From positions 1 to 58,429 of the forward strand of contig JBHHVI010000005.1 in the NCBI GenBank assembly GCA_046754225.1: 58,429 bases of DNA. Direction: 5' to 3'. Below the pieces are notes generated by a model. That model made no database searches, was not told the origin of the DNA, and saw only the letters and a list, made by a program, of their open reading frames with translations. The stretch is from Thermodesulfobacteriota bacterium. Lineage in GTDB: Bacteria; Desulfobacterota; GWC2-55-46; JADFVP01. This document shows, one piece after another, positions 1 through 58,429 of this stretch. Each line of letters begins with the position of its first letter. Positions within the stretch are counted from its first letter, which is position 1. The position numbers were made by a program, and so were the translations under genes.

Positions 1-1264
1 CCTCTTCTTCATGGACCCCTTCTTCAAGGACCTTTGCTTCCGGGACCTTTGCTTCCGGGACCTTTGCTTCAAAGATCTCTTCAAAGACGCCGGTTACACC
101 CCTTACGTACCCGTCCACGGAAAATCCTTCCACCACCCGCTTTCTACCCGTCCCGCCCATCTCAGCCCTCATGGCAGGGGAATCGGTCAATTCCGCCACC
201 CTTTCCGCGATATTACCGGCGCTCGCCGGGTCCACGAGGAAACCCGTCCCGCCATCGATAACGAGTTCGGCGGGGCCCGTGACGCTCGCGGCCACAACGG
301 GCCTACCCATGAGCATCGCCTCGAGCACCACCCTCGGAAGCCCCTCTTTCTCCGAGGCGAGCACAAAGACATCCATGGCGTTTATGTAAGAGAGGGCGTC
401 AGAGGAAAAACCCGTGAAGAAGATTTTTTTGTCTAACCCCGCCTTGCGTACCTTATCCTTGAGGGGGTTCATCTCAGGCCCCTCGCCGACGACAACGCAT
501 TTTATTTTTTTACCCGCCTTATCCAAAATGGAAACCGCGTCCACGAGCAGGTCCACCCTCTTTCTCTTTATAAGAGAACCCACCGTCCCTATCAAAAGGT
601 CATCTTCACTTATGCCGAGCCCCTCTTTCACCTCCGCCGGCCCCCTCCCGGGCTTCAACCCCGGGTCTATGCCGTTATATACGACGACGCATTTTTCTTC
701 CCTCACCCCGCTCCCGATAAGCCCTTCCTTCACCCCCCCTGAAACGCATATGACCTTTGATACCGACTGGTTTACAGCTTCTGTCTCAAAGCGGGTGAGC
801 CTGACATCGATCCTCGAATGCTGCACGCAGGGTATTCCGGCGCCCTTCGCGGCCAGAATCCCCTCGATGTTTGACGAGGGCTGGTTGTTCATGTAGATGA
901 GGTCGAAGCCGCCGCTCTTCAAGACAGAGAGTATGGCCTTTGCCGCGGGCTGTATCCTTTCGGCGAAGTCGTGGAACCTGATGTACCTCCTTTTAAGGGG
1001 GGGTATGGGGGAAAGAACCCCCCTTATGACCTCTTTTACCGCCTTGGCATAGAATTTCTTCCTTATATCGAGGTGGATAAAATCCACCCCCATTCCTTCA
1101 AGTTCGCGCCTGATATCAGACCCGGCGCCCTTTTTATAGTTATTGTAAAAGAGGGCCGAGAATTCGTAGCGCTTCCTGTCCACCCTCTTAAGGAGTTCAA
1201 TGAGGCTCACCGTGCCGCCGCCCCACTCTTTTCCCGTATCGAGTACGAGTATTTTTTTCTTCAT
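1..1264 (-). CDS. Glycosyltransferase family 4 (GT-B), 3' end runs off the window
   Basis: Not in the ORF track because there is no stop inside the window. ATG at 1264 reads MKKKILVLDTGKEWGGGTVSLIELLK. The same frame near the window start gives the GT4 motif EGLPRVVLEAMLMGRPVVAASVTGPAELV and ends ...EAKVPEAKVPEAKVLEEGVHEEE. Confidence 0.85.
   Translation of the reverse strand, partial: MKKKILVLDTGKEWGGGTVSLIELLKRVDRKRYEFSALFYNNYKKGAGSDIRRELEGMGVDFIHLDIRKKFYAKAVKEVIRGVLSPIPPLKRRYIRFHDFAERIQPAAKAILSVLKSGGFDLIYMNNQPSSNIEGILAAKGAGIPCVQHSRIDVRLTRFETEAVNQSVSKVICVSGGVKEGLIGSGVREEKCVVVYNGIDPGLKPGRGPAEVKEGLGISEDDLLIGTVGSLIKRKRVDLLVDAVSILDKAGKKIKCVVVGEGPEMNPLKDKVRKAGLDKKIFFTGFSSDALSYINAMDVFVLASEKEGLPRVVLEAMLMGRPVVAASVTGPAELVIDGGTGFLVDPASAGNIAERVAELTDSPAMRAEMGGTGRKRVVEGFSVDGYVRGVTGVFEEIFEAKVPEAKVPEAKVLEEGVHEEE
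13..72. repeat. 15-bp in-frame tandem repeat (GGACCTTTGCTTCCG), ~4 copies, encoding EAKVP repeats in the GT4 tail
   Basis: Units at 28-42 and 43-57 are exact, 58-72 is near-exact and 13-27 is degenerate. Confidence 0.85.
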
Positions 1265-1265
1265 C

Positions 1266-1898
1266 TTAACTCTTGCCCCTGCGCCGGGCCGTAGCGATAA
1301 TACTGGGGTAATAATCCATCCTCAGTAGTTTTATAAGGGGCCGGTAAAAGGCGGCCCAGAGCCTCTGCTTCCATTTGAACTTTCCGCTCCTGAATATCTC
1401 TATGTCGCTGTAGCCCGTGGAATGGAGAAGGCCGTAGAGCTCGTCGTGGCGTACAGGGGTTATATGCGTGCAATCGCGCCACAGGTATACGGGGTGGCAT
1501 ACGTTGGGGGTGCTTATCACGATGAGGCCGTTTTCGTTCAGGATCGTCGCGGAAGTCCTTAAAAACTCCACTATCTCCTTGGGCGTAAGATGCTCCACGA
1601 GCTCGAAGGCCGTCACTACGTCAAAGGTCCTGTCTATTTCGTCGAAATTGTAATAATCGTGCTTTAGCGTCCTGTCCACGTCAAAGCTGAAATAATCCGC
1701 CTTTATGCCCGCCCTCTCTATGAGTTCACCTGTCGTCCTGTCGTGGGCGCCCACATCAAGGATGGCGTCGCCCTCTTTCAGGAGCCTCTTTAAGATGTCC
1801 ATCCTGCCGGTGACGGTGGGCAGTTTTAATATATCGGGAAGCCTTCCCGTCGCCTCTTTTCTTCCCCGGAATATCTCCGTCCAGTTTATCTCAGCCAC
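1266..1898 (-). CDS. Class I SAM-dependent methyltransferase (polysaccharide-cluster type)
   Basis: ILDVGA motif I, FDVVTAFELVEHL and ISTPN motifs. Overlaps the upstream glycosyltransferase. Confidence 0.8.
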   Translation of the reverse strand: MAEINWTEIFRGRKEATGRLPDILKLPTVTGRMDILKRLLKEGDAILDVGAHDRTTGELIERAGIKADYFSFDVDRTLKHDYYNFDEIDRTFDVVTAFELVEHLTPKEIVEFLRTSATILNENGLIVISTPNVCHPVYLWRDCTHITPVRHDELYGLLHSTGYSDIEIFRSGKFKWKQRLWAAFYRPLIKLLRMDYYPSIIATARRRGKS

Positions 1899-2970
1899 GG
1901 CCCCTCTTTTCCATGTTTATAGTCCTGTTGAAAGTATCCATGATTACGTCCGCCACGTCGTCGTAGGTGTAGTGTGTTGTTACGTGTCTGTAGCCGGCCT
2001 CCGCCACCTTTTCCCTCTCTTCGCTGTGGGTGACATAGTAGTCGAGCTTACGCGCGAAGTCATCGAACCCCTCATAGAGTACCACATGCTCGCCCGGTGT
2101 AACCACCGACTTCATGTCCCTTGAGCCGTCGGTAAGCAGACACGCCCCGCATGCCGGTACCTCTAAGACCCTCATGTTCATGCCGCTCCGTTTCTCGCCC
2201 TCGCCGAAACCCCAGGTGGTTACGTTAACGACTACCCGGCTCTCGTTATAAAGCCTTATGAGGTCGTCCCCTTCTATGTACTTCCCCCTGACCTTTCTCC
2301 TGAGCCTCATATTAAAGGGGTTCTTCTTGAGCCACTTGGAGCCGTAGATAACGGCGTTTTCAGAAACATTTAAAGCCCTCTCCATAAACTCCATCCTCTT
2401 TTCCGTCCATCCGCCCACAAAACACCAGTCATATTTTTTTTCACATTCCACGGGCCGGAATACCGATGTATCCACTGAGTGGTGGAGTAAACTTATGTTA
2501 CGAAGCCCCCTCTTTTCTCCTTCGGCCACGCAGGCCGAGTTCATAAAAAAATAATGGTCGAAGCCGGGCGCCTCCCCCAGGGGCTCCTCCATCCTCTCTT
2601 CCCTCTCTATCCACCAGCCGAAGAGCTGCGCCCCCTTTTTTGCCTCGTCAAGACAATCTTCAGTGAACCTCCACCCCCTTATTATAAGCACAAGGTCCGG
2701 CTTTACCTCCCTGACCCTTTCGAGAAATTTGGCGCTCCTGTACCGGAGATGGGACAGGGGGTGGTCCTGGAAAAAGACCTTTTTCTTGGGCAGTACCCTA
2801 AGGTTATGGGCCATCTTGTTTGTGTAGTGTATTACGTACTTGTCGAACCAGTTGTTCACGTCGGAATGGAACCCGAAGGCCTCGACGCCCTTCTTCTCAA
2901 AGGCCCTCTTGAGGTAATCCACTATGGGAGGCCTCGGAAAGTACGCGATTAAAATTTTTTTTAGGGACAT
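1891..2970 (-). CDS. Glycosyltransferase, CgeB/Glyco_trans_1_2-like
   Basis: Motifs YDWCFVGG, LYNESRVVVN, NMRVLEVPACGACLLTD and REKVAEAGYRHV. Confidence 0.8.
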   Translation of the reverse strand: MSLKKILIAYFPRPPIVDYLKRAFEKKGVEAFGFHSDVNNWFDKYVIHYTNKMAHNLRVLPKKKVFFQDHPLSHLRYRSAKFLERVREVKPDLVLIIRGWRFTEDCLDEAKKGAQLFGWWIEREERMEEPLGEAPGFDHYFFMNSACVAEGEKRGLRNISLLHHSVDTSVFRPVECEKKYDWCFVGGWTEKRMEFMERALNVSENAVIYGSKWLKKNPFNMRLRRKVRGKYIEGDDLIRLYNESRVVVNVTTWGFGEGEKRSGMNMRVLEVPACGACLLTDGSRDMKSVVTPGEHVVLYEGFDDFARKLDYYVTHSEEREKVAEAGYRHVTTHYTYDDVADVIMDTFNRTINMEKRGRG

Positions 2971-3007
2971 TTTTTATACCTTAAATTAAAAAAACAGGCT
3001 TAATCTT

Positions 3008-4126
3008 TTATGCGCGTTCAACGCCCAGTATATCTTCCACGGCCCGGTCTACTTCCTCCACCGAGATCTGTTCCATGCACTCCTGGTAAGCGCACTTCTT
3101 GCTCACGCAGGGCTCACAGGTGCGCTCCTTCTTTATAATCCTGTGTAGCTCACGATCGTAAAGGGGGCCGGTGCGGGCCGGGTCGCTTACGGCGTAAAGG
3201 GCGACTACCGGGGTCTTTAAGGCATAGGCTATATGCATGGGGCCGGTGTCTCCCGTGACAAAGACATTGAGCCTGCCAATGAGGGCCGCTGTCTCCTTTA
3301 TGGATATCTTGCCTGACGCCACTATAGCGCCCCCGCCTATCCCCTCTGCTATGCGGGAGCAGAGCCCCTTCTCTTCAGGACTTCCTGTAAGGACTATCCT
3401 TGAGGCCGGAAATTTTTTAATCAGAATTTTTCCCAGTTCAATGAAACGCTCCGGGAACCACTGCCTGCTGAGGGTGGAGGCGCCGGGCTGAAAGCCGATT
3501 AAAAGATCCCCCGGGGCCGCGCCCTCTTTAACCAAAAACCTCTCCGCCGAATTTTTAAAGGTATCCTCAATAAAAATATCCATCTCCGGGCCGTCGGAGC
3601 AGCACCCGGCGAGCTCAATCGTCTTCAGCCGCGCCAGAATTCCGTGGCCCAGCCCCTCCCACGTTACAACAGGCTCACGGTTGGAAAGTAAAAAATTGAA
3701 CCTGTTCGCGTTGGGCGTCTTTATTATGAACCTCGCGCCAGAGAGATAACACAGAGGCGTGGCCTGCGGCTCGTTGCCGTGGAGTATAAGGGCGAGGTCG
3801 AATGAATTACTCCGAAGCGACCTTATAGTTGAAAAAAAACTCTTCCAGCCCCCGTAGTAGGGTATGACGCCGTCTATATTCGGGTTGTTGGAGAAGAGTT
3901 CCATGTTCCTGCTATTAAAAAAGGCGACAATCCTCGCCCCGGGGTACCTCTTCCTCACCGCCCTTATGGCGGGCGTTGAGAGGAGCGTGTCCCCTATGGC
4001 CGTACTCGACACGATGAGTATGTTTTTTACCAGACCCGGGTCAAAGTCCTTAATGTCCGCGGCGCGGCCGTCCCTCGCCTTGAGTATCCTCAAATACTTA
4101 TAGAGAAACCCCCCGAAAAGACTCAT
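3008..4126 (-). CDS. Glycosyltransferase family 9 (heptosyltransferase-like)
   Basis: AIGDTLLSTPAIRAVR, FVTGDTGPMHIAYAL and a C-terminal CEPC-x4-C-x4-C. Confidence 0.9.
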   Translation of the reverse strand: MSLFGGFLYKYLRILKARDGRAADIKDFDPGLVKNILIVSSTAIGDTLLSTPAIRAVRKRYPGARIVAFFNSRNMELFSNNPNIDGVIPYYGGWKSFFSTIRSLRSNSFDLALILHGNEPQATPLCYLSGARFIIKTPNANRFNFLLSNREPVVTWEGLGHGILARLKTIELAGCCSDGPEMDIFIEDTFKNSAERFLVKEGAAPGDLLIGFQPGASTLSRQWFPERFIELGKILIKKFPASRIVLTGSPEEKGLCSRIAEGIGGGAIVASGKISIKETAALIGRLNVFVTGDTGPMHIAYALKTPVVALYAVSDPARTGPLYDRELHRIIKKERTCEPCVSKKCAYQECMEQISVEEVDRAVEDILGVERA

Positions 4127-4935
4127 AGGACCCTGCCCTTAATCTTCAAGTAAAAATCGGCCATAAGGGGGTTCGTGTATATCCTGACCCTCTTCTGAAA
4201 CCACCGGGCGCCGTCCTTAACGGCTATCCTCTTTATGGCAAAGGGGTCGGAGCCCTTTTTGACAACTCCGCGCTCGGTCGTAAAGACCCCCCTGTAACCA
4301 AGACCTTTTGCCGCGGCCACGGAGCCGCCATTAAACCTCCCCCTGGGCCAGCAGAGGTATCTGCAGGGTCTTTCCAACTCCGTCTCTATTCTCTTTTTAC
4401 TATCCCGGAGTTCCGCTTGAACCTCCTCCTTTGAGATGTTATCGCAACCCGCGTGGGTGACGGTATGCGAGCCGAACTCCACAAGGCCGCTCAAAGCCAT
4501 CTCTTTTACCATATCCCAGTCCATAATAACCCTTGAAAAAGCCCCCTCCTCTATAATGGCCTTTGAAGCGGCGTGGGTGGGCGCCGCCTTTTTGTACTCC
4601 TCTTGAAGGGCGGCCTTATCCGCCCCCTCCCCTGAAGCCTTGTCCACCCAGGCCGTGGCGATGAAAAGAGCGGCCTTAACGCCGTAGGCCTTGATGAGAG
4701 GGAAGGCGTAATAAAAATTGTCGAGATAACCGTCATCAAAGGTAATGACCACAGCCTTACCCCCCGGATCATACTCCCCGTCAATATAGCCCCGGAGTTC
4801 GTCGAGGCTCAGGGTCTTATATCCGGCGTCTTTTATAAACTCGAGGTGCGAAGAAAAAACCTCGGGGGTAACGGTTATCATATCCCCTTTGTTGGGGTTT
4901 ACGTGGTGGTACATGAGCACGGGCAGCGGGTTCAT
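4123..4935 (-). CDS. Polysaccharide deacetylase (NodB/CE4 family)
   Basis: PVLMYHHV, ITFDDGY, FGSHTVTH and CWPRG motifs. Confidence 0.9.
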   Translation of the reverse strand: MNPLPVLMYHHVNPNKGDMITVTPEVFSSHLEFIKDAGYKTLSLDELRGYIDGEYDPGGKAVVITFDDGYLDNFYYAFPLIKAYGVKAALFIATAWVDKASGEGADKAALQEEYKKAAPTHAASKAIIEEGAFSRVIMDWDMVKEMALSGLVEFGSHTVTHAGCDNISKEEVQAELRDSKKRIETELERPCRYLCWPRGRFNGGSVAAAKGLGYRGVFTTERGVVKKGSDPFAIKRIAVKDGARWFQKRVRIYTNPLMADFYLKIKGRVL

Positions 4936-6041
4936 GGACGCCCCCGACCTCGACCGTTACAAAGGCCGGCATAGAGCCCGTGCATCCTCTCAACCATCCT
5001 CTCCGTTGAAAATTCCTTTGTCACCATTCTTCTGCCCTCTTCGCCCATTGAGCGCCTTAAGGCGCCGTCTTTAAGAAGCTTTATAATGGCGTCGGCGAGG
5101 GCGCCGCTATCTTCGGGCTCGACGAGTTGTCCCGTAACCCCTTCGACAACTACCTCGGGCACGCCCCCGACCCGTGTTGAGATAACGGCCCTGCCCATGG
5201 CCGAGGCCTCGAGTATGGACGTGCCGAGGGCCTCCTGAAGCGTGGGGAGCACAAAGAGGTCTATGCCCTTCAAGACACACTCCACGTCGGCCCGGAGCCC
5301 CAGGAGCGTTACGCTCTTCTCTATCCCCAGTTCCTTTATCTTCCCCTCGATATTCTCTCTCTGCGGACCGTCTCCCGCAAAGACGAAGTTTACCCTGGGC
5401 AACTCCTTTAAGACAAGGGGTATGGCGTCGAGGAGCAGGTGGTGCCCCTTTTTTCTCCTTAGAATAGCCACCGTCCCCACGATCAGGTCATCCTGGCCGA
5501 AGCCGGCCCCCTGCCTGAAGGTATGGGGGGTCTTGTCGGGGTTGAACCTCTCGAGGTCTATCCCCGTGGGTATCGTCACCACCATGCCGCCCTTGAGCCC
5601 CTTGCCGTCAACAAGGTGGCGCCTCACGTACTCGCTCACCGTCACCACCCTGTGGGGCAGGAGCGAATAGGTGGTCTTCGAGGTAATGGGTAGCGCCAGA
5701 TGACGTGTCCTCACTATAACGGGCCTGCGCCTTGAGAGCCTCGCGGCGACGGCGCATAAAAAGCTGTCCACACCGCTGTGCGTACTCACAACGTCCACCC
5801 CTTCTCTCTTTATGAGGCCGGCCACGAACTTTACCGCCGCGATGTCGTGTGACGAGCGGAGCCCGTTGGTCAGGACCTCGAGGCCCGCCGCCCTGGCGCG
5901 CTTCTCAAGGCCGCTACCGGGCCTGCAGAGGACTATGACACGCTCTCCGAAGGTCCTTTTAAGGCCCAGGCATTCATGTAGGGTCCTGTTCTCCTGCCCG
6001 CCCCAGCCCGAGGAACTCTCTGTGTGGAGTATTGTCAACAT
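4932..6041 (-). CDS. Glycosyltransferase family 4
   Basis: ILHTESSSGWGGQE N-terminus, RRKKGH and EALGTSILEASAMG motifs. Confidence 0.9.
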   Translation of the reverse strand: MLTILHTESSSGWGGQENRTLHECLGLKRTFGERVIVLCRPGSGLEKRARAAGLEVLTNGLRSSHDIAAVKFVAGLIKREGVDVVSTHSGVDSFLCAVAARLSRRRPVIVRTRHLALPITSKTTYSLLPHRVVTVSEYVRRHLVDGKGLKGGMVVTIPTGIDLERFNPDKTPHTFRQGAGFGQDDLIVGTVAILRRKKGHHLLLDAIPLVLKELPRVNFVFAGDGPQRENIEGKIKELGIEKSVTLLGLRADVECVLKGIDLFVLPTLQEALGTSILEASAMGRAVISTRVGGVPEVVVEGVTGQLVEPEDSGALADAIIKLLKDGALRRSMGEEGRRMVTKEFSTERMVERMHGLYAGLCNGRGRGRP

Positions 6042-6083
6042 ATTCTATCCATAACCCGGCGGCGGGGAAAAGCCGCGTTAGCC

Positions 6084-6164
6084 GATTTTATAATGGAAGA
6101 GGCCCGGGTGTTGAACGCGGGGCCGGAGGTCGTGAACCTTTTTTTGCCGGCCGCTAAAAGAGTC
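6084..6164 (+). repeat. Diverged inverted copy of an internal segment of the UvrD-like gene (57554-57634)
   Basis: Gap-free alignment with 66/81 identical nt. Translates DFIMEEARVLNAGPEVVNLFLPAAKRV versus DFIKEEARVLNAAPEVMQPFLSVAKRV. Confidence 0.85.
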
Positions 6165-6174
6165 GCTGAAAATA

Positions 6175-7395
6175 TCATGGGAGGCCGTCCCTCCCGGACA
6201 GAACTTCTTCCACGGAGCCTTTTAAAATCTCCCAGACATCTGCGGGCTCAAGGGCGCTGAGGCAGTCGCTCTTCTTCGTGCCCCCGCAGCCGTCCTTGCC
6301 GCAGGGTATACAGTCCCAGTCAAGTTGGATTACCGTGTTACGGCCGAAGCGCTGAATCCCGCTCCTCATTGGATATGGGGAGCATGGCGAAAGGTTTTTT
6401 TCATCATCAATCGTCCCGGTCCGCCCGGCGCCCGGCGCCTTCAACAAACACCCCTTTATAGCACTGTTGTCCCAGGGGCCCCAGTCAAAGGCCCCGCTGG
6501 GGCCGAAGAGCGCGACGACGGGGACCCCGACAGCCGCCGCTATGTGCATGGGCGCCGAGTCGACGCCGAAAAAGAGAGCGGCCCTTCTTGAAAGCGCGGC
6601 GAGCTGCTTTAGTGTCAGGAGACCGGAGAGGTCCGCGGGCTTTATAGGCAAGAGTCCCAGAATGGAACGCACCTTATTTAACTCCCTCTCTTCAGGCCCG
6701 GAAGTGACGACCACGGAGAGACCCGTCTCCATGAACCTCTTTATTATTTCCGCCACACCCTTATCCGTCCAGCATTTAAAGAGCCACCTTGAGACCGGAT
6801 GGAGATGGACAAAGGGCTTTTCGCCCTTCAAAAAAACCTTTTCCCTTAAAAGCCGGTCAACGTACTCTTCGTCCTCACGGGAATTATATATATCCACCGT
6901 AAGGTCCTTTGTACCAATGCCGAAGTGCCTGAGAAGCCCCAGGTCCCTCAATACGGTATGCGTCCCGGCTTCGGCTACGGGCGCGAGGTGCGTATATAAA
7001 TATTTTTTCCCCTTAAAGCCTTTGCCGGCGGGGTCGTAACCGAGGCGATACCGTGCGCCCGTGGAAAATCCGGCGATGGCCGCCCTGTCCCCGCCCGTAA
7101 GGTCAACGGTCATATCAAACCCCTTCTTCCTCAAACCCCGCACGAACTTTATCTCTCCGGCGAGCCTCGCCCCTTTACCCGTCCCCTTCTTGGCGTCCCT
7201 CGGCAGCACTATAACCTCTTCAACAAGGGGGTTGAGGCTCAGCATATCTTCGGTGCCGGAATTAACGAGGGCGCAGATACGGGCCCTGGGAAAGCTCTCC
7301 TTAAGGGCCCTTATGGCCGGCACCGTAAGGAGCACGTCCCCGATATTGCGCAGTTTTATTACGAGTATACTTCTTATGTCAGTAAAATCATTCAA
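6175..7395 (-). CDS. waaQ: LPS heptosyltransferase III-like (GT9, WaaQ/RfaQ type)
   Basis: ILVIKLRNIGDVLL, DLTGGDRAA, HPVSRWLFKCW and FGVDSAPMHIAAA motifs typical of RfaQ-like proteins. Confidence 0.75.
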   Translation of the reverse strand: MNDFTDIRSILVIKLRNIGDVLLTVPAIRALKESFPRARICALVNSGTEDMLSLNPLVEEVIVLPRDAKKGTGKGARLAGEIKFVRGLRKKGFDMTVDLTGGDRAAIAGFSTGARYRLGYDPAGKGFKGKKYLYTHLAPVAEAGTHTVLRDLGLLRHFGIGTKDLTVDIYNSREDEEYVDRLLREKVFLKGEKPFVHLHPVSRWLFKCWTDKGVAEIIKRFMETGLSVVVTSGPEERELNKVRSILGLLPIKPADLSGLLTLKQLAALSRRAALFFGVDSAPMHIAAAVGVPVVALFGPSGAFDWGPWDNSAIKGCLLKAPGAGRTGTIDDEKNLSPCSPYPMRSGIQRFGRNTVIQLDWDCIPCGKDGCGGTKKSDCLSALEPADVWEILKGSVEEVLSGRDGLP

Positions 7396-7467
7396 CCATC
7401 GGACTCCGAAAAAAAAATTTTGAAAAGTAAAACAGTATGAGGCCCACGCCGCTTAAAGGAGAAACCT

Positions 7468-8220
7468 TCAATCGCTAAAACCCCTTTTCAACTCCCTGAG
7501 TTTTTTATACTTCCTGAAGGTATATTGAGCGTAAAGTTTAGAGAGGCGCAGCCCGAAGAAACCTTCAAGGAAACCCTTCCTCAAAAAAAACATCTTTAAA
7601 AAGGTAAAGAGAGGTCTCAGAATTAAAGCGGAGAGCCCGGCGCTTCTACCCTCCCTCGCCATATCCTTTGCCGCGAGGGTGGAGTAGCGCTCCATCCTCT
7701 TGAGATAATCCCGTACGTCTTTATATGTCCTGTGGATAAGGGGGTTTTTGAGATACCCTTTGGCGCCCCTTGACTCAACGGCCTCGTGGACGCCCCTCAA
7801 GTTAAAGCGGGCCAGGTCTTTCCTGTAAAGACGGAGGTTATAGTCCGGATACCATCCGCAGTGTTTAACCCACCTTTCGCCGAAAAAGTTCTTCCTCGGA
7901 ATGTAATAACCGGACTTGTCCGTCTCTTCGGGAAGCGCCGAAATCTCTCTTGCAAGGCCCGGCGTCACCCTCTCGTCGGAGTCAAGGTTCAGTATCCACG
8001 TGTTAGCGGCCCTTGCCTGACAGAGGTTCTTCTGCCTGCCGAACCCGAGCCATCTGTCGGCGTATACCTTCGCGCCGTAGCGGGTGCATATCTCAACGGT
8101 GCGGTCAGTGCTGCCCGAATCAGACACTATTATCTCATCAGCCCATTTTACGCTTTCAAGGCACTCACCGATATTCGCCTCTTCATTCAGGGTGATTATG
8201 GTAACTGTAATCTTTTTCAT
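7468..8220 (-). CDS. Glycosyltransferase family 2, LPS core beta-1,4-glucosyltransferase-like (KdtX/LgtF type)
   Basis: ITLNEEANI, DSGSTDRT, WLGFGRQKN, LDSDE, WYPDY and VHE motifs. Confidence 0.85.
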   Translation of the reverse strand: MKKITVTIITLNEEANIGECLESVKWADEIIVSDSGSTDRTVEICTRYGAKVYADRWLGFGRQKNLCQARAANTWILNLDSDERVTPGLAREISALPEETDKSGYYIPRKNFFGERWVKHCGWYPDYNLRLYRKDLARFNLRGVHEAVESRGAKGYLKNPLIHRTYKDVRDYLKRMERYSTLAAKDMAREGRSAGLSALILRPLFTFLKMFFLRKGFLEGFFGLRLSKLYAQYTFRKYKKLRELKRGFSD

Positions 8221-8431
8221 TCGCGTTAAGGCGCCGGGCCAGGGGGATTATGTTAAAAAAAGACCCTGCCTGTTCCGGGACAATGAGGTTTTACACGGTC
8301 TAAATGATTTGAGATTTTGCACCGGAAGGAAGATTGTTTAGTCGCAATAGGGAAAAGCGCCGGTAAATACATGAACCCATGGCCGGATAACGCCGGCCAT
8401 TTAAGCCTCCCGCAGGTCAGCCTCCCGCCGG

Positions 8432-8611
8432 TCAACCCCCGGCGGGCAACTCCGCTGCCTCGTCTATAAGCATCACCGGTATACCGTCTTTTATGGGATA
8501 TACAAGGCGGCACGCCTGGCAAACAATACCGTCGCCCCTTTCGCTCAAGGCAATCTCGCCCTTACACTTGGGACAGGCGAGTATTTCCAGAAGTTCCTTA
8601 TCAATAGCCAT
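8432..8611 (-). CDS. Trm112/YcaR family protein (59 aa, below the ORF-track cutoff)
   Basis: A GGAGG RBS precedes the ATG at 8611. Translation MAIDKELLEILACPKCKGEIALSERGDGIVCQACRLVYPIKDGIPVMLIDEAAELPAGG has the LACPxCK...YPIxDGIPVML signature. Confidence 0.9.
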   Translation of the reverse strand: MAIDKELLEILACPKCKGEIALSERGDGIVCQACRLVYPIKDGIPVMLIDEAAELPAGG

Positions 8612-8748
8612 GAAATCCTCCAGTAAAATAATCTTTAGTTGTTACGGGACTATAGCCGCGCGCATGTATATTAACATGCCGCCTTAAATATTTCCGCAAA
8701 AAAACCGCCGCCCCGGGCTCGCCCCGCCTTTCAGGATAAATCCCGGGC

Positions 8749-9723
8749 CTACCCGACCTCAAGGGGGCTGTCCGTAAGCCCGCCCTTTTTTCCACCCATC
8801 CTCAAAAACTCAACGCCCCCGATTATGCTCACGACGACCATTATGGCGAACCACATGAGAGAAAGTGTGATGGCCTCCTCCTTCGACGCCCCCACCCTTG
8901 TGAAGAGATAGACAAAGGCCCCTTCCCGGATACCGAGGCCGGCCACGGAGACGGGGAGCATCGATACCACCGTGGAGAGCGGGATAAAGAGGAAGAAGTA
9001 GGCGAGTCCCACATCTATGCCGAGCCCCCTGCTCAGCACATAATAACCTATATTCACGCCGGTCTGGACAACGAGGGATATGAGAAAAATCTTTACAAGT
9101 ATATCGCGGTGACTCTTGTAGCTCATAAGGACGTTGTAAAAGGTGTCTATTTTTTTATTTATACCGTAAAAATGTATCTTCGCCAGGATATTCATGGCCC
9201 AGCTGTGAAGCGGCCCCACCCATATAACGAGGCTCGCGCCAATATACCCCCCGATAAGGAGCACGAAGAAGCCGGGCAGGACCGTACCCTTTATGAGGGC
9301 GTAACCGGGTATAAGCGCCACGGCGGTTATGAATATGAGCGCCGAAAAGCCTGAATACCTGTCCATAAATATGGAGGCGATGGATACGCCCCCTTTTCCC
9401 GTCTCCCTGTATAGATAGAAACCCTTTATGAGGTCCCCGCCCACCATGGTGGGCAGAAAATTATTGAAGAACATGCCGACAAAATATATGGAAAGGAGTT
9501 TCAGATAGGGAACGAAACAATCCTTCTTCAGTATAAGGGACATGCGGTGGGCGGAGACGGCCTGTATGAAAATATATAAGAGGGCCACAAATATAACGGC
9601 AAAGGGGCTGACGGACTTGACCGTCTCCCAGAAGGCCGCCAGATCCATGCCGCTGAAAAGGAAATAGAGTATGCCGCCGCTTACAACGAGCTTTGCGAGG
9701 GTGGTCAGAACCTTTTTCATCAT
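8749..9723 (-). CDS. UPF0104 / LPG-synthase-TM flippase-like membrane protein
   Basis: Multi-TM protein with FFNNFLPTMVGGD and LPVSVAGLGIRE motifs. Confidence 0.8.
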   Translation of the reverse strand: MMKKVLTTLAKLVVSGGILYFLFSGMDLAAFWETVKSVSPFAVIFVALLYIFIQAVSAHRMSLILKKDCFVPYLKLLSIYFVGMFFNNFLPTMVGGDLIKGFYLYRETGKGGVSIASIFMDRYSGFSALIFITAVALIPGYALIKGTVLPGFFVLLIGGYIGASLVIWVGPLHSWAMNILAKIHFYGINKKIDTFYNVLMSYKSHRDILVKIFLISLVVQTGVNIGYYVLSRGLGIDVGLAYFFLFIPLSTVVSMLPVSVAGLGIREGAFVYLFTRVGASKEEAITLSLMWFAIMVVVSIIGGVEFLRMGGKKGGLTDSPLEVG

Positions 9724-10703
9724 CGCCCGAGGACCTTCCTGACGAAAAAGACCGGTTTATCCTGCGACTCATGGTAGACCCTGGCGAGCATCTCTCCAAG
9801 AAGACCCATGAAGACGAGCTGTACCCCGAGGATAATAAGGAGTATGGCAAGGAGCAGGAGCGGCCTGCCGCCTATCTGATGGCCGAGGACAATCTTGTCG
9901 AAGCTCAGGTAAAGGGATATAAAAAAACCGAAAAACCCTAAAACGAGTCCGAGAGGGCCGAAGGCGTGAATCGGGCGGGTTGAAAAACTCTGGAGGAATT
10001 TTACGGTAATAAGGTCGAGAAAGACCCTTATCGTCCTTGAAATTCCGTACTTGGAACGGCCGAACCGCCTCTCGTGATGGGTCGTCTCCACCTCCTTGAT
10101 GGTCGCCCCCACCCAGCTTGCGATGGCCGGGATAAACCTGTGCATCTCGCCGTAGAGCTTTACGTTCTTTATCACCTCTTTCCTGTACGCCTTCAGAGTG
10201 CATCCGTAGTCATGGAGATACACGCCCGTGACCTTTGAGATGAGCCAGTTGGCCGCCATGGAAGGGAGCCTCCTTGAAAAAAACGGGTCTTTCCTCTTCT
10301 TTCTCCACCCGCTTACGATGTCGCAGTCCTTAATTTTATCAAGGAGCATGGGGATGTCTTCAGGGTCGTTCTGGAGGTCGGCGTCCATGGTTACGATTAT
10401 ATCTCCCACGGCGTATTGTATGCCGGCGGCCATGGCGGCGGTCTGACCGAAATTCCTCCTGAAGGAGACGACCACCACTTTCTTGTCCTTTTTATGAAGG
10501 CCCTCGAGTATCTCAAAGGTGGAGTCCCGGCTCCCGTCGTCCACAAAGAGGATCTCGTAGGTGCGCCCCGTCGAGTCCATTACCTTCTTTACGGACTCGT
10601 AAAGGGGCGTAACGCTCTCTTCCTCCTCGTAGACGGGGATTACGATGGAGACGGTATCTTTGGCGGATACGGTCTTTTTCTTTTCAACACTTCCCTTCAA
10701 CAA
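9720..10703 (-). CDS. GT2 undecaprenyl-phosphate glycosyltransferase (ArnC/DPM1-like)
   Basis: VDDGSRD, RRNFGQTAA, MDADLQNDP, HDYGCTLKAY and MHRFIP motifs, plus two C-terminal TM helices. Confidence 0.9.
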   Translation of the reverse strand: MLKGSVEKKKTVSAKDTVSIVIPVYEEEESVTPLYESVKKVMDSTGRTYEILFVDDGSRDSTFEILEGLHKKDKKVVVVSFRRNFGQTAAMAAGIQYAVGDIIVTMDADLQNDPEDIPMLLDKIKDCDIVSGWRKKRKDPFFSRRLPSMAANWLISKVTGVYLHDYGCTLKAYRKEVIKNVKLYGEMHRFIPAIASWVGATIKEVETTHHERRFGRSKYGISRTIRVFLDLITVKFLQSFSTRPIHAFGPLGLVLGFFGFFISLYLSFDKIVLGHQIGGRPLLLLAILLIILGVQLVFMGLLGEMLARVYHESQDKPVFFVRKVLGR

Positions 10704-10762
10704 AAAACTCCTTTAAAGATCTTATCGTTTGCCTGCCTCCGCCGCGCCGAAAGGGCAGTGGC

Positions 10763-12292
10763 TCAAAACCCCTTCTGCCTGCCGGCCCCTTTTTTCATGC
10801 CCTTAAAACCAAGACACCTGAAGATGGTGAATCTTTTGAGCACCCGCCCCTTGTAATATACAGGAAAAATCTCTTTTTTGCACCCCTCGAAGGCCCCGAC
10901 GACCATGGCCTCCGCTGGCGCGTCTCCGCCCTTTACATATATGGCGTCAAACCCCTTTAAACCCTCAAAGCCGCCCCAGAGGTCATACTGGTTCATCCTC
11001 CTCGAGCCTGTGTCCACGTTATAGGTGACGGGGCGGCCCAAAGTGTAAAAGGCGAGCTCGCTCGTAATCTGGTAAGTATCGCTCATAATAAAGGTCCTGG
11101 CGCCGCTGCGGGAGTCCATCTCACCCTTGACCTCCGAGACCTTTTGGCCGAGCTCCGTCCAGCCAGTCACCCTGTTGTAAGGAGGGCCCCAGAGTATCTT
11201 TTTAGCCCCCAGGGGTTCAAGGAGCCAGGGGCAATAGACGACGGTCGTCCCCAGGGCGCCCATAAAGATACCTGCCGCGGCCGCGGCCGCAAGTAACCTT
11301 CTCCCTTTTGAGCCGCTCTTTTTATATGCCGCTCGAAAGGCCCATATGGATGCGGGGAGCGCCGTCACGTAAGAGGCCACAGCCCAGTTGGCCTGAACCT
11401 TACCATGAAATCCCTTAAAGAGAAAAAAGAAAAACAAAAAAGCCGAGGCGAAAAAAAAGTAAAGTTGAACGCTCTTCTTTTCCTTTCTGCCCGACCTCCA
11501 GCATCTCCATATCCCGTAGGCGAGCCCCATGAAGATAATGGGGGTAATAAGGCCCAACTGGGAGGCGAAGAAACCGAAGGGCTCCGCGACGGAGAAGGAG
11601 GCGCTTCCGAGGTGTGCCTGGCCCATTGTGTGCTTGAAAGTCACCCCGCCGTTCCTCAAGTTCCATATCAGGACCGGCGAGGCCGCTATAGCGCTTATGA
11701 CAGAGGCCAGATAGGGCGCCGGCCTTTTAAGCCAGAACCTGTCCCTCTCGGAAACGAGAAGGAAAAGGAAGGTGGCCGGGTAGATGAGCACCATCGTATA
11801 CTTGCTTAAAAACCCTATGCCTATTGAAAGGCCCGCGACGTACCACCACCCGGCGCTTCGCGTCCGAAGCGCCGTGATGATTAAATAGACGGACAGGGCC
11901 CAGAAAAAGACAAAGAGCACGTCCGTGGTCATCAAGATGGAGCCTATGGCGAAGAGCGGGATTATCGCCGGGAGAAGGGCGGAGTAGAAGCCGGTCCTTT
12001 CGCTCCCCGAAAGCGCACGGCCGAGGTGGTAGAGGACAAAGGAGGCCAGGGCCGAGAATATAACGGCGCCGAGCCTCACGGCGAGCTCCGTCGAGCCGAA
12101 AATCCCTGTAAATACGGCTATCACATAGGCTATAAAAGGGCCCTTGCTGTAATAACTCAGGTCCAGCCTCCGTGACCACTCCCAGTAATGGGCCTCGTCT
12201 GGCGAGAGGTGAAAGGGCGTATAGACGATATAGATTATCCTCAGAAGAGAAATTATCGTGAGGGCCAGAAGGACCTTATTCCTATACTTCAA
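10763..12292 (-). CDS. ArnT/PMT_2-like GT-C membrane glycosyltransferase
   Basis: DEAHYWEWSRRLDLSYYSKGP, LSKY and QANW motifs; many TM segments. Confidence 0.85.
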   Translation of the reverse strand: MKYRNKVLLALTIISLLRIIYIVYTPFHLSPDEAHYWEWSRRLDLSYYSKGPFIAYVIAVFTGIFGSTELAVRLGAVIFSALASFVLYHLGRALSGSERTGFYSALLPAIIPLFAIGSILMTTDVLFVFFWALSVYLIITALRTRSAGWWYVAGLSIGIGFLSKYTMVLIYPATFLFLLVSERDRFWLKRPAPYLASVISAIAASPVLIWNLRNGGVTFKHTMGQAHLGSASFSVAEPFGFFASQLGLITPIIFMGLAYGIWRCWRSGRKEKKSVQLYFFFASAFLFFFFLFKGFHGKVQANWAVASYVTALPASIWAFRAAYKKSGSKGRRLLAAAAAAGIFMGALGTTVVYCPWLLEPLGAKKILWGPPYNRVTGWTELGQKVSEVKGEMDSRSGARTFIMSDTYQITSELAFYTLGRPVTYNVDTGSRRMNQYDLWGGFEGLKGFDAIYVKGGDAPAEAMVVGAFEGCKKEIFPVYYKGRVLKRFTIFRCLGFKGMKKGAGRQKGF

Positions 12293-12857
12293 AATACTCC
12301 CGCTTTTGCCTGTAATGGTTTATTAAAGACTGGAAGACCCTTCTGTCAAGCTCTGAAAAGACGAAGGCGCAGACCGTGCCGAGCGCCGCCCCGGCGATTA
12401 CGTCAAGCGGGTAATGGACGCCCACGTAGACTCGTGAATATGCCACGGCCGCGGCGAGAAGCAAAAAGAGCGGCGTAAACTTCTTATACCTTGTGCTCAA
12501 CAGCACCATGGCGGCGAATATGTTCGTGGCGTGGCCCGAAGGCATAGAGTAGGACCCGCCGCAACCCACGAGAAGCAGCACGTCTTCAAGGCCGTGACAG
12601 GGCCTTACCCTTAAAAAGACGTTTTTGAACGTCGATGAGAAAAAATCGCTGACCAGGACCGTGACGAGTACAAGGACCAGGCCCCTGACGTCCCTCCTCC
12701 TCCCCTTAAAAAAAACAAGGAGGGCGGCGGCGAGGATTACGAAGACAAGATGGCTCTTGTCCGTTATAAAGGGCATGAGGAAATCAAAAAAGGGGTTTGA
12801 AAGCCCCCTGTTTATAATATGGAAAAGGGAGGCGTCGAACCTCGCTAATGCGTCCAT
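12282..12857 (-). CDS. PAP2 family phosphatase (lipid A or undecaprenyl-PP phosphatase-like)
   Basis: K-x6-RP, PSGH and SRVYVGVHYPLD motifs. Confidence 0.9.
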   Translation of the reverse strand: MDALARFDASLFHIINRGLSNPFFDFLMPFITDKSHLVFVILAAALLVFFKGRRRDVRGLVLVLVTVLVSDFFSSTFKNVFLRVRPCHGLEDVLLLVGCGGSYSMPSGHATNIFAAMVLLSTRYKKFTPLFLLLAAAVAYSRVYVGVHYPLDVIAGAALGTVCAFVFSELDRRVFQSLINHYRQKREYFEV

Positions 12858-12881
12858 GCAAAAAAACCTTTCCGTAAAAAA

Positions 12882-13904
12882 CTATCCCAACAACCTGAAA
12901 ACCGCGTCTAAAACATCTTCGACTGTAATCTCCTTCATGCACCTCGGATCGGGGCAGGTTTTCCTGAAGCACGGGCTGCACCCGAGGCCGCTACTCACCA
13001 CTATATGGCCCTCACCGTAAGGGCCGGTCCTGTGCGCCGACGTGGGGCCGAAAAGCGCTATAACGGGCAGCCCCGCGGCCGCCGCTATATGCATGGGGCC
13101 GGAATCCACGGTAACGGCGAAGCCGGCCAGCTTCATAAGTGCGGCGAGCCCCTTAAGATCGAACAGCCCCGCCACATTGTAGGCCCCCTCCCCTATGCCC
13201 GCCCTTATCCTTTCAACCTTACCCCTTTCCCCCCCGGACCCGGTTATCAAGACCCTGAGAGAACGCCGGGAATAAAGTTTTTTCCCCAGCTCTATGAATT
13301 TTTTCTTCTCCCAGAGTTTCGTAGACCACCTTGCCGTCGGGACCATTATACAAAAAGACCCCGTGGCCGTCTCTATGCCGTTTTTTTCCAATATGGTTTT
13401 AACACTTCTTATATCCTCTTTTCCAATATTTAAAGGAAACTCCACGCCGGAAGCCTCGCCCCCGGCGTAGCGGGCGAGATCGAGGTACCTGTCCACGGCG
13501 TGCTTGTCCGGGTCGTAGGCGGCGACCCTCTCGTTCAAAAACAAATAGCTCAGCTCCCTGGAGTTTGAAAAACCGATCCTCCTGCCTGCCTTTGAGAGGC
13601 CTACCCACACGGCGCTCTTAAAGAGCCCCTGAAAGTCGAGGACCATGTCGTAGCGCCGCGAGGCGAGGAACCTGACAGTCCTTATATTGACCTTGCTGTC
13701 ACGTGTCCAGCCCCGGTTCTTTACCACTATAAGGTTATTTATAAGGGGATTTCCCCTGAGTATGCTGCTTGCGGACTCCTCAACAAGCCAGTCTATCTCC
13801 GAAGGCACCCCTTTTTTGTCAAAGCCCTTTTTAAGGGCGTAAAGGGACGGCAGCGTATGGACCACGTCTCCGATGGAGGAGAGTTTTACTATGAGGATTT
13901 TCAT
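12882..13904 (-). CDS. waaC: LPS heptosyltransferase I-like (GT9); probable start 13904, ORF open to 14006
   Basis: MKILIVKLSSIGDVVHTLP, IDWLVEE, DFQGLFKS and DSGPMHIAAA motifs. Confidence 0.8.
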   Translation of the reverse strand: MKILIVKLSSIGDVVHTLPSLYALKKGFDKKGVPSEIDWLVEESASSILRGNPLINNLIVVKNRGWTRDSKVNIRTVRFLASRRYDMVLDFQGLFKSAVWVGLSKAGRRIGFSNSRELSYLFLNERVAAYDPDKHAVDRYLDLARYAGGEASGVEFPLNIGKEDIRSVKTILEKNGIETATGSFCIMVPTARWSTKLWEKKKFIELGKKLYSRRSLRVLITGSGGERGKVERIRAGIGEGAYNVAGLFDLKGLAALMKLAGFAVTVDSGPMHIAAAAGLPVIALFGPTSAHRTGPYGEGHIVVSSGLGCSPCFRKTCPDPRCMKEITVEDVLDAVFRLLG

Positions 13905-13954
13905 TCGTTTATTCGGTCTTTTTTTGTCCGACTCAACCGCGCTTGAAGCCGCCG

Positions 13955-14545
13955 TCACTTTAACGCGCTCCGCTGCGCCCTTTTTTTCAAATCGTCTAAA
14001 ATCCACCGGACGGCCTGGAGGAGGTCTTGTGCTACAAGGGCAGGCGCGAAGGAAAGTTTTCTTAGCTCCTCTTGCCAGGGGCCGGTCTTTACGAGCACGC
14101 CCTTTGCGCCTATCTTTGCCGCGAGTTCAACATCCGAGGCCCTGTCACCCACCACATAGGAGATTGCCGGGTCTATGCCGTGCTCCTTGGCGGCCCTCTT
14201 TACAAGACCCTTGCCCGGCTTCCTGCACTCGCAGGAGTCATCGGGGTGGTGGGGGCAATAATAGAGGGCGTCGAAACGGGCGCCCTTTTTTTCGAGAAGT
14301 TCGGCGAGCCTTCTATTCACGGCGTCAACGTCTTTCAGCGTAAAAAAACCTCTCGCCACCCCCGACTGGTTTGTAATAACTACGACCTTTACGCCGTTAT
14401 CATTCAAGGCCTTCAGCCCCCGGGCCGAGCCTTCTATGAGGCGGAGTTCTTCGGGGCCGGCGATATAGCCGGTGTCCACGTTAATCGTGCCGTCCCTGTC
14501 AAGAAATACGGCGGCCTTTAATTTTCCGCCTTCTTTAGACTTCAT
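13955..14545 (-). CDS. gmhB: D-glycero-D-manno-heptose 1,7-bisphosphate phosphatase
   Basis: FLDRDGTIN, TNQSGVARG, YYCPHHP-CECRKP and GDRASD motifs; located in the LPS cluster. Confidence 0.92.
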   Translation of the reverse strand: MKSKEGGKLKAAVFLDRDGTINVDTGYIAGPEELRLIEGSARGLKALNDNGVKVVVITNQSGVARGFFTLKDVDAVNRRLAELLEKKGARFDALYYCPHHPDDSCECRKPGKGLVKRAAKEHGIDPAISYVVGDRASDVELAAKIGAKGVLVKTGPWQEELRKLSFAPALVAQDLLQAVRWILDDLKKRAQRSALK

Positions 14546-15596
14546 AATCTTCGACCCTGCTTAGAAGCTCCGCCGCCTCTGAATAGACTTCTTCGGCGGT
14601 AATCGATGTAAGACACCTGTAATGGCCGTAACGGCATTTCCTCTCGAAGCAGGGGCTGCAACTCGTATCCTTTATCAACACCCTGACGTTACCCCCTTGA
14701 GGGCCGGTGAGGCGCGGGTCGGTGGAGCCGAATATCGCCACCGTGGGAAGCCCCAAAGCCGCCGCTATGTGCATGGGACCGGAGTCATTCGCAATAAAGA
14801 GCCTTAACATGGAGGCGAGGGCCATAAACCGCCTTAAAGAAATCTTTCCGGCAAGGTTAAGCCCTCCCGGCCTTTCTTTCTCTACCATTTCAAAGACCTT
14901 TTCAGAGGCCTCTATGTCATCAGGGCCGCCGAAGACGATGGGCACGGCGCCGAGCTCCCCTGAAAGCCTTATAAGGACGCGGGCGAACCTCTCGGGCGGC
15001 CACATCTTGGCCGGACCGTAGCTCGCCCCTGGACTGGCCCCTATAAGGGGTGCGCCCCCAAGCCCCTTTTCCCTTAAAAACTCCTTCGCATCGAGACGCT
15101 CCCCTTCACTTAAATATATCTTCGGCGCCGCTTCTCCGTAGCGGCTTCCACCCAGGGCCTCTATTATCCTGAGATAATAAAAGACGTGGTGAAGCCTTTT
15201 CACCTCATCACTAAAGCGCACGGGTATTGTGAGGAGACCTCCCCTCATGTCCCGCGAGTAGCCGGCCCTCTCCGGTATGCGCGAGATAAAGGATATAAAG
15301 GCCGCGTCGAAGGCGTTCTGAAAGAGAACGGCGAGTTGAAATTTTTTTGTCCTGAGCCGGCCCGAGAGCCTGAACCTGCCGGCGAGCCCCTTGAAGTCTT
15401 CGCCGTATTCGATTATCCCTTTAACGGCCGGGTTCCTTTCATAAACGGGGATAACCTTCTTCTTCGCAAGGAGCGTAATCTCGGACCCGCCATAGAGCCT
15501 TTTAAGAGACTCGAGGGCGGGAAGCGTCATAACCGCGTCCCCCACCCAGTTAGGGGTCCTTACGAGTATCCTCTTTTTATTCCCGCCCTTCATCAA
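14535..15596 (-). CDS. waaF: LPS heptosyltransferase II
   Basis: PNWVGDAVM, PGASYGPAKMWP, NDSGPMHIAAA and CSPCFERKC motifs. Confidence 0.9.
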   Translation of the reverse strand: MMKGGNKKRILVRTPNWVGDAVMTLPALESLKRLYGGSEITLLAKKKVIPVYERNPAVKGIIEYGEDFKGLAGRFRLSGRLRTKKFQLAVLFQNAFDAAFISFISRIPERAGYSRDMRGGLLTIPVRFSDEVKRLHHVFYYLRIIEALGGSRYGEAAPKIYLSEGERLDAKEFLREKGLGGAPLIGASPGASYGPAKMWPPERFARVLIRLSGELGAVPIVFGGPDDIEASEKVFEMVEKERPGGLNLAGKISLRRFMALASMLRLFIANDSGPMHIAAALGLPTVAIFGSTDPRLTGPQGGNVRVLIKDTSCSPCFERKCRYGHYRCLTSITAEEVYSEAAELLSRVEDYEV

Positions 15597-15867
15597 TGTC
15601 CTGAAAATTCATTAAGTTAAAGGCCGCCCAACCTCCCGGACCGCCAAAAAAACAATAAAATATTATATTATAAATGTCATCCCAATAAAACCTTTTTGAG
15701 GGGGAGGCGTAAAAAGAGACCCCCTGACTCATAATGGGGAGGGTCTTTTCCCCGGCCGCGGACCGGAACTTCCGGCGCGGAGAGGGGAATTTTTTTGAAT
15801 GTAACGGCTCCGGGGGCTGGAATGTATTTAAGTAAAAAAAATTTTAACGATATGCTATATTTCTTTT

Positions 15868-17319
15868 ATGGGACCGGAACTTTTAAAAAAGATCGTCGAT
15901 GAACTCGGCGAAGTAGTTACGGGCGGGCTGATTTCAAAGATAGACCAGCCCGGCGACAGGGATCTGGTCCTGAAAATATTTTTAAGGGGCAAGACGCGAT
16001 GGCTCATCATCTCCACGGACCCGGACTTTTCAAGGCTCCACCTTACCGGTAAAAAACATACGAACCCGAAGACCCCTAAACGTTTCTGCTCCTTTTTAAG
16101 GAGCCGCATCTTGAACGCGGCGATAACGTCGGTTGTACAGAGGACAGGCGAAAGGATAGTCGATTTCAAGCTCGAAAAAAAGGCCGCCGGAAAGGTATCC
16201 TCCTTTATTCTACGGGCGGAACTCACCGGTAAATCCAGTAATATTATCCTTCTCGACAGCGACAACGTCGTCCTTGACGCCCTCAGGTATTTCCAACCCC
16301 ATGTATCCGCAAGGGCCGTCACTCCCGGCGTTATTCTCGAAGAACTTCCGCCAAAAAAAACGGCGGCGGGCCCCGAGAGGCTCCCGGAGAAACCGGAAGG
16401 GGCCACCTGGAACGGCTTTATCGATTCTTACTACTCGGGGATAATAGAAAAGGGGCGGTTCCGCGCCGAGGAAAAACGCCTCATGCAGGCGATAAAGAAG
16501 GCTGAAAAGAAGACGGGAAGAAAACTCAAGAACCTTTACTCCGATAAAAAAAGGAGCGAAGAAAACCTCGGCGCGGTCCGCTTCGGCCAGCTCCTCGTCT
16601 CAAACCTCGCCGCTGCAAAGAGGGGGATGAAGGAAGCCGTTCTTACCGACTATACAAAGATCCCTCCCGAGGAGGTCAGAGTCCCTCTCGACGAAAAACT
16701 TACCCCCGCAGAGAACGCCGAAAGGTTCTTTAAGCGTTCGAAGAAGGCGCGGACTGCTTTAAGACTCCTTAAAGAGAGGATACCCTCTGTTCAAGGGGAC
16801 CTGGAGTACATAAACTCCCTTATGTACGAACTGGAAAGGGCGGCATCAGTTGAAGACCTCGCGGTCCTTACCGAAGAACTCATAAAGGGCGGCTATATCA
16901 AAAAGGCCCCGGCAACGGCAAAGGGAAAAAAAACCGTGAAGGCGGAGCCTGTAATGAGATACACTTCCAGGGAGGGTTTTCCCGTATTCCTGGGCAGAAG
17001 CGCCACGGGTAACGACATCATCGTAAAAAAATACGCCGGTCCGGGCGATATCTGGCTCCACGCTAAAGGCGTGCCCGGTTCCCACGTCCTCATAAAGGCG
17101 GTTGGCAAGAATAAACCTCCCACGGAGAAGGCGGTAGCGGAGGCGGCGAGCCTGGCGGCCATTAACAGCAGGGCCGGAGGGGCCAAAAAGGCCGAGGTCA
17201 TCTTTACCGACGCCAGGAACGTAAAAAAGCCCAGAGGCGCTCGGCCCGGCATGGTTACGGTAAAGGAATATAAGACGATAGTCGTAAAACCAGAAGACCT
17301 TTTTAAGGGCGGAGCGTAG
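15868..17319 (+). CDS. rqcH: Ribosome quality control factor RqcH (NFACT/FbpA family)
   Basis: N-terminal NFACT domain (GDR, GERIV, ELTGKSSNIILLD), a coiled coil with ENAERFFK, and an NFACT-R domain (GRSATGND, WLHAKGVPGSHV, VKKPRGARPGMV). Confidence 0.85.
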   Translation: MGPELLKKIVDELGEVVTGGLISKIDQPGDRDLVLKIFLRGKTRWLIISTDPDFSRLHLTGKKHTNPKTPKRFCSFLRSRILNAAITSVVQRTGERIVDFKLEKKAAGKVSSFILRAELTGKSSNIILLDSDNVVLDALRYFQPHVSARAVTPGVILEELPPKKTAAGPERLPEKPEGATWNGFIDSYYSGIIEKGRFRAEEKRLMQAIKKAEKKTGRKLKNLYSDKKRSEENLGAVRFGQLLVSNLAAAKRGMKEAVLTDYTKIPPEEVRVPLDEKLTPAENAERFFKRSKKARTALRLLKERIPSVQGDLEYINSLMYELERAASVEDLAVLTEELIKGGYIKKAPATAKGKKTVKAEPVMRYTSREGFPVFLGRSATGNDIIVKKYAGPGDIWLHAKGVPGSHVLIKAVGKNKPPTEKAVAEAASLAAINSRAGGAKKAEVIFTDARNVKKPRGARPGMVTVKEYKTIVVKPEDLFKGGA

Positions 17320-17324
17320 CTGAG

Positions 17325-18248
17325 ATGAACAGACCCTACAACACCCTATCGAGTTACTTAAGGGAAAAATTCGGCGCCAGGGTCTTCAAGGTCACAATAG
17401 ACGGCGGGTTTACGTGCCCCAACAGGGACGGCACAAAGGGTTACGGGGGCTGCGTATACTGCGCGCCCGGGGCCCTCACGCCCAGGGGTTTTACCCCCGG
17501 GCTCGAAGTAACCGAACAGTTGGAGCGGGGTATCGTGAGGGTAAAAAAAAGACACAGGGCGGAAAAATTCATAGCCTACTTCCAGATAAATACAAACACC
17601 CACGCCCCCCTTGATTATTTAAAGGATATGTACGGAGAGGTCCTGGGCCGCGCCGATGTGGCGGGCCTCGCCGTATCCACGAGACCGGACAGTTTAGACG
17701 AAGGCGTGCTGAGTCTACTCTCGGAGATGAAGGAGCAAAAACCCCTCTGGGTTGAACTGGGCCTTCAGTCCGGAAACGAAAGGACCCTTGAGGCGATAAA
17801 CAGAAAACACAGCGCCGCCGACTTTGAGGACGCCGTTATAAGGGCACATAAGAGGGGTATCGATATTTGCGCCCATGTAATCCTGGGCCTTCCGGGCGAA
17901 GGCAGGACCGAGATCCTCAAGACCATCGGCCTTCTCTCAAGGCTCAAGGTATGGGGAATAAAGTTTCATCAACTGCAGGTCTTAAGGGGCGCCCCCCTTG
18001 AAAAGCTCTACAGGCGGGGCGGCGTAAAAACCCTCGGCCTTGAAGAGTATGTCCGCCTCGTGATAGAATGCCTTGAGGCGTTGCCTCCCGCCGTGGTGGT
18101 TCACAGGCTCTTCGGCGACGCGCCCGGGGATTTCCTTTTAGCGCCGAGATGGGGGCTTAACAAGTTTGTGCTTTTAGAGAGGATATTGGAGCGCATGGCT
18201 GAAATGGGAACGCGGCAGGGCGCGAGAATGCGAGCCACCGGGGGTTGA
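17325..18248 (+). CDS. TIGR01212-type (YhcC/YtqA) radical SAM protein
   Basis: GFTCPNRDGTKGYGGCVYC, AYFQ, STRPD, ELGLQS and HVILGLPGE motifs. Confidence 0.9.
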   Translation: MNRPYNTLSSYLREKFGARVFKVTIDGGFTCPNRDGTKGYGGCVYCAPGALTPRGFTPGLEVTEQLERGIVRVKKRHRAEKFIAYFQINTNTHAPLDYLKDMYGEVLGRADVAGLAVSTRPDSLDEGVLSLLSEMKEQKPLWVELGLQSGNERTLEAINRKHSAADFEDAVIRAHKRGIDICAHVILGLPGEGRTEILKTIGLLSRLKVWGIKFHQLQVLRGAPLEKLYRRGGVKTLGLEEYVRLVIECLEALPPAVVVHRLFGDAPGDFLLAPRWGLNKFVLLERILERMAEMGTRQGARMRATGG

Positions 18249-18278
18249 TATTTTTCCATTCTACAATTGAACCGAAAA

Positions 18279-18518
18279 ATGCCCACAAAAGAAGAGATAC
18301 AGGCTGAAAACAAGAAGATACGTTATTTACGGTTGATGGTGGACCTCACCTTCAACCTCATCTGCACAAGCGATATGACCCGTGAAGACGCCGCGCGGCA
18401 TGTGGCCGGCATAAGGGGGTTCGCCTCAAAGCTCTTTCCCGGCAAAGACCACGTCTTCGACCTCGTCTACGCCCCGAGGTTTACAAGGCTCCTCACAAGC
18501 AAATACAGGTTGAGTTAA
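18279..18518 (+). CDS. Small hypothetical protein
   Basis: Codirectional ORF filling the gap between two genes, with a protein-like sequence (LFPGKDHVFDLVYAPRF). ATG at 18279; the track starts at the TTG at 18267. Confidence 0.65.
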   Translation: MPTKEEIQAENKKIRYLRLMVDLTFNLICTSDMTREDAARHVAGIRGFASKLFPGKDHVFDLVYAPRFTRLLTSKYRLS

Positions 18519-18567
18519 AACGTCGCCCTGTCAATCAAATACATCCTAATGTGAAAAGGGAGGAACA

Positions 18568-19638
18568 ATGTCCGACCCAAGGGTTAAAAAACTCGCTTCG
18601 ATCCTCATAAACCACTCCCTGGGAGTGAAAAAAGGCGAAAACGTACTTATCAGTTCGTCCTCTGAGATCGCCAAACCCCTTGTCCTCGAAGTCTACCGGG
18701 AGGCAATGTTGCGCGGGGCCAACCCTTCGCTCAATATAGCCTTTGAGGAGACGGCAAATATCTTTTACAAACTCGCCACAAAGGCGCAGTTAAAAAACTT
18801 TCCCAAGGCTAAACTCTACGAGGCCAAAAATATCGACTGCGTCGTAAATATCAGGGCCTCGGCGAACAAAAAGTCCCTGTCCAACATAAACCCGGCGAAG
18901 GTGGGCTTGAGGAGCAAGGTCTTAAGCCCCTTAAGGGACCTGATCGTAAATAAGAAGCGCTGGGTGCTATGCAACTATCCCACTAACGCCGGGGCCCAGG
19001 AAGCCGATATGAGCCTTGAGGAATATGAGAATTTTCTTTACGGCGCCACGAATATAGACTGGAAGAAGGAAAAAAAGAAACAGATGAAACTCAAGAAGGC
19101 GCTCGACAGGGCCTCGGTAGTAAGGATTAAGGGCAGGGACACCGACCTTACAATCGGCATTAAGGGGAGAAAGGCCATCCCCTGCTACGGCACATGCAAC
19201 ATGCCTGACGGCGAGGTCTTCCTCTCCCCCGTGGAAAATACGGCCGAAGGTCATATCTTTTACGAGATGCCCGCCATATACCAGGGGCGCGAGGTCACGG
19301 GCATAAGGCTCACCTTCGAAAAGGGCAGGGTCACCGGGGCGAGCGCGGAGAAGAACGAGGCGTTTTTGCTCGCCATGCTCGACACCGACAGGGGGGCGCG
19401 CTTCCTTGGTGAGCTGGGCATAGGCGTTAACTACGGCATAAAAAAATTCTCCAAGGACATACTCTTTGACGAAAAGATTGGCGGCACAGTGCACCTCGCC
19501 GTGGGGCGCTCCTACGAGGAGGCCGGCGGGGTGAACATCTCCGCCATCCACTGGGACATGATAAAGGACCTGAGAAAGGGCGGGGTCCTTTACCTCGACG
19601 GGGCGGCGATTCAAAAAAACGGCAGGTTCTTAATCTAA
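18568..19638 (+). CDS. Aminopeptidase, peptidase M29 family (AmpS/PepS-like)
   Basis: NMPDGEVF, LGELGIG, LFDEKIGGTVHLAVG and SAIHWDMI motifs; GGAGG RBS. Confidence 0.92.
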   Translation: MSDPRVKKLASILINHSLGVKKGENVLISSSSEIAKPLVLEVYREAMLRGANPSLNIAFEETANIFYKLATKAQLKNFPKAKLYEAKNIDCVVNIRASANKKSLSNINPAKVGLRSKVLSPLRDLIVNKKRWVLCNYPTNAGAQEADMSLEEYENFLYGATNIDWKKEKKKQMKLKKALDRASVVRIKGRDTDLTIGIKGRKAIPCYGTCNMPDGEVFLSPVENTAEGHIFYEMPAIYQGREVTGIRLTFEKGRVTGASAEKNEAFLLAMLDTDRGARFLGELGIGVNYGIKKFSKDILFDEKIGGTVHLAVGRSYEEAGGVNISAIHWDMIKDLRKGGVLYLDGAAIQKNGRFLI

Positions 19639-19643
19639 GAAAA

Positions 19644-21494
19644 GTGAAAAAGACCCTTCTCGCACACAATACCCTCGCGGTCATCTTTTTAGCGGCCCTG
19701 GTATCGACCGTTTACCTGAACACCCTTTCAAACGGCTTCGTCTCCGACGACGGTTTCCAGATACTCTTCAACCCCTGGATAAAGGGGCCGGGACACCTCG
19801 GTGAAATCTTCTCCGGTTACAGCGGCGAGTACTCTGGCAGGGCCCTTCAAAGGAGCACCTACAGGCCCTTAATATACGTGGTCTTCATGGCGGAATACGC
19901 CCTCTTCGGCCTCGCCCCCCGCGGATGGCACGCCGTAAACATCCTCTTTCACCTCCTGAACACCATCCTCGTCTTTTTTACCGCCTCTTTTCTTATACAG
20001 ACCTTACACTCCAATAAACAAGAAGACCGGTTCACGCCTACCCTCACCGCTCTTATAGCCGCCGCTCTATTCGCGACGCACCCCGCCAACAGCGAGACGG
20101 TTTCATGGGTTTCGGCGATACCTGAACTCTGCTTCACTTTCCTCGGACTTCTCTCTTTTTATACGCATATACGCTCTGGCGAGAGCGAAAGGGGCTCCGG
20201 CAAAGGGCCGGAGGGCCCAGGCCCCCTGAGATACTCAATCCCTGCCGCCCTCTTCTTTCTGGCCCTCCTCTTCAAGGAAACGGCCGCGGCCCTTCTTCCC
20301 CTTCTTTTCGTTTATGATATTTTGAGGGATAAAAAAACAACAATTAAAGGACTGAAAAGATATCTCCCTTACGGGGCGGCCTTTGCGGCCTACACGGTCA
20401 TAAGGATTGCCGTTTTAGGTCACCTGACTCCCGTGACAAAGGTCAACTATTACCTGAGCACCCAACAGTTTTTTCTGAACGGCGCCGCAGGTTTCATCAA
20501 GGCATTAAGGATGCTCGTCTTCCCGGTAAATGATTACCCCTTCCAGATATTCAAACCCCTTCTCTCAATCCTCGACCCATGGGCCTTAGTCTCCGTCCCC
20601 ATGACGGCGGTTATTATAATAGCCCTCTTTTTCCTGAGAAAAAAGGTCTCGCCCGTCTATATCCTCTCGGCGGCCATTATCGTCCTGCCGGTGCTGCCCG
20701 CACTTTACGCGCCGGCGGTGAGCCGCTTCGCCTTTGCCCAGAGATACCTCTACTTCTCCTCGGTGGGCTACGCCGTCTTTGTCGCCCTCCTCTTTAAAAG
20801 GCTCTCAACAGTGAGGGGCCCCGGCAACAGCCCCGCCTTAAGGCTCGGCGCCCTCTCCCTGTCGGCCCTTATGATACTTTTGTGCTCTTACGGGACAGCG
20901 AAAGCGAACCTGTACTGGCGGGACAACCTGACACTTGCCCGCTCGGCGCTGAAGGGGTCGCCGGACAATTACTTCGCCCTGTTCCAGATAGGCAACGAAC
21001 TCTCCAGTAAAAAGATCTACGGCGAAGCAATCGGCGCGTACAAGGGATCGATAGCAATCTTACAGGGGATGCGTTATCCCGAAAGGGCCATACTCAGGGA
21101 TGCCGGACTGGGCCTCGCGGATGTCTATTTTTCAGCTGGCATGACTGAGGACGCCTTAAAGGAGTACTCTTCTCTCGTCAAGGCCTATCCTCAAAACCCC
21201 ACCGTGAGATACAGGCTCGGGTATATCTATCAGCAAAAGGGGCTTTGCACGGAAGCCTTGACTTATTACGCCTCGGCGATCGTGTATTTTAAAGAGCCTT
21301 CCAACATAACAGACAGCCTTATAAACATGGGTAACTGCCTCATTAAAGAGAAAAGGTATGAAGAGGCGCGCTCGAGTTACTTAAAGGCGCTCATAGTTAC
21401 GCCCGGCGACCCGCTTGCGAAAAAGAATTTAAGGATTCTTGAAAACTTTTTGTCTCAGCAAAAAGCCGGCCTGAAGAGCGCCGAAAAGCCTTGA
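19644..21494 (+). CDS. TMTC-like GT-C membrane protein with C-terminal TPR repeats
   Basis: FVSDD, YRPL, WHAVNILFH, LFATHPANSETVSW, KETA, QRYLY and WRDNLTL motifs, followed by TPR-like helices. Confidence 0.8.
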   Translation: MKKTLLAHNTLAVIFLAALVSTVYLNTLSNGFVSDDGFQILFNPWIKGPGHLGEIFSGYSGEYSGRALQRSTYRPLIYVVFMAEYALFGLAPRGWHAVNILFHLLNTILVFFTASFLIQTLHSNKQEDRFTPTLTALIAAALFATHPANSETVSWVSAIPELCFTFLGLLSFYTHIRSGESERGSGKGPEGPGPLRYSIPAALFFLALLFKETAAALLPLLFVYDILRDKKTTIKGLKRYLPYGAAFAAYTVIRIAVLGHLTPVTKVNYYLSTQQFFLNGAAGFIKALRMLVFPVNDYPFQIFKPLLSILDPWALVSVPMTAVIIIALFFLRKKVSPVYILSAAIIVLPVLPALYAPAVSRFAFAQRYLYFSSVGYAVFVALLFKRLSTVRGPGNSPALRLGALSLSALMILLCSYGTAKANLYWRDNLTLARSALKGSPDNYFALFQIGNELSSKKIYGEAIGAYKGSIAILQGMRYPERAILRDAGLGLADVYFSAGMTEDALKEYSSLVKAYPQNPTVRYRLGYIYQQKGLCTEALTYYASAIVYFKEPSNITDSLINMGNCLIKEKRYEEARSSYLKALIVTPGDPLAKKNLRILENFLSQQKAGLKSAEKP

Positions 21495-21519
21495 CACACA
21501 AGGGCGCAGAAGATATTAT
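21491..21519 (+). promoter_or_regulatory. Sigma70-type promoter for the gmhA-argH-lysA-dap run
   Basis: TTGACA (21491-21496), 17-bp spacer, TATTAT (21514-21519). Confidence 0.65.
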
Positions 21520-21604
21520 CAATTGCCTGTTTTTTCTTACCTTACAATATTCAGGGTAATCCCCGCGCCGCGGTCCGATAAAAATTTACGGGAAAAATTG
21601 ACGG

Positions 21605-22186
21605 ATGGAAACCAATATAATCGCTAAATCCTTTAAGGAGAGCGTAAAGACCAAGGAGCAATTTTTCACAAAAAAGAACACGGCGCTGCTCGCGCGTTCG
21701 GCGGAGGCCGTTGTGGAATCCTTCAAAGCGGGCGGAAAACTCTTTATAGCCGGAAACGGCGGGTCAGCCGCCGACGCCCAGCACGTGGCCGCCGAGCTTG
21801 TAAACAGGTTTGAGATAGAAAGGCCGCCTCTGCCGGCCCTCGCCCTTACCACCGACACATCCAACATAACGAGCATCGGAAACGATTACTCCTTCGACGA
21901 GGTTTTTTCAAAACAACTGAGGGCACTGGGCGGCGGGGCGGATGTGCTCCTTGCCATATCCACAAGCGGCGATTCCCCGAACATCATAAAAGCGGCCGAG
22001 GCCGCGAGGGCGATGGGCATCAGGGTCATAGCCCTTACGGGCAAGGACGGGGGCAAGCTCGCGGAGTTGTCGGACTTTAACCTGAACGTAAAGTCCGAGA
22101 GGACGGCCAGAGTCCAGGAGACCCATATAACGATCTGCCACATACTCTGCGAACTCATCGACTACATGCTTTTTAAAAAGGTTTGA
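21605..22186 (+). CDS. gmhA: D-sedoheptulose 7-phosphate isomerase
   Basis: GNGGSAADAQH, IGNDY, ISTSG and TARVQETH motifs. Confidence 0.95.
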   Translation: METNIIAKSFKESVKTKEQFFTKKNTALLARSAEAVVESFKAGGKLFIAGNGGSAADAQHVAAELVNRFEIERPPLPALALTTDTSNITSIGNDYSFDEVFSKQLRALGGGADVLLAISTSGDSPNIIKAAEAARAMGIRVIALTGKDGGKLAELSDFNLNVKSERTARVQETHITICHILCELIDYMLFKKV

Positions 22187-22193
22187 TGGTTAA

Positions 22194-23141
22194 ATGAAGA
22201 TAAAAGAAATCTCATCAAGGGGCCTGAAGACCTATTCCATCAGGGATAGAAAAAGCAAGGTCACTATAGGCGACTTCGCCCGGCCTTACAGCCCGGGTTC
22301 ATCGGTAAAGGATTTTCTGGAAACGCTTCCAAATATACTCGGCGCGCGGGATTTCCGCTCCGTTGTATCGGCCGTTACAAAGGCGCACAGGCAGGCCCGG
22401 ACGGTGGCTCTCGGCATGGGGGCGCACGTCATAAAGGTCGGACTCGGCCCTGTCATCATAGACCTTATTGACAGGGGTATTGTCAGCGCCGTGGCCATGA
22501 ACGGGGCCTCAGTGGTCCACGACTTCGAGGCGGCCTACGCCGGATGCACATCCGAAGACGTTGACGCGGAGATCCTCGCCGGCTCCTTCGGCATGGCGAG
22601 AGAAACGGGCACGCTCCTTAACAGGGCCATAAAAAAAGGGGCCGATAAAGGGCTCGGCTCAGCCGTCGGCGAGATGATAGAGAGATCGAGATACCCATAT
22701 AAGAACAAGAGTATTTTGGCCGCCTGTCACAGAAACTCCATACCCTGCACAATACACGTGGCCCTCGGCACCGACATACTCCACATCCACCCGCAGATGG
22801 ACGGCGCGGCCACGGGCAAGGCCTCGATGAAGGACTTCAAGTTATTCACCTCAGTCGTCGCCAGCCTTGAGGAAGGGGTTTATCTCAACATAGGCTCGGC
22901 GGTGATACTGCCCGAGGTCTTTTTGAAGGCCCTGACGCTCGTGAGGAACCTCGGCCACAAGGTTAAAAATATTACAACGGTAAATATGGATTTTTTGCAG
23001 CACTACAGGCCCATTACCAATGTGGTGAGAAGGCCCACAAAGGGCGGCGGAAAGGGTTTTTCTCTTACCGGCCACCACGAGATTATGGTGCCTCTGCTTT
23101 GCGCCTCCATAATGGAAAAGCTTGAGAGCCTGAAAAAATGA
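22194..23141 (+). CDS. Conserved hypothetical protein, deoxyhypusine-synthase-like fold
   Basis: GMGAHVIKVGL, FGMARETG, NIGSAVILPEVFLKA and GHHEIMVP motifs. G-G-SAV-PE-type segments recall the DHS-like family. Confidence 0.6.
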   Translation: MKIKEISSRGLKTYSIRDRKSKVTIGDFARPYSPGSSVKDFLETLPNILGARDFRSVVSAVTKAHRQARTVALGMGAHVIKVGLGPVIIDLIDRGIVSAVAMNGASVVHDFEAAYAGCTSEDVDAEILAGSFGMARETGTLLNRAIKKGADKGLGSAVGEMIERSRYPYKNKSILAACHRNSIPCTIHVALGTDILHIHPQMDGAATGKASMKDFKLFTSVVASLEEGVYLNIGSAVILPEVFLKALTLVRNLGHKVKNITTVNMDFLQHYRPITNVVRRPTKGGGKGFSLTGHHEIMVPLLCASIMEKLESLKK

Positions 23142-24529
23142 AGAAAAGCAAGCGGCAAAAGGCCTGGGCCGGACGGTTCAGCAAGCCCGTCCATAAACTC
23201 ACCGACGAACTGAACGCCTCCATAGGGTTTGACTTGAGGCTCTTCAGACACGACATTCGCGGCTCCATAGCCCACGCATTGATCCTCGCCGAGGCCGGCG
23301 TTATTACAAAATCCGAATCGAAAAAGATCATCTCCGGGCTAAAGGGGGTTGAAAAGGATATCGCCTCCGGGGCCTTCAGGCCCGGCGTGGAGCTTGAGGA
23401 CATACACATGGCCGTGGAGTCGCGCCTTATCAAAAAGATAGGCGCCCTTGGCGGAAAACTCCACACGGGAAGGTCAAGAAACGACCAGGTCGCCCTCGAT
23501 ATAAGGCTTTTTCTTAAAGAGGAAATAAACGCCGTACTCGGCCTCCTCGTAGAACTCAAAAAGACGCTGGTCGGCCTTGCGGAAAAGAACATCGACTGCG
23601 TAATGCCGGGCTACACACATCTTCAGAGGGCGCAGCCCGTCCTCTTCAGCCACCACCTCCTCGCCTATTACGAGATGTTCGGCCGCGACTCTGCAAGGCT
23701 CAATGACTGCCTTAAAAGGGTGGACGTCCTGCCGCTCGGGGCCGGGGCCCTGGCGGGAAGCCCCTATAAACTTAACAGAAGACTCGCCGCGCGCCTTCTC
23801 GGCTTTTCAGCCGTCACCGTCAACAGCATGGACAGCGTAAGCGACCGCGATTTTATAATAGAGTTCTTGAGCGCCGCCGCCATTATCGCCATGCACCTTT
23901 CGAGACTGTCCGAGGAGCTCATTATCTGGTCGAGCAGCGAGTTCGGCTTTGTGGAGATTCCCGACGAGTTCGCAACAGGCTCGTCCATCATGCCGCAGAA
24001 AAAAAACCCCGACATAGCGGAGCTCGCGCGTGGCAAGACGGGGCGCGTATACGGCAGTCTCATGGCCATGCTTACCGTAATGAAGGCCCTTCCCCTCGCC
24101 TACAACAAAGACATGCAGGAGGACAAGGAACCCCTCTTCGACACCGTCGATACCGTGAAAAACCTTCTAAGGGTCTTCAGCCCCATGCTCAAGGGCCTGA
24201 AAATAAACGGAACGCGCATGAGCGAGGCGGCGGAAGGCGGCTTTTTAAACGCCACTGACGCCGCCGACTACCTCACCAAAAAGGGGCTCCCCTTCAGGGA
24301 GGCGCACAGGGTCGTGGGAGAGATCGTAGCCCGCTGCATCAACAAAGGCGTCACCCTTCAAGACATGACCCTCGCAGAGTGGAAGGGGTTTTCGCCCCTC
24401 TTTGGTCCGGACATAAAAAAGACGGTATCAATAAAAAACTCCGTCAACAGCAGGACGGTTCCCGGGGGCACGTCGACGGCCAACGTTAAAAGGCGTATAA
24501 GAAAAATATTGTCCGGGGAGCTGGATTGA
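23138..24529 (+). CDS. argH: Argininosuccinate lyase
   Basis: WAGRF, EDIH, HTGRSRNDQ, MPGYTHLQRAQP and GSSIMPQKKNPD motifs. Confidence 0.97.
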   Translation: MKKSKRQKAWAGRFSKPVHKLTDELNASIGFDLRLFRHDIRGSIAHALILAEAGVITKSESKKIISGLKGVEKDIASGAFRPGVELEDIHMAVESRLIKKIGALGGKLHTGRSRNDQVALDIRLFLKEEINAVLGLLVELKKTLVGLAEKNIDCVMPGYTHLQRAQPVLFSHHLLAYYEMFGRDSARLNDCLKRVDVLPLGAGALAGSPYKLNRRLAARLLGFSAVTVNSMDSVSDRDFIIEFLSAAAIIAMHLSRLSEELIIWSSSEFGFVEIPDEFATGSSIMPQKKNPDIAELARGKTGRVYGSLMAMLTVMKALPLAYNKDMQEDKEPLFDTVDTVKNLLRVFSPMLKGLKINGTRMSEAAEGGFLNATDAADYLTKKGLPFREAHRVVGEIVARCINKGVTLQDMTLAEWKGFSPLFGPDIKKTVSIKNSVNSRTVPGGTSTANVKRRIRKILSGELD

Positions 24530-24548
24530 GGCTTCTTTATAGTTTAAA

Positions 24549-24677
24549 ATGGAATTGAAAAAAGAATTTTTAATTGTTATCTTTATAGTCTGTCTCAGCG
24601 CGGCGCTCGTGGGGTGCGGCAAAAAGGCCCCGCCTCTACCCCCCTACGAAAAGGCGGCGGCCCAGGGCACAGGATAA
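24549..24677 (+). CDS. Small lipoprotein, LptM/YifL/LppL-like (42 aa, not in the ORF track)
   Basis: MELKKEFLIVIFIVCLSAALVGCGKKAPPLPPYEKAAAQGTG: signal peptide, lipobox LVGC and a CGxK-Pro-rich tail, directly upstream of lysA-dapF. Confidence 0.75.
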   Translation: MELKKEFLIVIFIVCLSAALVGCGKKAPPLPPYEKAAAQGTG

Positions 24678-24838
24678 ACCCCGGCGCGACTTTGAAAAGC
24701 CCTCTCAAGGTCTTCAAGGATTTTTACTGAGTTTTTTTGCGCTCTTAAACTCCTCCCTTACATCTAAAGGGACGTAATTAACGGCAGGCAAAAGGCCGGG
24801 AATTCTTAAAAAAAAATTTACCGGAGGCTTGTCGGCAG

Positions 24839-26113
24839 ATGCATTTTTTCCGTTACAGGGGTAAATTCCTCTACGCCGAGGGCGTAAGGGTGGACAAAAT
24901 CGCCTCCGCCGTGGGCACCCCGGTCTTCATATACAGCGATAAGACGCTGAAGAGGCATTACAGGGCCTTTGATTCCGCCTTTAAAAAGGTCCCCCACCTC
25001 ATCTGCTATTCCGTAAAGGCCAACTCCAACCTCTCCGTAATAAAGACCTTCGTGGACGAAGGAAGCGGCTTTGATATCGTTTCAGGGGGGGAGCTTTACA
25101 GGGCCTTAAAGGCCGGAGCCGACCCGGGCCGTATAGTCTTTTCAGGAGTAGGCAAGACCGAAGAGGAGATTCTCTACGCCATTAAAAAGAATATACTCCT
25201 CTTTAATGTTGAAAGCCCGCAGGAACTGCGGTCCATAGACAGGGTAGCGGGAAGTCTCAAGAAAAAGGCGCGCTTCGCCATTCGGGTGAACCCCGACGTG
25301 GACCCCAGGACCCACCCCTATATATCGACGGGGCTCAAGAAGAACAAATTCGGCATAGAGACGGCCGAGGCGGTAAAGGAATATATTTACGCGAAGTTCA
25401 ACCTCAAAAACGTGGAGCCCCTGGGGATCGACTGCCACATAGGCTCTCAGATAACGAGCATCGGCCCCTTTGTGGACGCCCTCAGAAAAACTAAAAGACT
25501 CGTCCGCACCTTGAGGAAAGAGGGGGTGGATATAACTTATCTCGACCTCGGGGGAGGTCTCGGCATAACATACGACAGGGAGGCGCCCCCGAACCCGTCG
25601 AAATACGGTGAGGCGGTCATAAGGGAGACCCGCGGGCTCGACGTGACACTTATATTCGAACCCGGAAGGGTCATAGCCGGCAACGCCGGGATACTCGTCG
25701 CGCGAGTTTTATATACAAAGAAGTCGCCTCAAAAGAACTTCATAATAGTCGACGCCGCCATGAACGACCTGGCAAGGCCGTGCCTTTACGGCTCCTACCA
25801 CGCCGTAAAAGCCGTTACAGACCACGGTAGAGGTGAGATAACGGCGGACGTGGTGGGCCCCGTGTGCGAGAGCGGGGATTTCTTCGCCAGGGACAGGATT
25901 ATGGCCGATGTGAAACCGGGGGAACTTATCGCCGTTATGAGCGCCGGTGCCTACGGCTTTACCATGTCGAGCAATTACAACAGCAGGAGGAGGGCCGCGG
26001 AAGTGATAGTAAAGGGGCGTGAATACATTATCGCGAGGGGGCGTGAAAGATTAAGCGACCTCATAAGGGGCGAAGAGCTGCCCTGGAGCGTTTACAAAAA
26101 CAGGAAGAACTGA
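24839..26113 (+). CDS. lysA: Diaminopimelate decarboxylase
   Basis: YSVKAN, HPYISTG-NKFG, HIGSQ, EPGR, GPVCESGD and GAYG-MSSNYN motifs. Confidence 0.97.
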   Translation: MHFFRYRGKFLYAEGVRVDKIASAVGTPVFIYSDKTLKRHYRAFDSAFKKVPHLICYSVKANSNLSVIKTFVDEGSGFDIVSGGELYRALKAGADPGRIVFSGVGKTEEEILYAIKKNILLFNVESPQELRSIDRVAGSLKKKARFAIRVNPDVDPRTHPYISTGLKKNKFGIETAEAVKEYIYAKFNLKNVEPLGIDCHIGSQITSIGPFVDALRKTKRLVRTLRKEGVDITYLDLGGGLGITYDREAPPNPSKYGEAVIRETRGLDVTLIFEPGRVIAGNAGILVARVLYTKKSPQKNFIIVDAAMNDLARPCLYGSYHAVKAVTDHGRGEITADVVGPVCESGDFFARDRIMADVKPGELIAVMSAGAYGFTMSSNYNSRRRAAEVIVKGREYIIARGRERLSDLIRGEELPWSVYKNRKN

Positions 26114-26117
26114 ACCC

Positions 26118-26936
26118 ATGAAACTCAAATTCACGAAGATGCACGGCCTGGGCAACGATTTTATCCTCCTCGACCTTAGAAAAAAGGATATACCCGCCGT
26201 GCCGAAGCTGGTTAAAAGGCTTGCCCTGAGGAGGTTCGGGATAGGTTTCGACCAGGCCCTTATACTCAAAAAATCCTCAAAGGCCGATTTCAGGATGGAT
26301 ATCTATAACGGTGACGGCGGGAGGGTTGAGATGTGCGGCAACGGCATAAGGTGCTTCGCTCGCTATATCTGGTCGAGAAGGCTTTCGGGGAAAAAGCGCC
26401 TTGATATCGAGACCCTCGCAGGCATAATAAGGCCGGAAAGAGTCGATTCTCTCGTAAGGGTCGACATGGGAGAGCCAGTGCTCGAAGGCAGGCTCGTACC
26501 CACGGCGGCTGACGGCATTGTAAAAGACCGGCCCCTGAAGGTCCTGGACAGGACCTTCAAGGTCACCTGCGTCTCCATGGGAAACCCCCACTCGGTAATA
26601 TTCATAGACGACGTAGAAGGTTTTAACGTGGCGAAATACGGCCCCGCCATTGAGACAAACAAACTGTTCCCGAAAAAGACAAACGTCGAGTTTATTCAGG
26701 TCCTCAGCAGAAAGAGGCTCAAGATGCGCGTATGGGAAAGGGGGGCCGGCGAGACCCTTGCCTGCGGCACGGGGGCCGCGGCCGCGGCGGTGGCCTCACA
26801 CATCAAGGGTTTCTCTGACCGCGTTGTAAGCGTCATATTAAAAGGCGGCAAACTCAAAATAGAATGGGCGAGGGACGGCCGCGTTTACATGACGGGGCCC
26901 GCCGAAGAGGTCTTTACCGGAGAGTTTGTGGTATAA
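26118..26936 (+). CDS. dapF: Diaminopimelate epimerase
   Basis: KMHGLGNDF, MCGNGIRC, GNPH and ERGAGETLACGTG motifs. Confidence 0.97.
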   Translation: MKLKFTKMHGLGNDFILLDLRKKDIPAVPKLVKRLALRRFGIGFDQALILKKSSKADFRMDIYNGDGGRVEMCGNGIRCFARYIWSRRLSGKKRLDIETLAGIIRPERVDSLVRVDMGEPVLEGRLVPTAADGIVKDRPLKVLDRTFKVTCVSMGNPHSVIFIDDVEGFNVAKYGPAIETNKLFPKKTNVEFIQVLSRKRLKMRVWERGAGETLACGTGAAAAAVASHIKGFSDRVVSVILKGGKLKIEWARDGRVYMTGPAEEVFTGEFVV

Positions 26937-27003
26937 TTGCTTGAAGTCCCGGGGAAAATTTTCTATAAAGTACGGTAGAGAGATAAAAGACGGAGGAGAG
27001 AAA

Positions 27004-27888
27004 ATGTTCACAGGCGCTATCACCGCCCTTGTAACGCCTTTCAAGGACGGCAGAGTCGACGAAAAGACGTTTAAGGGCCTTGTAGACTCCCAGATAGAAA
27101 AGGGAATTTCCGGGCTCGTGCCCTGCGGAACCACAGGCGAGTCCGCCACCCTCGACTACAACGAACACAACCGTGTTATCGAGCTTACCATAGAGGCCTC
27201 TTCGGGCAGGGTCCCCGTCATAGCAGGGACCGGCTCCAACTCCACGGCGGAGACGGTGATGCTCACGAAACACGCCGAAAAAGCCGGCGCCGACGCGGCG
27301 CTTTTAATCACCCCTTATTACAACAAGCCCTCTCAGGAGGGGCTTTACGAGCATTACAGAAGGGTCTCCGAGGAGGTGGATATACCCATTGTCCTCTATA
27401 ACGTGCCTTCAAGGACGAGCGTGAATATGTCGGCAGAGACGGTGGCGAGGCTCTCGGAATTTAAAAACATAGTGGCCGTAAAGGAAGCCACCGGGGACTT
27501 AAGCCAGATAAGCAAGATTATAGAATTCTCCGTTGAGGGTTTTTCCGTAATCTCCGGTGACGACTTTACCACGCTCCCCATACTTGCCGTCGGCGGCAAG
27601 GGGGTTATTTCGGTGACTTCCAACATAGTGCCCGGCGATGTATCTTCCATGGTAGAGAGGTTTTTCTCCGGGGATATTGACGGGGCGAGAGAGCTTCATT
27701 ACAGACTCCAGGTCCTTAACCGCGCAATGTTCGTTGATACGAACCCCGTGCCCGTAAAGACCGCTCTGGCCCTCATGGGCATAATAGACGAGGAGTTCAG
27801 GCTTCCGCTCGTAAAGATTTCGGCAACGAACAGGACGAAGGTTATAAACGCCCTTGAGGCTTACGGCCTCGGGGTCCAGAGGGGTTAG
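27004..27888 (+). CDS. dapA: 4-hydroxy-tetrahydrodipicolinate synthase
   Basis: MFTGAITALVTPF after a GGAG RBS; GTTGES, PYYNKP, YNVPSRT and KEATG motifs. Confidence 0.97.
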   Translation: MFTGAITALVTPFKDGRVDEKTFKGLVDSQIEKGISGLVPCGTTGESATLDYNEHNRVIELTIEASSGRVPVIAGTGSNSTAETVMLTKHAEKAGADAALLITPYYNKPSQEGLYEHYRRVSEEVDIPIVLYNVPSRTSVNMSAETVARLSEFKNIVAVKEATGDLSQISKIIEFSVEGFSVISGDDFTTLPILAVGGKGVISVTSNIVPGDVSSMVERFFSGDIDGARELHYRLQVLNRAMFVDTNPVPVKTALALMGIIDEEFRLPLVKISATNRTKVINALEAYGLGVQRG

Positions 27889-27892
27889 GCCA

Positions 27893-28699
27893 ATGATATA
27901 CGCCGCCGTAACAGGGGCCGCCGGAAGGATGGGTACGGCCATAATACGCGCAATACAGAACAATCCTTCCATATCCATAAGCGGCGCCATGGAAAGAGAG
28001 GATTCCCCCGCTATAGGCAGGGACTCAGGCGAGGCCGCGGGATGTGAAAAGACCGGGGTCAAGATAACGGCTGAGCGAAGCCGGACCTTTAAAAAGGCCG
28101 ACGTCATTATAGACTTTTCCACGCCCGAGTCGTCAATTGCCACACTTGAGAACGCCGTGGACCTCAAAAAGGCCGTTGTCATAGGCACGACGGGGTTCTC
28201 GCTGCACCAGAGGGACAGGATAAAGGAGCTGGCCCACAAGACGCGGGTGGTTATGGCGCCCAACATGAGCGTGGGCGTGAACCTCCTCTTTAAACTCGTG
28301 GCCGACGCCGCCTCGGTGGTGGGCAGGGATTACGACATCGAAATCGTGGAATACCACCACAGGCACAAAAAGGACGCCCCTTCCGGCACGGCGCTCCGCA
28401 TAGCCGAGGTGGCGGCGAATAAACTCGGCAGGGACCTTGAAAAGGTCGCCGTATATGAGAGAAAAGGCATCATCGGCGAGAGGAGGCGCGACGAAATCGG
28501 CATTCAGAGCGTACGCGGCGGAGACATCGTGGGCGACCATACCACCATATTCGCAGGCCCGGGAGAGAGGATAGAGATTACGCACAGGGCCTCGTCGCGA
28601 GAGACCTTTGCACAGGGCGCAGTAAGGGCCGCCCTGTGGGTGGCTAACAAGCCGGACGGCATCTACGATATGCAGGACGTGCTCGGCTTTAAGGATTAA
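27893..28699 (+). CDS. dapB: 4-hydroxy-tetrahydrodipicolinate reductase
   Basis: GAAGRMG, IDFS, GTTG, APNMSVG and HHRHKKDAPSGTA motifs. Confidence 0.97.
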   Translation: MIYAAVTGAAGRMGTAIIRAIQNNPSISISGAMEREDSPAIGRDSGEAAGCEKTGVKITAERSRTFKKADVIIDFSTPESSIATLENAVDLKKAVVIGTTGFSLHQRDRIKELAHKTRVVMAPNMSVGVNLLFKLVADAASVVGRDYDIEIVEYHHRHKKDAPSGTALRIAEVAANKLGRDLEKVAVYERKGIIGERRRDEIGIQSVRGGDIVGDHTTIFAGPGERIEITHRASSRETFAQGAVRAALWVANKPDGIYDMQDVLGFKD

Positions 28700-28718
28700 A
28701 AAAAGGAGGATTTGAAAT

Positions 28719-29513
28719 ATGGGTCAGCAGGTAAAGTCGTACAGTTTCATCTTCTACGCGGTCTTTTTTTCAGTCTTCATGTATATGAACGCGCAGGCGG
28801 CCGACGTCTCCGCCTTTCAGGGGCCCGGCTGCATGGGCGAGTGCACCGACTGCCACACCCTTAAAACAAAAGAGGCCGACAAACTCCTGAAGACGGAAAA
28901 ATTCGGCGCCAAAATAAAGGACATAAAAATGGGCCCCATAAAGGGGCTCTGGCAGGTGGAGTTGACAAGGGGAGACAAGAAGTTTATCGTCTTTGTGGAC
29001 TTTGCGAAAAAATATCTTATAGAAAATTTAAGGTTTACTCCCCTTGAAAAGATCGGCGAGTCGGCCGAGCTCAAAAGAGTGGATACGAAAAAGATACCCC
29101 TTGAAAACGCCCTCATCATGGGAGACCCCGGGGCTGAAAAGAAGATCATCGTCTTTGACGACCCGGAATGTCCTTACTGCAAAAAGCTGCATAATGAGAT
29201 AAAAAAGATAGTCAAGGAGAGAAAGGATATAGTCTTTTATATCAAGATGTTCCCACTGCCCTCACACCCCGGCGCATATGACAAGAGCAAGACCATAGTG
29301 TGCAAGAAATCCGTGGCGCTTCTCGACGACGCCTTCGCCGGGAAAAAACTGGAAAAGCCCGCCTGCGAGACTACGGAGATCGAAGATAATATAAAACTCG
29401 CCCGGGAGTTCGAGATAAGGGGTACGCCCGCGATTATACTGCCTGACGGAAGGCTTGTCCCGGGATACGTGCCGGCCAAGGCGCTTCTCGGCCTTATGGA
29501 CAATCCGGGCTAA
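28719..29513 (+). CDS. dsbC: DsbC-family thiol:disulfide interchange protein with an extra N-terminal Cys/His motif
   Basis: Signal peptide, dimerisation-like domain, DPECPYC active site and RGTP cis-Pro loop; N-terminal CMGECTDCH. Confidence 0.8.
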   Translation: MGQQVKSYSFIFYAVFFSVFMYMNAQAADVSAFQGPGCMGECTDCHTLKTKEADKLLKTEKFGAKIKDIKMGPIKGLWQVELTRGDKKFIVFVDFAKKYLIENLRFTPLEKIGESAELKRVDTKKIPLENALIMGDPGAEKKIIVFDDPECPYCKKLHNEIKKIVKERKDIVFYIKMFPLPSHPGAYDKSKTIVCKKSVALLDDAFAGKKLEKPACETTEIEDNIKLAREFEIRGTPAIILPDGRLVPGYVPAKALLGLMDNPG

Positions 29514-29571
29514 AACTCCGCCCGTCTTTCCTTCATCAAGACAAACAATCGCATCTGAGCTTGAACGCGGG

Positions 29572-29592
29572 GGCCCGGGAATCCGGGCCTTT
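29572..29592 (+). terminator. Candidate terminator hairpin between the convergent dsbC and tRNA-Thr
   Basis: GGCCCGG-GAAT-CCGGGCC followed by only a short TTT run. Confidence 0.4.
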
Positions 29593-29627
29593 CGAATGAC
29601 GGCGCACAGCGTACAGGGATTCAGAAA

Positions 29628-29702
<75 letters not shown>

Positions 29703-29853
29703 CGAGGTGGATAAAAGGCAGTAAGCTAATAATAAGCCAAAGAAAAAATCAGGTCAAGGAACAAAAGAGGATTGTAATTAAAATTACAGCATTTTTTTGA
29801 GAGACCCCGTATCTTTAACCTTGCTTTAATCTTTACATCTGTAAGATTGGGAT

Positions 29854-31311
29854 ATGATGGCAGACGTATACAAAAATAGCACAGGGCACCAGGGCGAGAA
29901 GATACTCGTCATAGACGAAGGCGGCGCGGAGCGCGCTTTTTTCCAAAAAGCCCTCAGCTCCAACGGCTTTGTTGCCCGGTTCAGCGCCGACGGAAAAGAC
30001 GGCCTGAAGGCCGCCAGAGACTGGCACCCCTCGGTGATTCTCCTTAATCTTGCCGGTACCGACAAGAAAATCCTTGAGCTCTGCCGGAGGATAAGAGGGG
30101 TGGAGTCAGGCCCCCGCCCGTCCATCATAGTCGTATCCGGGAAAAAGAAAAAGAAGGACCTCCTCGATATAATATCCGGGGGCGCCGATGACTTCATATT
30201 CAAGCCCCTGGACGAGACCGAACTGAGAGTAAGGATAGAAGAACAATTCAGGCACGGTGATTTCCTTAAGACGCTTACGGGAGAGCAGAAAAACATCAAA
30301 TCTCTCGTTGAGATAAGTAACGCAATTTCTGCAAGCCTTAATCCCGCCGAAGTCCTTAAAACAATAGTAACGAAAGTCGCCTCGGCCACGGGAGCGGAGC
30401 GCTGCTCCATCGTTCTTGTATCGAATGACGACGAAGGCTTTGTCCTTGCCTCCCATGACGACCCGAAACTCAAGGACCTGAAAATAGACCTCTCAAAGTA
30501 CCCGGAGATAAGGGAGGCAGTGAAGCAAAAAAGCCCCCTCTTCATCGAGGAAATGACATCGAGCCCCATTATGTCCGGCGTAAAAAAATTTATAAACAAG
30601 TTGAGAGGCAAAAGCGTACTCATAGTCCCCATAGTATTAAATGACAGGGTCCTGGGCACGCTCTTTTTACGGACAAAAAAAAGGGGGCAGGTTTTCAGCA
30701 AGGATGAGATAGATTTTTGCAGGATCGTCGCCAACTCCTCTTTCCACGCCATCAGGAACGCGCGGATATACCAGGAGTCGATGGAGGAGAAAGAGCATTT
30801 GAGGGAGGCGTCCATAAGGGACCACCTCACCGCCCTGTACAACCACAACCATTTTTATTTGAGGCTTGAGGAAGACTTTGAGCGGGCTTCGCGATACATG
30901 CTCCCGCTTTCCGTTATTATGATGGATATTGACAACTTCAAGCGGATTAACGACGGCTACGGGCACCGCACCGGCGATGTTGTACTTAAAGAGATGGCCA
31001 ACAGGATAAAACAGGCCATAAGGAAATCCGACATCGTGGCCCGCTACGGCGGCGAGGAGTTCGCCATAATACTGCCCCATACCGACCTCGCGGGGGCCGC
31101 CGGCGAGGCCGAAAGGCTCCGTAAGATAATCGAGGAGATGGCATACAAAAAACTTCCCGGCGTAAAGATCACAATGAGCCTCGGTGTGGCGTCATATCCT
31201 CACAAAAAGATCGCCGAGTACGGAGACCTCGTAAACAGGGCCGATGACGCACTTTACAGGGCGAAGAAAAAGGGCCGGAACCGCGTCGTAGTCGACAACG
31301 GAAAAGACTGA
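29854..31311 (+). CDS. Diguanylate cyclase, REC-GAF-GGDEF
   Basis: N-terminal receiver-like domain, GAF domain, DIDNFKRINDGYGH, RKSD I-site and GGEEF active site. Confidence 0.92.
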   Translation: MMADVYKNSTGHQGEKILVIDEGGAERAFFQKALSSNGFVARFSADGKDGLKAARDWHPSVILLNLAGTDKKILELCRRIRGVESGPRPSIIVVSGKKKKKDLLDIISGGADDFIFKPLDETELRVRIEEQFRHGDFLKTLTGEQKNIKSLVEISNAISASLNPAEVLKTIVTKVASATGAERCSIVLVSNDDEGFVLASHDDPKLKDLKIDLSKYPEIREAVKQKSPLFIEEMTSSPIMSGVKKFINKLRGKSVLIVPIVLNDRVLGTLFLRTKKRGQVFSKDEIDFCRIVANSSFHAIRNARIYQESMEEKEHLREASIRDHLTALYNHNHFYLRLEEDFERASRYMLPLSVIMMDIDNFKRINDGYGHRTGDVVLKEMANRIKQAIRKSDIVARYGGEEFAIILPHTDLAGAAGEAERLRKIIEEMAYKKLPGVKITMSLGVASYPHKKIAEYGDLVNRADDALYRAKKKGRNRVVVDNGKD

Positions 31312-31337
31312 CCCCCCCTCCCCATCATCCATATATA

Positions 31338-32606
31338 TCAATCACCGGTTATCTTTATAGCGCAGAGGCTTCCGCACATGGTGCAGACATCGGAGTCCAC
31401 GGGCGGAGCCGTCTCCCTTAAGACCCTGGCCGTTTCCGGGTCTATGGAGAGCCTTATCTGCTCATCCCAGTCAAGTTTTTTTCTCGCCCCTGAGAGCCTT
31501 ATATCGCTATCCATGAAGCGTCTGTCCTTGGCTATGTCGCCTGCATGGGCGGCGATCCTCGCGGCCACTACGCCTTCTTTCACGTCTTTCACTTGAGGAA
31601 GCCTCAGGTGCTCCGAAGGGGTCACGTAGCATAAAAAATCCGCCCCCGCCGAAGCGGCTATGGCGCCCCCTATGGCTGAGGTGATGTGATCGTAACCCGG
31701 GGCTATGTCGGTGACAAGGGGACCGAGGACGTAAAAAGGCGCGCCGTTACAGAGCCTCTTTTGAAGGAGGATATTCGCCTCTATCTGGTCTATGGGCACA
31801 TGGCCCGGTCCCTCTACCATTACCTGAACGCCCTCCTCTCTGGCTCTACGCGCTAAGTCCCCAAGGGTGATAAGCTCCTCTATCTGGGCCCTGTCAGTGG
31901 CGTCGGCAAGACAACCTGGCCTCAAGCCGTCTCCGAGACTCAATACTACATCATATTTCCGGGCGATCTTTATGAGGCGTGAAAAATCCTCAAAGAGAGG
32001 GTTTTCCCTCTTATTGTACCTCATCCACTCGGCGGTGAGCGCTCCGCCCCGGCTTACCACCCCCATTATCCTCCCCTCTTCCTTTATCCTTTCAAGGGCG
32101 GCGCGGGTGACGCCTGAGTGGAGCGTCATGAAATCCACGCCCTCCTCGGCCTGCCTCTCGATGACCTCGAAGATATCCTCGGGGTCTATCTCGACAAAGG
32201 ATTTTTCACGCTCCCTGCTCGTAACGGCGGCCTCGTATATGGGGACGGTCCCTATAGGCACGGCCGACTCATCAAGTATGGCCCTCCGTATCTTTTTAAG
32301 GTCTCCGCCTGTTGAAAGGTCCATCACCGCGTCGGCCCCGGCCTCTACAGCGGCCTTGAGTTTCTCGATCTCCAGGTTAATGTCGGCGCTGTCCTCGGAG
32401 GTCCCTATATTGGCGTTCACCTTGGTGCGGAGCCCCTTTCCCACGCCAAGCCCCTCTATATTCTTACGGAGCGCGTTCTTTACGACTATGACGGTCCCGT
32501 CTTCGACGCACCGGCGTATATATTCAGGGCTGACCCCCTCGGTGGAAGCGGCCCTTTTCATCTCTTCCGTTACCTCGCCCTTTCGGGCGCGTTCAAGCTG
32601 TGTCAT
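31338..32606 (-). CDS. thiC: Phosphomethylpyrimidine synthase (short type)
   Basis: TKVNANIGTS, MDLSTGG, SRGG, EGPGH, PGYDHI and C-terminal CTMCGSLC motifs; located in the thiamine operon. Confidence 0.9.
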   Translation of the reverse strand: MTQLERARKGEVTEEMKRAASTEGVSPEYIRRCVEDGTVIVVKNALRKNIEGLGVGKGLRTKVNANIGTSEDSADINLEIEKLKAAVEAGADAVMDLSTGGDLKKIRRAILDESAVPIGTVPIYEAAVTSREREKSFVEIDPEDIFEVIERQAEEGVDFMTLHSGVTRAALERIKEEGRIMGVVSRGGALTAEWMRYNKRENPLFEDFSRLIKIARKYDVVLSLGDGLRPGCLADATDRAQIEELITLGDLARRAREEGVQVMVEGPGHVPIDQIEANILLQKRLCNGAPFYVLGPLVTDIAPGYDHITSAIGGAIAASAGADFLCYVTPSEHLRLPQVKDVKEGVVAARIAAHAGDIAKDRRFMDSDIRLSGARKKLDWDEQIRLSIDPETARVLRETAPPVDSDVCTMCGSLCAIKITGD

Positions 32607-32626
32607 CTCAACACCTCAATATTTAA

Positions 32627-33370
32627 TTAAAATTTTTGTTCAAATAAGTCTAAAAATTGCCCGGCAAGTTTCCCGGCCTTCTCCCTCTCACCGCCGGCGC
32701 CGAGTATGGCCGATATTACGGCCGCGCCCCTTGCGCCGGCCCCTATGACTTCACGGACGTTTTTACTCTTAATCCCCCCTATGGCGTAGACCGGGACAAA
32801 CACACCGGCCGCCACCTCTTTAAGGGTCTTTATTCCCACAGGCTCGCCGTAAGGCGCCTTGGATGGCGTAAAATAGACAGGGCCCAGAGTTATGTAATCG
32901 GCGCCGTCTTTTTGGGCCTTCAGGGCCTCGGCGAGGCTGTGAGTTGAAACGCCTATAAGCGCGCCGGGGCCAAGACAACCCCGCGCGTCGGCCGGAGAAA
33001 AACTCCTCTGGCCGAGATGCACGCCGTCGGCCCCGCAAAGCTCCGCTATATCGACCCTGTCGTTGATGATAAGCGCGGCGCGAAACCTTTTCGTAAGCCC
33101 CCTCAAGGCCAGCGAAAGCCTGAGCAAGTCTCTGGCGGGAAGCCCCTTTTCCCTTAACTGCACGGCCGTCACCCCGCCGTCGAGGGCCGCGGCCACGGCG
33201 TCTACAAAGCCGCCTTCGTCGCGGTAAAGACCCCTGTCAGTTACAAGACAGAGTCCGTAATCTTTATCTGCATTTAATCCGGCTGACAATTCTAATATTA
33301 ACCCCTGCTTCCTTAATGTTAACCCCTGTCTCTTGCCTTCCCCTCTTTGCCCGCCTTTTCCGGCTCCCAA
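32627..33370 (-). CDS. thiE: Thiamine phosphate synthase (true start uncertain, possibly the TTG at 33289)
   Basis: VQLREK, IINDRVD, DGVHLGQ, GVSTH, TPSK and AIGGI motifs. Confidence 0.92.
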   Translation of the reverse strand: MGAGKGGQRGEGKRQGLTLRKQGLILELSAGLNADKDYGLCLVTDRGLYRDEGGFVDAVAAALDGGVTAVQLREKGLPARDLLRLSLALRGLTKRFRAALIINDRVDIAELCGADGVHLGQRSFSPADARGCLGPGALIGVSTHSLAEALKAQKDGADYITLGPVYFTPSKAPYGEPVGIKTLKEVAAGVFVPVYAIGGIKSKNVREVIGAGARGAAVISAILGAGGEREKAGKLAGQFLDLFEQKF

Positions 33371-34125
33371 AGTCTTCTGTTTATGATTATCAGAGCGGCT
33401 ATGATTATAAGCGCCGCGCTTACGACCTGAGCGGCGCGAAGCCCACCGAGCATCAGACTGTCGGCCCTGAAGGATTCCACAAAGAACCTCCCCGCCGAAT
33501 ACAAGCCCACATAAGAGGCGAAGATAAAGCCGTCACTGTGTTCCCTCTTTCTAAAGAAAAACCAGAGGATCGAAAATATCGAGAAGTTGATAAAGAGTTC
33601 GTAGAGCATCACCGGGTGCAGGGGGATGCCCGGAAATTGCCTTCCGGCCACACTCTCGGGAGAAAAGACAACGCCCCATGGCAGGTTCGTGGGCACACCG
33701 TGGGCGTCGCCGTTCATGAAGTTTCCGAACCTGCCGAAGGCCTGACCCAGTATGAGGACCGGCGCCACGGAGTCGGCCATCTGCCAGAACCGTATTTTTT
33801 TACGCCTTAGATAGAGCCACGCGGCGCCTATGCCCCCGATAAGTCCGCCGTGGATGGCGAGCCCGCCGTGCCATATTGCCGGCATCTCGCGGGGAAAAGC
33901 GGCGTAATAGCCCAGATTGAAGAGTATATAGTAGACCCGCGCCACGACCACGCCGCCGACGACGGTCCATATTATAAAATTCAGGACCTCATCATCGGTG
34001 AGTTTAAGCCCCTTTCTCTTTACCTCTCTCTTTATGAGATAAGTGCCCACAACAATGGCGACAACGTACATAAGCCCGTAAAAACGTATCTCTATGGGGC
34101 CGAATTTAAAAAGAATGGGGTGCAA
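33319..34125 (-). CDS. lgt: Prolipoprotein diacylglyceryl transferase
   Basis: IRFYGLMY, HGGLAIHGG, GRFGNFMNGD, HPVMLYE and RFFVESFR motifs. Confidence 0.93.
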   Translation of the reverse strand: MHPILFKFGPIEIRFYGLMYVVAIVVGTYLIKREVKRKGLKLTDDEVLNFIIWTVVGGVVVARVYYILFNLGYYAAFPREMPAIWHGGLAIHGGLIGGIGAAWLYLRRKKIRFWQMADSVAPVLILGQAFGRFGNFMNGDAHGVPTNLPWGVVFSPESVAGRQFPGIPLHPVMLYELFINFSIFSILWFFFRKREHSDGFIFASYVGLYSAGRFFVESFRADSLMLGGLRAAQVVSAALIIIAALIIINRRLWEPEKAGKEGKARDRG

Positions 34126-34179
34126 GGCTAAAAACCTCCAGTCGGTGTTATTCCATATTCAAGAGGGACGGGGCTCTGC

Positions 34180-34950
34180 TTACTCGACAAGCCCTTCCAC
34201 GGGGCTTGAAGCCGCGGCGTAAAGTTTTTTAGGTATGCGGCCCGCGAGGTAGGCGAGCCTTCCGGCCTCGGTGGCGCGCCTCATGGCCTTTGCCATGGAG
34301 ACGGGGTCCTTTGCAGAGGCTATGCCCGTGTTCATAAGGAGCCCGTCGCAGCCAAGTTCCATGGCGAGCGCCGCGTCAGAGGCGGTGCCCACCCCGGCGT
34401 CCACTATCACGGGGACCTTCGCCGACTCGAGTATTATCCTGATGTTATGGGGGTTCCGTATGCCGAGTCCACTCCCTATGGGCGCGGCAAGGGGCATAAC
34501 CGCCACGCAACCCGCCTCTTCGAGCTTTTTCGCCATCACCGGGTCGTCTATCATGTAGGGGAGCACCTTGAAACCCTCTTTGACGAGCGTCTTCGCGGCG
34601 CCGAGGAGCGCCTCGTTGTCGGGAAAAAGCGTCCTTTCGTCTCCGATAACCTCGAGTTTTACGAGGTCCGTGTCGAGGGCCTCCCTGGCGAGCCGAGCCG
34701 TCCTTACGGCGTCTTCGGCGGTGTAGCACCCCGCGGTATTGGGAAGGATCGTATACCTCGACGTATCTATATGGTCAAGGAGCGACTCCTCTTTACCCCC
34801 GAGGTTCACCCTCCTTACGGCAACGGTCACTACTTCCGCGCCTGAAGCGTAGAGGGCCTCCTCCATTATCTCGTTAGACGTATATTTTCCGGTACCGACC
34901 ATAAGCCGTGATCGAAAATTCCTCCCGCCTATCTTAAGCGCGTCATCCAT
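34180..34950 (-). CDS. thiG: Thiazole synthase
   Basis: [34 protein letters not shown] and VDAGVG motifs. Confidence 0.97.
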
Positions 34951-34976
34951 TTCTCATCTCCTTCTTGCTGAAAAAT

Positions 34977-35177
34977 TTAACCTCCCCCGACCATCCTTAT
35001 AATCTCAACACGGTCCCCTTCTTCGAGGACCTTCTCCCCGTAACTCCCCCTGGGGACCACTTCTCTGTTGACATCGACGGCTATCCCCGCCCTTTTTATC
35101 TCAAGTTCCTCAACAAGGTCTTCGAGTGTCATACCGTCACTAACCTCACGGGACTCGCCGTTTATCTTGAGGATCAT
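34977..35177 (-). CDS. thiS: Sulfur carrier protein
   Basis: 66 aa ubiquitin-like protein ending GDRVEIIRMVGGG. Confidence 0.95.
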   Translation of the reverse strand: MILKINGESREVSDGMTLEDLVEELEIKRAGIAVDVNREVVPRGSYGEKVLEEGDRVEIIRMVGGG

Positions 35178-35186
35178 ACCCGCCCC

Positions 35187-36557
35187 CTAAAAGAAAATGT
35201 CACGCCCGCCATCCTCAATCTCCTTGAGCCTCTCTTGAACGGCCTTTCGCATCACGGGATCTTTTATCTCCTTGAGGCTTAATTTTATCGCCTTTTCAAT
35301 CGACCCCTTCATGCCGTTCTTTGAGTAGTCCGTCAAAAATTCCTTGAGCGTAAGAGCGGCGTTGGCGCTGCAAAATTTTTCCATTGACCCCGAGGCGGTC
35401 TTATCCGTAAACTCCGCCCCGGTCCTCCCGACGCGGTAGCATGTGGTGCAGAGGCTCGGCACAAACCCCTCATCGATTATGGACTTCATAACCTCGGCGA
35501 GGCTCCTGTGGTCGTTGGTGGAGAACTGCTCGAGGGAGGGTTTTTGTTTTGTATTGACGGCGTATCCGCCCGGGTCTGTGCGCGACGCCGCGCTCATCTG
35601 GCTCGCCCCTGAATGCACAAGGGCGCTCCTGAGGCCCGCCGGCTCCCTCGTGGAGACGACAACGCCGGCGGTGGGCACGGCGAGGCGGAATACGGCCACG
35701 ATCTTCTTGAGTTCGGTCTCCGTAACAGGGGCGGGTATCTCCTTTAACCCGGAGCCCGCGGCGGGCCTGAGCCTTGGAACGGATATTGTATGGGCGTGGG
35801 CGCCGAACTCCCCGTAAAGGTGCTTTGAGTGGGCGATTGTACAGAGGCAATCGAACCTGTAGTCGTAAAGGCCGAGGAGCGGGCCTATCCCCACGTCCCT
35901 GAAACCCGCCCCAACGGCCCTGTCCATTACCGAGAGCCTCAAGTCAAACCCGCTCTTACGGCCCGAGGGGTGCATTGCTTTATAAGTATCCCTGTGGTAG
36001 GTCTCCTGAAAGGCCTGGTATACGCCCGCGCCCGCCTTCTTTATTTCTCTAAAACTCTCTTTATCCATGGGCGGGGCGTTTAAGTGCACTATCCTCATGC
36101 CCGTATTTTCATAAACCACCTTAATGGCGGATACGATATAATCAACACCCCACCTCGGGTCCTCGCCCGTTACGAGAAGCACCCTTTTAAAGCCCATGGA
36201 TTCAAGCCTTCTGGCCTCGCTGACCACCTCTTCCATTGAAAGGGCCTTTCTCTGGACATCCCTGTTGGGGCCCCTGAACCCGCAGTAAACGCAGCTGTTG
36301 GTGCAATAATTTGAAAGGTAAAGGGGGGCGAAGAGGACGACCCTTTTGCCGAAAAGACGCTCCTTTACCTCTCCGGCCTTTTTATAAAGGGCCTGAAGAA
36401 GCCCTTTGTCCTCAATAGAGAGGAGCAGGTTAGACTCTTCAAGTCCGAGCCCCTTGGCCCGCCCCGCATCTTTAAGTATGGAGAGGACTTCCCCTTTCTT
36501 TGCCGGGGGCGCCCCTTTAAGAGCGGTTATCTTTTCAAAATCTATAATCAACTTCAC
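35187..36557 (-). CDS. Radical SAM tyrosine lyase of the ThiH/HydG family, HydG-type sequence in the ThiH position
   Basis: FAPLYLSNYCTNSCVYCGF, FQETYH and HTISVPRL motifs, a C-terminal CTTCYR-x20-C motif and a final GGRDIFF. Confidence 0.9.
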   Translation of the reverse strand: MKLIIDFEKITALKGAPPAKKGEVLSILKDAGRAKGLGLEESNLLLSIEDKGLLQALYKKAGEVKERLFGKRVVLFAPLYLSNYCTNSCVYCGFRGPNRDVQRKALSMEEVVSEARRLESMGFKRVLLVTGEDPRWGVDYIVSAIKVVYENTGMRIVHLNAPPMDKESFREIKKAGAGVYQAFQETYHRDTYKAMHPSGRKSGFDLRLSVMDRAVGAGFRDVGIGPLLGLYDYRFDCLCTIAHSKHLYGEFGAHAHTISVPRLRPAAGSGLKEIPAPVTETELKKIVAVFRLAVPTAGVVVSTREPAGLRSALVHSGASQMSAASRTDPGGYAVNTKQKPSLEQFSTNDHRSLAEVMKSIIDEGFVPSLCTTCYRVGRTGAEFTDKTASGSMEKFCSANAALTLKEFLTDYSKNGMKGSIEKAIKLSLKEIKDPVMRKAVQERLKEIEDGGRDIFF

Positions 36558-36598
36558 CCCGCATAAATGTTTTAATAAAAATCGGTTTAACGGAAATC

Positions 36599-36625
36599 AA
36601 AAAAACCGCCCTGAGGGTCAGGCGG
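36599..36625 (-). terminator. Intrinsic terminator of the TPP riboswitch expression platform
   Basis: Minus strand CCGCCTGACCCTCAGGGCGG followed by a 7-U run, between the aptamer and the first thi gene. Confidence 0.75.
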
Positions 36626-36677
36626 CTCTACTTTCCATTAAGACTGGAAGGTATTCTACTGGAGAGTATTGATGAAA

Positions 36678-36790
36678 ACCGCTTCCCTACGCTGGCATTA
36701 CCCAGATCAGGTCGTTAGGGTCTTCTCCTTATATATATGAAAACTATATACTGGAGAACTCTCAGCCCCCCCGGGGCTCCCCTGGCGTTA
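36678..36790 (-). promoter_or_regulatory. TPP riboswitch (THI element)
   Basis: Minus strand CAGGGGAGCC...GGCTGAGA...ACCCTAACGACCTGATCTGGGTAATGCCAGCGTAGGGAAG, upstream of the thi genes. Confidence 0.95.
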
Positions 36791-36826
36791 TGGCCCGCTT
36801 ATTTAAAAGAGGGTTTTAATATAATA

Positions 36827-36855
36827 AAGATATCAGCAGTTAAAGGATTAGTCAA
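36827..36855 (-). promoter_or_regulatory. Candidate sigma70 promoter of the thi leader
   Basis: Minus strand TTGACT, 17-bp spacer, TATCTT, just upstream of the aptamer. Confidence 0.55.
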
Positions 36856-36947
36856 GGGGTTTGGGGCCGGAGCTGCCCTAAAATTTATTGGAGCGGCCGG
36901 GTGTTGGTTGGAGAGGCCCAAGGTTAAAAGGGGTGCCGGGAAAAGAC

Positions 36948-37550
36948 TCAGATGAGTTTACTTGCGGAGACTATGGACTCGGCGATCTCCCTCATCTTTT
37001 TATTCTCTTTCTGGGAGTGGCTCTGCAGCACTTTGAAGGCGTCATCCTCGTTGAGGTTGCACCTTTTCATTAAAATACCCTTGGCCCGCTCTACAAGTTT
37101 ACGGGTCTCGATGGCGTCTTTCAGGTCGTCAACCTCTGACTTGAGACTGTTAAACTCCTCATAGCGCGCCATGGCGAGCTCTATGGCCGGCTCAAGCTGC
37201 TTCTTTGTAACCGGCTTTATAAGGTACGCGAAGACGCCGGCGTCTATGGCCTGTGAAGCAACCTCGCCCGAAGAGAGTCCTGTAATCAGTATGATGGGGA
37301 TGGTCTTTTTGGAGCTTATCGCCCTGGCGGCCTCGATGCCGTCCATCTCCGGCATCTTGATGTCCATGATAACAATGCCCGGGTTGAGCTTTTCAACGAG
37401 TTCCACCGCCTCACGGCCGTTATCAACGGAACCCACGACATCAAAACCCATGACCTCGAGCTGGGTCTTCAGGAACTGACGCGTCTTGTCGTTATCCTCG
37501 GCGATAAGGACTTTATGATTGCCGGATTTTTGCAAGGTTTTTGCCTTCAT
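36948..37550 (-). CDS. Response regulator with an ANTAR RNA-binding domain (NasT/PdtaR-like)
   Basis: Receiver motifs LIAEDN, IMDIKMP and YLIKP; ANTAR motif RKLVERAKGILM...AFKVLQSHSQKENKKMREIAE. Confidence 0.92.
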   Translation of the reverse strand: MKAKTLQKSGNHKVLIAEDNDKTRQFLKTQLEVMGFDVVGSVDNGREAVELVEKLNPGIVIMDIKMPEMDGIEAARAISSKKTIPIILITGLSSGEVASQAIDAGVFAYLIKPVTKKQLEPAIELAMARYEEFNSLKSEVDDLKDAIETRKLVERAKGILMKRCNLNEDDAFKVLQSHSQKENKKMREIAESIVSASKLI

Positions 37551-37585
37551 GACATACCGATATAGCCCTCGTGGCTATTTCTGTA

Positions 37586-37614
37586 AAGATAATACAAAAC
37601 AACCCCTTAGTCAA
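37586..37614 (-). promoter_or_regulatory. Candidate sigma70 promoter of the ANTAR regulator
   Basis: Minus strand TTGACT, 17-bp spacer, TATCTT. Confidence 0.5.
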
Positions 37615-37640
37615 TATATTTCCTTCGGACGTCTTTATCC

Positions 37641-39041
37641 TCAATGAGCAGAAGGCTTAAACGGTTTCTTTTCCAACGCCTCAGCTTTGCCGAAGACCTT
37701 AATAAAAACCGCCTCCAGGCAAATTATCAGCACGGTGGAGTAGGCGAGGGTCGAAAGGTATAGCCTGTGTTCGAAGATGACGTCGGCTATGGGGACAAAA
37801 CTCGTTGTCGGGGCGAGGATTATAAAGAACCATAATATGAAGAATGACGCCACGCGCCCCCGGAGACGTCCCGCCCCGCGCGACTTGAGGAAGAGGTATA
37901 TGGCGAGGACGATTATGGCGAGATGTATGGTGATGGATAATGCCGGCGGCGGCAGGGGGATGTTAAGGACCGCGCCGCTTCGTAAAACGGGCGTCTCGAA
38001 AAGGCCCTTTGATACGGGGAAGTCATAGTCCACGTTCTGGTTTACGGGCACAAGAAGGAGCGAATAATAGTATAGCAGGACATTGGACTGGGTTAAGAAA
38101 TAGTCATAGGGGCTTATAGTGGAAAGCGCGAAGCCCGCGCTCGGGCCATCGGCGGGGATTCCGGATAGACCGGCAGAAGGCCGCGCCGCGCCCTTCCGCG
38201 AGAGTTCATTCGGGACAGGGGGGGCGGTGGGGGCGGATTTTTCTATAACCCCCGGCGCTACCCCCGGCGCTACCCCCGACGCTACCAGAGATGCCTCTTT
38301 GCTTAAATCGCTGAATCCGCCCAGAGGGGCCACTGTATTAATGGTGAAAAAGGTCATAAGCCCGGCGAGCAGGAGATAGAGAGGCCATCTTCTTAACGCG
38401 GGGCCGAGCTCTCCACCACCGGCGAAATAAAGGTCGTAAAGGAATATGACAACCGGCAGCGTCACGGCTATCTCCTTTGAATAAAAACCGAGTACATATG
38501 AAAAGACCACAAGGAAATAAAAGAAAAATCTCCGGCGCCGTGAATGCGTTTTTACGGCCGCGGCAAAGAGGAGCAGGGCGAGGAGATAAAAAAGGGCGGA
38601 GAGCGACTCCATCCTCTGGACTATATATGTCACGGCCTGGGTCTGTACTGGGTGGAGCGCGAAGACGAGGGCTGAAAAAGCCGCTATCATCCTTGCCCGG
38701 CCCCGGCCGGCGCCGGCCAGGATCAATGTGTTAAAGAGGAGGAGATAGGCGAGAACGGCGTTTAGAGCGTGTATCGATATATTGACAATATGGTAGCCCT
38801 CGACATTTAACCCGCCTGCGGCGTAATTGAGGGAGAAGGTTGCCATGGTTACGCCCCTGGCGCCCTTAAGGATCTCAGGGAGGTTCGCGAGGTCCCTTAT
38901 AAGGAAATTCTTTGTTATATTAGTCTCATCGTCGAATTGAAATGCCCCGTGGATGGTGTTTGAGTAGGCGAGAAATACCGCAAGGATTAAAATAAGGACC
39001 GTTAGCGCGGCGGCCCTTTTGCCGGAGAAGAATCTATCCAT
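37641..39041 (-). CDS. TMTC-like GT-C membrane protein without TPRs
   Basis: FQFDD, YHIVNISIH, FALHPVQTQAVTYIVQRME, SKEIAV and FEHRLYL motifs; Pro/Ala/Gly-rich loop insertion. Confidence 0.8.
   Translation of the reverse strand: MDRFFSGKRAAALTVLILILAVFLAYSNTIHGAFQFDDETNITKNFLIRDLANLPEILKGARGVTMATFSLNYAAGGLNVEGYHIVNISIHALNAVLAYLLLFNTLILAGAGRGRARMIAAFSALVFALHPVQTQAVTYIVQRMESLSALFYLLALLLFAAAVKTHSRRRRFFFYFLVVFSYVLGFYSKEIAVTLPVVIFLYDLYFAGGGELGPALRRWPLYLLLAGLMTFFTINTVAPLGGFSDLSKEASLVASGVAPGVAPGVIEKSAPTAPPVPNELSRKGAARPSAGLSGIPADGPSAGFALSTISPYDYFLTQSNVLLYYYSLLLVPVNQNVDYDFPVSKGLFETPVLRSGAVLNIPLPPPALSITIHLAIIVLAIYLFLKSRGAGRLRGRVASFFILWFFIILAPTTSFVPIADVIFEHRLYLSTLAYSTVLIICLEAVFIKVFGKAEALEKKPFKPSAH
38248..38283. 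repeat. 12-bp in-frame tandem repeat x3 (ACCCCCGGCGCT) encoding GVAP repeats
   Basis: Two exact copies and one single-mismatch copy. Confidence 0.8.
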
Positions 39042-39105
39042 ATCCCTGTTTTTTCAGAACCCCCCATCCCTGTTTTGCCCGGAACGCGCTCTCTCAATAA
39101 AAATT

Positions 39106-39480
39106 TTATTCTTCCACACCTTTTTTCCCCTTATCCGCCGGGACAACGCCGGCCTTTTCAAGGGCGTTCTTTAAGAGAGTAATCTCCTGTGTGAGAATCT
39201 TGTTCTTCTCATGAAAGACTGATATGACGACGGAGAAATGGAGCAGTATAAGGAGCACGAAGAGAAAGGCCACAAGAAAAAGAAGCGACGGGGGGTAATT
39301 CACGCCGAGAAACCCTGCGACGCTGTCGAGAAAACTTCTTTTAATGGAGAGCGCGAGTATGGCGAGGGCCGAGGCGAGCCAGAGGACGGAGTATTTTTCC
39401 TTGAGGAGCCCGCGCCTGATAAAGTCTATGACAAAAATAAATAGAACAATTGCGCCGATAACGGAAAAGACCTGATACAT
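39106..39480 (-). CDS. DUF2304 family membrane protein
   Basis: LKEKYSVLW, LGVNYPPSLLF and LTQEITLL motifs; directly downstream of a GT2. Confidence 0.85.
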   Translation of the reverse strand: MYQVFSVIGAIVLFIFVIDFIRRGLLKEKYSVLWLASALAILALSIKRSFLDSVAGFLGVNYPPSLLFLVAFLFVLLILLHFSVVISVFHEKNKILTQEITLLKNALEKAGVVPADKGKKGVEE

Positions 39481-39503
39481 GGCATTATCCCCTTAAAAGA
39501 GAC

Positions 39504-40211
39504 CTAATCCACTCTCTTTATCATATCCACCAGTATGGCCAGAAAGACCTTTATCATATAATAGACGGACTTCACCGGCGTAATGGAGGATTTGCCCCCC
39601 GTCCTCTCAGCCATCTTCACCGGAACTTCCATTATACTAAAACCCTTTTTGTGAAGCAACACGAGGGCCTCCACCTCAGGATAGTCGTCGGGGTAGCGGC
39701 GGCTGAAAAACTCTATGCACCGCCTTCCCGCGGCCCTGAAACCCGAAGTGGTGTCAGTAACCTTTTCCTTTATTATGGCGGAAACGAGCCTTGAAAAGAA
39801 CGCCATGCCGGCGCTCCTCGCAAAGGAGGCCCTGTAGCCGCTCGCGGCGACAAACCTGGAACCCACCACAAGGTCGGCCTTTTTTTCCATTATAGGCTCT
39901 AAAAGGTGCTTTATCTCACCGGCGAGGTGCTGCCCGTCGGCATCCACCTGAACCGCTATCTCATAACCGTGCCTGCAGGCGTACTTATAGCCTGTCTGCA
40001 TGCTGGCGCCGATGCCTATGTTATAGGGTTGGCTCAGAACGGTAACGCCGGTACGGCGGGCCACGATTGCCGTAGAGTCGGAGGAGCCGTCGTCTATGAC
40101 AAGGATGTCCGCGCCTTTGACCTTCTCCTGAAGGGCCGAGATGACGCCGCCTATGTTGGCCTCTTCGTTAAAGGCCGGGGTAATTATGAGGATCTTCGGC
40201 CCCTTTTTCAT
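39504..40211 (-). CDS. GT2 polyprenol-phosphate glycosyltransferase (DPM1/GacI-like)
   Basis: PAFNEE, DDGSSD, NIGIGASMQTG, DADGQH, DTTSGFRA and DYPEVE motifs. Confidence 0.9.
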   Translation of the reverse strand: MKKGPKILIITPAFNEEANIGGVISALQEKVKGADILVIDDGSSDSTAIVARRTGVTVLSQPYNIGIGASMQTGYKYACRHGYEIAVQVDADGQHLAGEIKHLLEPIMEKKADLVVGSRFVAASGYRASFARSAGMAFFSRLVSAIIKEKVTDTTSGFRAAGRRCIEFFSRRYPDDYPEVEALVLLHKKGFSIMEVPVKMAERTGGKSSITPVKSVYYMIKVFLAILVDMIKRVD

Positions 40212-40358
40212 GGACGGTCAACCTTTAATACACGGGCCTCTGAAAAGACTATGGCGGGCGGGGCCGTTTTTCGGAGAGGTTCAAGAGGGTCACAGGGGGA
40301 AAACTTTTTCAACGTACCGGCCTTTCGTCGCCGCATGGGGTAAACGGCGTTAAATAAC

Positions 40359-40445
40359 TGGTGCCGAAGGGGGGATTCGAACCCCCACAGGCTAACGCCC
40401 ACTAGATCCTGAATCTAGCGCGTCTACCAGTTCCGCCACTTCGGC
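40359..40445 (-). tRNA. tRNA-Leu (anticodon CAG)
   Basis: Reverse complement starts GCCGAAGTGGCGGAACTGGTAGACGCG; anticodon arm CTAGA-TTCAGGA-TCTAG, long variable arm, TTCGAATC and encoded CCA. Confidence 0.95.
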
Positions 40446-40674
40446 ATACCTCTATCCCCTTAAAAGGTTTTCAATTACAACGCGCGCCGGGAAAAATTAA
40501 ACCTTGAACCAACAGTTCTTTCGGGATATATTTAATTGCGATTTTTTTATATTGAAGGGCAAAACTTTTCCCCTGTTAAGCTTCCCCCGATGACTCATAA
40601 CCCCTTAAAAAAAGGGTGTTTTTATTCCAAAAATATTCGCATACCAAGGAGTTTAAGTCAAGGAGGTTTTTACA

Positions 40675-41319
40675 GTGAAATTTTTTATCGATACCGCCAA
40701 CATTGAAGAGATAAGGTCCGCCGGCGAGTTGGGCCTTGTTGACGGCGTGACGACAAACCCCACGCTCGTATCAAGGGAAAAGCGCAAATTCGGAGAACTT
40801 GTAGAGGAGATCTGTTCCATCGTTGACGGCCCCGTAAGCCTTGAGGCAATAAGTTCCGACACAAAAGGCCTTGTGGCTGAGGCGAGGGAGCTTAAGAATA
40901 TACACAAAAACGTGGTGGTAAAGATACCCATGACCCTTGAGGGGCTCAGGGCGGTAAAGACCCTTTCAGCCGAGGGGATAAAGACCAACGTCACCCTCGT
41001 ATTTTCACCCGTACAGGCCCTTATGGCGGCAAAGGCCGGCGCCGCCTATGTAAGCCCCTTTGTGGGAAGGCTCGACGATATCTCGCACACGGGGATGGAG
41101 GTTGTCCGGAGCATACTCGACATATTCGAAAATTACGCCTTCAGTACGGAAGTTATTGTGGCGAGCGTCAGAAACCCGCTCCACGTACTCGACGCGGCCC
41201 TAATAGGCGCTCACGTGGCCACCATCCCCTTCAAGGTGCTCGAACAACTCTCCAGGCACCCCCTCACCGATTCGGGGATAGAGCGATTTCTAAAAGACTG
41301 GGAGAAGGTGCCCAAATAA
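40675..41319 (+). CDS. tal: Transaldolase / fructose-6-phosphate aldolase (short TalC/Fsa type)
   Basis: [26 protein letters not shown] and [11 protein letters not shown] motifs; GGAGG RBS and GTG start. Confidence 0.9.
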
Positions 41320-41411
41320 ACCCGAAAAAAGAGTCCTCTTAGGGGGGGCTCCGGGTCTGTGCGCAAAAAAACTGAAAGGGCGGCGATAATTCCCATAATT
41401 TCCATAATGCA

Positions 41412-41702
41412 ATGATTACCCACATAGTATTCTTTAAACTTAAAGACAGTAGCGAAGAGCAGATAAGAAAGGCCGCCGGGGTATTGGCGGGCCTTAAGGG
41501 CAAGGTGGCTGCGTTAAGGGGGCTCGAGGTCGGGGTAGACGTTGTCCGCTCCGTCCGGTCCTATGACATAGCCCTTACGGCGCGCTTCGACTCTCTCGAA
41601 GGACTCGAATCTTACCGCGCCCACCCCGAGCACGTAAAGGCGGCGAATTACCTTAAAGAGGTCTCCGAGGCCATAGCGGCTGTGGACTATGAGTCGGACT
41701 GA
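41412..41702 (+). CDS. Dabb family (stress-responsive A/B barrel) protein
   Basis: MITHIVFFKLK, YRAHPEH and AVDY motifs. Confidence 0.9.
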   Translation: MITHIVFFKLKDSSEEQIRKAAGVLAGLKGKVAALRGLEVGVDVVRSVRSYDIALTARFDSLEGLESYRAHPEHVKAANYLKEVSEAIAAVDYESD

Positions 41703-41833
41703 AGGACTTCTCATGGGATTTTTCCTTAATATGCAAACCCGGCTTTCCCCCTCACCCCTACCGCGCCGGGTCGCAAGGGGCTTTTAGAGGAGCGAGGGTT
41801 AAGATAAAAACAAGCCCTCCACACATATAAAAA

Positions 41834-43990
41834 ATGGCAGTGTCAGGAAAAAAACCTTCCGAGAAAGACGTGCTCCGGTTCATGGAGAAGAGGGTTCAGA
41901 AACCCCTTTCCTTCAGGGAACTGGCGGGGGCCCTGGGCGTGGCGGGCCGCGAAAGGGCGGCCTTTAAAAGGCTCATAAAGAAGATGGAGGCCGAAGGTGC
42001 GCTGGTAAAGACGCGCCACGACAGATACGGGGCCGCCGCGAGGATGAACCTCGTTACCGGAAAGTTTCTCTGCCACCCCGACGGCTTCGGCTTCGTTGTG
42101 CCTGAAGAAGGCGGCGAGGACGTCTTTATAGGCCCGAGGAGGGCGCGGGGCGCCATGCACGGAGACCATGTTGTCGCCCGGGTGGAGGGATATAAGGCGG
42201 GAGGCAAGCGTGAGGGAAGGATTATAAGGATAGTAAAGAGGGCGCACAGCAGCGTCGTTGGCAGGTTTGAAAGGGGCGCAAAATTCTCCGTGGTTATACC
42301 TTCCGACGAGAGGATACTGGACAGGATTATTATCCCCACGGAGGAGACAAAAGGGGCGGCCCACGGCATGGTGGTGGTCACGGAGATTATGAGGTGGCCG
42401 GCGAAGAACATGGCGCCGCTGGGAAGAATCACCGAGGTGATGGGAGACCCCGAAGACCCCGGTGTGGAAGCCGGTGTCATACTCAAAAAATACGGCCTGG
42501 CCACAAAGTTTCCCCGCTCCGTACAGGCCGAGGCGAAGAAGGTCCCCGACTCTCTCATGGCCGGCGATATAAAAGGCCGTGTGGATTTAAGGGGCAAAAA
42601 GGTCTTTACCATAGACGGAGAGACGGCAAAGGACTTTGACGACGCCGTTTGTGTCGAAAAGACTCCCCGAGGATTTAAACTCTTTGTATCCATAGCCGAC
42701 GTCAGCCACTATGTGAAGGAAGGGTCCGGCCTGGACGCCGAGGCATACAGGCGGGGTACGAGCGTATACTTCCCCGACCGCTGCATACCCATGCTCCCGG
42801 AAAGGCTGTCCAACGGCATATGCAGCCTTAACCCCGCCGAGGACCGTTTGACAATGACGGCCGAGTTGGATTTCAACAGCCACGGCGCCCTTACAGGCAA
42901 AAAATTCTACGAGAGCGTAATACGGAGCGCCGAGCGCCTCACCTATACGAGCGTAAAAAAGATACTTTCAAAGGAGTCCGCCGAACTCACAAGAAGGTAT
43001 GCCCATATAGCTGCGGACCTTTCGCTCATGGAGTCTCTCGCCCTCAAGCTTTCCCGGGAAAGGGTCAAGGCCGGGAGCCTGGACTTTGACCTGCCCGAAC
43101 CACAGATTATAATTGACATAGAGGGGCGCGTGGAGGACATAGTGAGGTCCGAAAGGAATATCGCCCACAGGATTATTGAAGAGTTCATGCTCGCCGCCAA
43201 CAGGGCCGTGGCAACGGAATTCTCTTCAAGAAAACTCCCATTCCTCTACAGGGTGCACGACGCGCCGGACACTGCGAGCATAGATGACTTCAGGGATTTT
43301 ATCGCCGGTTTCGGCTTAAGACTCAAGGGCGCCGAACCCGCCTCTTTTCAAAGGGTTATTAAGGCCGTGGAGGGACGGCCCGAAGAACGGCTTGTAAACA
43401 CCCTCATCCTGAGGTCAATGAAGCAGGCCGTATATTCGGAAAACAATATCGGACACTTCGGTCTCGCCTTCGAATACTACACCCACTTCACCTCGCCCAT
43501 AAGGAGGTACCCGGACCTTGTAGTCCACCGGCTCTTAAAACTCCTTATCAAGGGCCGGTATTCAAAGAGGGAGGAGAAGAGGATGGATGGGCTCCTTCCC
43601 GCGATAGCATCAACCATCTCGGCCTCGGAGAGGAAGGCCATGGAGGCCGAGCGTGAGATAGTGGACCTTAAGAAGGCCCAGTTCATGAAAGACAAGGTGG
43701 GCTCGGCCTTTGACGGACTCATCTCGGGAGTAACGGGCTTCGGCTTCTTCGTTGAGCTGAAAGAATACTTTGTCGAGGGTCTTGTGCGTGTCTCCGCGCT
43801 CCTTGATGATTACTATATTTTCGACGATAAAAAACACACTCTTTTCGGTGAAAACACAAAGAAGGTTTTTACCATAGGAGACCCTGTAAGGGTGGTGATA
43901 GAGAACGTCGACCTCGGGCGAAGACGCATTGACCTCGCCCTTGAGGAAAAGAGCCGAAGCGTAAGGAAAAAGAAGGGACGCAGAAGATGA
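41834..43990 (+). CDS. rnr: Ribonuclease R
   Basis: HTH N-terminus, HPDGFGF, TIDGETAKDFDDA and YTHFTSPIRRYPDL motifs, S1 domain and basic tail. Confidence 0.96.
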   Translation: MAVSGKKPSEKDVLRFMEKRVQKPLSFRELAGALGVAGRERAAFKRLIKKMEAEGALVKTRHDRYGAAARMNLVTGKFLCHPDGFGFVVPEEGGEDVFIGPRRARGAMHGDHVVARVEGYKAGGKREGRIIRIVKRAHSSVVGRFERGAKFSVVIPSDERILDRIIIPTEETKGAAHGMVVVTEIMRWPAKNMAPLGRITEVMGDPEDPGVEAGVILKKYGLATKFPRSVQAEAKKVPDSLMAGDIKGRVDLRGKKVFTIDGETAKDFDDAVCVEKTPRGFKLFVSIADVSHYVKEGSGLDAEAYRRGTSVYFPDRCIPMLPERLSNGICSLNPAEDRLTMTAELDFNSHGALTGKKFYESVIRSAERLTYTSVKKILSKESAELTRRYAHIAADLSLMESLALKLSRERVKAGSLDFDLPEPQIIIDIEGRVEDIVRSERNIAHRIIEEFMLAANRAVATEFSSRKLPFLYRVHDAPDTASIDDFRDFIAGFGLRLKGAEPASFQRVIKAVEGRPEERLVNTLILRSMKQAVYSENNIGHFGLAFEYYTHFTSPIRRYPDLVVHRLLKLLIKGRYSKREEKRMDGLLPAIASTISASERKAMEAEREIVDLKKAQFMKDKVGSAFDGLISGVTGFGFFVELKEYFVEGLVRVSALLDDYYIFDDKKHTLFGENTKKVFTIGDPVRVVIENVDLGRRRIDLALEEKSRSVRKKKGRRR

Positions 43991-45672
43991 GGTCTTTAAG
44001 GTTACACCTCGCCTATAAGAACATCAGGAGGCTCCGCCAGATCGTAACGGTTCTCGTCAGGCACGGGTTTCACCCGCTCATGGAGAGGCTCCACCTTACA
44101 AGACTCATTTCTGTTCCGGGAAGGATTATCGGAAAAAAGATCGCCCGTGAAAAGGAATCCGTAACGCCGGCCGTGAGGCTCAGGCTCGCCCTCGAGGAAT
44201 TAGGTCCCACCTTTATAAAGACGGGACAGATCCTTTCCACAAGGCCGGACATACTGCCCGATGAATATGTAACGGAACTGCTTAAACTACAGGACGAGGT
44301 CCCCCCGGTCCCCTTCAAGAAAGCCCTGAAGGTCATAGAAAGCGAGCTTAAAAAACCCGTTGGCGAGGCCTTCTCCCGAATAGACGAAACACCCATCGCG
44401 GCGGCGTCCATCGCGCAGGTCCACAGGGCGGTCACGGCCTCGGGCGAAGAGGTCGTAATCAAGATACAGCGGCCCGGGATCGAGGCCGTCATAGACACCG
44501 ACATCTCCATCCTTAAATACCTCGCAAGGCTCGCGGTCCGTTACATACCTGAAAGCAAGCCCTATGACCCGCAGGGCATGGTGGACGAGATGTCCAGCAT
44601 AATAAAGAAGGAGCTGGACTTTACCCTTGAGGGGAGCTATACGGAGAGGTTCAGGGAGAATTTCAAGGACGACCCCAGGGTGATCGTACCGTGTGTCTAC
44701 TGGGACCTGAGCGCCAGAAGGATCCTCACCGTGGACAGGGTCCGCGGCACAAAGGTCGACAGGGTCAAGAAACTTCATGAACGCGGCATCGATACCGAGA
44801 AGGTGGCCCACCTTCTCGTCGACATCTTCTTCAAGCAGGTCTTCGACCACGGCCTCTTCCACGGCGATCTCCATTCCGGAAATATCTTTGTAATAGACGA
44901 GAACAAGATCGCCCTCGTGGACTTCGGCATCGTGGGCAGGCTCGACCGTTCCATGCAGCACAACCTCGCCGATATCCTGATAAACATGGCGGGTGAGGAT
45001 TTCGAGGCCCTCACGAGGATTTACATGAGGATGGGGATACTGCCAGAGGGAATAGACAGGCCCCGTTTTGAGAGGGAATATTATGACACAATGCTCTGCT
45101 ACTTCGGACGTCCCTTAAAATATGTGAGTTTCGGGGAACTCCTCATGGATTACATAAAGCTCGCCGCGAGGCATAATGTAAGGTTCCCGCGCGAACTCCT
45201 GCTCTTCGACAAATGCCTTATAGAACTCGAGGGGCTGGCGAGGGTGCTCTTCCCCGACGTAAACGTACTTGAGGAGAGCGCTCCCTACGCGAAAAAACTT
45301 TTTACGAGGCGTTTCAGCCCTACAACGGTCTTTGAGGAGACGGCGTCGCTCCTCAGTGATTACAGGAATTTTTTAACGGACTTCCCCCGAAAGGCCGACA
45401 GGATTATGAAGGATACCCTTGAAGGCAAGCTGAGGATAGAATTTCTGCACAGGGGCCTTGAGGATTTCATGGGAGAGATGGACAGGTCATCAAACCGTCT
45501 TACCTTCGGACTCATCGTAGCCGCCCTCGTTATAGCATCTTCGCTCGTCATCACCTCCGGGGCCAAGCCGGACCTTTTCGGATACCCGGCCCTCGGCGTA
45601 ATCGGTTTTATAGTCGCCTCGTGCCTTGGTTTGTGGCTTTTGATACAGATACTCCGGTCTGGAAAATTCTGA
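43987..45672 (+). CDS. UbiB/AarF/ABC1 family kinase-like protein
   Basis: LGPTFIK, AAASIAQVH, KIQRP, FHGDLHSGN and DFG motifs; C-terminal TM helices. Confidence 0.9.
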   Translation: MRSLRLHLAYKNIRRLRQIVTVLVRHGFHPLMERLHLTRLISVPGRIIGKKIAREKESVTPAVRLRLALEELGPTFIKTGQILSTRPDILPDEYVTELLKLQDEVPPVPFKKALKVIESELKKPVGEAFSRIDETPIAAASIAQVHRAVTASGEEVVIKIQRPGIEAVIDTDISILKYLARLAVRYIPESKPYDPQGMVDEMSSIIKKELDFTLEGSYTERFRENFKDDPRVIVPCVYWDLSARRILTVDRVRGTKVDRVKKLHERGIDTEKVAHLLVDIFFKQVFDHGLFHGDLHSGNIFVIDENKIALVDFGIVGRLDRSMQHNLADILINMAGEDFEALTRIYMRMGILPEGIDRPRFEREYYDTMLCYFGRPLKYVSFGELLMDYIKLAARHNVRFPRELLLFDKCLIELEGLARVLFPDVNVLEESAPYAKKLFTRRFSPTTVFEETASLLSDYRNFLTDFPRKADRIMKDTLEGKLRIEFLHRGLEDFMGEMDRSSNRLTFGLIVAALVIASSLVITSGAKPDLFGYPALGVIGFIVASCLGLWLLIQILRSGKF

Positions 45673-45689
45673 CCTTTTGAACTCTAAAA

Positions 45690-46634
45690 ATGAAAGTATT
45701 AAAAACCGTAAACTCCTTTAACCCGAAGAGGGCGGGAGGGGCCGGGGGGCCGGTAATAACGCTGGGAAACTTCGACGGCATCCACCTCGGCCACCAGAAG
45801 ATTCTAAAGAAGGTCTCTTCGAGGGCTGAAAGGCTTAAGACCTCCTCCGTCGTTTATACCCTCGACCCCCATCCGCTCAAGGTCGTAGCGCCCTCAAAGA
45901 GCCCGCCGCTCATCCTCGACATAGAGGACAAAAAGGCCCTCATAGAGGGGTTCAACATAGACATTCTCGTTCTCGCGCGCTTTAATAAGGAGTTCGCCTC
46001 AAAGCATCCCGGGGAGTTCGCCGAAGAGGTCCTCATAAGGGGCCTCGGCGTCAGGGAGGTCTGGGTGGGCACGGATTTTTCCTTTGGAAAAGGCAGGACC
46101 GGCACGGTCCGGTACCTGAAGGCGCTGGGAGAGAAGTCCGGGTTCAAGGTCTCTGTCATCCCGCCTTACGTAAAAGGAGGGTCTGTTGTAAGCAGTTCAA
46201 GGATACGGGCGCTTGTCTCCGGCGGGGAGGTAAAGAAAGCGGCGGCGCTACTCGGCAGACCCTACTCGATAAAGGGCCGCGTCGTACGGGGAAAGGATAT
46301 CGGAAAGGTCATCGGCTTTCCCACGGCGAACGTCCGTGTGACGAGCGAACTGTGCCCCAAGAACGGGGTTTACGTTGTTACGGCCTCTTTTGACGGCCAG
46401 ACTCGCAGCGGCGTACTGAACATAGGCACGGCCCCGACCTTCGGGGGCAAAAAAAAGACCGTCGAGGCCCACCTCCTTGACTTTAAGGGTGATATTTATG
46501 GTAAAAAGATGCGTGTGACCTTTATAAAGAGGCTTCGGGACGAAAGGCACTTCTCCACCAAAGAGGCCCTCATAAAGCAGATAAAAAAGGACAGGGAGAG
46601 GGCTGAAAGGATTTTAACAAAATGCGGCGGATAA
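45690..46634 (+). CDS. ribF: Bifunctional riboflavin kinase / FAD synthetase
   Basis: GNFDGIHLGHQ, SSSRIR, GFPTAN and EAHLLDF motifs. Confidence 0.96.
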   Translation: MKVLKTVNSFNPKRAGGAGGPVITLGNFDGIHLGHQKILKKVSSRAERLKTSSVVYTLDPHPLKVVAPSKSPPLILDIEDKKALIEGFNIDILVLARFNKEFASKHPGEFAEEVLIRGLGVREVWVGTDFSFGKGRTGTVRYLKALGEKSGFKVSVIPPYVKGGSVVSSSRIRALVSGGEVKKAAALLGRPYSIKGRVVRGKDIGKVIGFPTANVRVTSELCPKNGVYVVTASFDGQTRSGVLNIGTAPTFGGKKKTVEAHLLDFKGDIYGKKMRVTFIKRLRDERHFSTKEALIKQIKKDRERAERILTKCGG

Positions 46635-46686
46635 AAAACCGTTCTTTACTTGAGCGGCACACCGAAGAGATAAAGGGGAAGAGCCA

Positions 46687-47556
46687 TTGAAGATAACAGG
46701 CGCCACAAAAGTCGTGGGGGTCTTCGGGGACCCCGTGGAGCACACCGTCTCCCCGGCCATGCATAACGCCGCGTTCGCCGCCATGGGCATAGACATGGTC
46801 TACCTGCCCTTCCGTGTTTTCGCCGAACCCTCCGATGAGCTCGGCGGCGCCATAAAGGGTATAAGGGCCATGAACATGCGGGGCGTCAACATAACCATCC
46901 CCCACAAGGAGAACGCGATAAAATACCTCGACGAGGTCGACGAGCATGCCGCCGAGATAGGGGCGGTCAATACCGTGGTAAACAAAAACGGCCTTCTCAT
47001 CGGCTACAATACCGACGGCCCGGGCTACCTATTGAGCCTGAGAAAATATACGGGTTTTATCCCGGCCGGTAAACGCGTACTCATATTCGGCGCGGGCGGG
47101 GCGTCGCGCGCCATAGTCTACGCAATACTCGCCGCGAGACCGGCCTCTCTATTAATAGCCAACAGGACCATCGAGAGGGCCGCGGCCCTGAAGGACGCGT
47201 TCGGAGGAAAGTTTAAAGACGTGGAAGTAAAGGTAACGGCTCCGGAGAGTGACCTTTCAAGGGAATTCGCGAAAGAGGCCGACCTTGTGGTAAACGCCAC
47301 GCCCCTTGGCATGGGCGGGAAGGGCGCGCCCGTCATACCGGTGGAAGACCTCTCCGAAAGCGCCGTCGTCTCCGATATCGTCTACACCCCCCTTGAGACC
47401 GGGTTTTTGAAGAGGGCTAAAGAGCGGGGCCTTAAGACCCATGACGGATTGAGCATGCTCGTAAAACAGGGGGCCGTAACCTTCGAACTCTGGACGGGAG
47501 AAAGGGCGCCCCTCGATATAATGAGAAAAGCGGCCCTTCAAGCCCTCTCCCATTAA
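46687..47556 (+). CDS. aroE: Shikimate dehydrogenase
   Basis: HTVSPAMHN, NITIPHK, GAVNT, NTDG and GAGGA motifs. Confidence 0.95.
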   Translation: MKITGATKVVGVFGDPVEHTVSPAMHNAAFAAMGIDMVYLPFRVFAEPSDELGGAIKGIRAMNMRGVNITIPHKENAIKYLDEVDEHAAEIGAVNTVVNKNGLLIGYNTDGPGYLLSLRKYTGFIPAGKRVLIFGAGGASRAIVYAILAARPASLLIANRTIERAAALKDAFGGKFKDVEVKVTAPESDLSREFAKEADLVVNATPLGMGGKGAPVIPVEDLSESAVVSDIVYTPLETGFLKRAKERGLKTHDGLSMLVKQGAVTFELWTGERAPLDIMRKAALQALSH

Positions 47557-47597
47557 GACCGCATAGAGCGCCCCCCGGCCTGCCGGGCCTTTTTGTT

Positions 47598-48308
47598 ATG
47601 AATATAATATTTATCGCAGACGCTCATCTGAAGGGGCCCGATGACCCGAACCAGAAGACCCTCGCCCGGTTTCTCGACGGGCTCAAGGGCGTCGACACCC
47701 TTGTAATCCTCGGAGACCTCTTCGACTTCTGGACGGGCTACAACAAATTCCTCTACGAAAAATACCAACTTGTTCTCGACGCCATGAAAAGTCTACGGGG
47801 GCGGGGGACAAGGATAATCTACCTGGAGGGTAACCACGACTTCACAATGGGGACATTCTTTGTCGATACCCTGGGGGCCGGGGTCTATCAAGACACCCAT
47901 ACGCTCAGGGTGGGTGAAACAAACATCCTCCTCGCCCACGGCGACATGGTGGATATGACCACGGGCTACAGGCTCTGGAGGGGGTTTATCCGAAGTCCGC
48001 TATTCAGGCTCATTTTAAAGATCGCCCCGCCGTGGTTTGTATGGCGCGTGGCCATGCATCTGTCGGGAAAGAGCCGCAATTACAGCGTCAAGGGGAAGTT
48101 CATCGACAGGAGGCTCAGGCGTTTCGCCCGCGAAAGGATAAGTAGCGGCGCAGACGTTGTTATCCTCGGCCACTCCCATGTGGCTGGAGTGCACGAGGAA
48201 GAGGTGAACGGAAAGAAAGGGGTCTACGCCAACCCCGGAAGCTGGCTCGACGGCAGTTACCTCGTTTACAATGACGGCGAGTTCAGGGTGGAGAGGTACA
48301 ACGGTTAG
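47598..48308 (+). CDS. lpxH: UDP-2,3-diacylglucosamine diphosphatase (LpxH-like metallophosphoesterase)
   Basis: IADAHL, GDLFDFW, EGNHD, HGD and GHSH motifs. Confidence 0.8.
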   Translation: MNIIFIADAHLKGPDDPNQKTLARFLDGLKGVDTLVILGDLFDFWTGYNKFLYEKYQLVLDAMKSLRGRGTRIIYLEGNHDFTMGTFFVDTLGAGVYQDTHTLRVGETNILLAHGDMVDMTTGYRLWRGFIRSPLFRLILKIAPPWFVWRVAMHLSGKSRNYSVKGKFIDRRLRRFARERISSGADVVILGHSHVAGVHEEEVNGKKGVYANPGSWLDGSYLVYNDGEFRVERYNG

Positions 48309-48314
48309 AAAAAG

Positions 48315-48497
48315 TCAACTCTCCCCTTCCGCCTCCCTCGTAAAGAGCACGAAGGCCATGGCCGGGCGTTTGGATGCGTCGCGCATGGCGAAATGCAAGG
48401 CGTCGAGGTTCCAGCCATCTTTTACGGCGCTGTTTATGGCCTTCTCCAGCTCCTCGTCAGTAACGGTCGCCACCTCTACCACCTTATACTCGACCAT
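48315..48497 (-). CDS. Small DUF4177-like protein
   Basis: EYKVVE...DGW...FTR pattern. Confidence 0.65.
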   Translation of the reverse strand: MVEYKVVEVATVTDEELEKAINSAVKDGWNLDALHFAMRDASKRPAMAFVLFTREAEGES

Positions 48498-48535
48498 TTT
48501 TTAATCCACCCTTAAAAATTTTTCCGCCGCGCCCT

Positions 48536-49255
48536 TCAAGCCCCGCTCTGCCATACGGCCCTTCCGACAAAGAAGGGGCCCATCTTCTCTATATAGGTCG
48601 AAGTCTGAACGGTCTTTCTCATAGTCTGCACGAGGGCCGAGAGGGGATAGAGGTCCTTGCCGATAAGGCCTATGACAAAGTCGTTGTCCGATTTATCGAG
48701 GCCGAAACTCGCGAGCCTTATGTCGTGGCCGAGGTCCGCCTTTCCAAAGGCGCGTCCTATGATGCCGTGCTCACGTAATATCATACCCTGCTCCCTGGGG
48801 GGGAGTTTATAGAAGGCGCCGCTCCGCTTAAGGGGATACCACACCGCCCAGGGCCATGCCTTGTTCGTCACGACGCGGGGAGACCTTGTAATGAGCCAGT
48901 CGGCGAGGTCCTCTTCGTGGCCCAGTGCGTAAGTGCGCCCCAGCATGGTATATCTGTGTTTCTGTTTCAGCCCGGAAAATTCTTCTTTATTAAGAACCTC
49001 CCTCAGTGTGGAGGTGAAAAAGCCCGGGTCTTCGCTCATGGTAAGTAGCGCAATGCCGCCGGGGTCGTTTACGTCGGCGTAGAGGACCGCCTGTAAACCG
49101 CTCTCTTTAAGGCGTTTTATCTGCGGAGAAAAATCACCGCACCCGCCGAATACGATGAGCTGCATGAAGAGTCGCCTGTCCAGCGTCTGGCGCACCCCTT
49201 CCCTCTCAGCCCCCTTCTCGCTTATATCAACAAGTTTTTCCGTATCCATCTCCAT
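48536..49255 (-). CDS. chdC: Coproheme decarboxylase (ChdC/HemQ), chlorite-dismutase superfamily; probable start 49255
   Basis: WYPLKR with the catalytic-Tyr position intact, proximal His in LREHG, SFGLD-DNDFV and GPFFVG motifs; last gene of the heme cluster. Confidence 0.75.
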   Translation of the reverse strand: MEMDTEKLVDISEKGAEREGVRQTLDRRLFMQLIVFGGCGDFSPQIKRLKESGLQAVLYADVNDPGGIALLTMSEDPGFFTSTLREVLNKEEFSGLKQKHRYTMLGRTYALGHEEDLADWLITRSPRVVTNKAWPWAVWYPLKRSGAFYKLPPREQGMILREHGIIGRAFGKADLGHDIRLASFGLDKSDNDFVIGLIGKDLYPLSALVQTMRKTVQTSTYIEKMGPFFVGRAVWQSGA

Positions 49256-49416
49256 AACAAAGACCCCTTTTTTATTCGATTGGAATTTGGTACCAGCCTG
49301 TATATCGAAAAAATACCGGAGAAGTTTTGCGTAACAAAAACTTCTCCGGATTGTTTTAATTGATAAATACCCCGCCCCTTGAATCAAAGGACGCAGAAGG
49401 GGCGCGCTAAAAAAAA

Positions 49417-50631
49417 TTAAACGGCCTTGCTCTTCCTGGCGTCGTGGGCCTTTTTAGCCGCCTCCGAGGGCTGGTAGGTGCAGAAGGGCTCCTCGTCGAG
49501 GTAGTCTCCGGTAAAGGCGAAGGCGCGGGCGCGGCACCCTCCGCATACCTTCTTGTACTCGCAGTAGCCGCACCTTCCGTGGTAATCGTCCCAGTTCCTC
49601 ATATCCTGAAAGACCTTCGACGTGTCCCATATTACGTCGAAAGGTTCCTTGCGTATATCTCCGCACTCCTCTTCGAGGAAGCCGCATATCTGGACCTTGC
49701 CCCTGTGAGAGACAAAGGCGAAGGACTGGCCCCCCATGCAACCCTTGCTCATGGCGTCCATGCCGTGCGTCTCGGGCGTAACGGATATGCCCTTTTCGCG
49801 TTCTTTCTGTCTGAATATCCTGAAGTAATGGGGCGCGCAGGTGGGCTTGAACATGAGCGGCACCTTGTCCCTCTTCTCGTAAAACCATGTCAACGTCTTT
49901 TCGTAATCCTCGGGGGATATCTCCTGGTCCTTCATGGACTCGCCCCTGCCCGTAGGCACGAGGAGGAAGGGGTGGTGCGCCTTGGCGCCGAGGCTTATGA
50001 CGAGGTCGAGTATTTGAGGGAGCTCGTGGAGGTTATGTTTCGTTATGGTGGTATTGACCTGAAACTCAAGGCCCGCCTTCTTCGCGTTCTCTATGGCCTT
50101 CATCACGCTGGCAAAGGCCCCCGGCACCCGCCTGAAGTTATCGTGGCTCTCGGCGGTGGCTCCGTCTATGGAAAAACTGACACGTTGGATCCCGGCGTCC
50201 ATGAGCTTCTTGGCCGTCTCAACGGTAACGAGAAAGCCGCAGGGCGCCATAACCATCCTTAGCCCCAGGTCCGTGCCGTGCCTGGCGATCTCATAGATGT
50301 CGTCCCTTAACATGGGCTCGCCGCCCGTCATAATCATTATGGGATTGGAGAAAGAGGCGACGTTATCGAGGAACTTGAAACACTCCTCGGTGGTAAGCTC
50401 ACCCGGGTAGGGGCCGAAACGCGCCGCCGCCCGGCAGTGCACGCAGTTAAGGTTGCAGGACCGGGTAAGCTCCCAGGCTATGAGTTTGGGAAGCCATTTT
50501 CTGCCGCCGCTCTTGTCCGGGCCGCCATGGCCGCCGGGGTGACCGCCCTTTGCGTGAGGATGTCCGCCCTTTCCGTGGGGATGCCCCATATCTCCTTGAG
50601 GAAGCCCCGCTTCCCCCTTATGACCGTGCAT
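49417..50631 (-). CDS. ahbD: AdoMet-dependent heme b synthase (radical SAM/SPASM)
   Basis: AWELTRSCNLNCVHCRA, FLLVPTGRG, KPTCAPHYFR and SPASM CGYCEY-VCGGCRARA motifs; follows hemB. Confidence 0.85.
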   Translation of the reverse strand: MHGHKGEAGLPQGDMGHPHGKGGHPHAKGGHPGGHGGPDKSGGRKWLPKLIAWELTRSCNLNCVHCRAAARFGPYPGELTTEECFKFLDNVASFSNPIMIMTGGEPMLRDDIYEIARHGTDLGLRMVMAPCGFLVTVETAKKLMDAGIQRVSFSIDGATAESHDNFRRVPGAFASVMKAIENAKKAGLEFQVNTTITKHNLHELPQILDLVISLGAKAHHPFLLVPTGRGESMKDQEISPEDYEKTLTWFYEKRDKVPLMFKPTCAPHYFRIFRQKEREKGISVTPETHGMDAMSKGCMGGQSFAFVSHRGKVQICGFLEEECGDIRKEPFDVIWDTSKVFQDMRNWDDYHGRCGYCEYKKVCGGCRARAFAFTGDYLDEEPFCTYQPSEAAKKAHDARKSKAV

Positions 50632-50733
50632 AATCTATCTCCTTTTCCTTTAAAAATGCCTTAAAAATCCTATTTTTTATTATACCATATTTAGATGCTT
50701 ATTTCGCCGAAATCACGGCATTCAGGCGCCAGG

Positions 50734-51705
50734 TCAGCCCAAAACCCTCGCCGCCTCCTTCGCGAAATAGGTAAGTATCATGTCGGCCCCGGCGCGCTTG
50801 ATTGAGACAAGGCTCTCCATCATCGCCCTCTCGCCGTCGAGCCAGCCCTTTTCAGCCGCCGCCTTTATCATGGAGAACTCGCCGCTCACGTTATAGGCGG
50901 CAACGGGGTAACCGTAAGTGTCCTTAATCCTCCTTATGATATCGAGGTACGGCAGGGCCGGCTTGACCATAACGATATCCGCCCCCTCTTCTATGTCGAG
51001 GGCCACCTCGCGGAGCGCCTCGTCCGTGTTTGGAGGGTCCATCTGGTAGCTTCTCCTGTCGCCGAACTGAGGGGTGGACTCAGCGGCCTCGCGGAAGGGG
51101 CCGTAAAAGGCGCTCGAGTACTTGGCGGCGTAACTCATTATGGGTATACCGGAAAAACCGTTCCCATCGAGGGTAGTTCTTATGGCCTCGACCCTGCCGT
51201 CCATCATGTCCGAGGGTGCGACCATGTCGGCGCCGGAGCGGGCGTGGGAGAGGGCCTCGGAACTCAAGAGTTTCAGGGTCTCGTCGTTATCCACGTCGCC
51301 CTCTCTTATGACGCCGCAGTGTCCGTGGGAGGTGTACTCGCACATGCATACGTCGGTTATGACCAGAAGTTCCGGCGTACTGTCCTTTATAAATTTTATG
51401 GCCTTTTGTACGGGCCCGCCCGGGTCCGATGCGGCCCCGCCGGTCTCGTCCTTCTTCTCGGGAATCCCGAAGAGTATCACCGCCGGTATGCCGAGGTCTT
51501 TTATCTCCCTTATTTCCTCTTTAAGGTTATCCACGGAGAGTTGAAAATGGCCGGGCATTGAGGTTATGGGTTTCTTAATCCCCCGGCCGAAACTTACAAA
51601 GAGCGGGAGGATGAGGTCATCGGGCGCGAGGGTTGTCTCCCTCACCATTCTCCTCAGCGTCTCGGACTTTCTTAACCTTCTCGGGCGGTATGCGGGAAAA
51701 TTCAT
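50734..51705 (-). CDS. hemB: Porphobilinogen synthase
   Basis: [32 protein letters not shown] and YNVSGE motifs. Confidence 0.97.
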
Positions 51706-51744
51706 TTTTTTATTACCTCTCCGGAATTTTTCAATTATACCTTC

Positions 51745-53301
51745 CTAATCCCTTTTTATCTGCCGTGCGTAATATCCTTCTACGGCCTCTGTAAGGGCCG
51801 GTATCGTATATTCCTCAGGCATTATATCGACGGAGAGTCCATTTTCACTGGCGGTCCTCGCCGTAATGGGGCCTATGCAGGCTATCTTTGCTGAATTTAA
51901 AAGTCCGGGCGCCTCCCCCTTTTTAAAAAACCTTAGAAAGTTCGTAACAGTTGAAGAGGAGGTAAAGGTAATAACGTCTATTTCCCCCTCCTTTATGAGC
52001 CCCATTACCACTGCGGCCTCTTTAAGAGGCCTTACAGTCCTGTAGGCCGGCACAACGTCGATACTGCCGCCGAGCCTCTTTATCTCTTGGGGCAGGACCT
52101 CTCTCGCCACAAGGGCGCGGGCGAGTAAAAACCTCTTCCCCTTTATCCCCCGTCTTCCAAGGGCCTTCAGTACGGCCTCGGCTATAAATTTTTTCGGCGT
52201 AATGTCGACCTTGATATTGAGCGCCCTTATCTCCGCCGCGGTCCTCGGGCCTATGGCGCATATCCTCACGCCCTTCAGTTCCCTTACGTCTTTTCCGAGC
52301 TTATAGAGCCTCTCAAAAAAATACTTTACGCCGTTTACGCTCGTAAATACGGCCCAATCATATGTGGGGAGCTTTTTTATCGCCCTGTCAAGGGGGGCCC
52401 ATGAGGGCGGCCTTGTCGTCTTTATGGTGGGCATGACTACAGCCGCTGCGCCGCGGCTCTCAAGGAGAGCGGTGAACTCCCCGGCCTGCTCCGAGGCCCT
52501 TGTAACAAGGACCCTCTTGGCGAAGAGGGGTTTTGTCTCAAACCAGTTGAGCCGGTCCCGGAGCCTTACCACATCGCCCACTACGGTAATTACCGGGGGC
52601 TTTATGCCGGCCTCTTTTGAAAGCTCCACGATATTGTCGAGCCGGCCGGAGACAGTAACCTGAGCCGCCATCGTCCCCCACCTTATGAGGGCGACGGGCG
52701 TGGCCGGGGACCAGCCGTTCTCAAGAAGTTTTTTCCTGATAAAGGCGAGGTTCTTCCACCCCATAAGAAAGACGAGCGTGCCCCTTCCCGTGGAGAGCCT
52801 GTCCCACGCGATATTTGCCCTCTCCTTCAAGGGGTCTTCATGGCCTGTTATAAAGGTAACGGCAGAGGAAAGCTCCCTGTCCGTAAGCGGTATTCCGGCG
52901 TAAGCAGGGGCTGCCACCGCCGAGGTTACCCCGGGTATGACCTCAAAGGGTATCTTCGCCCCTGCGAGGGCGGAGGCCTCCTCGCCGCCGCGGCCGAAGA
53001 CAAAGGGGTCGCCCCCTTTAAGCCTTACGACTTTTTTTCCACTGCGTGCCTTTTGAACGATCAGGCGGTTTATCTTCCCTTGCTCCATTGATTTAAAAGA
53101 ACCTTTTTTACCCACATAGATTGTTTCCACCCCGGGCCGAGCGTGCCCGATGAGACGGGCGTTCGCCAGAAAATCGTAGATGACGCAGTCGGCCTCCTTT
53201 ATAGCGGCGAGCCCTTTTAACGTAATAAGGCCCGGGTCTCCGGGCCCGGCGCCGACGAGATATACCTTGCCTTTATTTATATTTTTATTTTTCCTAACCA
53301 A
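51745..53301 (-). CDS. cobA: Fused uroporphyrinogen-III C-methyltransferase / uroporphyrinogen-III synthase (CobA-HemD)
   Basis: GAGPGDPGLIT and RLKGGDPFVFGRGGEE, then the HemD domain VLVTRA, FTSVNGV, FTSSSTV and CIGPITA. Confidence 0.93.
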   Translation of the reverse strand: MVRKNKNINKGKVYLVGAGPGDPGLITLKGLAAIKEADCVIYDFLANARLIGHARPGVETIYVGKKGSFKSMEQGKINRLIVQKARSGKKVVRLKGGDPFVFGRGGEEASALAGAKIPFEVIPGVTSAVAAPAYAGIPLTDRELSSAVTFITGHEDPLKERANIAWDRLSTGRGTLVFLMGWKNLAFIRKKLLENGWSPATPVALIRWGTMAAQVTVSGRLDNIVELSKEAGIKPPVITVVGDVVRLRDRLNWFETKPLFAKRVLVTRASEQAGEFTALLESRGAAAVVMPTIKTTRPPSWAPLDRAIKKLPTYDWAVFTSVNGVKYFFERLYKLGKDVRELKGVRICAIGPRTAAEIRALNIKVDITPKKFIAEAVLKALGRRGIKGKRFLLARALVAREVLPQEIKRLGGSIDVVPAYRTVRPLKEAAVVMGLIKEGEIDVITFTSSSTVTNFLRFFKKGEAPGLLNSAKIACIGPITARTASENGLSVDIMPEEYTIPALTEAVEGYYARQIKRD

Positions 53302-53488
53302 CGCTCTGCCCTTATTTATACATTATAAGAATTAAAAAAAACTGGCCTTCAGATTATAAAAAGATTAAAAGACCCCTTAAGCCTCTAATTTGCTTTGTTA
53401 AGTTCGCGAAAAATTATACCAGAGGCGCCCCTTCTTATCAAACCCTGAGAAGAAGCGCGGGCTAAAACCCCGGCTTAATCCTTTCGGC

Positions 53489-54016
53489 CTAATCTTTACG
53501 AAAAAAAAGGCGGGGCCTGAATACGGCGAGGAAAAAGACAAGGGGGATGGCTGTGAGGAGGATAAAAAAAGCGACAAGACTGAACCTGTCAAAAATCCTT
53601 GCCGCCTCTTCGAGCATAATCCCTTTTGAAAAGGCCCTCTTTATAACGTTACAATAGATGAAAAACTGAGCCGCCTCAAGGGGGATAAAGACGAAAGAGA
53701 CTACAGCAAGTTTCAGCCTCAGCCACCTGGCCCGCTTAAGCCCTGGAGAGGAAGAGATCATAACGGCCCCGCTTGCGAGGAGCATAAAAAGGCCTACGAG
53801 CTCTATATAGATCAGGAAAAGATACTCACCGAAGAGCCAGAGGCGGACGGTGACATTACCTTCCACACCGGCCAGAAGTATTAAAAAATACCCGCCCGCA
53901 GATGGGCCGAGCCAGATTATAAGCCCGGCGATATGAAAGAGTTTGGCCGCCCTGTAGCGCTCGCTCTTATCTCCTTTGAATTCTCTCATGGAGGAGGTCT
54001 GGTTAAGATACCGCAC
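53489..54016 (-). CDS. Four-TM membrane protein, DUF2269/CopD/HemJ-like superfamily (start may be 53989)
   Basis: KLFHI-x5-W in TM1, WLRLKL before TM3 and LAVFRP at the end. Confidence 0.5.
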   Translation of the reverse strand: MRYLNQTSSMREFKGDKSERYRAAKLFHIAGLIIWLGPSAGGYFLILLAGVEGNVTVRLWLFGEYLFLIYIELVGLFMLLASGAVMISSSPGLKRARWLRLKLAVVSFVFIPLEAAQFFIYCNVIKRAFSKGIMLEEAARIFDRFSLVAFFILLTAIPLVFFLAVFRPRLFFRKD

Positions 54017-55849
54017 TCATTCAACGGCCGCGCCGCTCAAATATTTCTCAAGCACGGTAAGGGCGTTGCCGTAAGAGAGGGGCTCTTCTTTCATGGCGGC
54101 GAGGGAGCGGAGGATCTTTAGCGACAGCTCCCTGTATTCATCATTATTATCGCGCTCGCGCTTAAGGGCGCTGGAAAGCCCGAACAAAAACCCGGCCGCC
54201 GCCGAGTTGCCCGAAGGCACGTCATTATCGATTAAATCCCGTTCCCTCATAAAAAGCCCTTTTCCTTCGTCGTCCGTATCAAAGAAAAGACCTTTAGCCG
54301 CGTCGTAAAAGAGCCCTGTCATCTCTTCGGCGAGGGCCTCTGATTCCTTTAACCAGTTTTTGTCGCCCGTCGCCTCGTAGATATTTACAAGACCCGCGCC
54401 GAGGAGGGCGTAATCCTCAAGAACGGCCTTTTTTACGGCCGTCTCATCAATCACGTAGCGCGCCAGTCCGCCGCCATCTACCCTTGCCGTTTTAAGCAGG
54501 GTCCGGGCGCACTTTTGAGCCTCTTCCAAGAAATCACCCCTTTTAAAAGAGACCGAGGCACAGGCGAGGGCCGAGATCATAAGGCCGTTCCAGCCTGTAA
54601 TCACCTTACGGTCTTTAGCGGGGCCGTCCCTTTTCAGCCTTTCTTTTAAAAGGGCCTTTTTCATCCCTTTAATATCGCCGCTTACCGGCGAATCGGGCCC
54701 TTTTGCCCCGGGGGCTATCCTCAGCGTGTTTTTACCTTCGAAGTTCCCCCCCTCTGTAATGGAAAAATACTCACAGAATTCTTTGCCCTCAATAGAGCCG
54801 AGAATCTCTTTAACCTCACCAGACGACCATACGTAATACTCCCCTTCCACCCCCCCGGCGTCGGCGTCCTCTGCCGCGTAAAATCCCCCTTCCGGGCCCC
54901 TCATGTCACGGAGCAGGTATTCAATCGTCTCCACGGCCGTATCTTTAAAAAAGCCGGAGCCCGTGGCCTCAAAGGCCGCCGCGTAAAGCTCCGAAAGGAG
55001 GGCGTTATCGTAGAGCATCTTTTCAAAATGAGGGACCTCCCACTTTTCGTCCACTGTATACCTGTGAAACCCGCCGCCGAGATGGTCGTATATCCCGCCG
55101 GAGGCCATTGCCGATAGTGATTTTGTTACCATTTCAAGGCCCTCTTCACTGCCTGTCCTCCTGTAATGCTCAAGGAGGAATCTCAGATACATGGCGTGGG
55201 GGAACTTTGTCCCCATGCCGAAGCCGCCCCATCTGGGGTCGTAGAAGAGCTTCGCCGCCTTAAAGGCATGGTCGGCCACGCCGGGCGACAGTTCCAGGGG
55301 TTTTTGCTGAGCGCCCCGGCCAATGGCCCTTTCAATCGACTCGGTAAGTTCGGCGAGTTTACCCCTATTCTTCCCGTAGGAGTCGCTTATGTAGAGGAGT
55401 ACGTTTTTAAAGGAGGGTAGCCCCATGGAGTCTTCGGGGGGGAAATAGGTGCCTCCGTAAAAGGGCGCGCCCCCGGGAGTGGTAAAGGCGTTAAGGGGCC
55501 AGCCCGCCTGGCCCGTCAGGGCCTGCACGGCCTTCATGTAGAGGCTGTCTATATCGGGATGCTCTTCCCTGTCCACCTTTATATTTATAAACCTTTCGTT
55601 CATTATGCGCGCCGTTTCTTCGTCCTCATAGGACTCCCTCTCCATAACGTGGCACCAGTGGCACGAGGAGTAGCCTATGCTCACGAGTACGGGTTTATCC
55701 TCCCCTCTCGCCCTCTCAAAGGCCTCTTCGCCCCAGGGGTACCAGTGGACGGGGTTTTTCGCGTGCTCGAGGAGGTACGGGCTCTTTTCCTTTGTGAGAC
55801 GGTTAAAACCCTCGTTTTTATTGTTTTTTTTGTTTATCGGTTCTTTCAA
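54017..55849 (-). CDS. YyaL/SSP411 thioredoxin-domain protein (DUF255)
   Basis: [37 protein letters not shown] and [11 protein letters not shown] motifs. Confidence 0.92.
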
Positions 55850-55926
55850 TACGCCTCCTTGCCCATTAAACGGTCTTTAGGAAATCATAAACAAATTATA
55901 GCAGTTTTTTTCCTCCCTGCTTTCTT

Positions 55927-55954
55927 TTGACAACCCGGAAAAGAGGAGTATAAT
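55927..55954 (+). promoter_or_regulatory. Consensus sigma70 promoter upstream of the DJ-1 gene
   Basis: TTGACA (55927-55932), 16-bp spacer, TATAAT (55949-55954). Confidence 0.75.
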
Positions 55955-56061
55955 TTTATTATTATCACATGCCCGGTGTGAGGCGGACTCCGCCGGGGGG
56001 GGGCGGGGGGCCGGTTGGGCAAGCAGAAATTTTTCCAACAATCACGGAGGGAAATTTTACA

Positions 56062-56610
56062 ATGAAAAGGGTACTCATCCCCCTCGCGCCGGGTTTTGAA
56101 GAGATCGAGGCCCTCGCTGTCGTCGATATCCTGAGAAGGGCGGGAGCCGAAGTCGTAACGGCCGGCATAGTAGAGGGCGCCATAGAGGGAAGGAGCGGAA
56201 TAAGGGTCGTGCCCGACAAAGCTCTCGAAGGCATATTGGCAGAACCCTTTGACATGTTAGTGCTCCCGGGGGGCGCGCCGGGAACTGAAAACCTCAAAAA
56301 AGACCCGAGGATACTAAAACTCGTCAAGGAATTTTACAGCGCGAACAAACTCGTAGCCGCCATCTGCGCCGCGCCCACCGTCCTTTCGGCCGCCGGGGTT
56401 ACGGAAGGTAAAAACGTAACATGCCACCCCGGCGTAAGGGACGAATTAACAGGGGAAACCCTCTCCGACGAGCGGGTCGTGGTGGACAAGAATATCGTTA
56501 CGAGCCAGGGGCCCGGCACGGCCATAGAGTTCGCCTTCAAGCTGGTGGAACTCCTTTTCGGCCCTGAGAAGGCCGAAAAGGTTAACAGAGGCGTGCTGGC
56601 GAGGCTGTAA
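56062..56610 (+). CDS. DJ-1/PfpI family protein (YajL/ThiJ type)
   Basis: GFEEIEA, DILRRAG, LPGG, AICAAP and TSQGPGTA motifs; GGAGG RBS before the ATG at 56062. Confidence 0.92.
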   Translation: MKRVLIPLAPGFEEIEALAVVDILRRAGAEVVTAGIVEGAIEGRSGIRVVPDKALEGILAEPFDMLVLPGGAPGTENLKKDPRILKLVKEFYSANKLVAAICAAPTVLSAAGVTEGKNVTCHPGVRDELTGETLSDERVVVDKNIVTSQGPGTAIEFAFKLVELLFGPEKAEKVNRGVLARL

Positions 56611-56687
56611 AGGAGGCATTTAATGAAACCCCCTATAATCGGGGGGCAAAGCTTTCCATATAACAATATAGCAGAGGAGGAAGAGAG

Positions 56688-56897
56688 ATGAAAAGGCACG
56701 AGGAGATAGCAAGGAACGCCTATGAGCTCTTTGAAAAGAGCGGAAGGGTTCACGGCAGGGACGCCGAGAACTGGCTTGAGGCCGAGAAGACCGTGCTGGC
56801 GAAGGTGAAGCCCGGGAAAAAGGCCTCCGGCGCAAAAAAGGCTTCGGTGGCCGCGCCCCGGAAAAAAAGTACGGCAAGGAGCGGAAAAAGGGCCTGA
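56688..56897 (+). CDS. DUF2934 domain protein with a basic tail
   Basis: IARNAYELFE-GR-HG-D-ENWLEAE signature; GAGGA RBS. Confidence 0.85.
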   Translation: MKRHEEIARNAYELFEKSGRVHGRDAENWLEAEKTVLAKVKPGKKASGAKKASVAAPRKKSTARSGKRA

Positions 56898-57139
56898 CAA
56901 CATTCTTCCCTTTCAGGAAGCTAAGGTTCCGGTTTAAAGCATGGGCCTTTAAATTCACACATTGGAATCAGTTATAACACCGAAGGAGAGGGATAGGGTT
57001 CAAAAACAACAAATGGTCAAAATGACCAAAACAACAATTTCAAAAAGGGGTTTGAGCTTTAGAGGGGTTTTGCCTTCAAGGTCCGCTACCACGCCTTACT
57101 CCCTTTAACCGGCCCCGAAAGGATACCGGACAAAAAAAC

Positions 57140-58429
57140 TCAATCAAAAAATCCGTTCTGCACAGGCCTTCTCTTATAGGCCTTCTTTTTTATATTCACC
57201 TTTTTTAAAAGCGCTTGAGGGATCTCTCCGATAAAAGGCGAGGGGGCGCTCTCCACCACCTCACCCCAGGCTCGCCTCTTACTGGCGGATAAAAGATAAA
57301 GACTTTTTACCGCCCTTGTCATGCCCACGTAAAAGAGCCTCCTTTCCTCCTCCATATCCGTACCCTCTCTACAGAGAGGAATGAGGCCGTCCTCGACCCC
57401 CGCGATAAAGACGCACCGGAACTCAAGCCCCTTGGCCGTATGGAGCGTCATGAGATTAACCATGTCCGCCTTTATATCGAGGTTGTCGGCTGGCTCTAAG
57501 AGGGCCATCTCCGTAATAAAAACGTCGAGGGGGCTATCCGCCTTTTCCCCGTCCACTCTTTTCGCGACCGATAAAAAGGGCTGCATGACCTCGGGGGCGG
57601 CGTTCAACACCCGGGCCTCTTCCTTTATAAAATCTACGAGGGAAATCCCCCCGTCAGGGGTACCCTCCTTCAGGCGCTTTAAAAGGTCCATGAAAGATAC
57701 GCCCGCCGGCCCTGAGAGACGGCACGGTATGGCCGACTTTTTAAAGGCGTCGAGAATGGCTTCGCCCTGCCTGTTGGTCCTGAATAGGACTGCGAAGTCT
57801 GAAAACCTCAGGTCCACGCCCCGCCCGCCGGCCGTCTGGCTGTAAAAACCCCCCATCATCTTCTCTATCTCTTTTATGATGTATTCAGTCAGAGACCTTT
57901 CGTCGCCGCAGCTCACCAGAAAAACCTCGCCGCCTTCTTTGACCGCCTGGGACCCTTTCTCGACCCTCTCGCGGTTATTCGATATAACGGAGTCCGAGGC
58001 CCTGACGATATTTTCCGTGGAGCGGTAGTTCCGCTCAAGCCTTATTACAGAGCTTCCGGGGAACTCCCTTTCAAAATTCATAAAACTCTCAAGGCTCGAC
58101 CCCCTGAAGGAATAAACGGCCTGGTCGGGGTCTCCTATGGCGAAAAGCCCCGCCCCTCGTTCAGTAAGGATCTTCACAAAACGGGCCTGCGGCGGGTTAA
58201 TATCCTGATACTCGTCTATCAGGATGTGCGACAAACCCTTTTTAAGAAACCCCGGCCCGGCGGGGCCGATCTCAAGGACCCTGATGGTTTCAAGGATAAG
58301 GTCGTCGAGGTCGAGGGCGTTTTTCTCTTTAAGGTAATTCTGATACAGGTCAAAGATTTCCATATCGGCGGGGTCGGCGCGGCCACCGGGGCCGGCGCAG
58401 CCACCGGGGCCGCCGCGGCCACCGGGGCC
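57140..58429 (-). CDS. UvrD/PcrA-like SF1 helicase, 5' part outside the window
   Basis: IDEYQD, IGDPDQAVYSFRG, NYRS, LFRTN, TLHTAKGLEF and EERRLFYVGMTRA motifs. The frame stays open from 58363 to the window end, and Walker A is not inside the window. Confidence 0.9.
   Translation of the reverse strand, partial: GPGGRGGPGGCAGPGGRADPADMEIFDLYQNYLKEKNALDLDDLILETIRVLEIGPAGPGFLKKGLSHILIDEYQDINPPQARFVKILTERGAGLFAIGDPDQAVYSFRGSSLESFMNFEREFPGSSVIRLERNYRSTENIVRASDSVISNNRERVEKGSQAVKEGGEVFLVSCGDERSLTEYIIKEIEKMMGGFYSQTAGGRGVDLRFSDFAVLFRTNRQGEAILDAFKKSAIPCRLSGPAGVSFMDLLKRLKEGTPDGGISLVDFIKEEARVLNAAPEVMQPFLSVAKRVDGEKADSPLDVFITEMALLEPADNLDIKADMVNLMTLHTAKGLEFRCVFIAGVEDGLIPLCREGTDMEEERRLFYVGMTRAVKSLYLLSASKRRAWGEVVESAPSPFIGEIPQALLKKVNIKKKAYKRRPVQNGFFD
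58379..58429. repeat. 18-bp in-frame tandem repeat x3 (GCGGCCACCGGGGCCGGC-like) encoding GPGG-x-x repeats in the helicase
   Basis: Three near-identical units up to the window edge. Confidence 0.8.

Follow-up and report, generated by a model that had tools for sequence, protein, structure and literature searches.

The first gene of a thiamine operon in the window, as we call the whole 58,429 nt stretch of DNA analysed here, specifies a HydG-type radical SAM protein that we predict to act as a tyrosine lyase supplying dehydroglycine to ThiG, i.e. in the role of ThiH. We place the probability of this reading at roughly three in four; it rests on the gene context of the protein and its relatives, a clade designated THI_long, and on the missing alternative sources of dehydroglycine.

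The window protein and its operon

The ORF begins with a GTG start codon, and its translation contains the radical SAM motif CX3CX2C (C85/C89/C92, sequence CTNSCVYC) together with an exact C-terminal auxiliary-cluster motif, CX2CX22C, counted on the translation as C370/C373/C396. The sequence HTISVPR, which includes His256, occupies residues 256–262; LTLKEFLTDY spans residues 402–411, and the C-terminus reads GGRDIFF. The window protein scores 410.2 bits with the NCBIfam HydG model TIGR03955, above the cut-off of 312.15, and 315.4 bits with the ThiH model TIGR02351, which requires 380. Judged by NCBI's equivalog threshold it is a HydG, and its relatives carry that name at NCBI. With TIGR03955, members of THI_long score 368–450 bits, and most HydG-clade genes that neighbour HydE or come from a HydA-positive genome reach 460–918 bits.

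The HydG of T. italicus (4wcx) aligns end to end with the window protein (413 bits, residues 8–456, 44 % identity). When the AF2 model of the latter (pLDDT 90.9) was compared with 4wcx_A using Foldseek, TM values of 0.95/0.96 and an rmsd of 1.6 Å over 459 columns were obtained, versus a TM of 0.73 for ThiH 7pd1. The model matches the whole-chain HydG fold, including the placement of the C-terminal domain under the barrel; this domain comprises ∼90 residues beyond the single-domain ThiH, which has ∼370 aa and ends after the barrel. Family score, motifs and fold thus bear out the original prediction of a HydG-type protein with both cysteine motifs. A complex prediction for the window protein and ThiG returned a score of 0.00 and a mark of 0.32, which speaks neither for nor against pairing of the two.

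The features of the locus are presented in Table 1. Reading in the direction of transcription, the order is TPP aptamer, terminator, window gene, thiS, thiG, lgt, thiE and thiC; the operon contains neither thiF nor thiI, and the position of lgt within it is kept across the order. The RF00059 match spans the full model (positions 1–105 of 105) and lies 109 nt from the window gene, and the hairpin and T-run found in this interval are likely to be the expression platform of the riboswitch. Only 9 nt (35178–35186) separate the stop codon of the window gene from the start of thiS. As such, the Rfam score of 68.1 bits and the coordinates uphold the earlier placement of this gene as the first of a thiamine operon, behind a TPP riboswitch and 9 nt before thiS. 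Seven promoter-like sites were found, compared with a mean of 4.1 in shuffled sequences.

Table 1. Features of the thiamine operon in the window, in order of transcription
Feature	Coordinates	Strand	Evidence
Sigma-70-like promoter match upstream of the riboswitch: TTGACT and TATCTT separated by 17 nt, with TG	36827..36855	−	Consensus match only
TPP riboswitch aptamer, RF00059	36667..36793	−	Rfam, 68.1 bits (gathering score 54.3)
Terminator-like 10-pair hairpin with a T-run behind it, between aptamer and start codon	36602..36629	−	Pattern match
Predicted HydG-type radical SAM tyrosine lyase, THI_long clade, 456 aa (window gene)	35187..36557	−	ORF, profiles, trees, AF2 model
thiS, sulfur carrier ending in GG	34977..35177	−	TIGR01683, 78.4 bits (cut-off 37.45)
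thiG, thiazole synthase	34180..34950	−	PF05690, 385 bits
lgt, prolipoprotein diacylglyceryl transferase, inside the operon	33319..34125	−	PF01790, 266.8 bits
thiE, thiamine phosphate synthase	32627..33370	−	TIGR00693, 183 bits (cut-off 145)
thiC, HMP-P synthase	31338..32606	−	TIGR00190, 623 bits (cut-off 460)

The association of HydG-type genes with TPP riboswitches is not confined to the window. An orthologue of the window gene is present in 39 of the 41 genomes of the order, and 19/20 loci of the same order have a TPP aptamer upstream of it; in a sample of the phylum, an upstream aptamer at the gathering score was found in 16 of 19 genomes.

Gene content of THI_long genomes

The source genome (2.0 Mb in 113 contigs, rated 100 % complete) was searched as a whole. 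No short ThiH, ThiO or Thi4 was found in it, nor any H-cluster domain or HydF over the cut-off. It does contain ThiC and, outside the thiamine operon, a ThiF-family gene; another HydG is located on contig C59, along with a HydE-like gene. The original prediction that thiO, a short thiH, hydA, hydE and hydF are lacking therefore holds for the window, and for thiH, thiO, hydA and hydF it extends to the entire genome; the further hydG and the hydE-like gene on C59 lie beyond what it covered. No separate thiH, thiO, hydA or hydF is found elsewhere in the genome.

Among the 43 other genomes with a THI_long gene, none contains ThiH over the cut-off, none ThiO over the cut-off and none the H-cluster domain Fe_hyd_lg_C, whilst the last of these is present in 36 of 41 genomes with HydG-clade genes only; these absences are drawn from draft or metagenome-assembled genomes and are consistent over all 43. 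For 56 of the 62 THI_long genes, thiS or thiG lies within 3 kb, and the remaining six stop at a contig edge. With classes assigned by best BLAST hit, independently of gene context, such adjacency was seen for 0/54 HydG-clade genes versus 22/23 short ThiH genes. A HydE-like gene within 3 kb was found for none of the 62 THI_long genes. Separately, we observed that in genomes without HypD a HydG and a HypC::HydE fusion adjoin the genes for [NiFe] hydrogenase.

Phylogenetic position

In phylogenies with ThiH and HydG references, all of which hang their root on a HydE outgroup, THI_long and HydG each form a clade and are sister to one another, and short ThiH falls outside the pair (support 98/97, 93 rows). 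The same sister topology was recovered from 107 rows that included global representatives at 50 % identity (99/99), and again under LG+C20 PMSF (96/96). On sequence grounds, these trees place the window protein in a clade that is sister to all sampled HydG and not nested inside HydG. The survey took in a single phylum together with global cluster representatives, 27 of them long and 12 short. As only about three full-length clusters at 50 % identity represent THI_long in the protein representative library (P0245, P0251 and P0253), the clade appears to be compact.

Trees were also built from parts of the protein. In the core-only tree, short ThiH forms a single clan (98) that excludes THI_long, and HydG is not forced into one clade; in the tree of the C-terminal domain only, THI_long is split from HydG (99). 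Because both trees keep THI_long apart, a chimera of a ThiH core and a HydG tail can be ruled out. A recent repurposing of a HydG from within the HydG clade is unsupported by the three full-length trees, although the core-only tree is compatible with it. The original prediction had offered three readings, namely a repurposed enzyme of the HydG lineage, an evolutionary intermediate and a bifunctional enzyme; the sister clade fits an intermediate or sister line better than a recently repurposed HydG, and a bifunctional enzyme serving hydrogenase maturation is unlikely for the reasons given below. A search of the literature revealed no description of a thiamine-linked HydG or of a long ThiH, nor any characterised long-ThiH clade; subscription journals and supplementary files (e.g. 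HydG sequence-similarity networks) may hold one.

Conserved and replaced residues

Each of the residues C370, C373, C396 and H256 is found in 62/62 members of THI_long, which are 44–69 % identical to the window protein, so the motifs seen in the window are not due to chance. Invariance of the auxiliary site, i.e. of three cysteines and a histidine, points to a selected function beyond the plain role of a ThiH. The equivalent of H256 occurs in 47/47 HydG of the canonical and HypC::HydE-type kinds, and in 0/23 short ThiH. In the T. italicus enzyme, the dangler iron is bound by a conserved histidine, His265 (excerpts of PMC8855341). In the alignment with the 4wcx chain, H256 falls on position 279, and equating the latter with His265 assumes a tag offset of 14 residues.

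At about 12 positions that are near-invariant in HydG, THI_long carries a different, likewise near-invariant residue: Y69F, H123F, G152T, R156I, N158H, T179V, F228L, G254H/aromatic, Y296T/S, T297A, I300V and F369L (HydG to THI_long). In the window protein itself, the HydG-invariant Y69, H123, R156, N158, T179 and Y296 are F, F, I, H, V and T, respectively. At positions 69, 123, 156, 158 and 179 each clade shows its own state in 94–100 % of members, and position 296 is T, S, A or C in THI_long. The placement of these clade-specific residues in the barrel was taken from the strand positions of the AF2 model.

With regard to the substrate, PMC9046217 names 80, 300, 306 and S321 as tyrosine-site residues of TcThiH, and Y80, R304, R310 and S325 of the window protein, which align with them, are conserved in THI_long. 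The same paper describes E158 of TcThiH as the glutamate facing the tyrosine carboxylate, and an acidic residue of HydG is said there to stand in for it (PMC9046217). The position of E158 is occupied by glutamate in 23/23 short ThiH and by asparagine in 62/62 THI_long (N160 in the window protein), and where HydG has the substitute acidic residue the window protein has V129. As neither the ThiH glutamate nor the acidic residue of HydG is present, the details of substrate binding may differ.

Predicted role and alternative explanations

THI_long would cleave tyrosine to p-cresol and dehydroglycine (2-iminoacetate). The latter would be passed to ThiG, where the thiazole would be built with ThiS-thiocarboxylate and DXP, and thiamine pyrophosphate would switch the operon off via the upstream riboswitch and terminator. 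In HydG, the auxiliary site consumes dehydroglycine, and the product is CO and CN, in the form of an Fe(CO)2(CN)-cysteine synthon. Exchange of the mostly polar HydG residues in the lower half of the barrel (R156I, N158H, H123F, Y296T/S, T179V and Y69F) may spare the dehydroglycine of THI_long from this breakdown to CO and CN. The barrel alone can perform the chemistry of ThiH. The conserved second Fe–S site must have some selected role, for which an electron relay or a structural function would be our default guess.

A further possibility, which we put forward tentatively, is that THI_long represents an intermediate on the way from ThiH to HydG that has survived: the C-terminal Fe–S domain and its histidine would have been gained first by a tyrosine lyase of the thiamine pathway, with HydG descending from an enzyme of this kind at a later stage, and the second site would have a job in thiazole synthesis, e.g. 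in the handling of dehydroglycine or of cysteine sulfur. If so, the dozen residue swaps would mark what the barrel needs in order to convert dehydroglycine to CO and CN.

Turning to explanations that compete with a ThiH role, THI_long could be bifunctional, delivering dehydroglycine to ThiG and, in addition, CO/CN or an iron synthon to some other metalloenzyme such as a [NiFe] hydrogenase. The conservation of a complete HydG auxiliary site would suit such a function, as would the [NiFe] large subunit found in 16/16 genomes tested, and where [NiFe] hydrogenases obtain their CO under anaerobic conditions is, to our knowledge, an unsettled question. Against this, genomes without HypD carry a separate, canonical-clade HydG and a HypC::HydE by their hydrogenase genes, whilst the THI_long genomes tested that lack this pair (G015, G021, G028 and G102) all possess HypD. 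Since either HypD or a dedicated HydG pair is present, no role is left for THI_long in [NiFe] maturation. Furthermore, regulation by TPP only would starve the hydrogenase of its cofactor whenever thiamine is plentiful. Given the absence of the H-cluster domain, the separate HydG paralogue in HypD-less genomes and the replacement of HydG-invariant residues, we consider a second function in hydrogenase maturation unlikely.

It is also conceivable, if quite improbable, that the second cluster acts directly in thiazole chemistry, with a cysteine on the dangler iron giving its sulfur to ThiS/ThiG, or with the site holding or passing on dehydroglycine. An invariant auxiliary site in an enzyme that has only ThiS, ThiG and ThiE as conserved partners would be accounted for in this way, as would the lack of thiF and thiI from the operon, and in HydG the auxiliary site binds free cysteine, the sulfur of which is passed on (excerpts of PMC10114646). 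The C-terminal GG of ThiS is kept, however, and the genome has a ThiF-family gene outside the operon, so an ordinary sulfur relay is available. In addition, we know of no precedent for an auxiliary cluster acting in thiazole chemistry.

Finally, an authentic HydG, producing the Fe(CO)2(CN) synthon and merely co-transcribed with thiamine genes, would explain the score above the equivalog cut-off, the name given to the relatives by NCBI, and the HydG-like fold and full set of cluster ligands, but is barely credible, as the H-cluster domain is found in neither the source genome nor any of the other 43, HydF is missing from the former, the linkage to thiS/thiG and a TPP riboswitch is kept across several families of the phylum, the thiamine pathway would otherwise have no source of dehydroglycine, and the protein lies outside the HydG clade.

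Implications

The THI_long proteins constitute a natural near-twin of HydG, in which both clusters and the histidine are kept and about 12 otherwise invariant positions are changed. As THI_long should release the imine, the comparison yields a short list of residues for swaps in both directions. It also bears on the origin of the H-cluster maturation machinery from vitamin B1 metabolism. At a practical level, a systematic annotation error is exposed, with THI_long genes being labelled HydG; because of this, the use of hydG as a marker for [FeFe] hydrogenase in metagenomes would miscount THI_long lineages, and pathway reconstructions would show a gap in their thiamine synthesis. Lastly, the lead provided by contig C59 could raise the question of the source from which the [NiFe] hydrogenases of HypD-less organisms draw their CO and CN.

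Comparison with known systems

Among the nearest known systems is HydG (T. italicus 4WCX, Carboxydothermus hydrogenoformans 4RTB; TIGR03955), which the window protein resembles in length, in CX3CX2C, CX2CX22C and H256, in the asparagine at the position of the ThiH glutamate, in K65, R72, R125, R155, H188 and D221, and in whole-chain fold (TM 0.95, 44 % identity). It differs in that THI_long forms a sister clade with about 12 HydG-invariant residues replaced, in the absence of HydA, HydF and an adjacent HydE, and in the location of the genes beside thiS/thiG behind a TPP riboswitch. The expected product of THI_long would likewise be different, namely dehydroglycine instead of CO/CN.

With ThiH (Thermosinus carboxydivorans 7PD1, E. 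coli ThiH; TIGR02351) it shares the partners thiS, thiG and thiE as well as TPP control, the tyrosine-site residues Y80, R304, R310 and S325, the ThiH state at F69, F123 and L228, and presumably the reaction. Unlike ThiH, the window protein is ∼90 residues longer and carries the auxiliary-cluster domain, scores 315 bits against a cut-off of 380, has N160 in place of the glutamate and is not part of the ThiH clade. Alternative routes to dehydroglycine or to the thiazole are represented by ThiO, a glycine oxidase, and Thi4, the folds of which are unrelated to that of THI_long.

In terms of behaviour, what we propose for THI_long is reminiscent of engineered HydG variants that lack their C-terminal domain or their dangler iron. 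The difference is that THI_long retains this domain with its full set of ligands, and the change sits instead in residues of the barrel and cavity.

Gene, riboswitch and operon structure

The best explanation for the HydG-type radical SAM protein of the window is a ThiH-type role (probability ∼0.75), as indicated by its genomic context, the missing alternatives and a conserved tyrosine site; it would thus convert tyrosine to dehydroglycine for ThiG. The original prediction had placed its gene directly behind a TPP riboswitch and immediately before thiS, and both this position, as judged from the Rfam aptamer and the ORF coordinates, and the protein features held up. The translation contains the radical SAM motif C85-X3-C89-X2-C92, HTISVPR at residues 256–262, an exact C370-X2-C373-X22-C396 and a HydG-like C-terminus. 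Its score lies above the cut-off of the NCBIfam HydG equivalog model (410 bits against 312) but below that of the ThiH model (315 bits against 380). Nine bases past the stop codon thiS starts, followed by thiG, lgt, thiE and thiC on one strand.

Features of the thiamine operon region and of the hydrogenase locus on a second contig
Feature	Position	Strand	Remarks
HydG-type radical SAM ORF	35187–36557	−	GTG start, 456 aa
10-pair hairpin and T-run	36629–36602	−	between TPP aptamer and start codon
TPP aptamer, complete	36667–36793	−	Rfam, 68.1 bits (gathering score 54.3)
Promoter-like site	just upstream of TPP aptamer	−	sequence match
lgt	33319–34125	−	between thiG and thiE
ANTAR-domain response regulator (Response_reg + ANTAR)	36948–37550	−	directly upstream of thiamine promoter region
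Canonical-clade HydG, HypC::HydE-like fusion and [NiFe] hydrogenase small and large subunit genes	contig C59, 148–4948		hydrogenase group-3-like

As called, the lgt gene (prolipoprotein diacylglyceryl transferase) shares 52 nt with thiE. Its location is conserved across the order and in the two genomes of family f10, which belong to the same class; at more distant THI_long loci (L127–L144, the window's own order excepted) it is not kept. The ANTAR response regulator is probably unrelated to the operon.

Distribution and gene neighbourhood

Orthologues of the window gene (54–68 % identical) were found in 39 of the 41 genomes of its order, the two without being G001 (71 % complete) and G035. A TPP aptamer lay upstream in 19 of 20 order loci scanned, and thiS-thiG-lgt came next wherever the contig continued. 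The lineage is uncultured, its public records being named Deltaproteobacteria or Thermodesulfobacteriota bacterium; the label Candidatus Deferrimicrobiaceae occurs on a more distant branch of the same protein clade, here termed THI_long (HydG-like, thiamine-linked proteins with a C-terminal auxiliary-cluster domain).

Within the phylum sample, 60 of 301 genomes held a match above the HydG cut-off. For all 71 long matches outside the window's own genome, plus 18 short ones, ∼5 kb on each side was taken, and HydG-family ORFs were classed, without regard to context, by best BLAST hit (window protein, its paralogue on contig C59 of the same genome, or weak to both), with counts referring to unique genes after removal of duplicates. 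Among 62 THI_long genes, 56 had thiS/thiG within 3 kb, the remaining six having a contig edge on that side, and none had a HydE-like gene within that distance. The 54 HydG-class genes had thiS/thiG in no case and a HydE-like gene in 34, at the same distance; 22 of 23 short ThiH genes had thiS/thiG (HydE-like genes not counted). A survey of HydG-type genes behind TPP riboswitches, suggested by the original prediction, was made in the phylum sample: of its 19 genomes with THI_long, 16 had an aptamer immediately 5′ of that gene, and no HydG-class gene adjoined one. The other three comprised an aptamer at 54.2 bits, a gene at a contig edge and a genome without any TPP match.

Genes present and missing

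The window's genome (2.0 Mb, 113 contigs) is rated 100 % complete, and a search of all its contigs revealed no H-cluster domain, HydF, ThiO, Thi4 or short ThiH. One ThiF-family gene is found outside the window gene's operon, which itself contains thiC. Removing the window gene would therefore leave the thiazole branch with ThiS, ThiG and ThiE and no source of dehydroglycine. The lack of thiH, thiO, hydA and hydF, first remarked upon for the window, extends to the whole genome. A HydE-like gene does lie on C59, adjoining a second HydG-family gene (HydG model score 515 bits; 44 % identity with the window protein).

Across genomes, Fe_hyd_lg_C was absent from all THI_long genomes examined, 19 in the phylum sample and 24 more in the order, and present in 36 of the 41 phylum-sample genomes having HydG-class genes only. 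Neither ThiH nor ThiO exceeded its cut-off in any of these 43 THI_long genomes: the ThiH model matched just the long genes and one HydE-like gene, and ThiO reached at best 58 bits (cut-off 250.8). As in the window's genome, a HydG-class paralogue accompanied THI_long in 10 of the 43.

A HydG paralogue beside a [NiFe] hydrogenase

Beside the [NiFe] genes of C59 (locus L172), on the opposite strand, lie a canonical-clade HydG gene and a HypC::HydE-like radical SAM fusion, with HypC as its N-terminal domain (residues 1–65). HypD had no matches in this genome, and HypE (125 bits; cut-off 251.6) and HypF (38.7 bits; cut-off 466) fell below threshold. In trees the pair forms a clade of seven (C59 and loci L093, L094, L095, L105, L115 and L121), while an eighth locus, L118, has the pair too but falls elsewhere in the HydG clade; the pair adjoins both subunit genes in C59, L115, L118 and L121. 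None of 11 genomes with a second HydG-class gene yielded HypD, and the fusion was seen in seven of them; the 5 comparison genomes lacking such a gene all had HypD. A [NiFe] large subunit is present in all 16. The pair may thus supply the CO and CN ligands of a [NiFe] hydrogenase from tyrosine; a limited literature search returned no description of such a route.

Phylogeny

Trees with ThiH and HydG references, as originally proposed, were rooted on HydE-like proteins (quick searches; support as SH-aLRT throughout). Short ThiH branches first and the long proteins then divide into THI_long and HydG, placing the window protein in its own clade, sister to HydG. Support for the two was 98 and 97 under LG+G4 (93 rows), 99 and 99 once global 50 %-identity representatives (27 long, 12 short) were among the rows (107 in all), and 96 each under LG+C20+F+G4 PMSF (47 rows), where both together received 98. 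THI_long (98) and short ThiH (98) were also separate in a core-only tree, which did not force HydG into one clade, and the C-terminal domain alone split THI_long from HydG (99). As both partial trees set THI_long apart, a recent ThiH/HydG chimera was rejected; nor, on present data, is the window protein nested in HydG. Only three full-length clusters of the global library (P0245, P0251 and P0253) fall within THI_long, making it a compact clade. Read with parsimony, and depending on the root, the tree suggests that a thiamine-pathway enzyme acquired the auxiliary domain before the origin of HydG.

Two further kinds of HydG-like protein were observed. Loci L146–L152 (genus g88, phylum sample) form a third, long-branched group of full-length proteins (259–289 bits to the C59 paralogue), with Arg replacing the dangler-iron His in six of seven and Gln replacing E132 in all seven; the three C-terminal cysteines are retained, and the neighbourhood contains neither thiS/thiG nor a HydE-like gene. 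This type is the sole long form in three genomes (G231, G257 and G280), which lack HydA. Five cluster representatives of 800–1100 aa (P0246, P0248, P0249, P0258 and P0281) join a long N-terminal part to a HydG-like C-terminal half, 36–42 % identical to the window protein; the first three match the window protein in two separate stretches.

Conserved residues and alternative readings

THI_long and HydG have in common K65, R72, V74, R125, R155, H188, D221, H256, Q320 and S368, which differ in short ThiH. Likewise HydG-like, and not short-ThiH-like, are C370, C373, C396 and N399 of the C-terminal motif, each present in 62 of 62 THI_long proteins. Of all histidines, only H256 is conserved in both long clades without being so in ThiH; on an assumed numbering offset, we take it to be the candidate equivalent of His265, the dangler-iron ligand of Thermoanaerobacter italicus HydG in the available part of PMC8855341. 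Position 160 is Asn in THI_long, a state shared with HydG, and Glu in 23 of 23 short ThiH, and aligns with E158 of Thermosinus carboxydivorans ThiH, which faces the tyrosine carboxylate according to the accessible portion of PMC9046217. In 39 canonical HydG proteins of the phylum sample, position 160 is Glu, the ThiH state, in seven, and position 129 is Glu in 16 and Val in 16, so that the described pairing of N160 with an acidic residue at 129 is not universal. In four of the 39 the second C-terminal cysteine is replaced by Gly, though misalignment may account for this.

Clade-diagnostic positions, near-invariant inside each clade and different between them, were (THI_long/HydG) F69/Y, F123/H, T152/G, I156/R, H158/N (62/62 vs 54/54), V179/T, L228/F, 254 (His or another aromatic/G), T or S296/Y, A297/T, V300/I and L369/F. 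In an AF2 model built from 32 clade members (pLDDT 90.9), most are found at the N-terminal ends of barrel strands or immediately before them (strands β2 125–130, β3 156–160, β4 177–181, β6 257–259 and β7 298–302). HydG reviews, in the part of PMC10114646 available, put the C-terminal domain, delivery channel and dangler iron on that barrel side; going by topology rather than coordinates, most of the diagnostic positions would lie on that side too. The replaced HydG-invariant residues plausibly disable imine breakdown.

Nevertheless, the full auxiliary site of THI_long is kept under strict selection, which a ThiH-type role alone does not account for, and rival readings stay alive for this reason. 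A bifunctional enzyme that also serves a hydrogenase would make use of that site but is unlikely, as the HydG and HypC::HydE pair speaks against hydrogenase service by the thiamine-linked enzyme. Direct participation of the second cluster in thiazole chemistry, to which the same conservation lends some weight, is quite improbable. That the protein is a true HydG, as its family score would have it, is very unlikely in view of its separate clade and the missing H-cluster domain.

Annotation and comparison with known enzymes

THI_long proteins are named HydG by NCBI and, for the same clusters, 2-iminoacetate synthase by JGI, and the TIGR03955 equivalog cut-off (NCBIfam) admits the clade. A literature search covering main texts, largely outside subscription journals, found no description of a thiamine-linked HydG or long ThiH, nor do the available parts of PMC3543383, PMC3226654, PMC9431212, PMC11736057 and PMC9046217 describe one.

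Compared with enzymes of known structure, residues 8 to 456 of the window protein align with T. italicus HydG (4wcx; 413 bits), whereas with ThiH (7pd1) the barrel alone aligns (195 bits). Similarly, the AF2 model superposes on HydG (4wcx_A) over the whole chain (TM 0.95/0.96, rmsd 1.6 Å), compared with a TM of 0.73 for ThiH. At positions 69, 123 and 228, THI_long shares the ThiH state, and the acidic residue said, in the accessible part of PMC9046217, to replace the ThiH glutamate in HydG is missing in THI_long too, which has V129 there.
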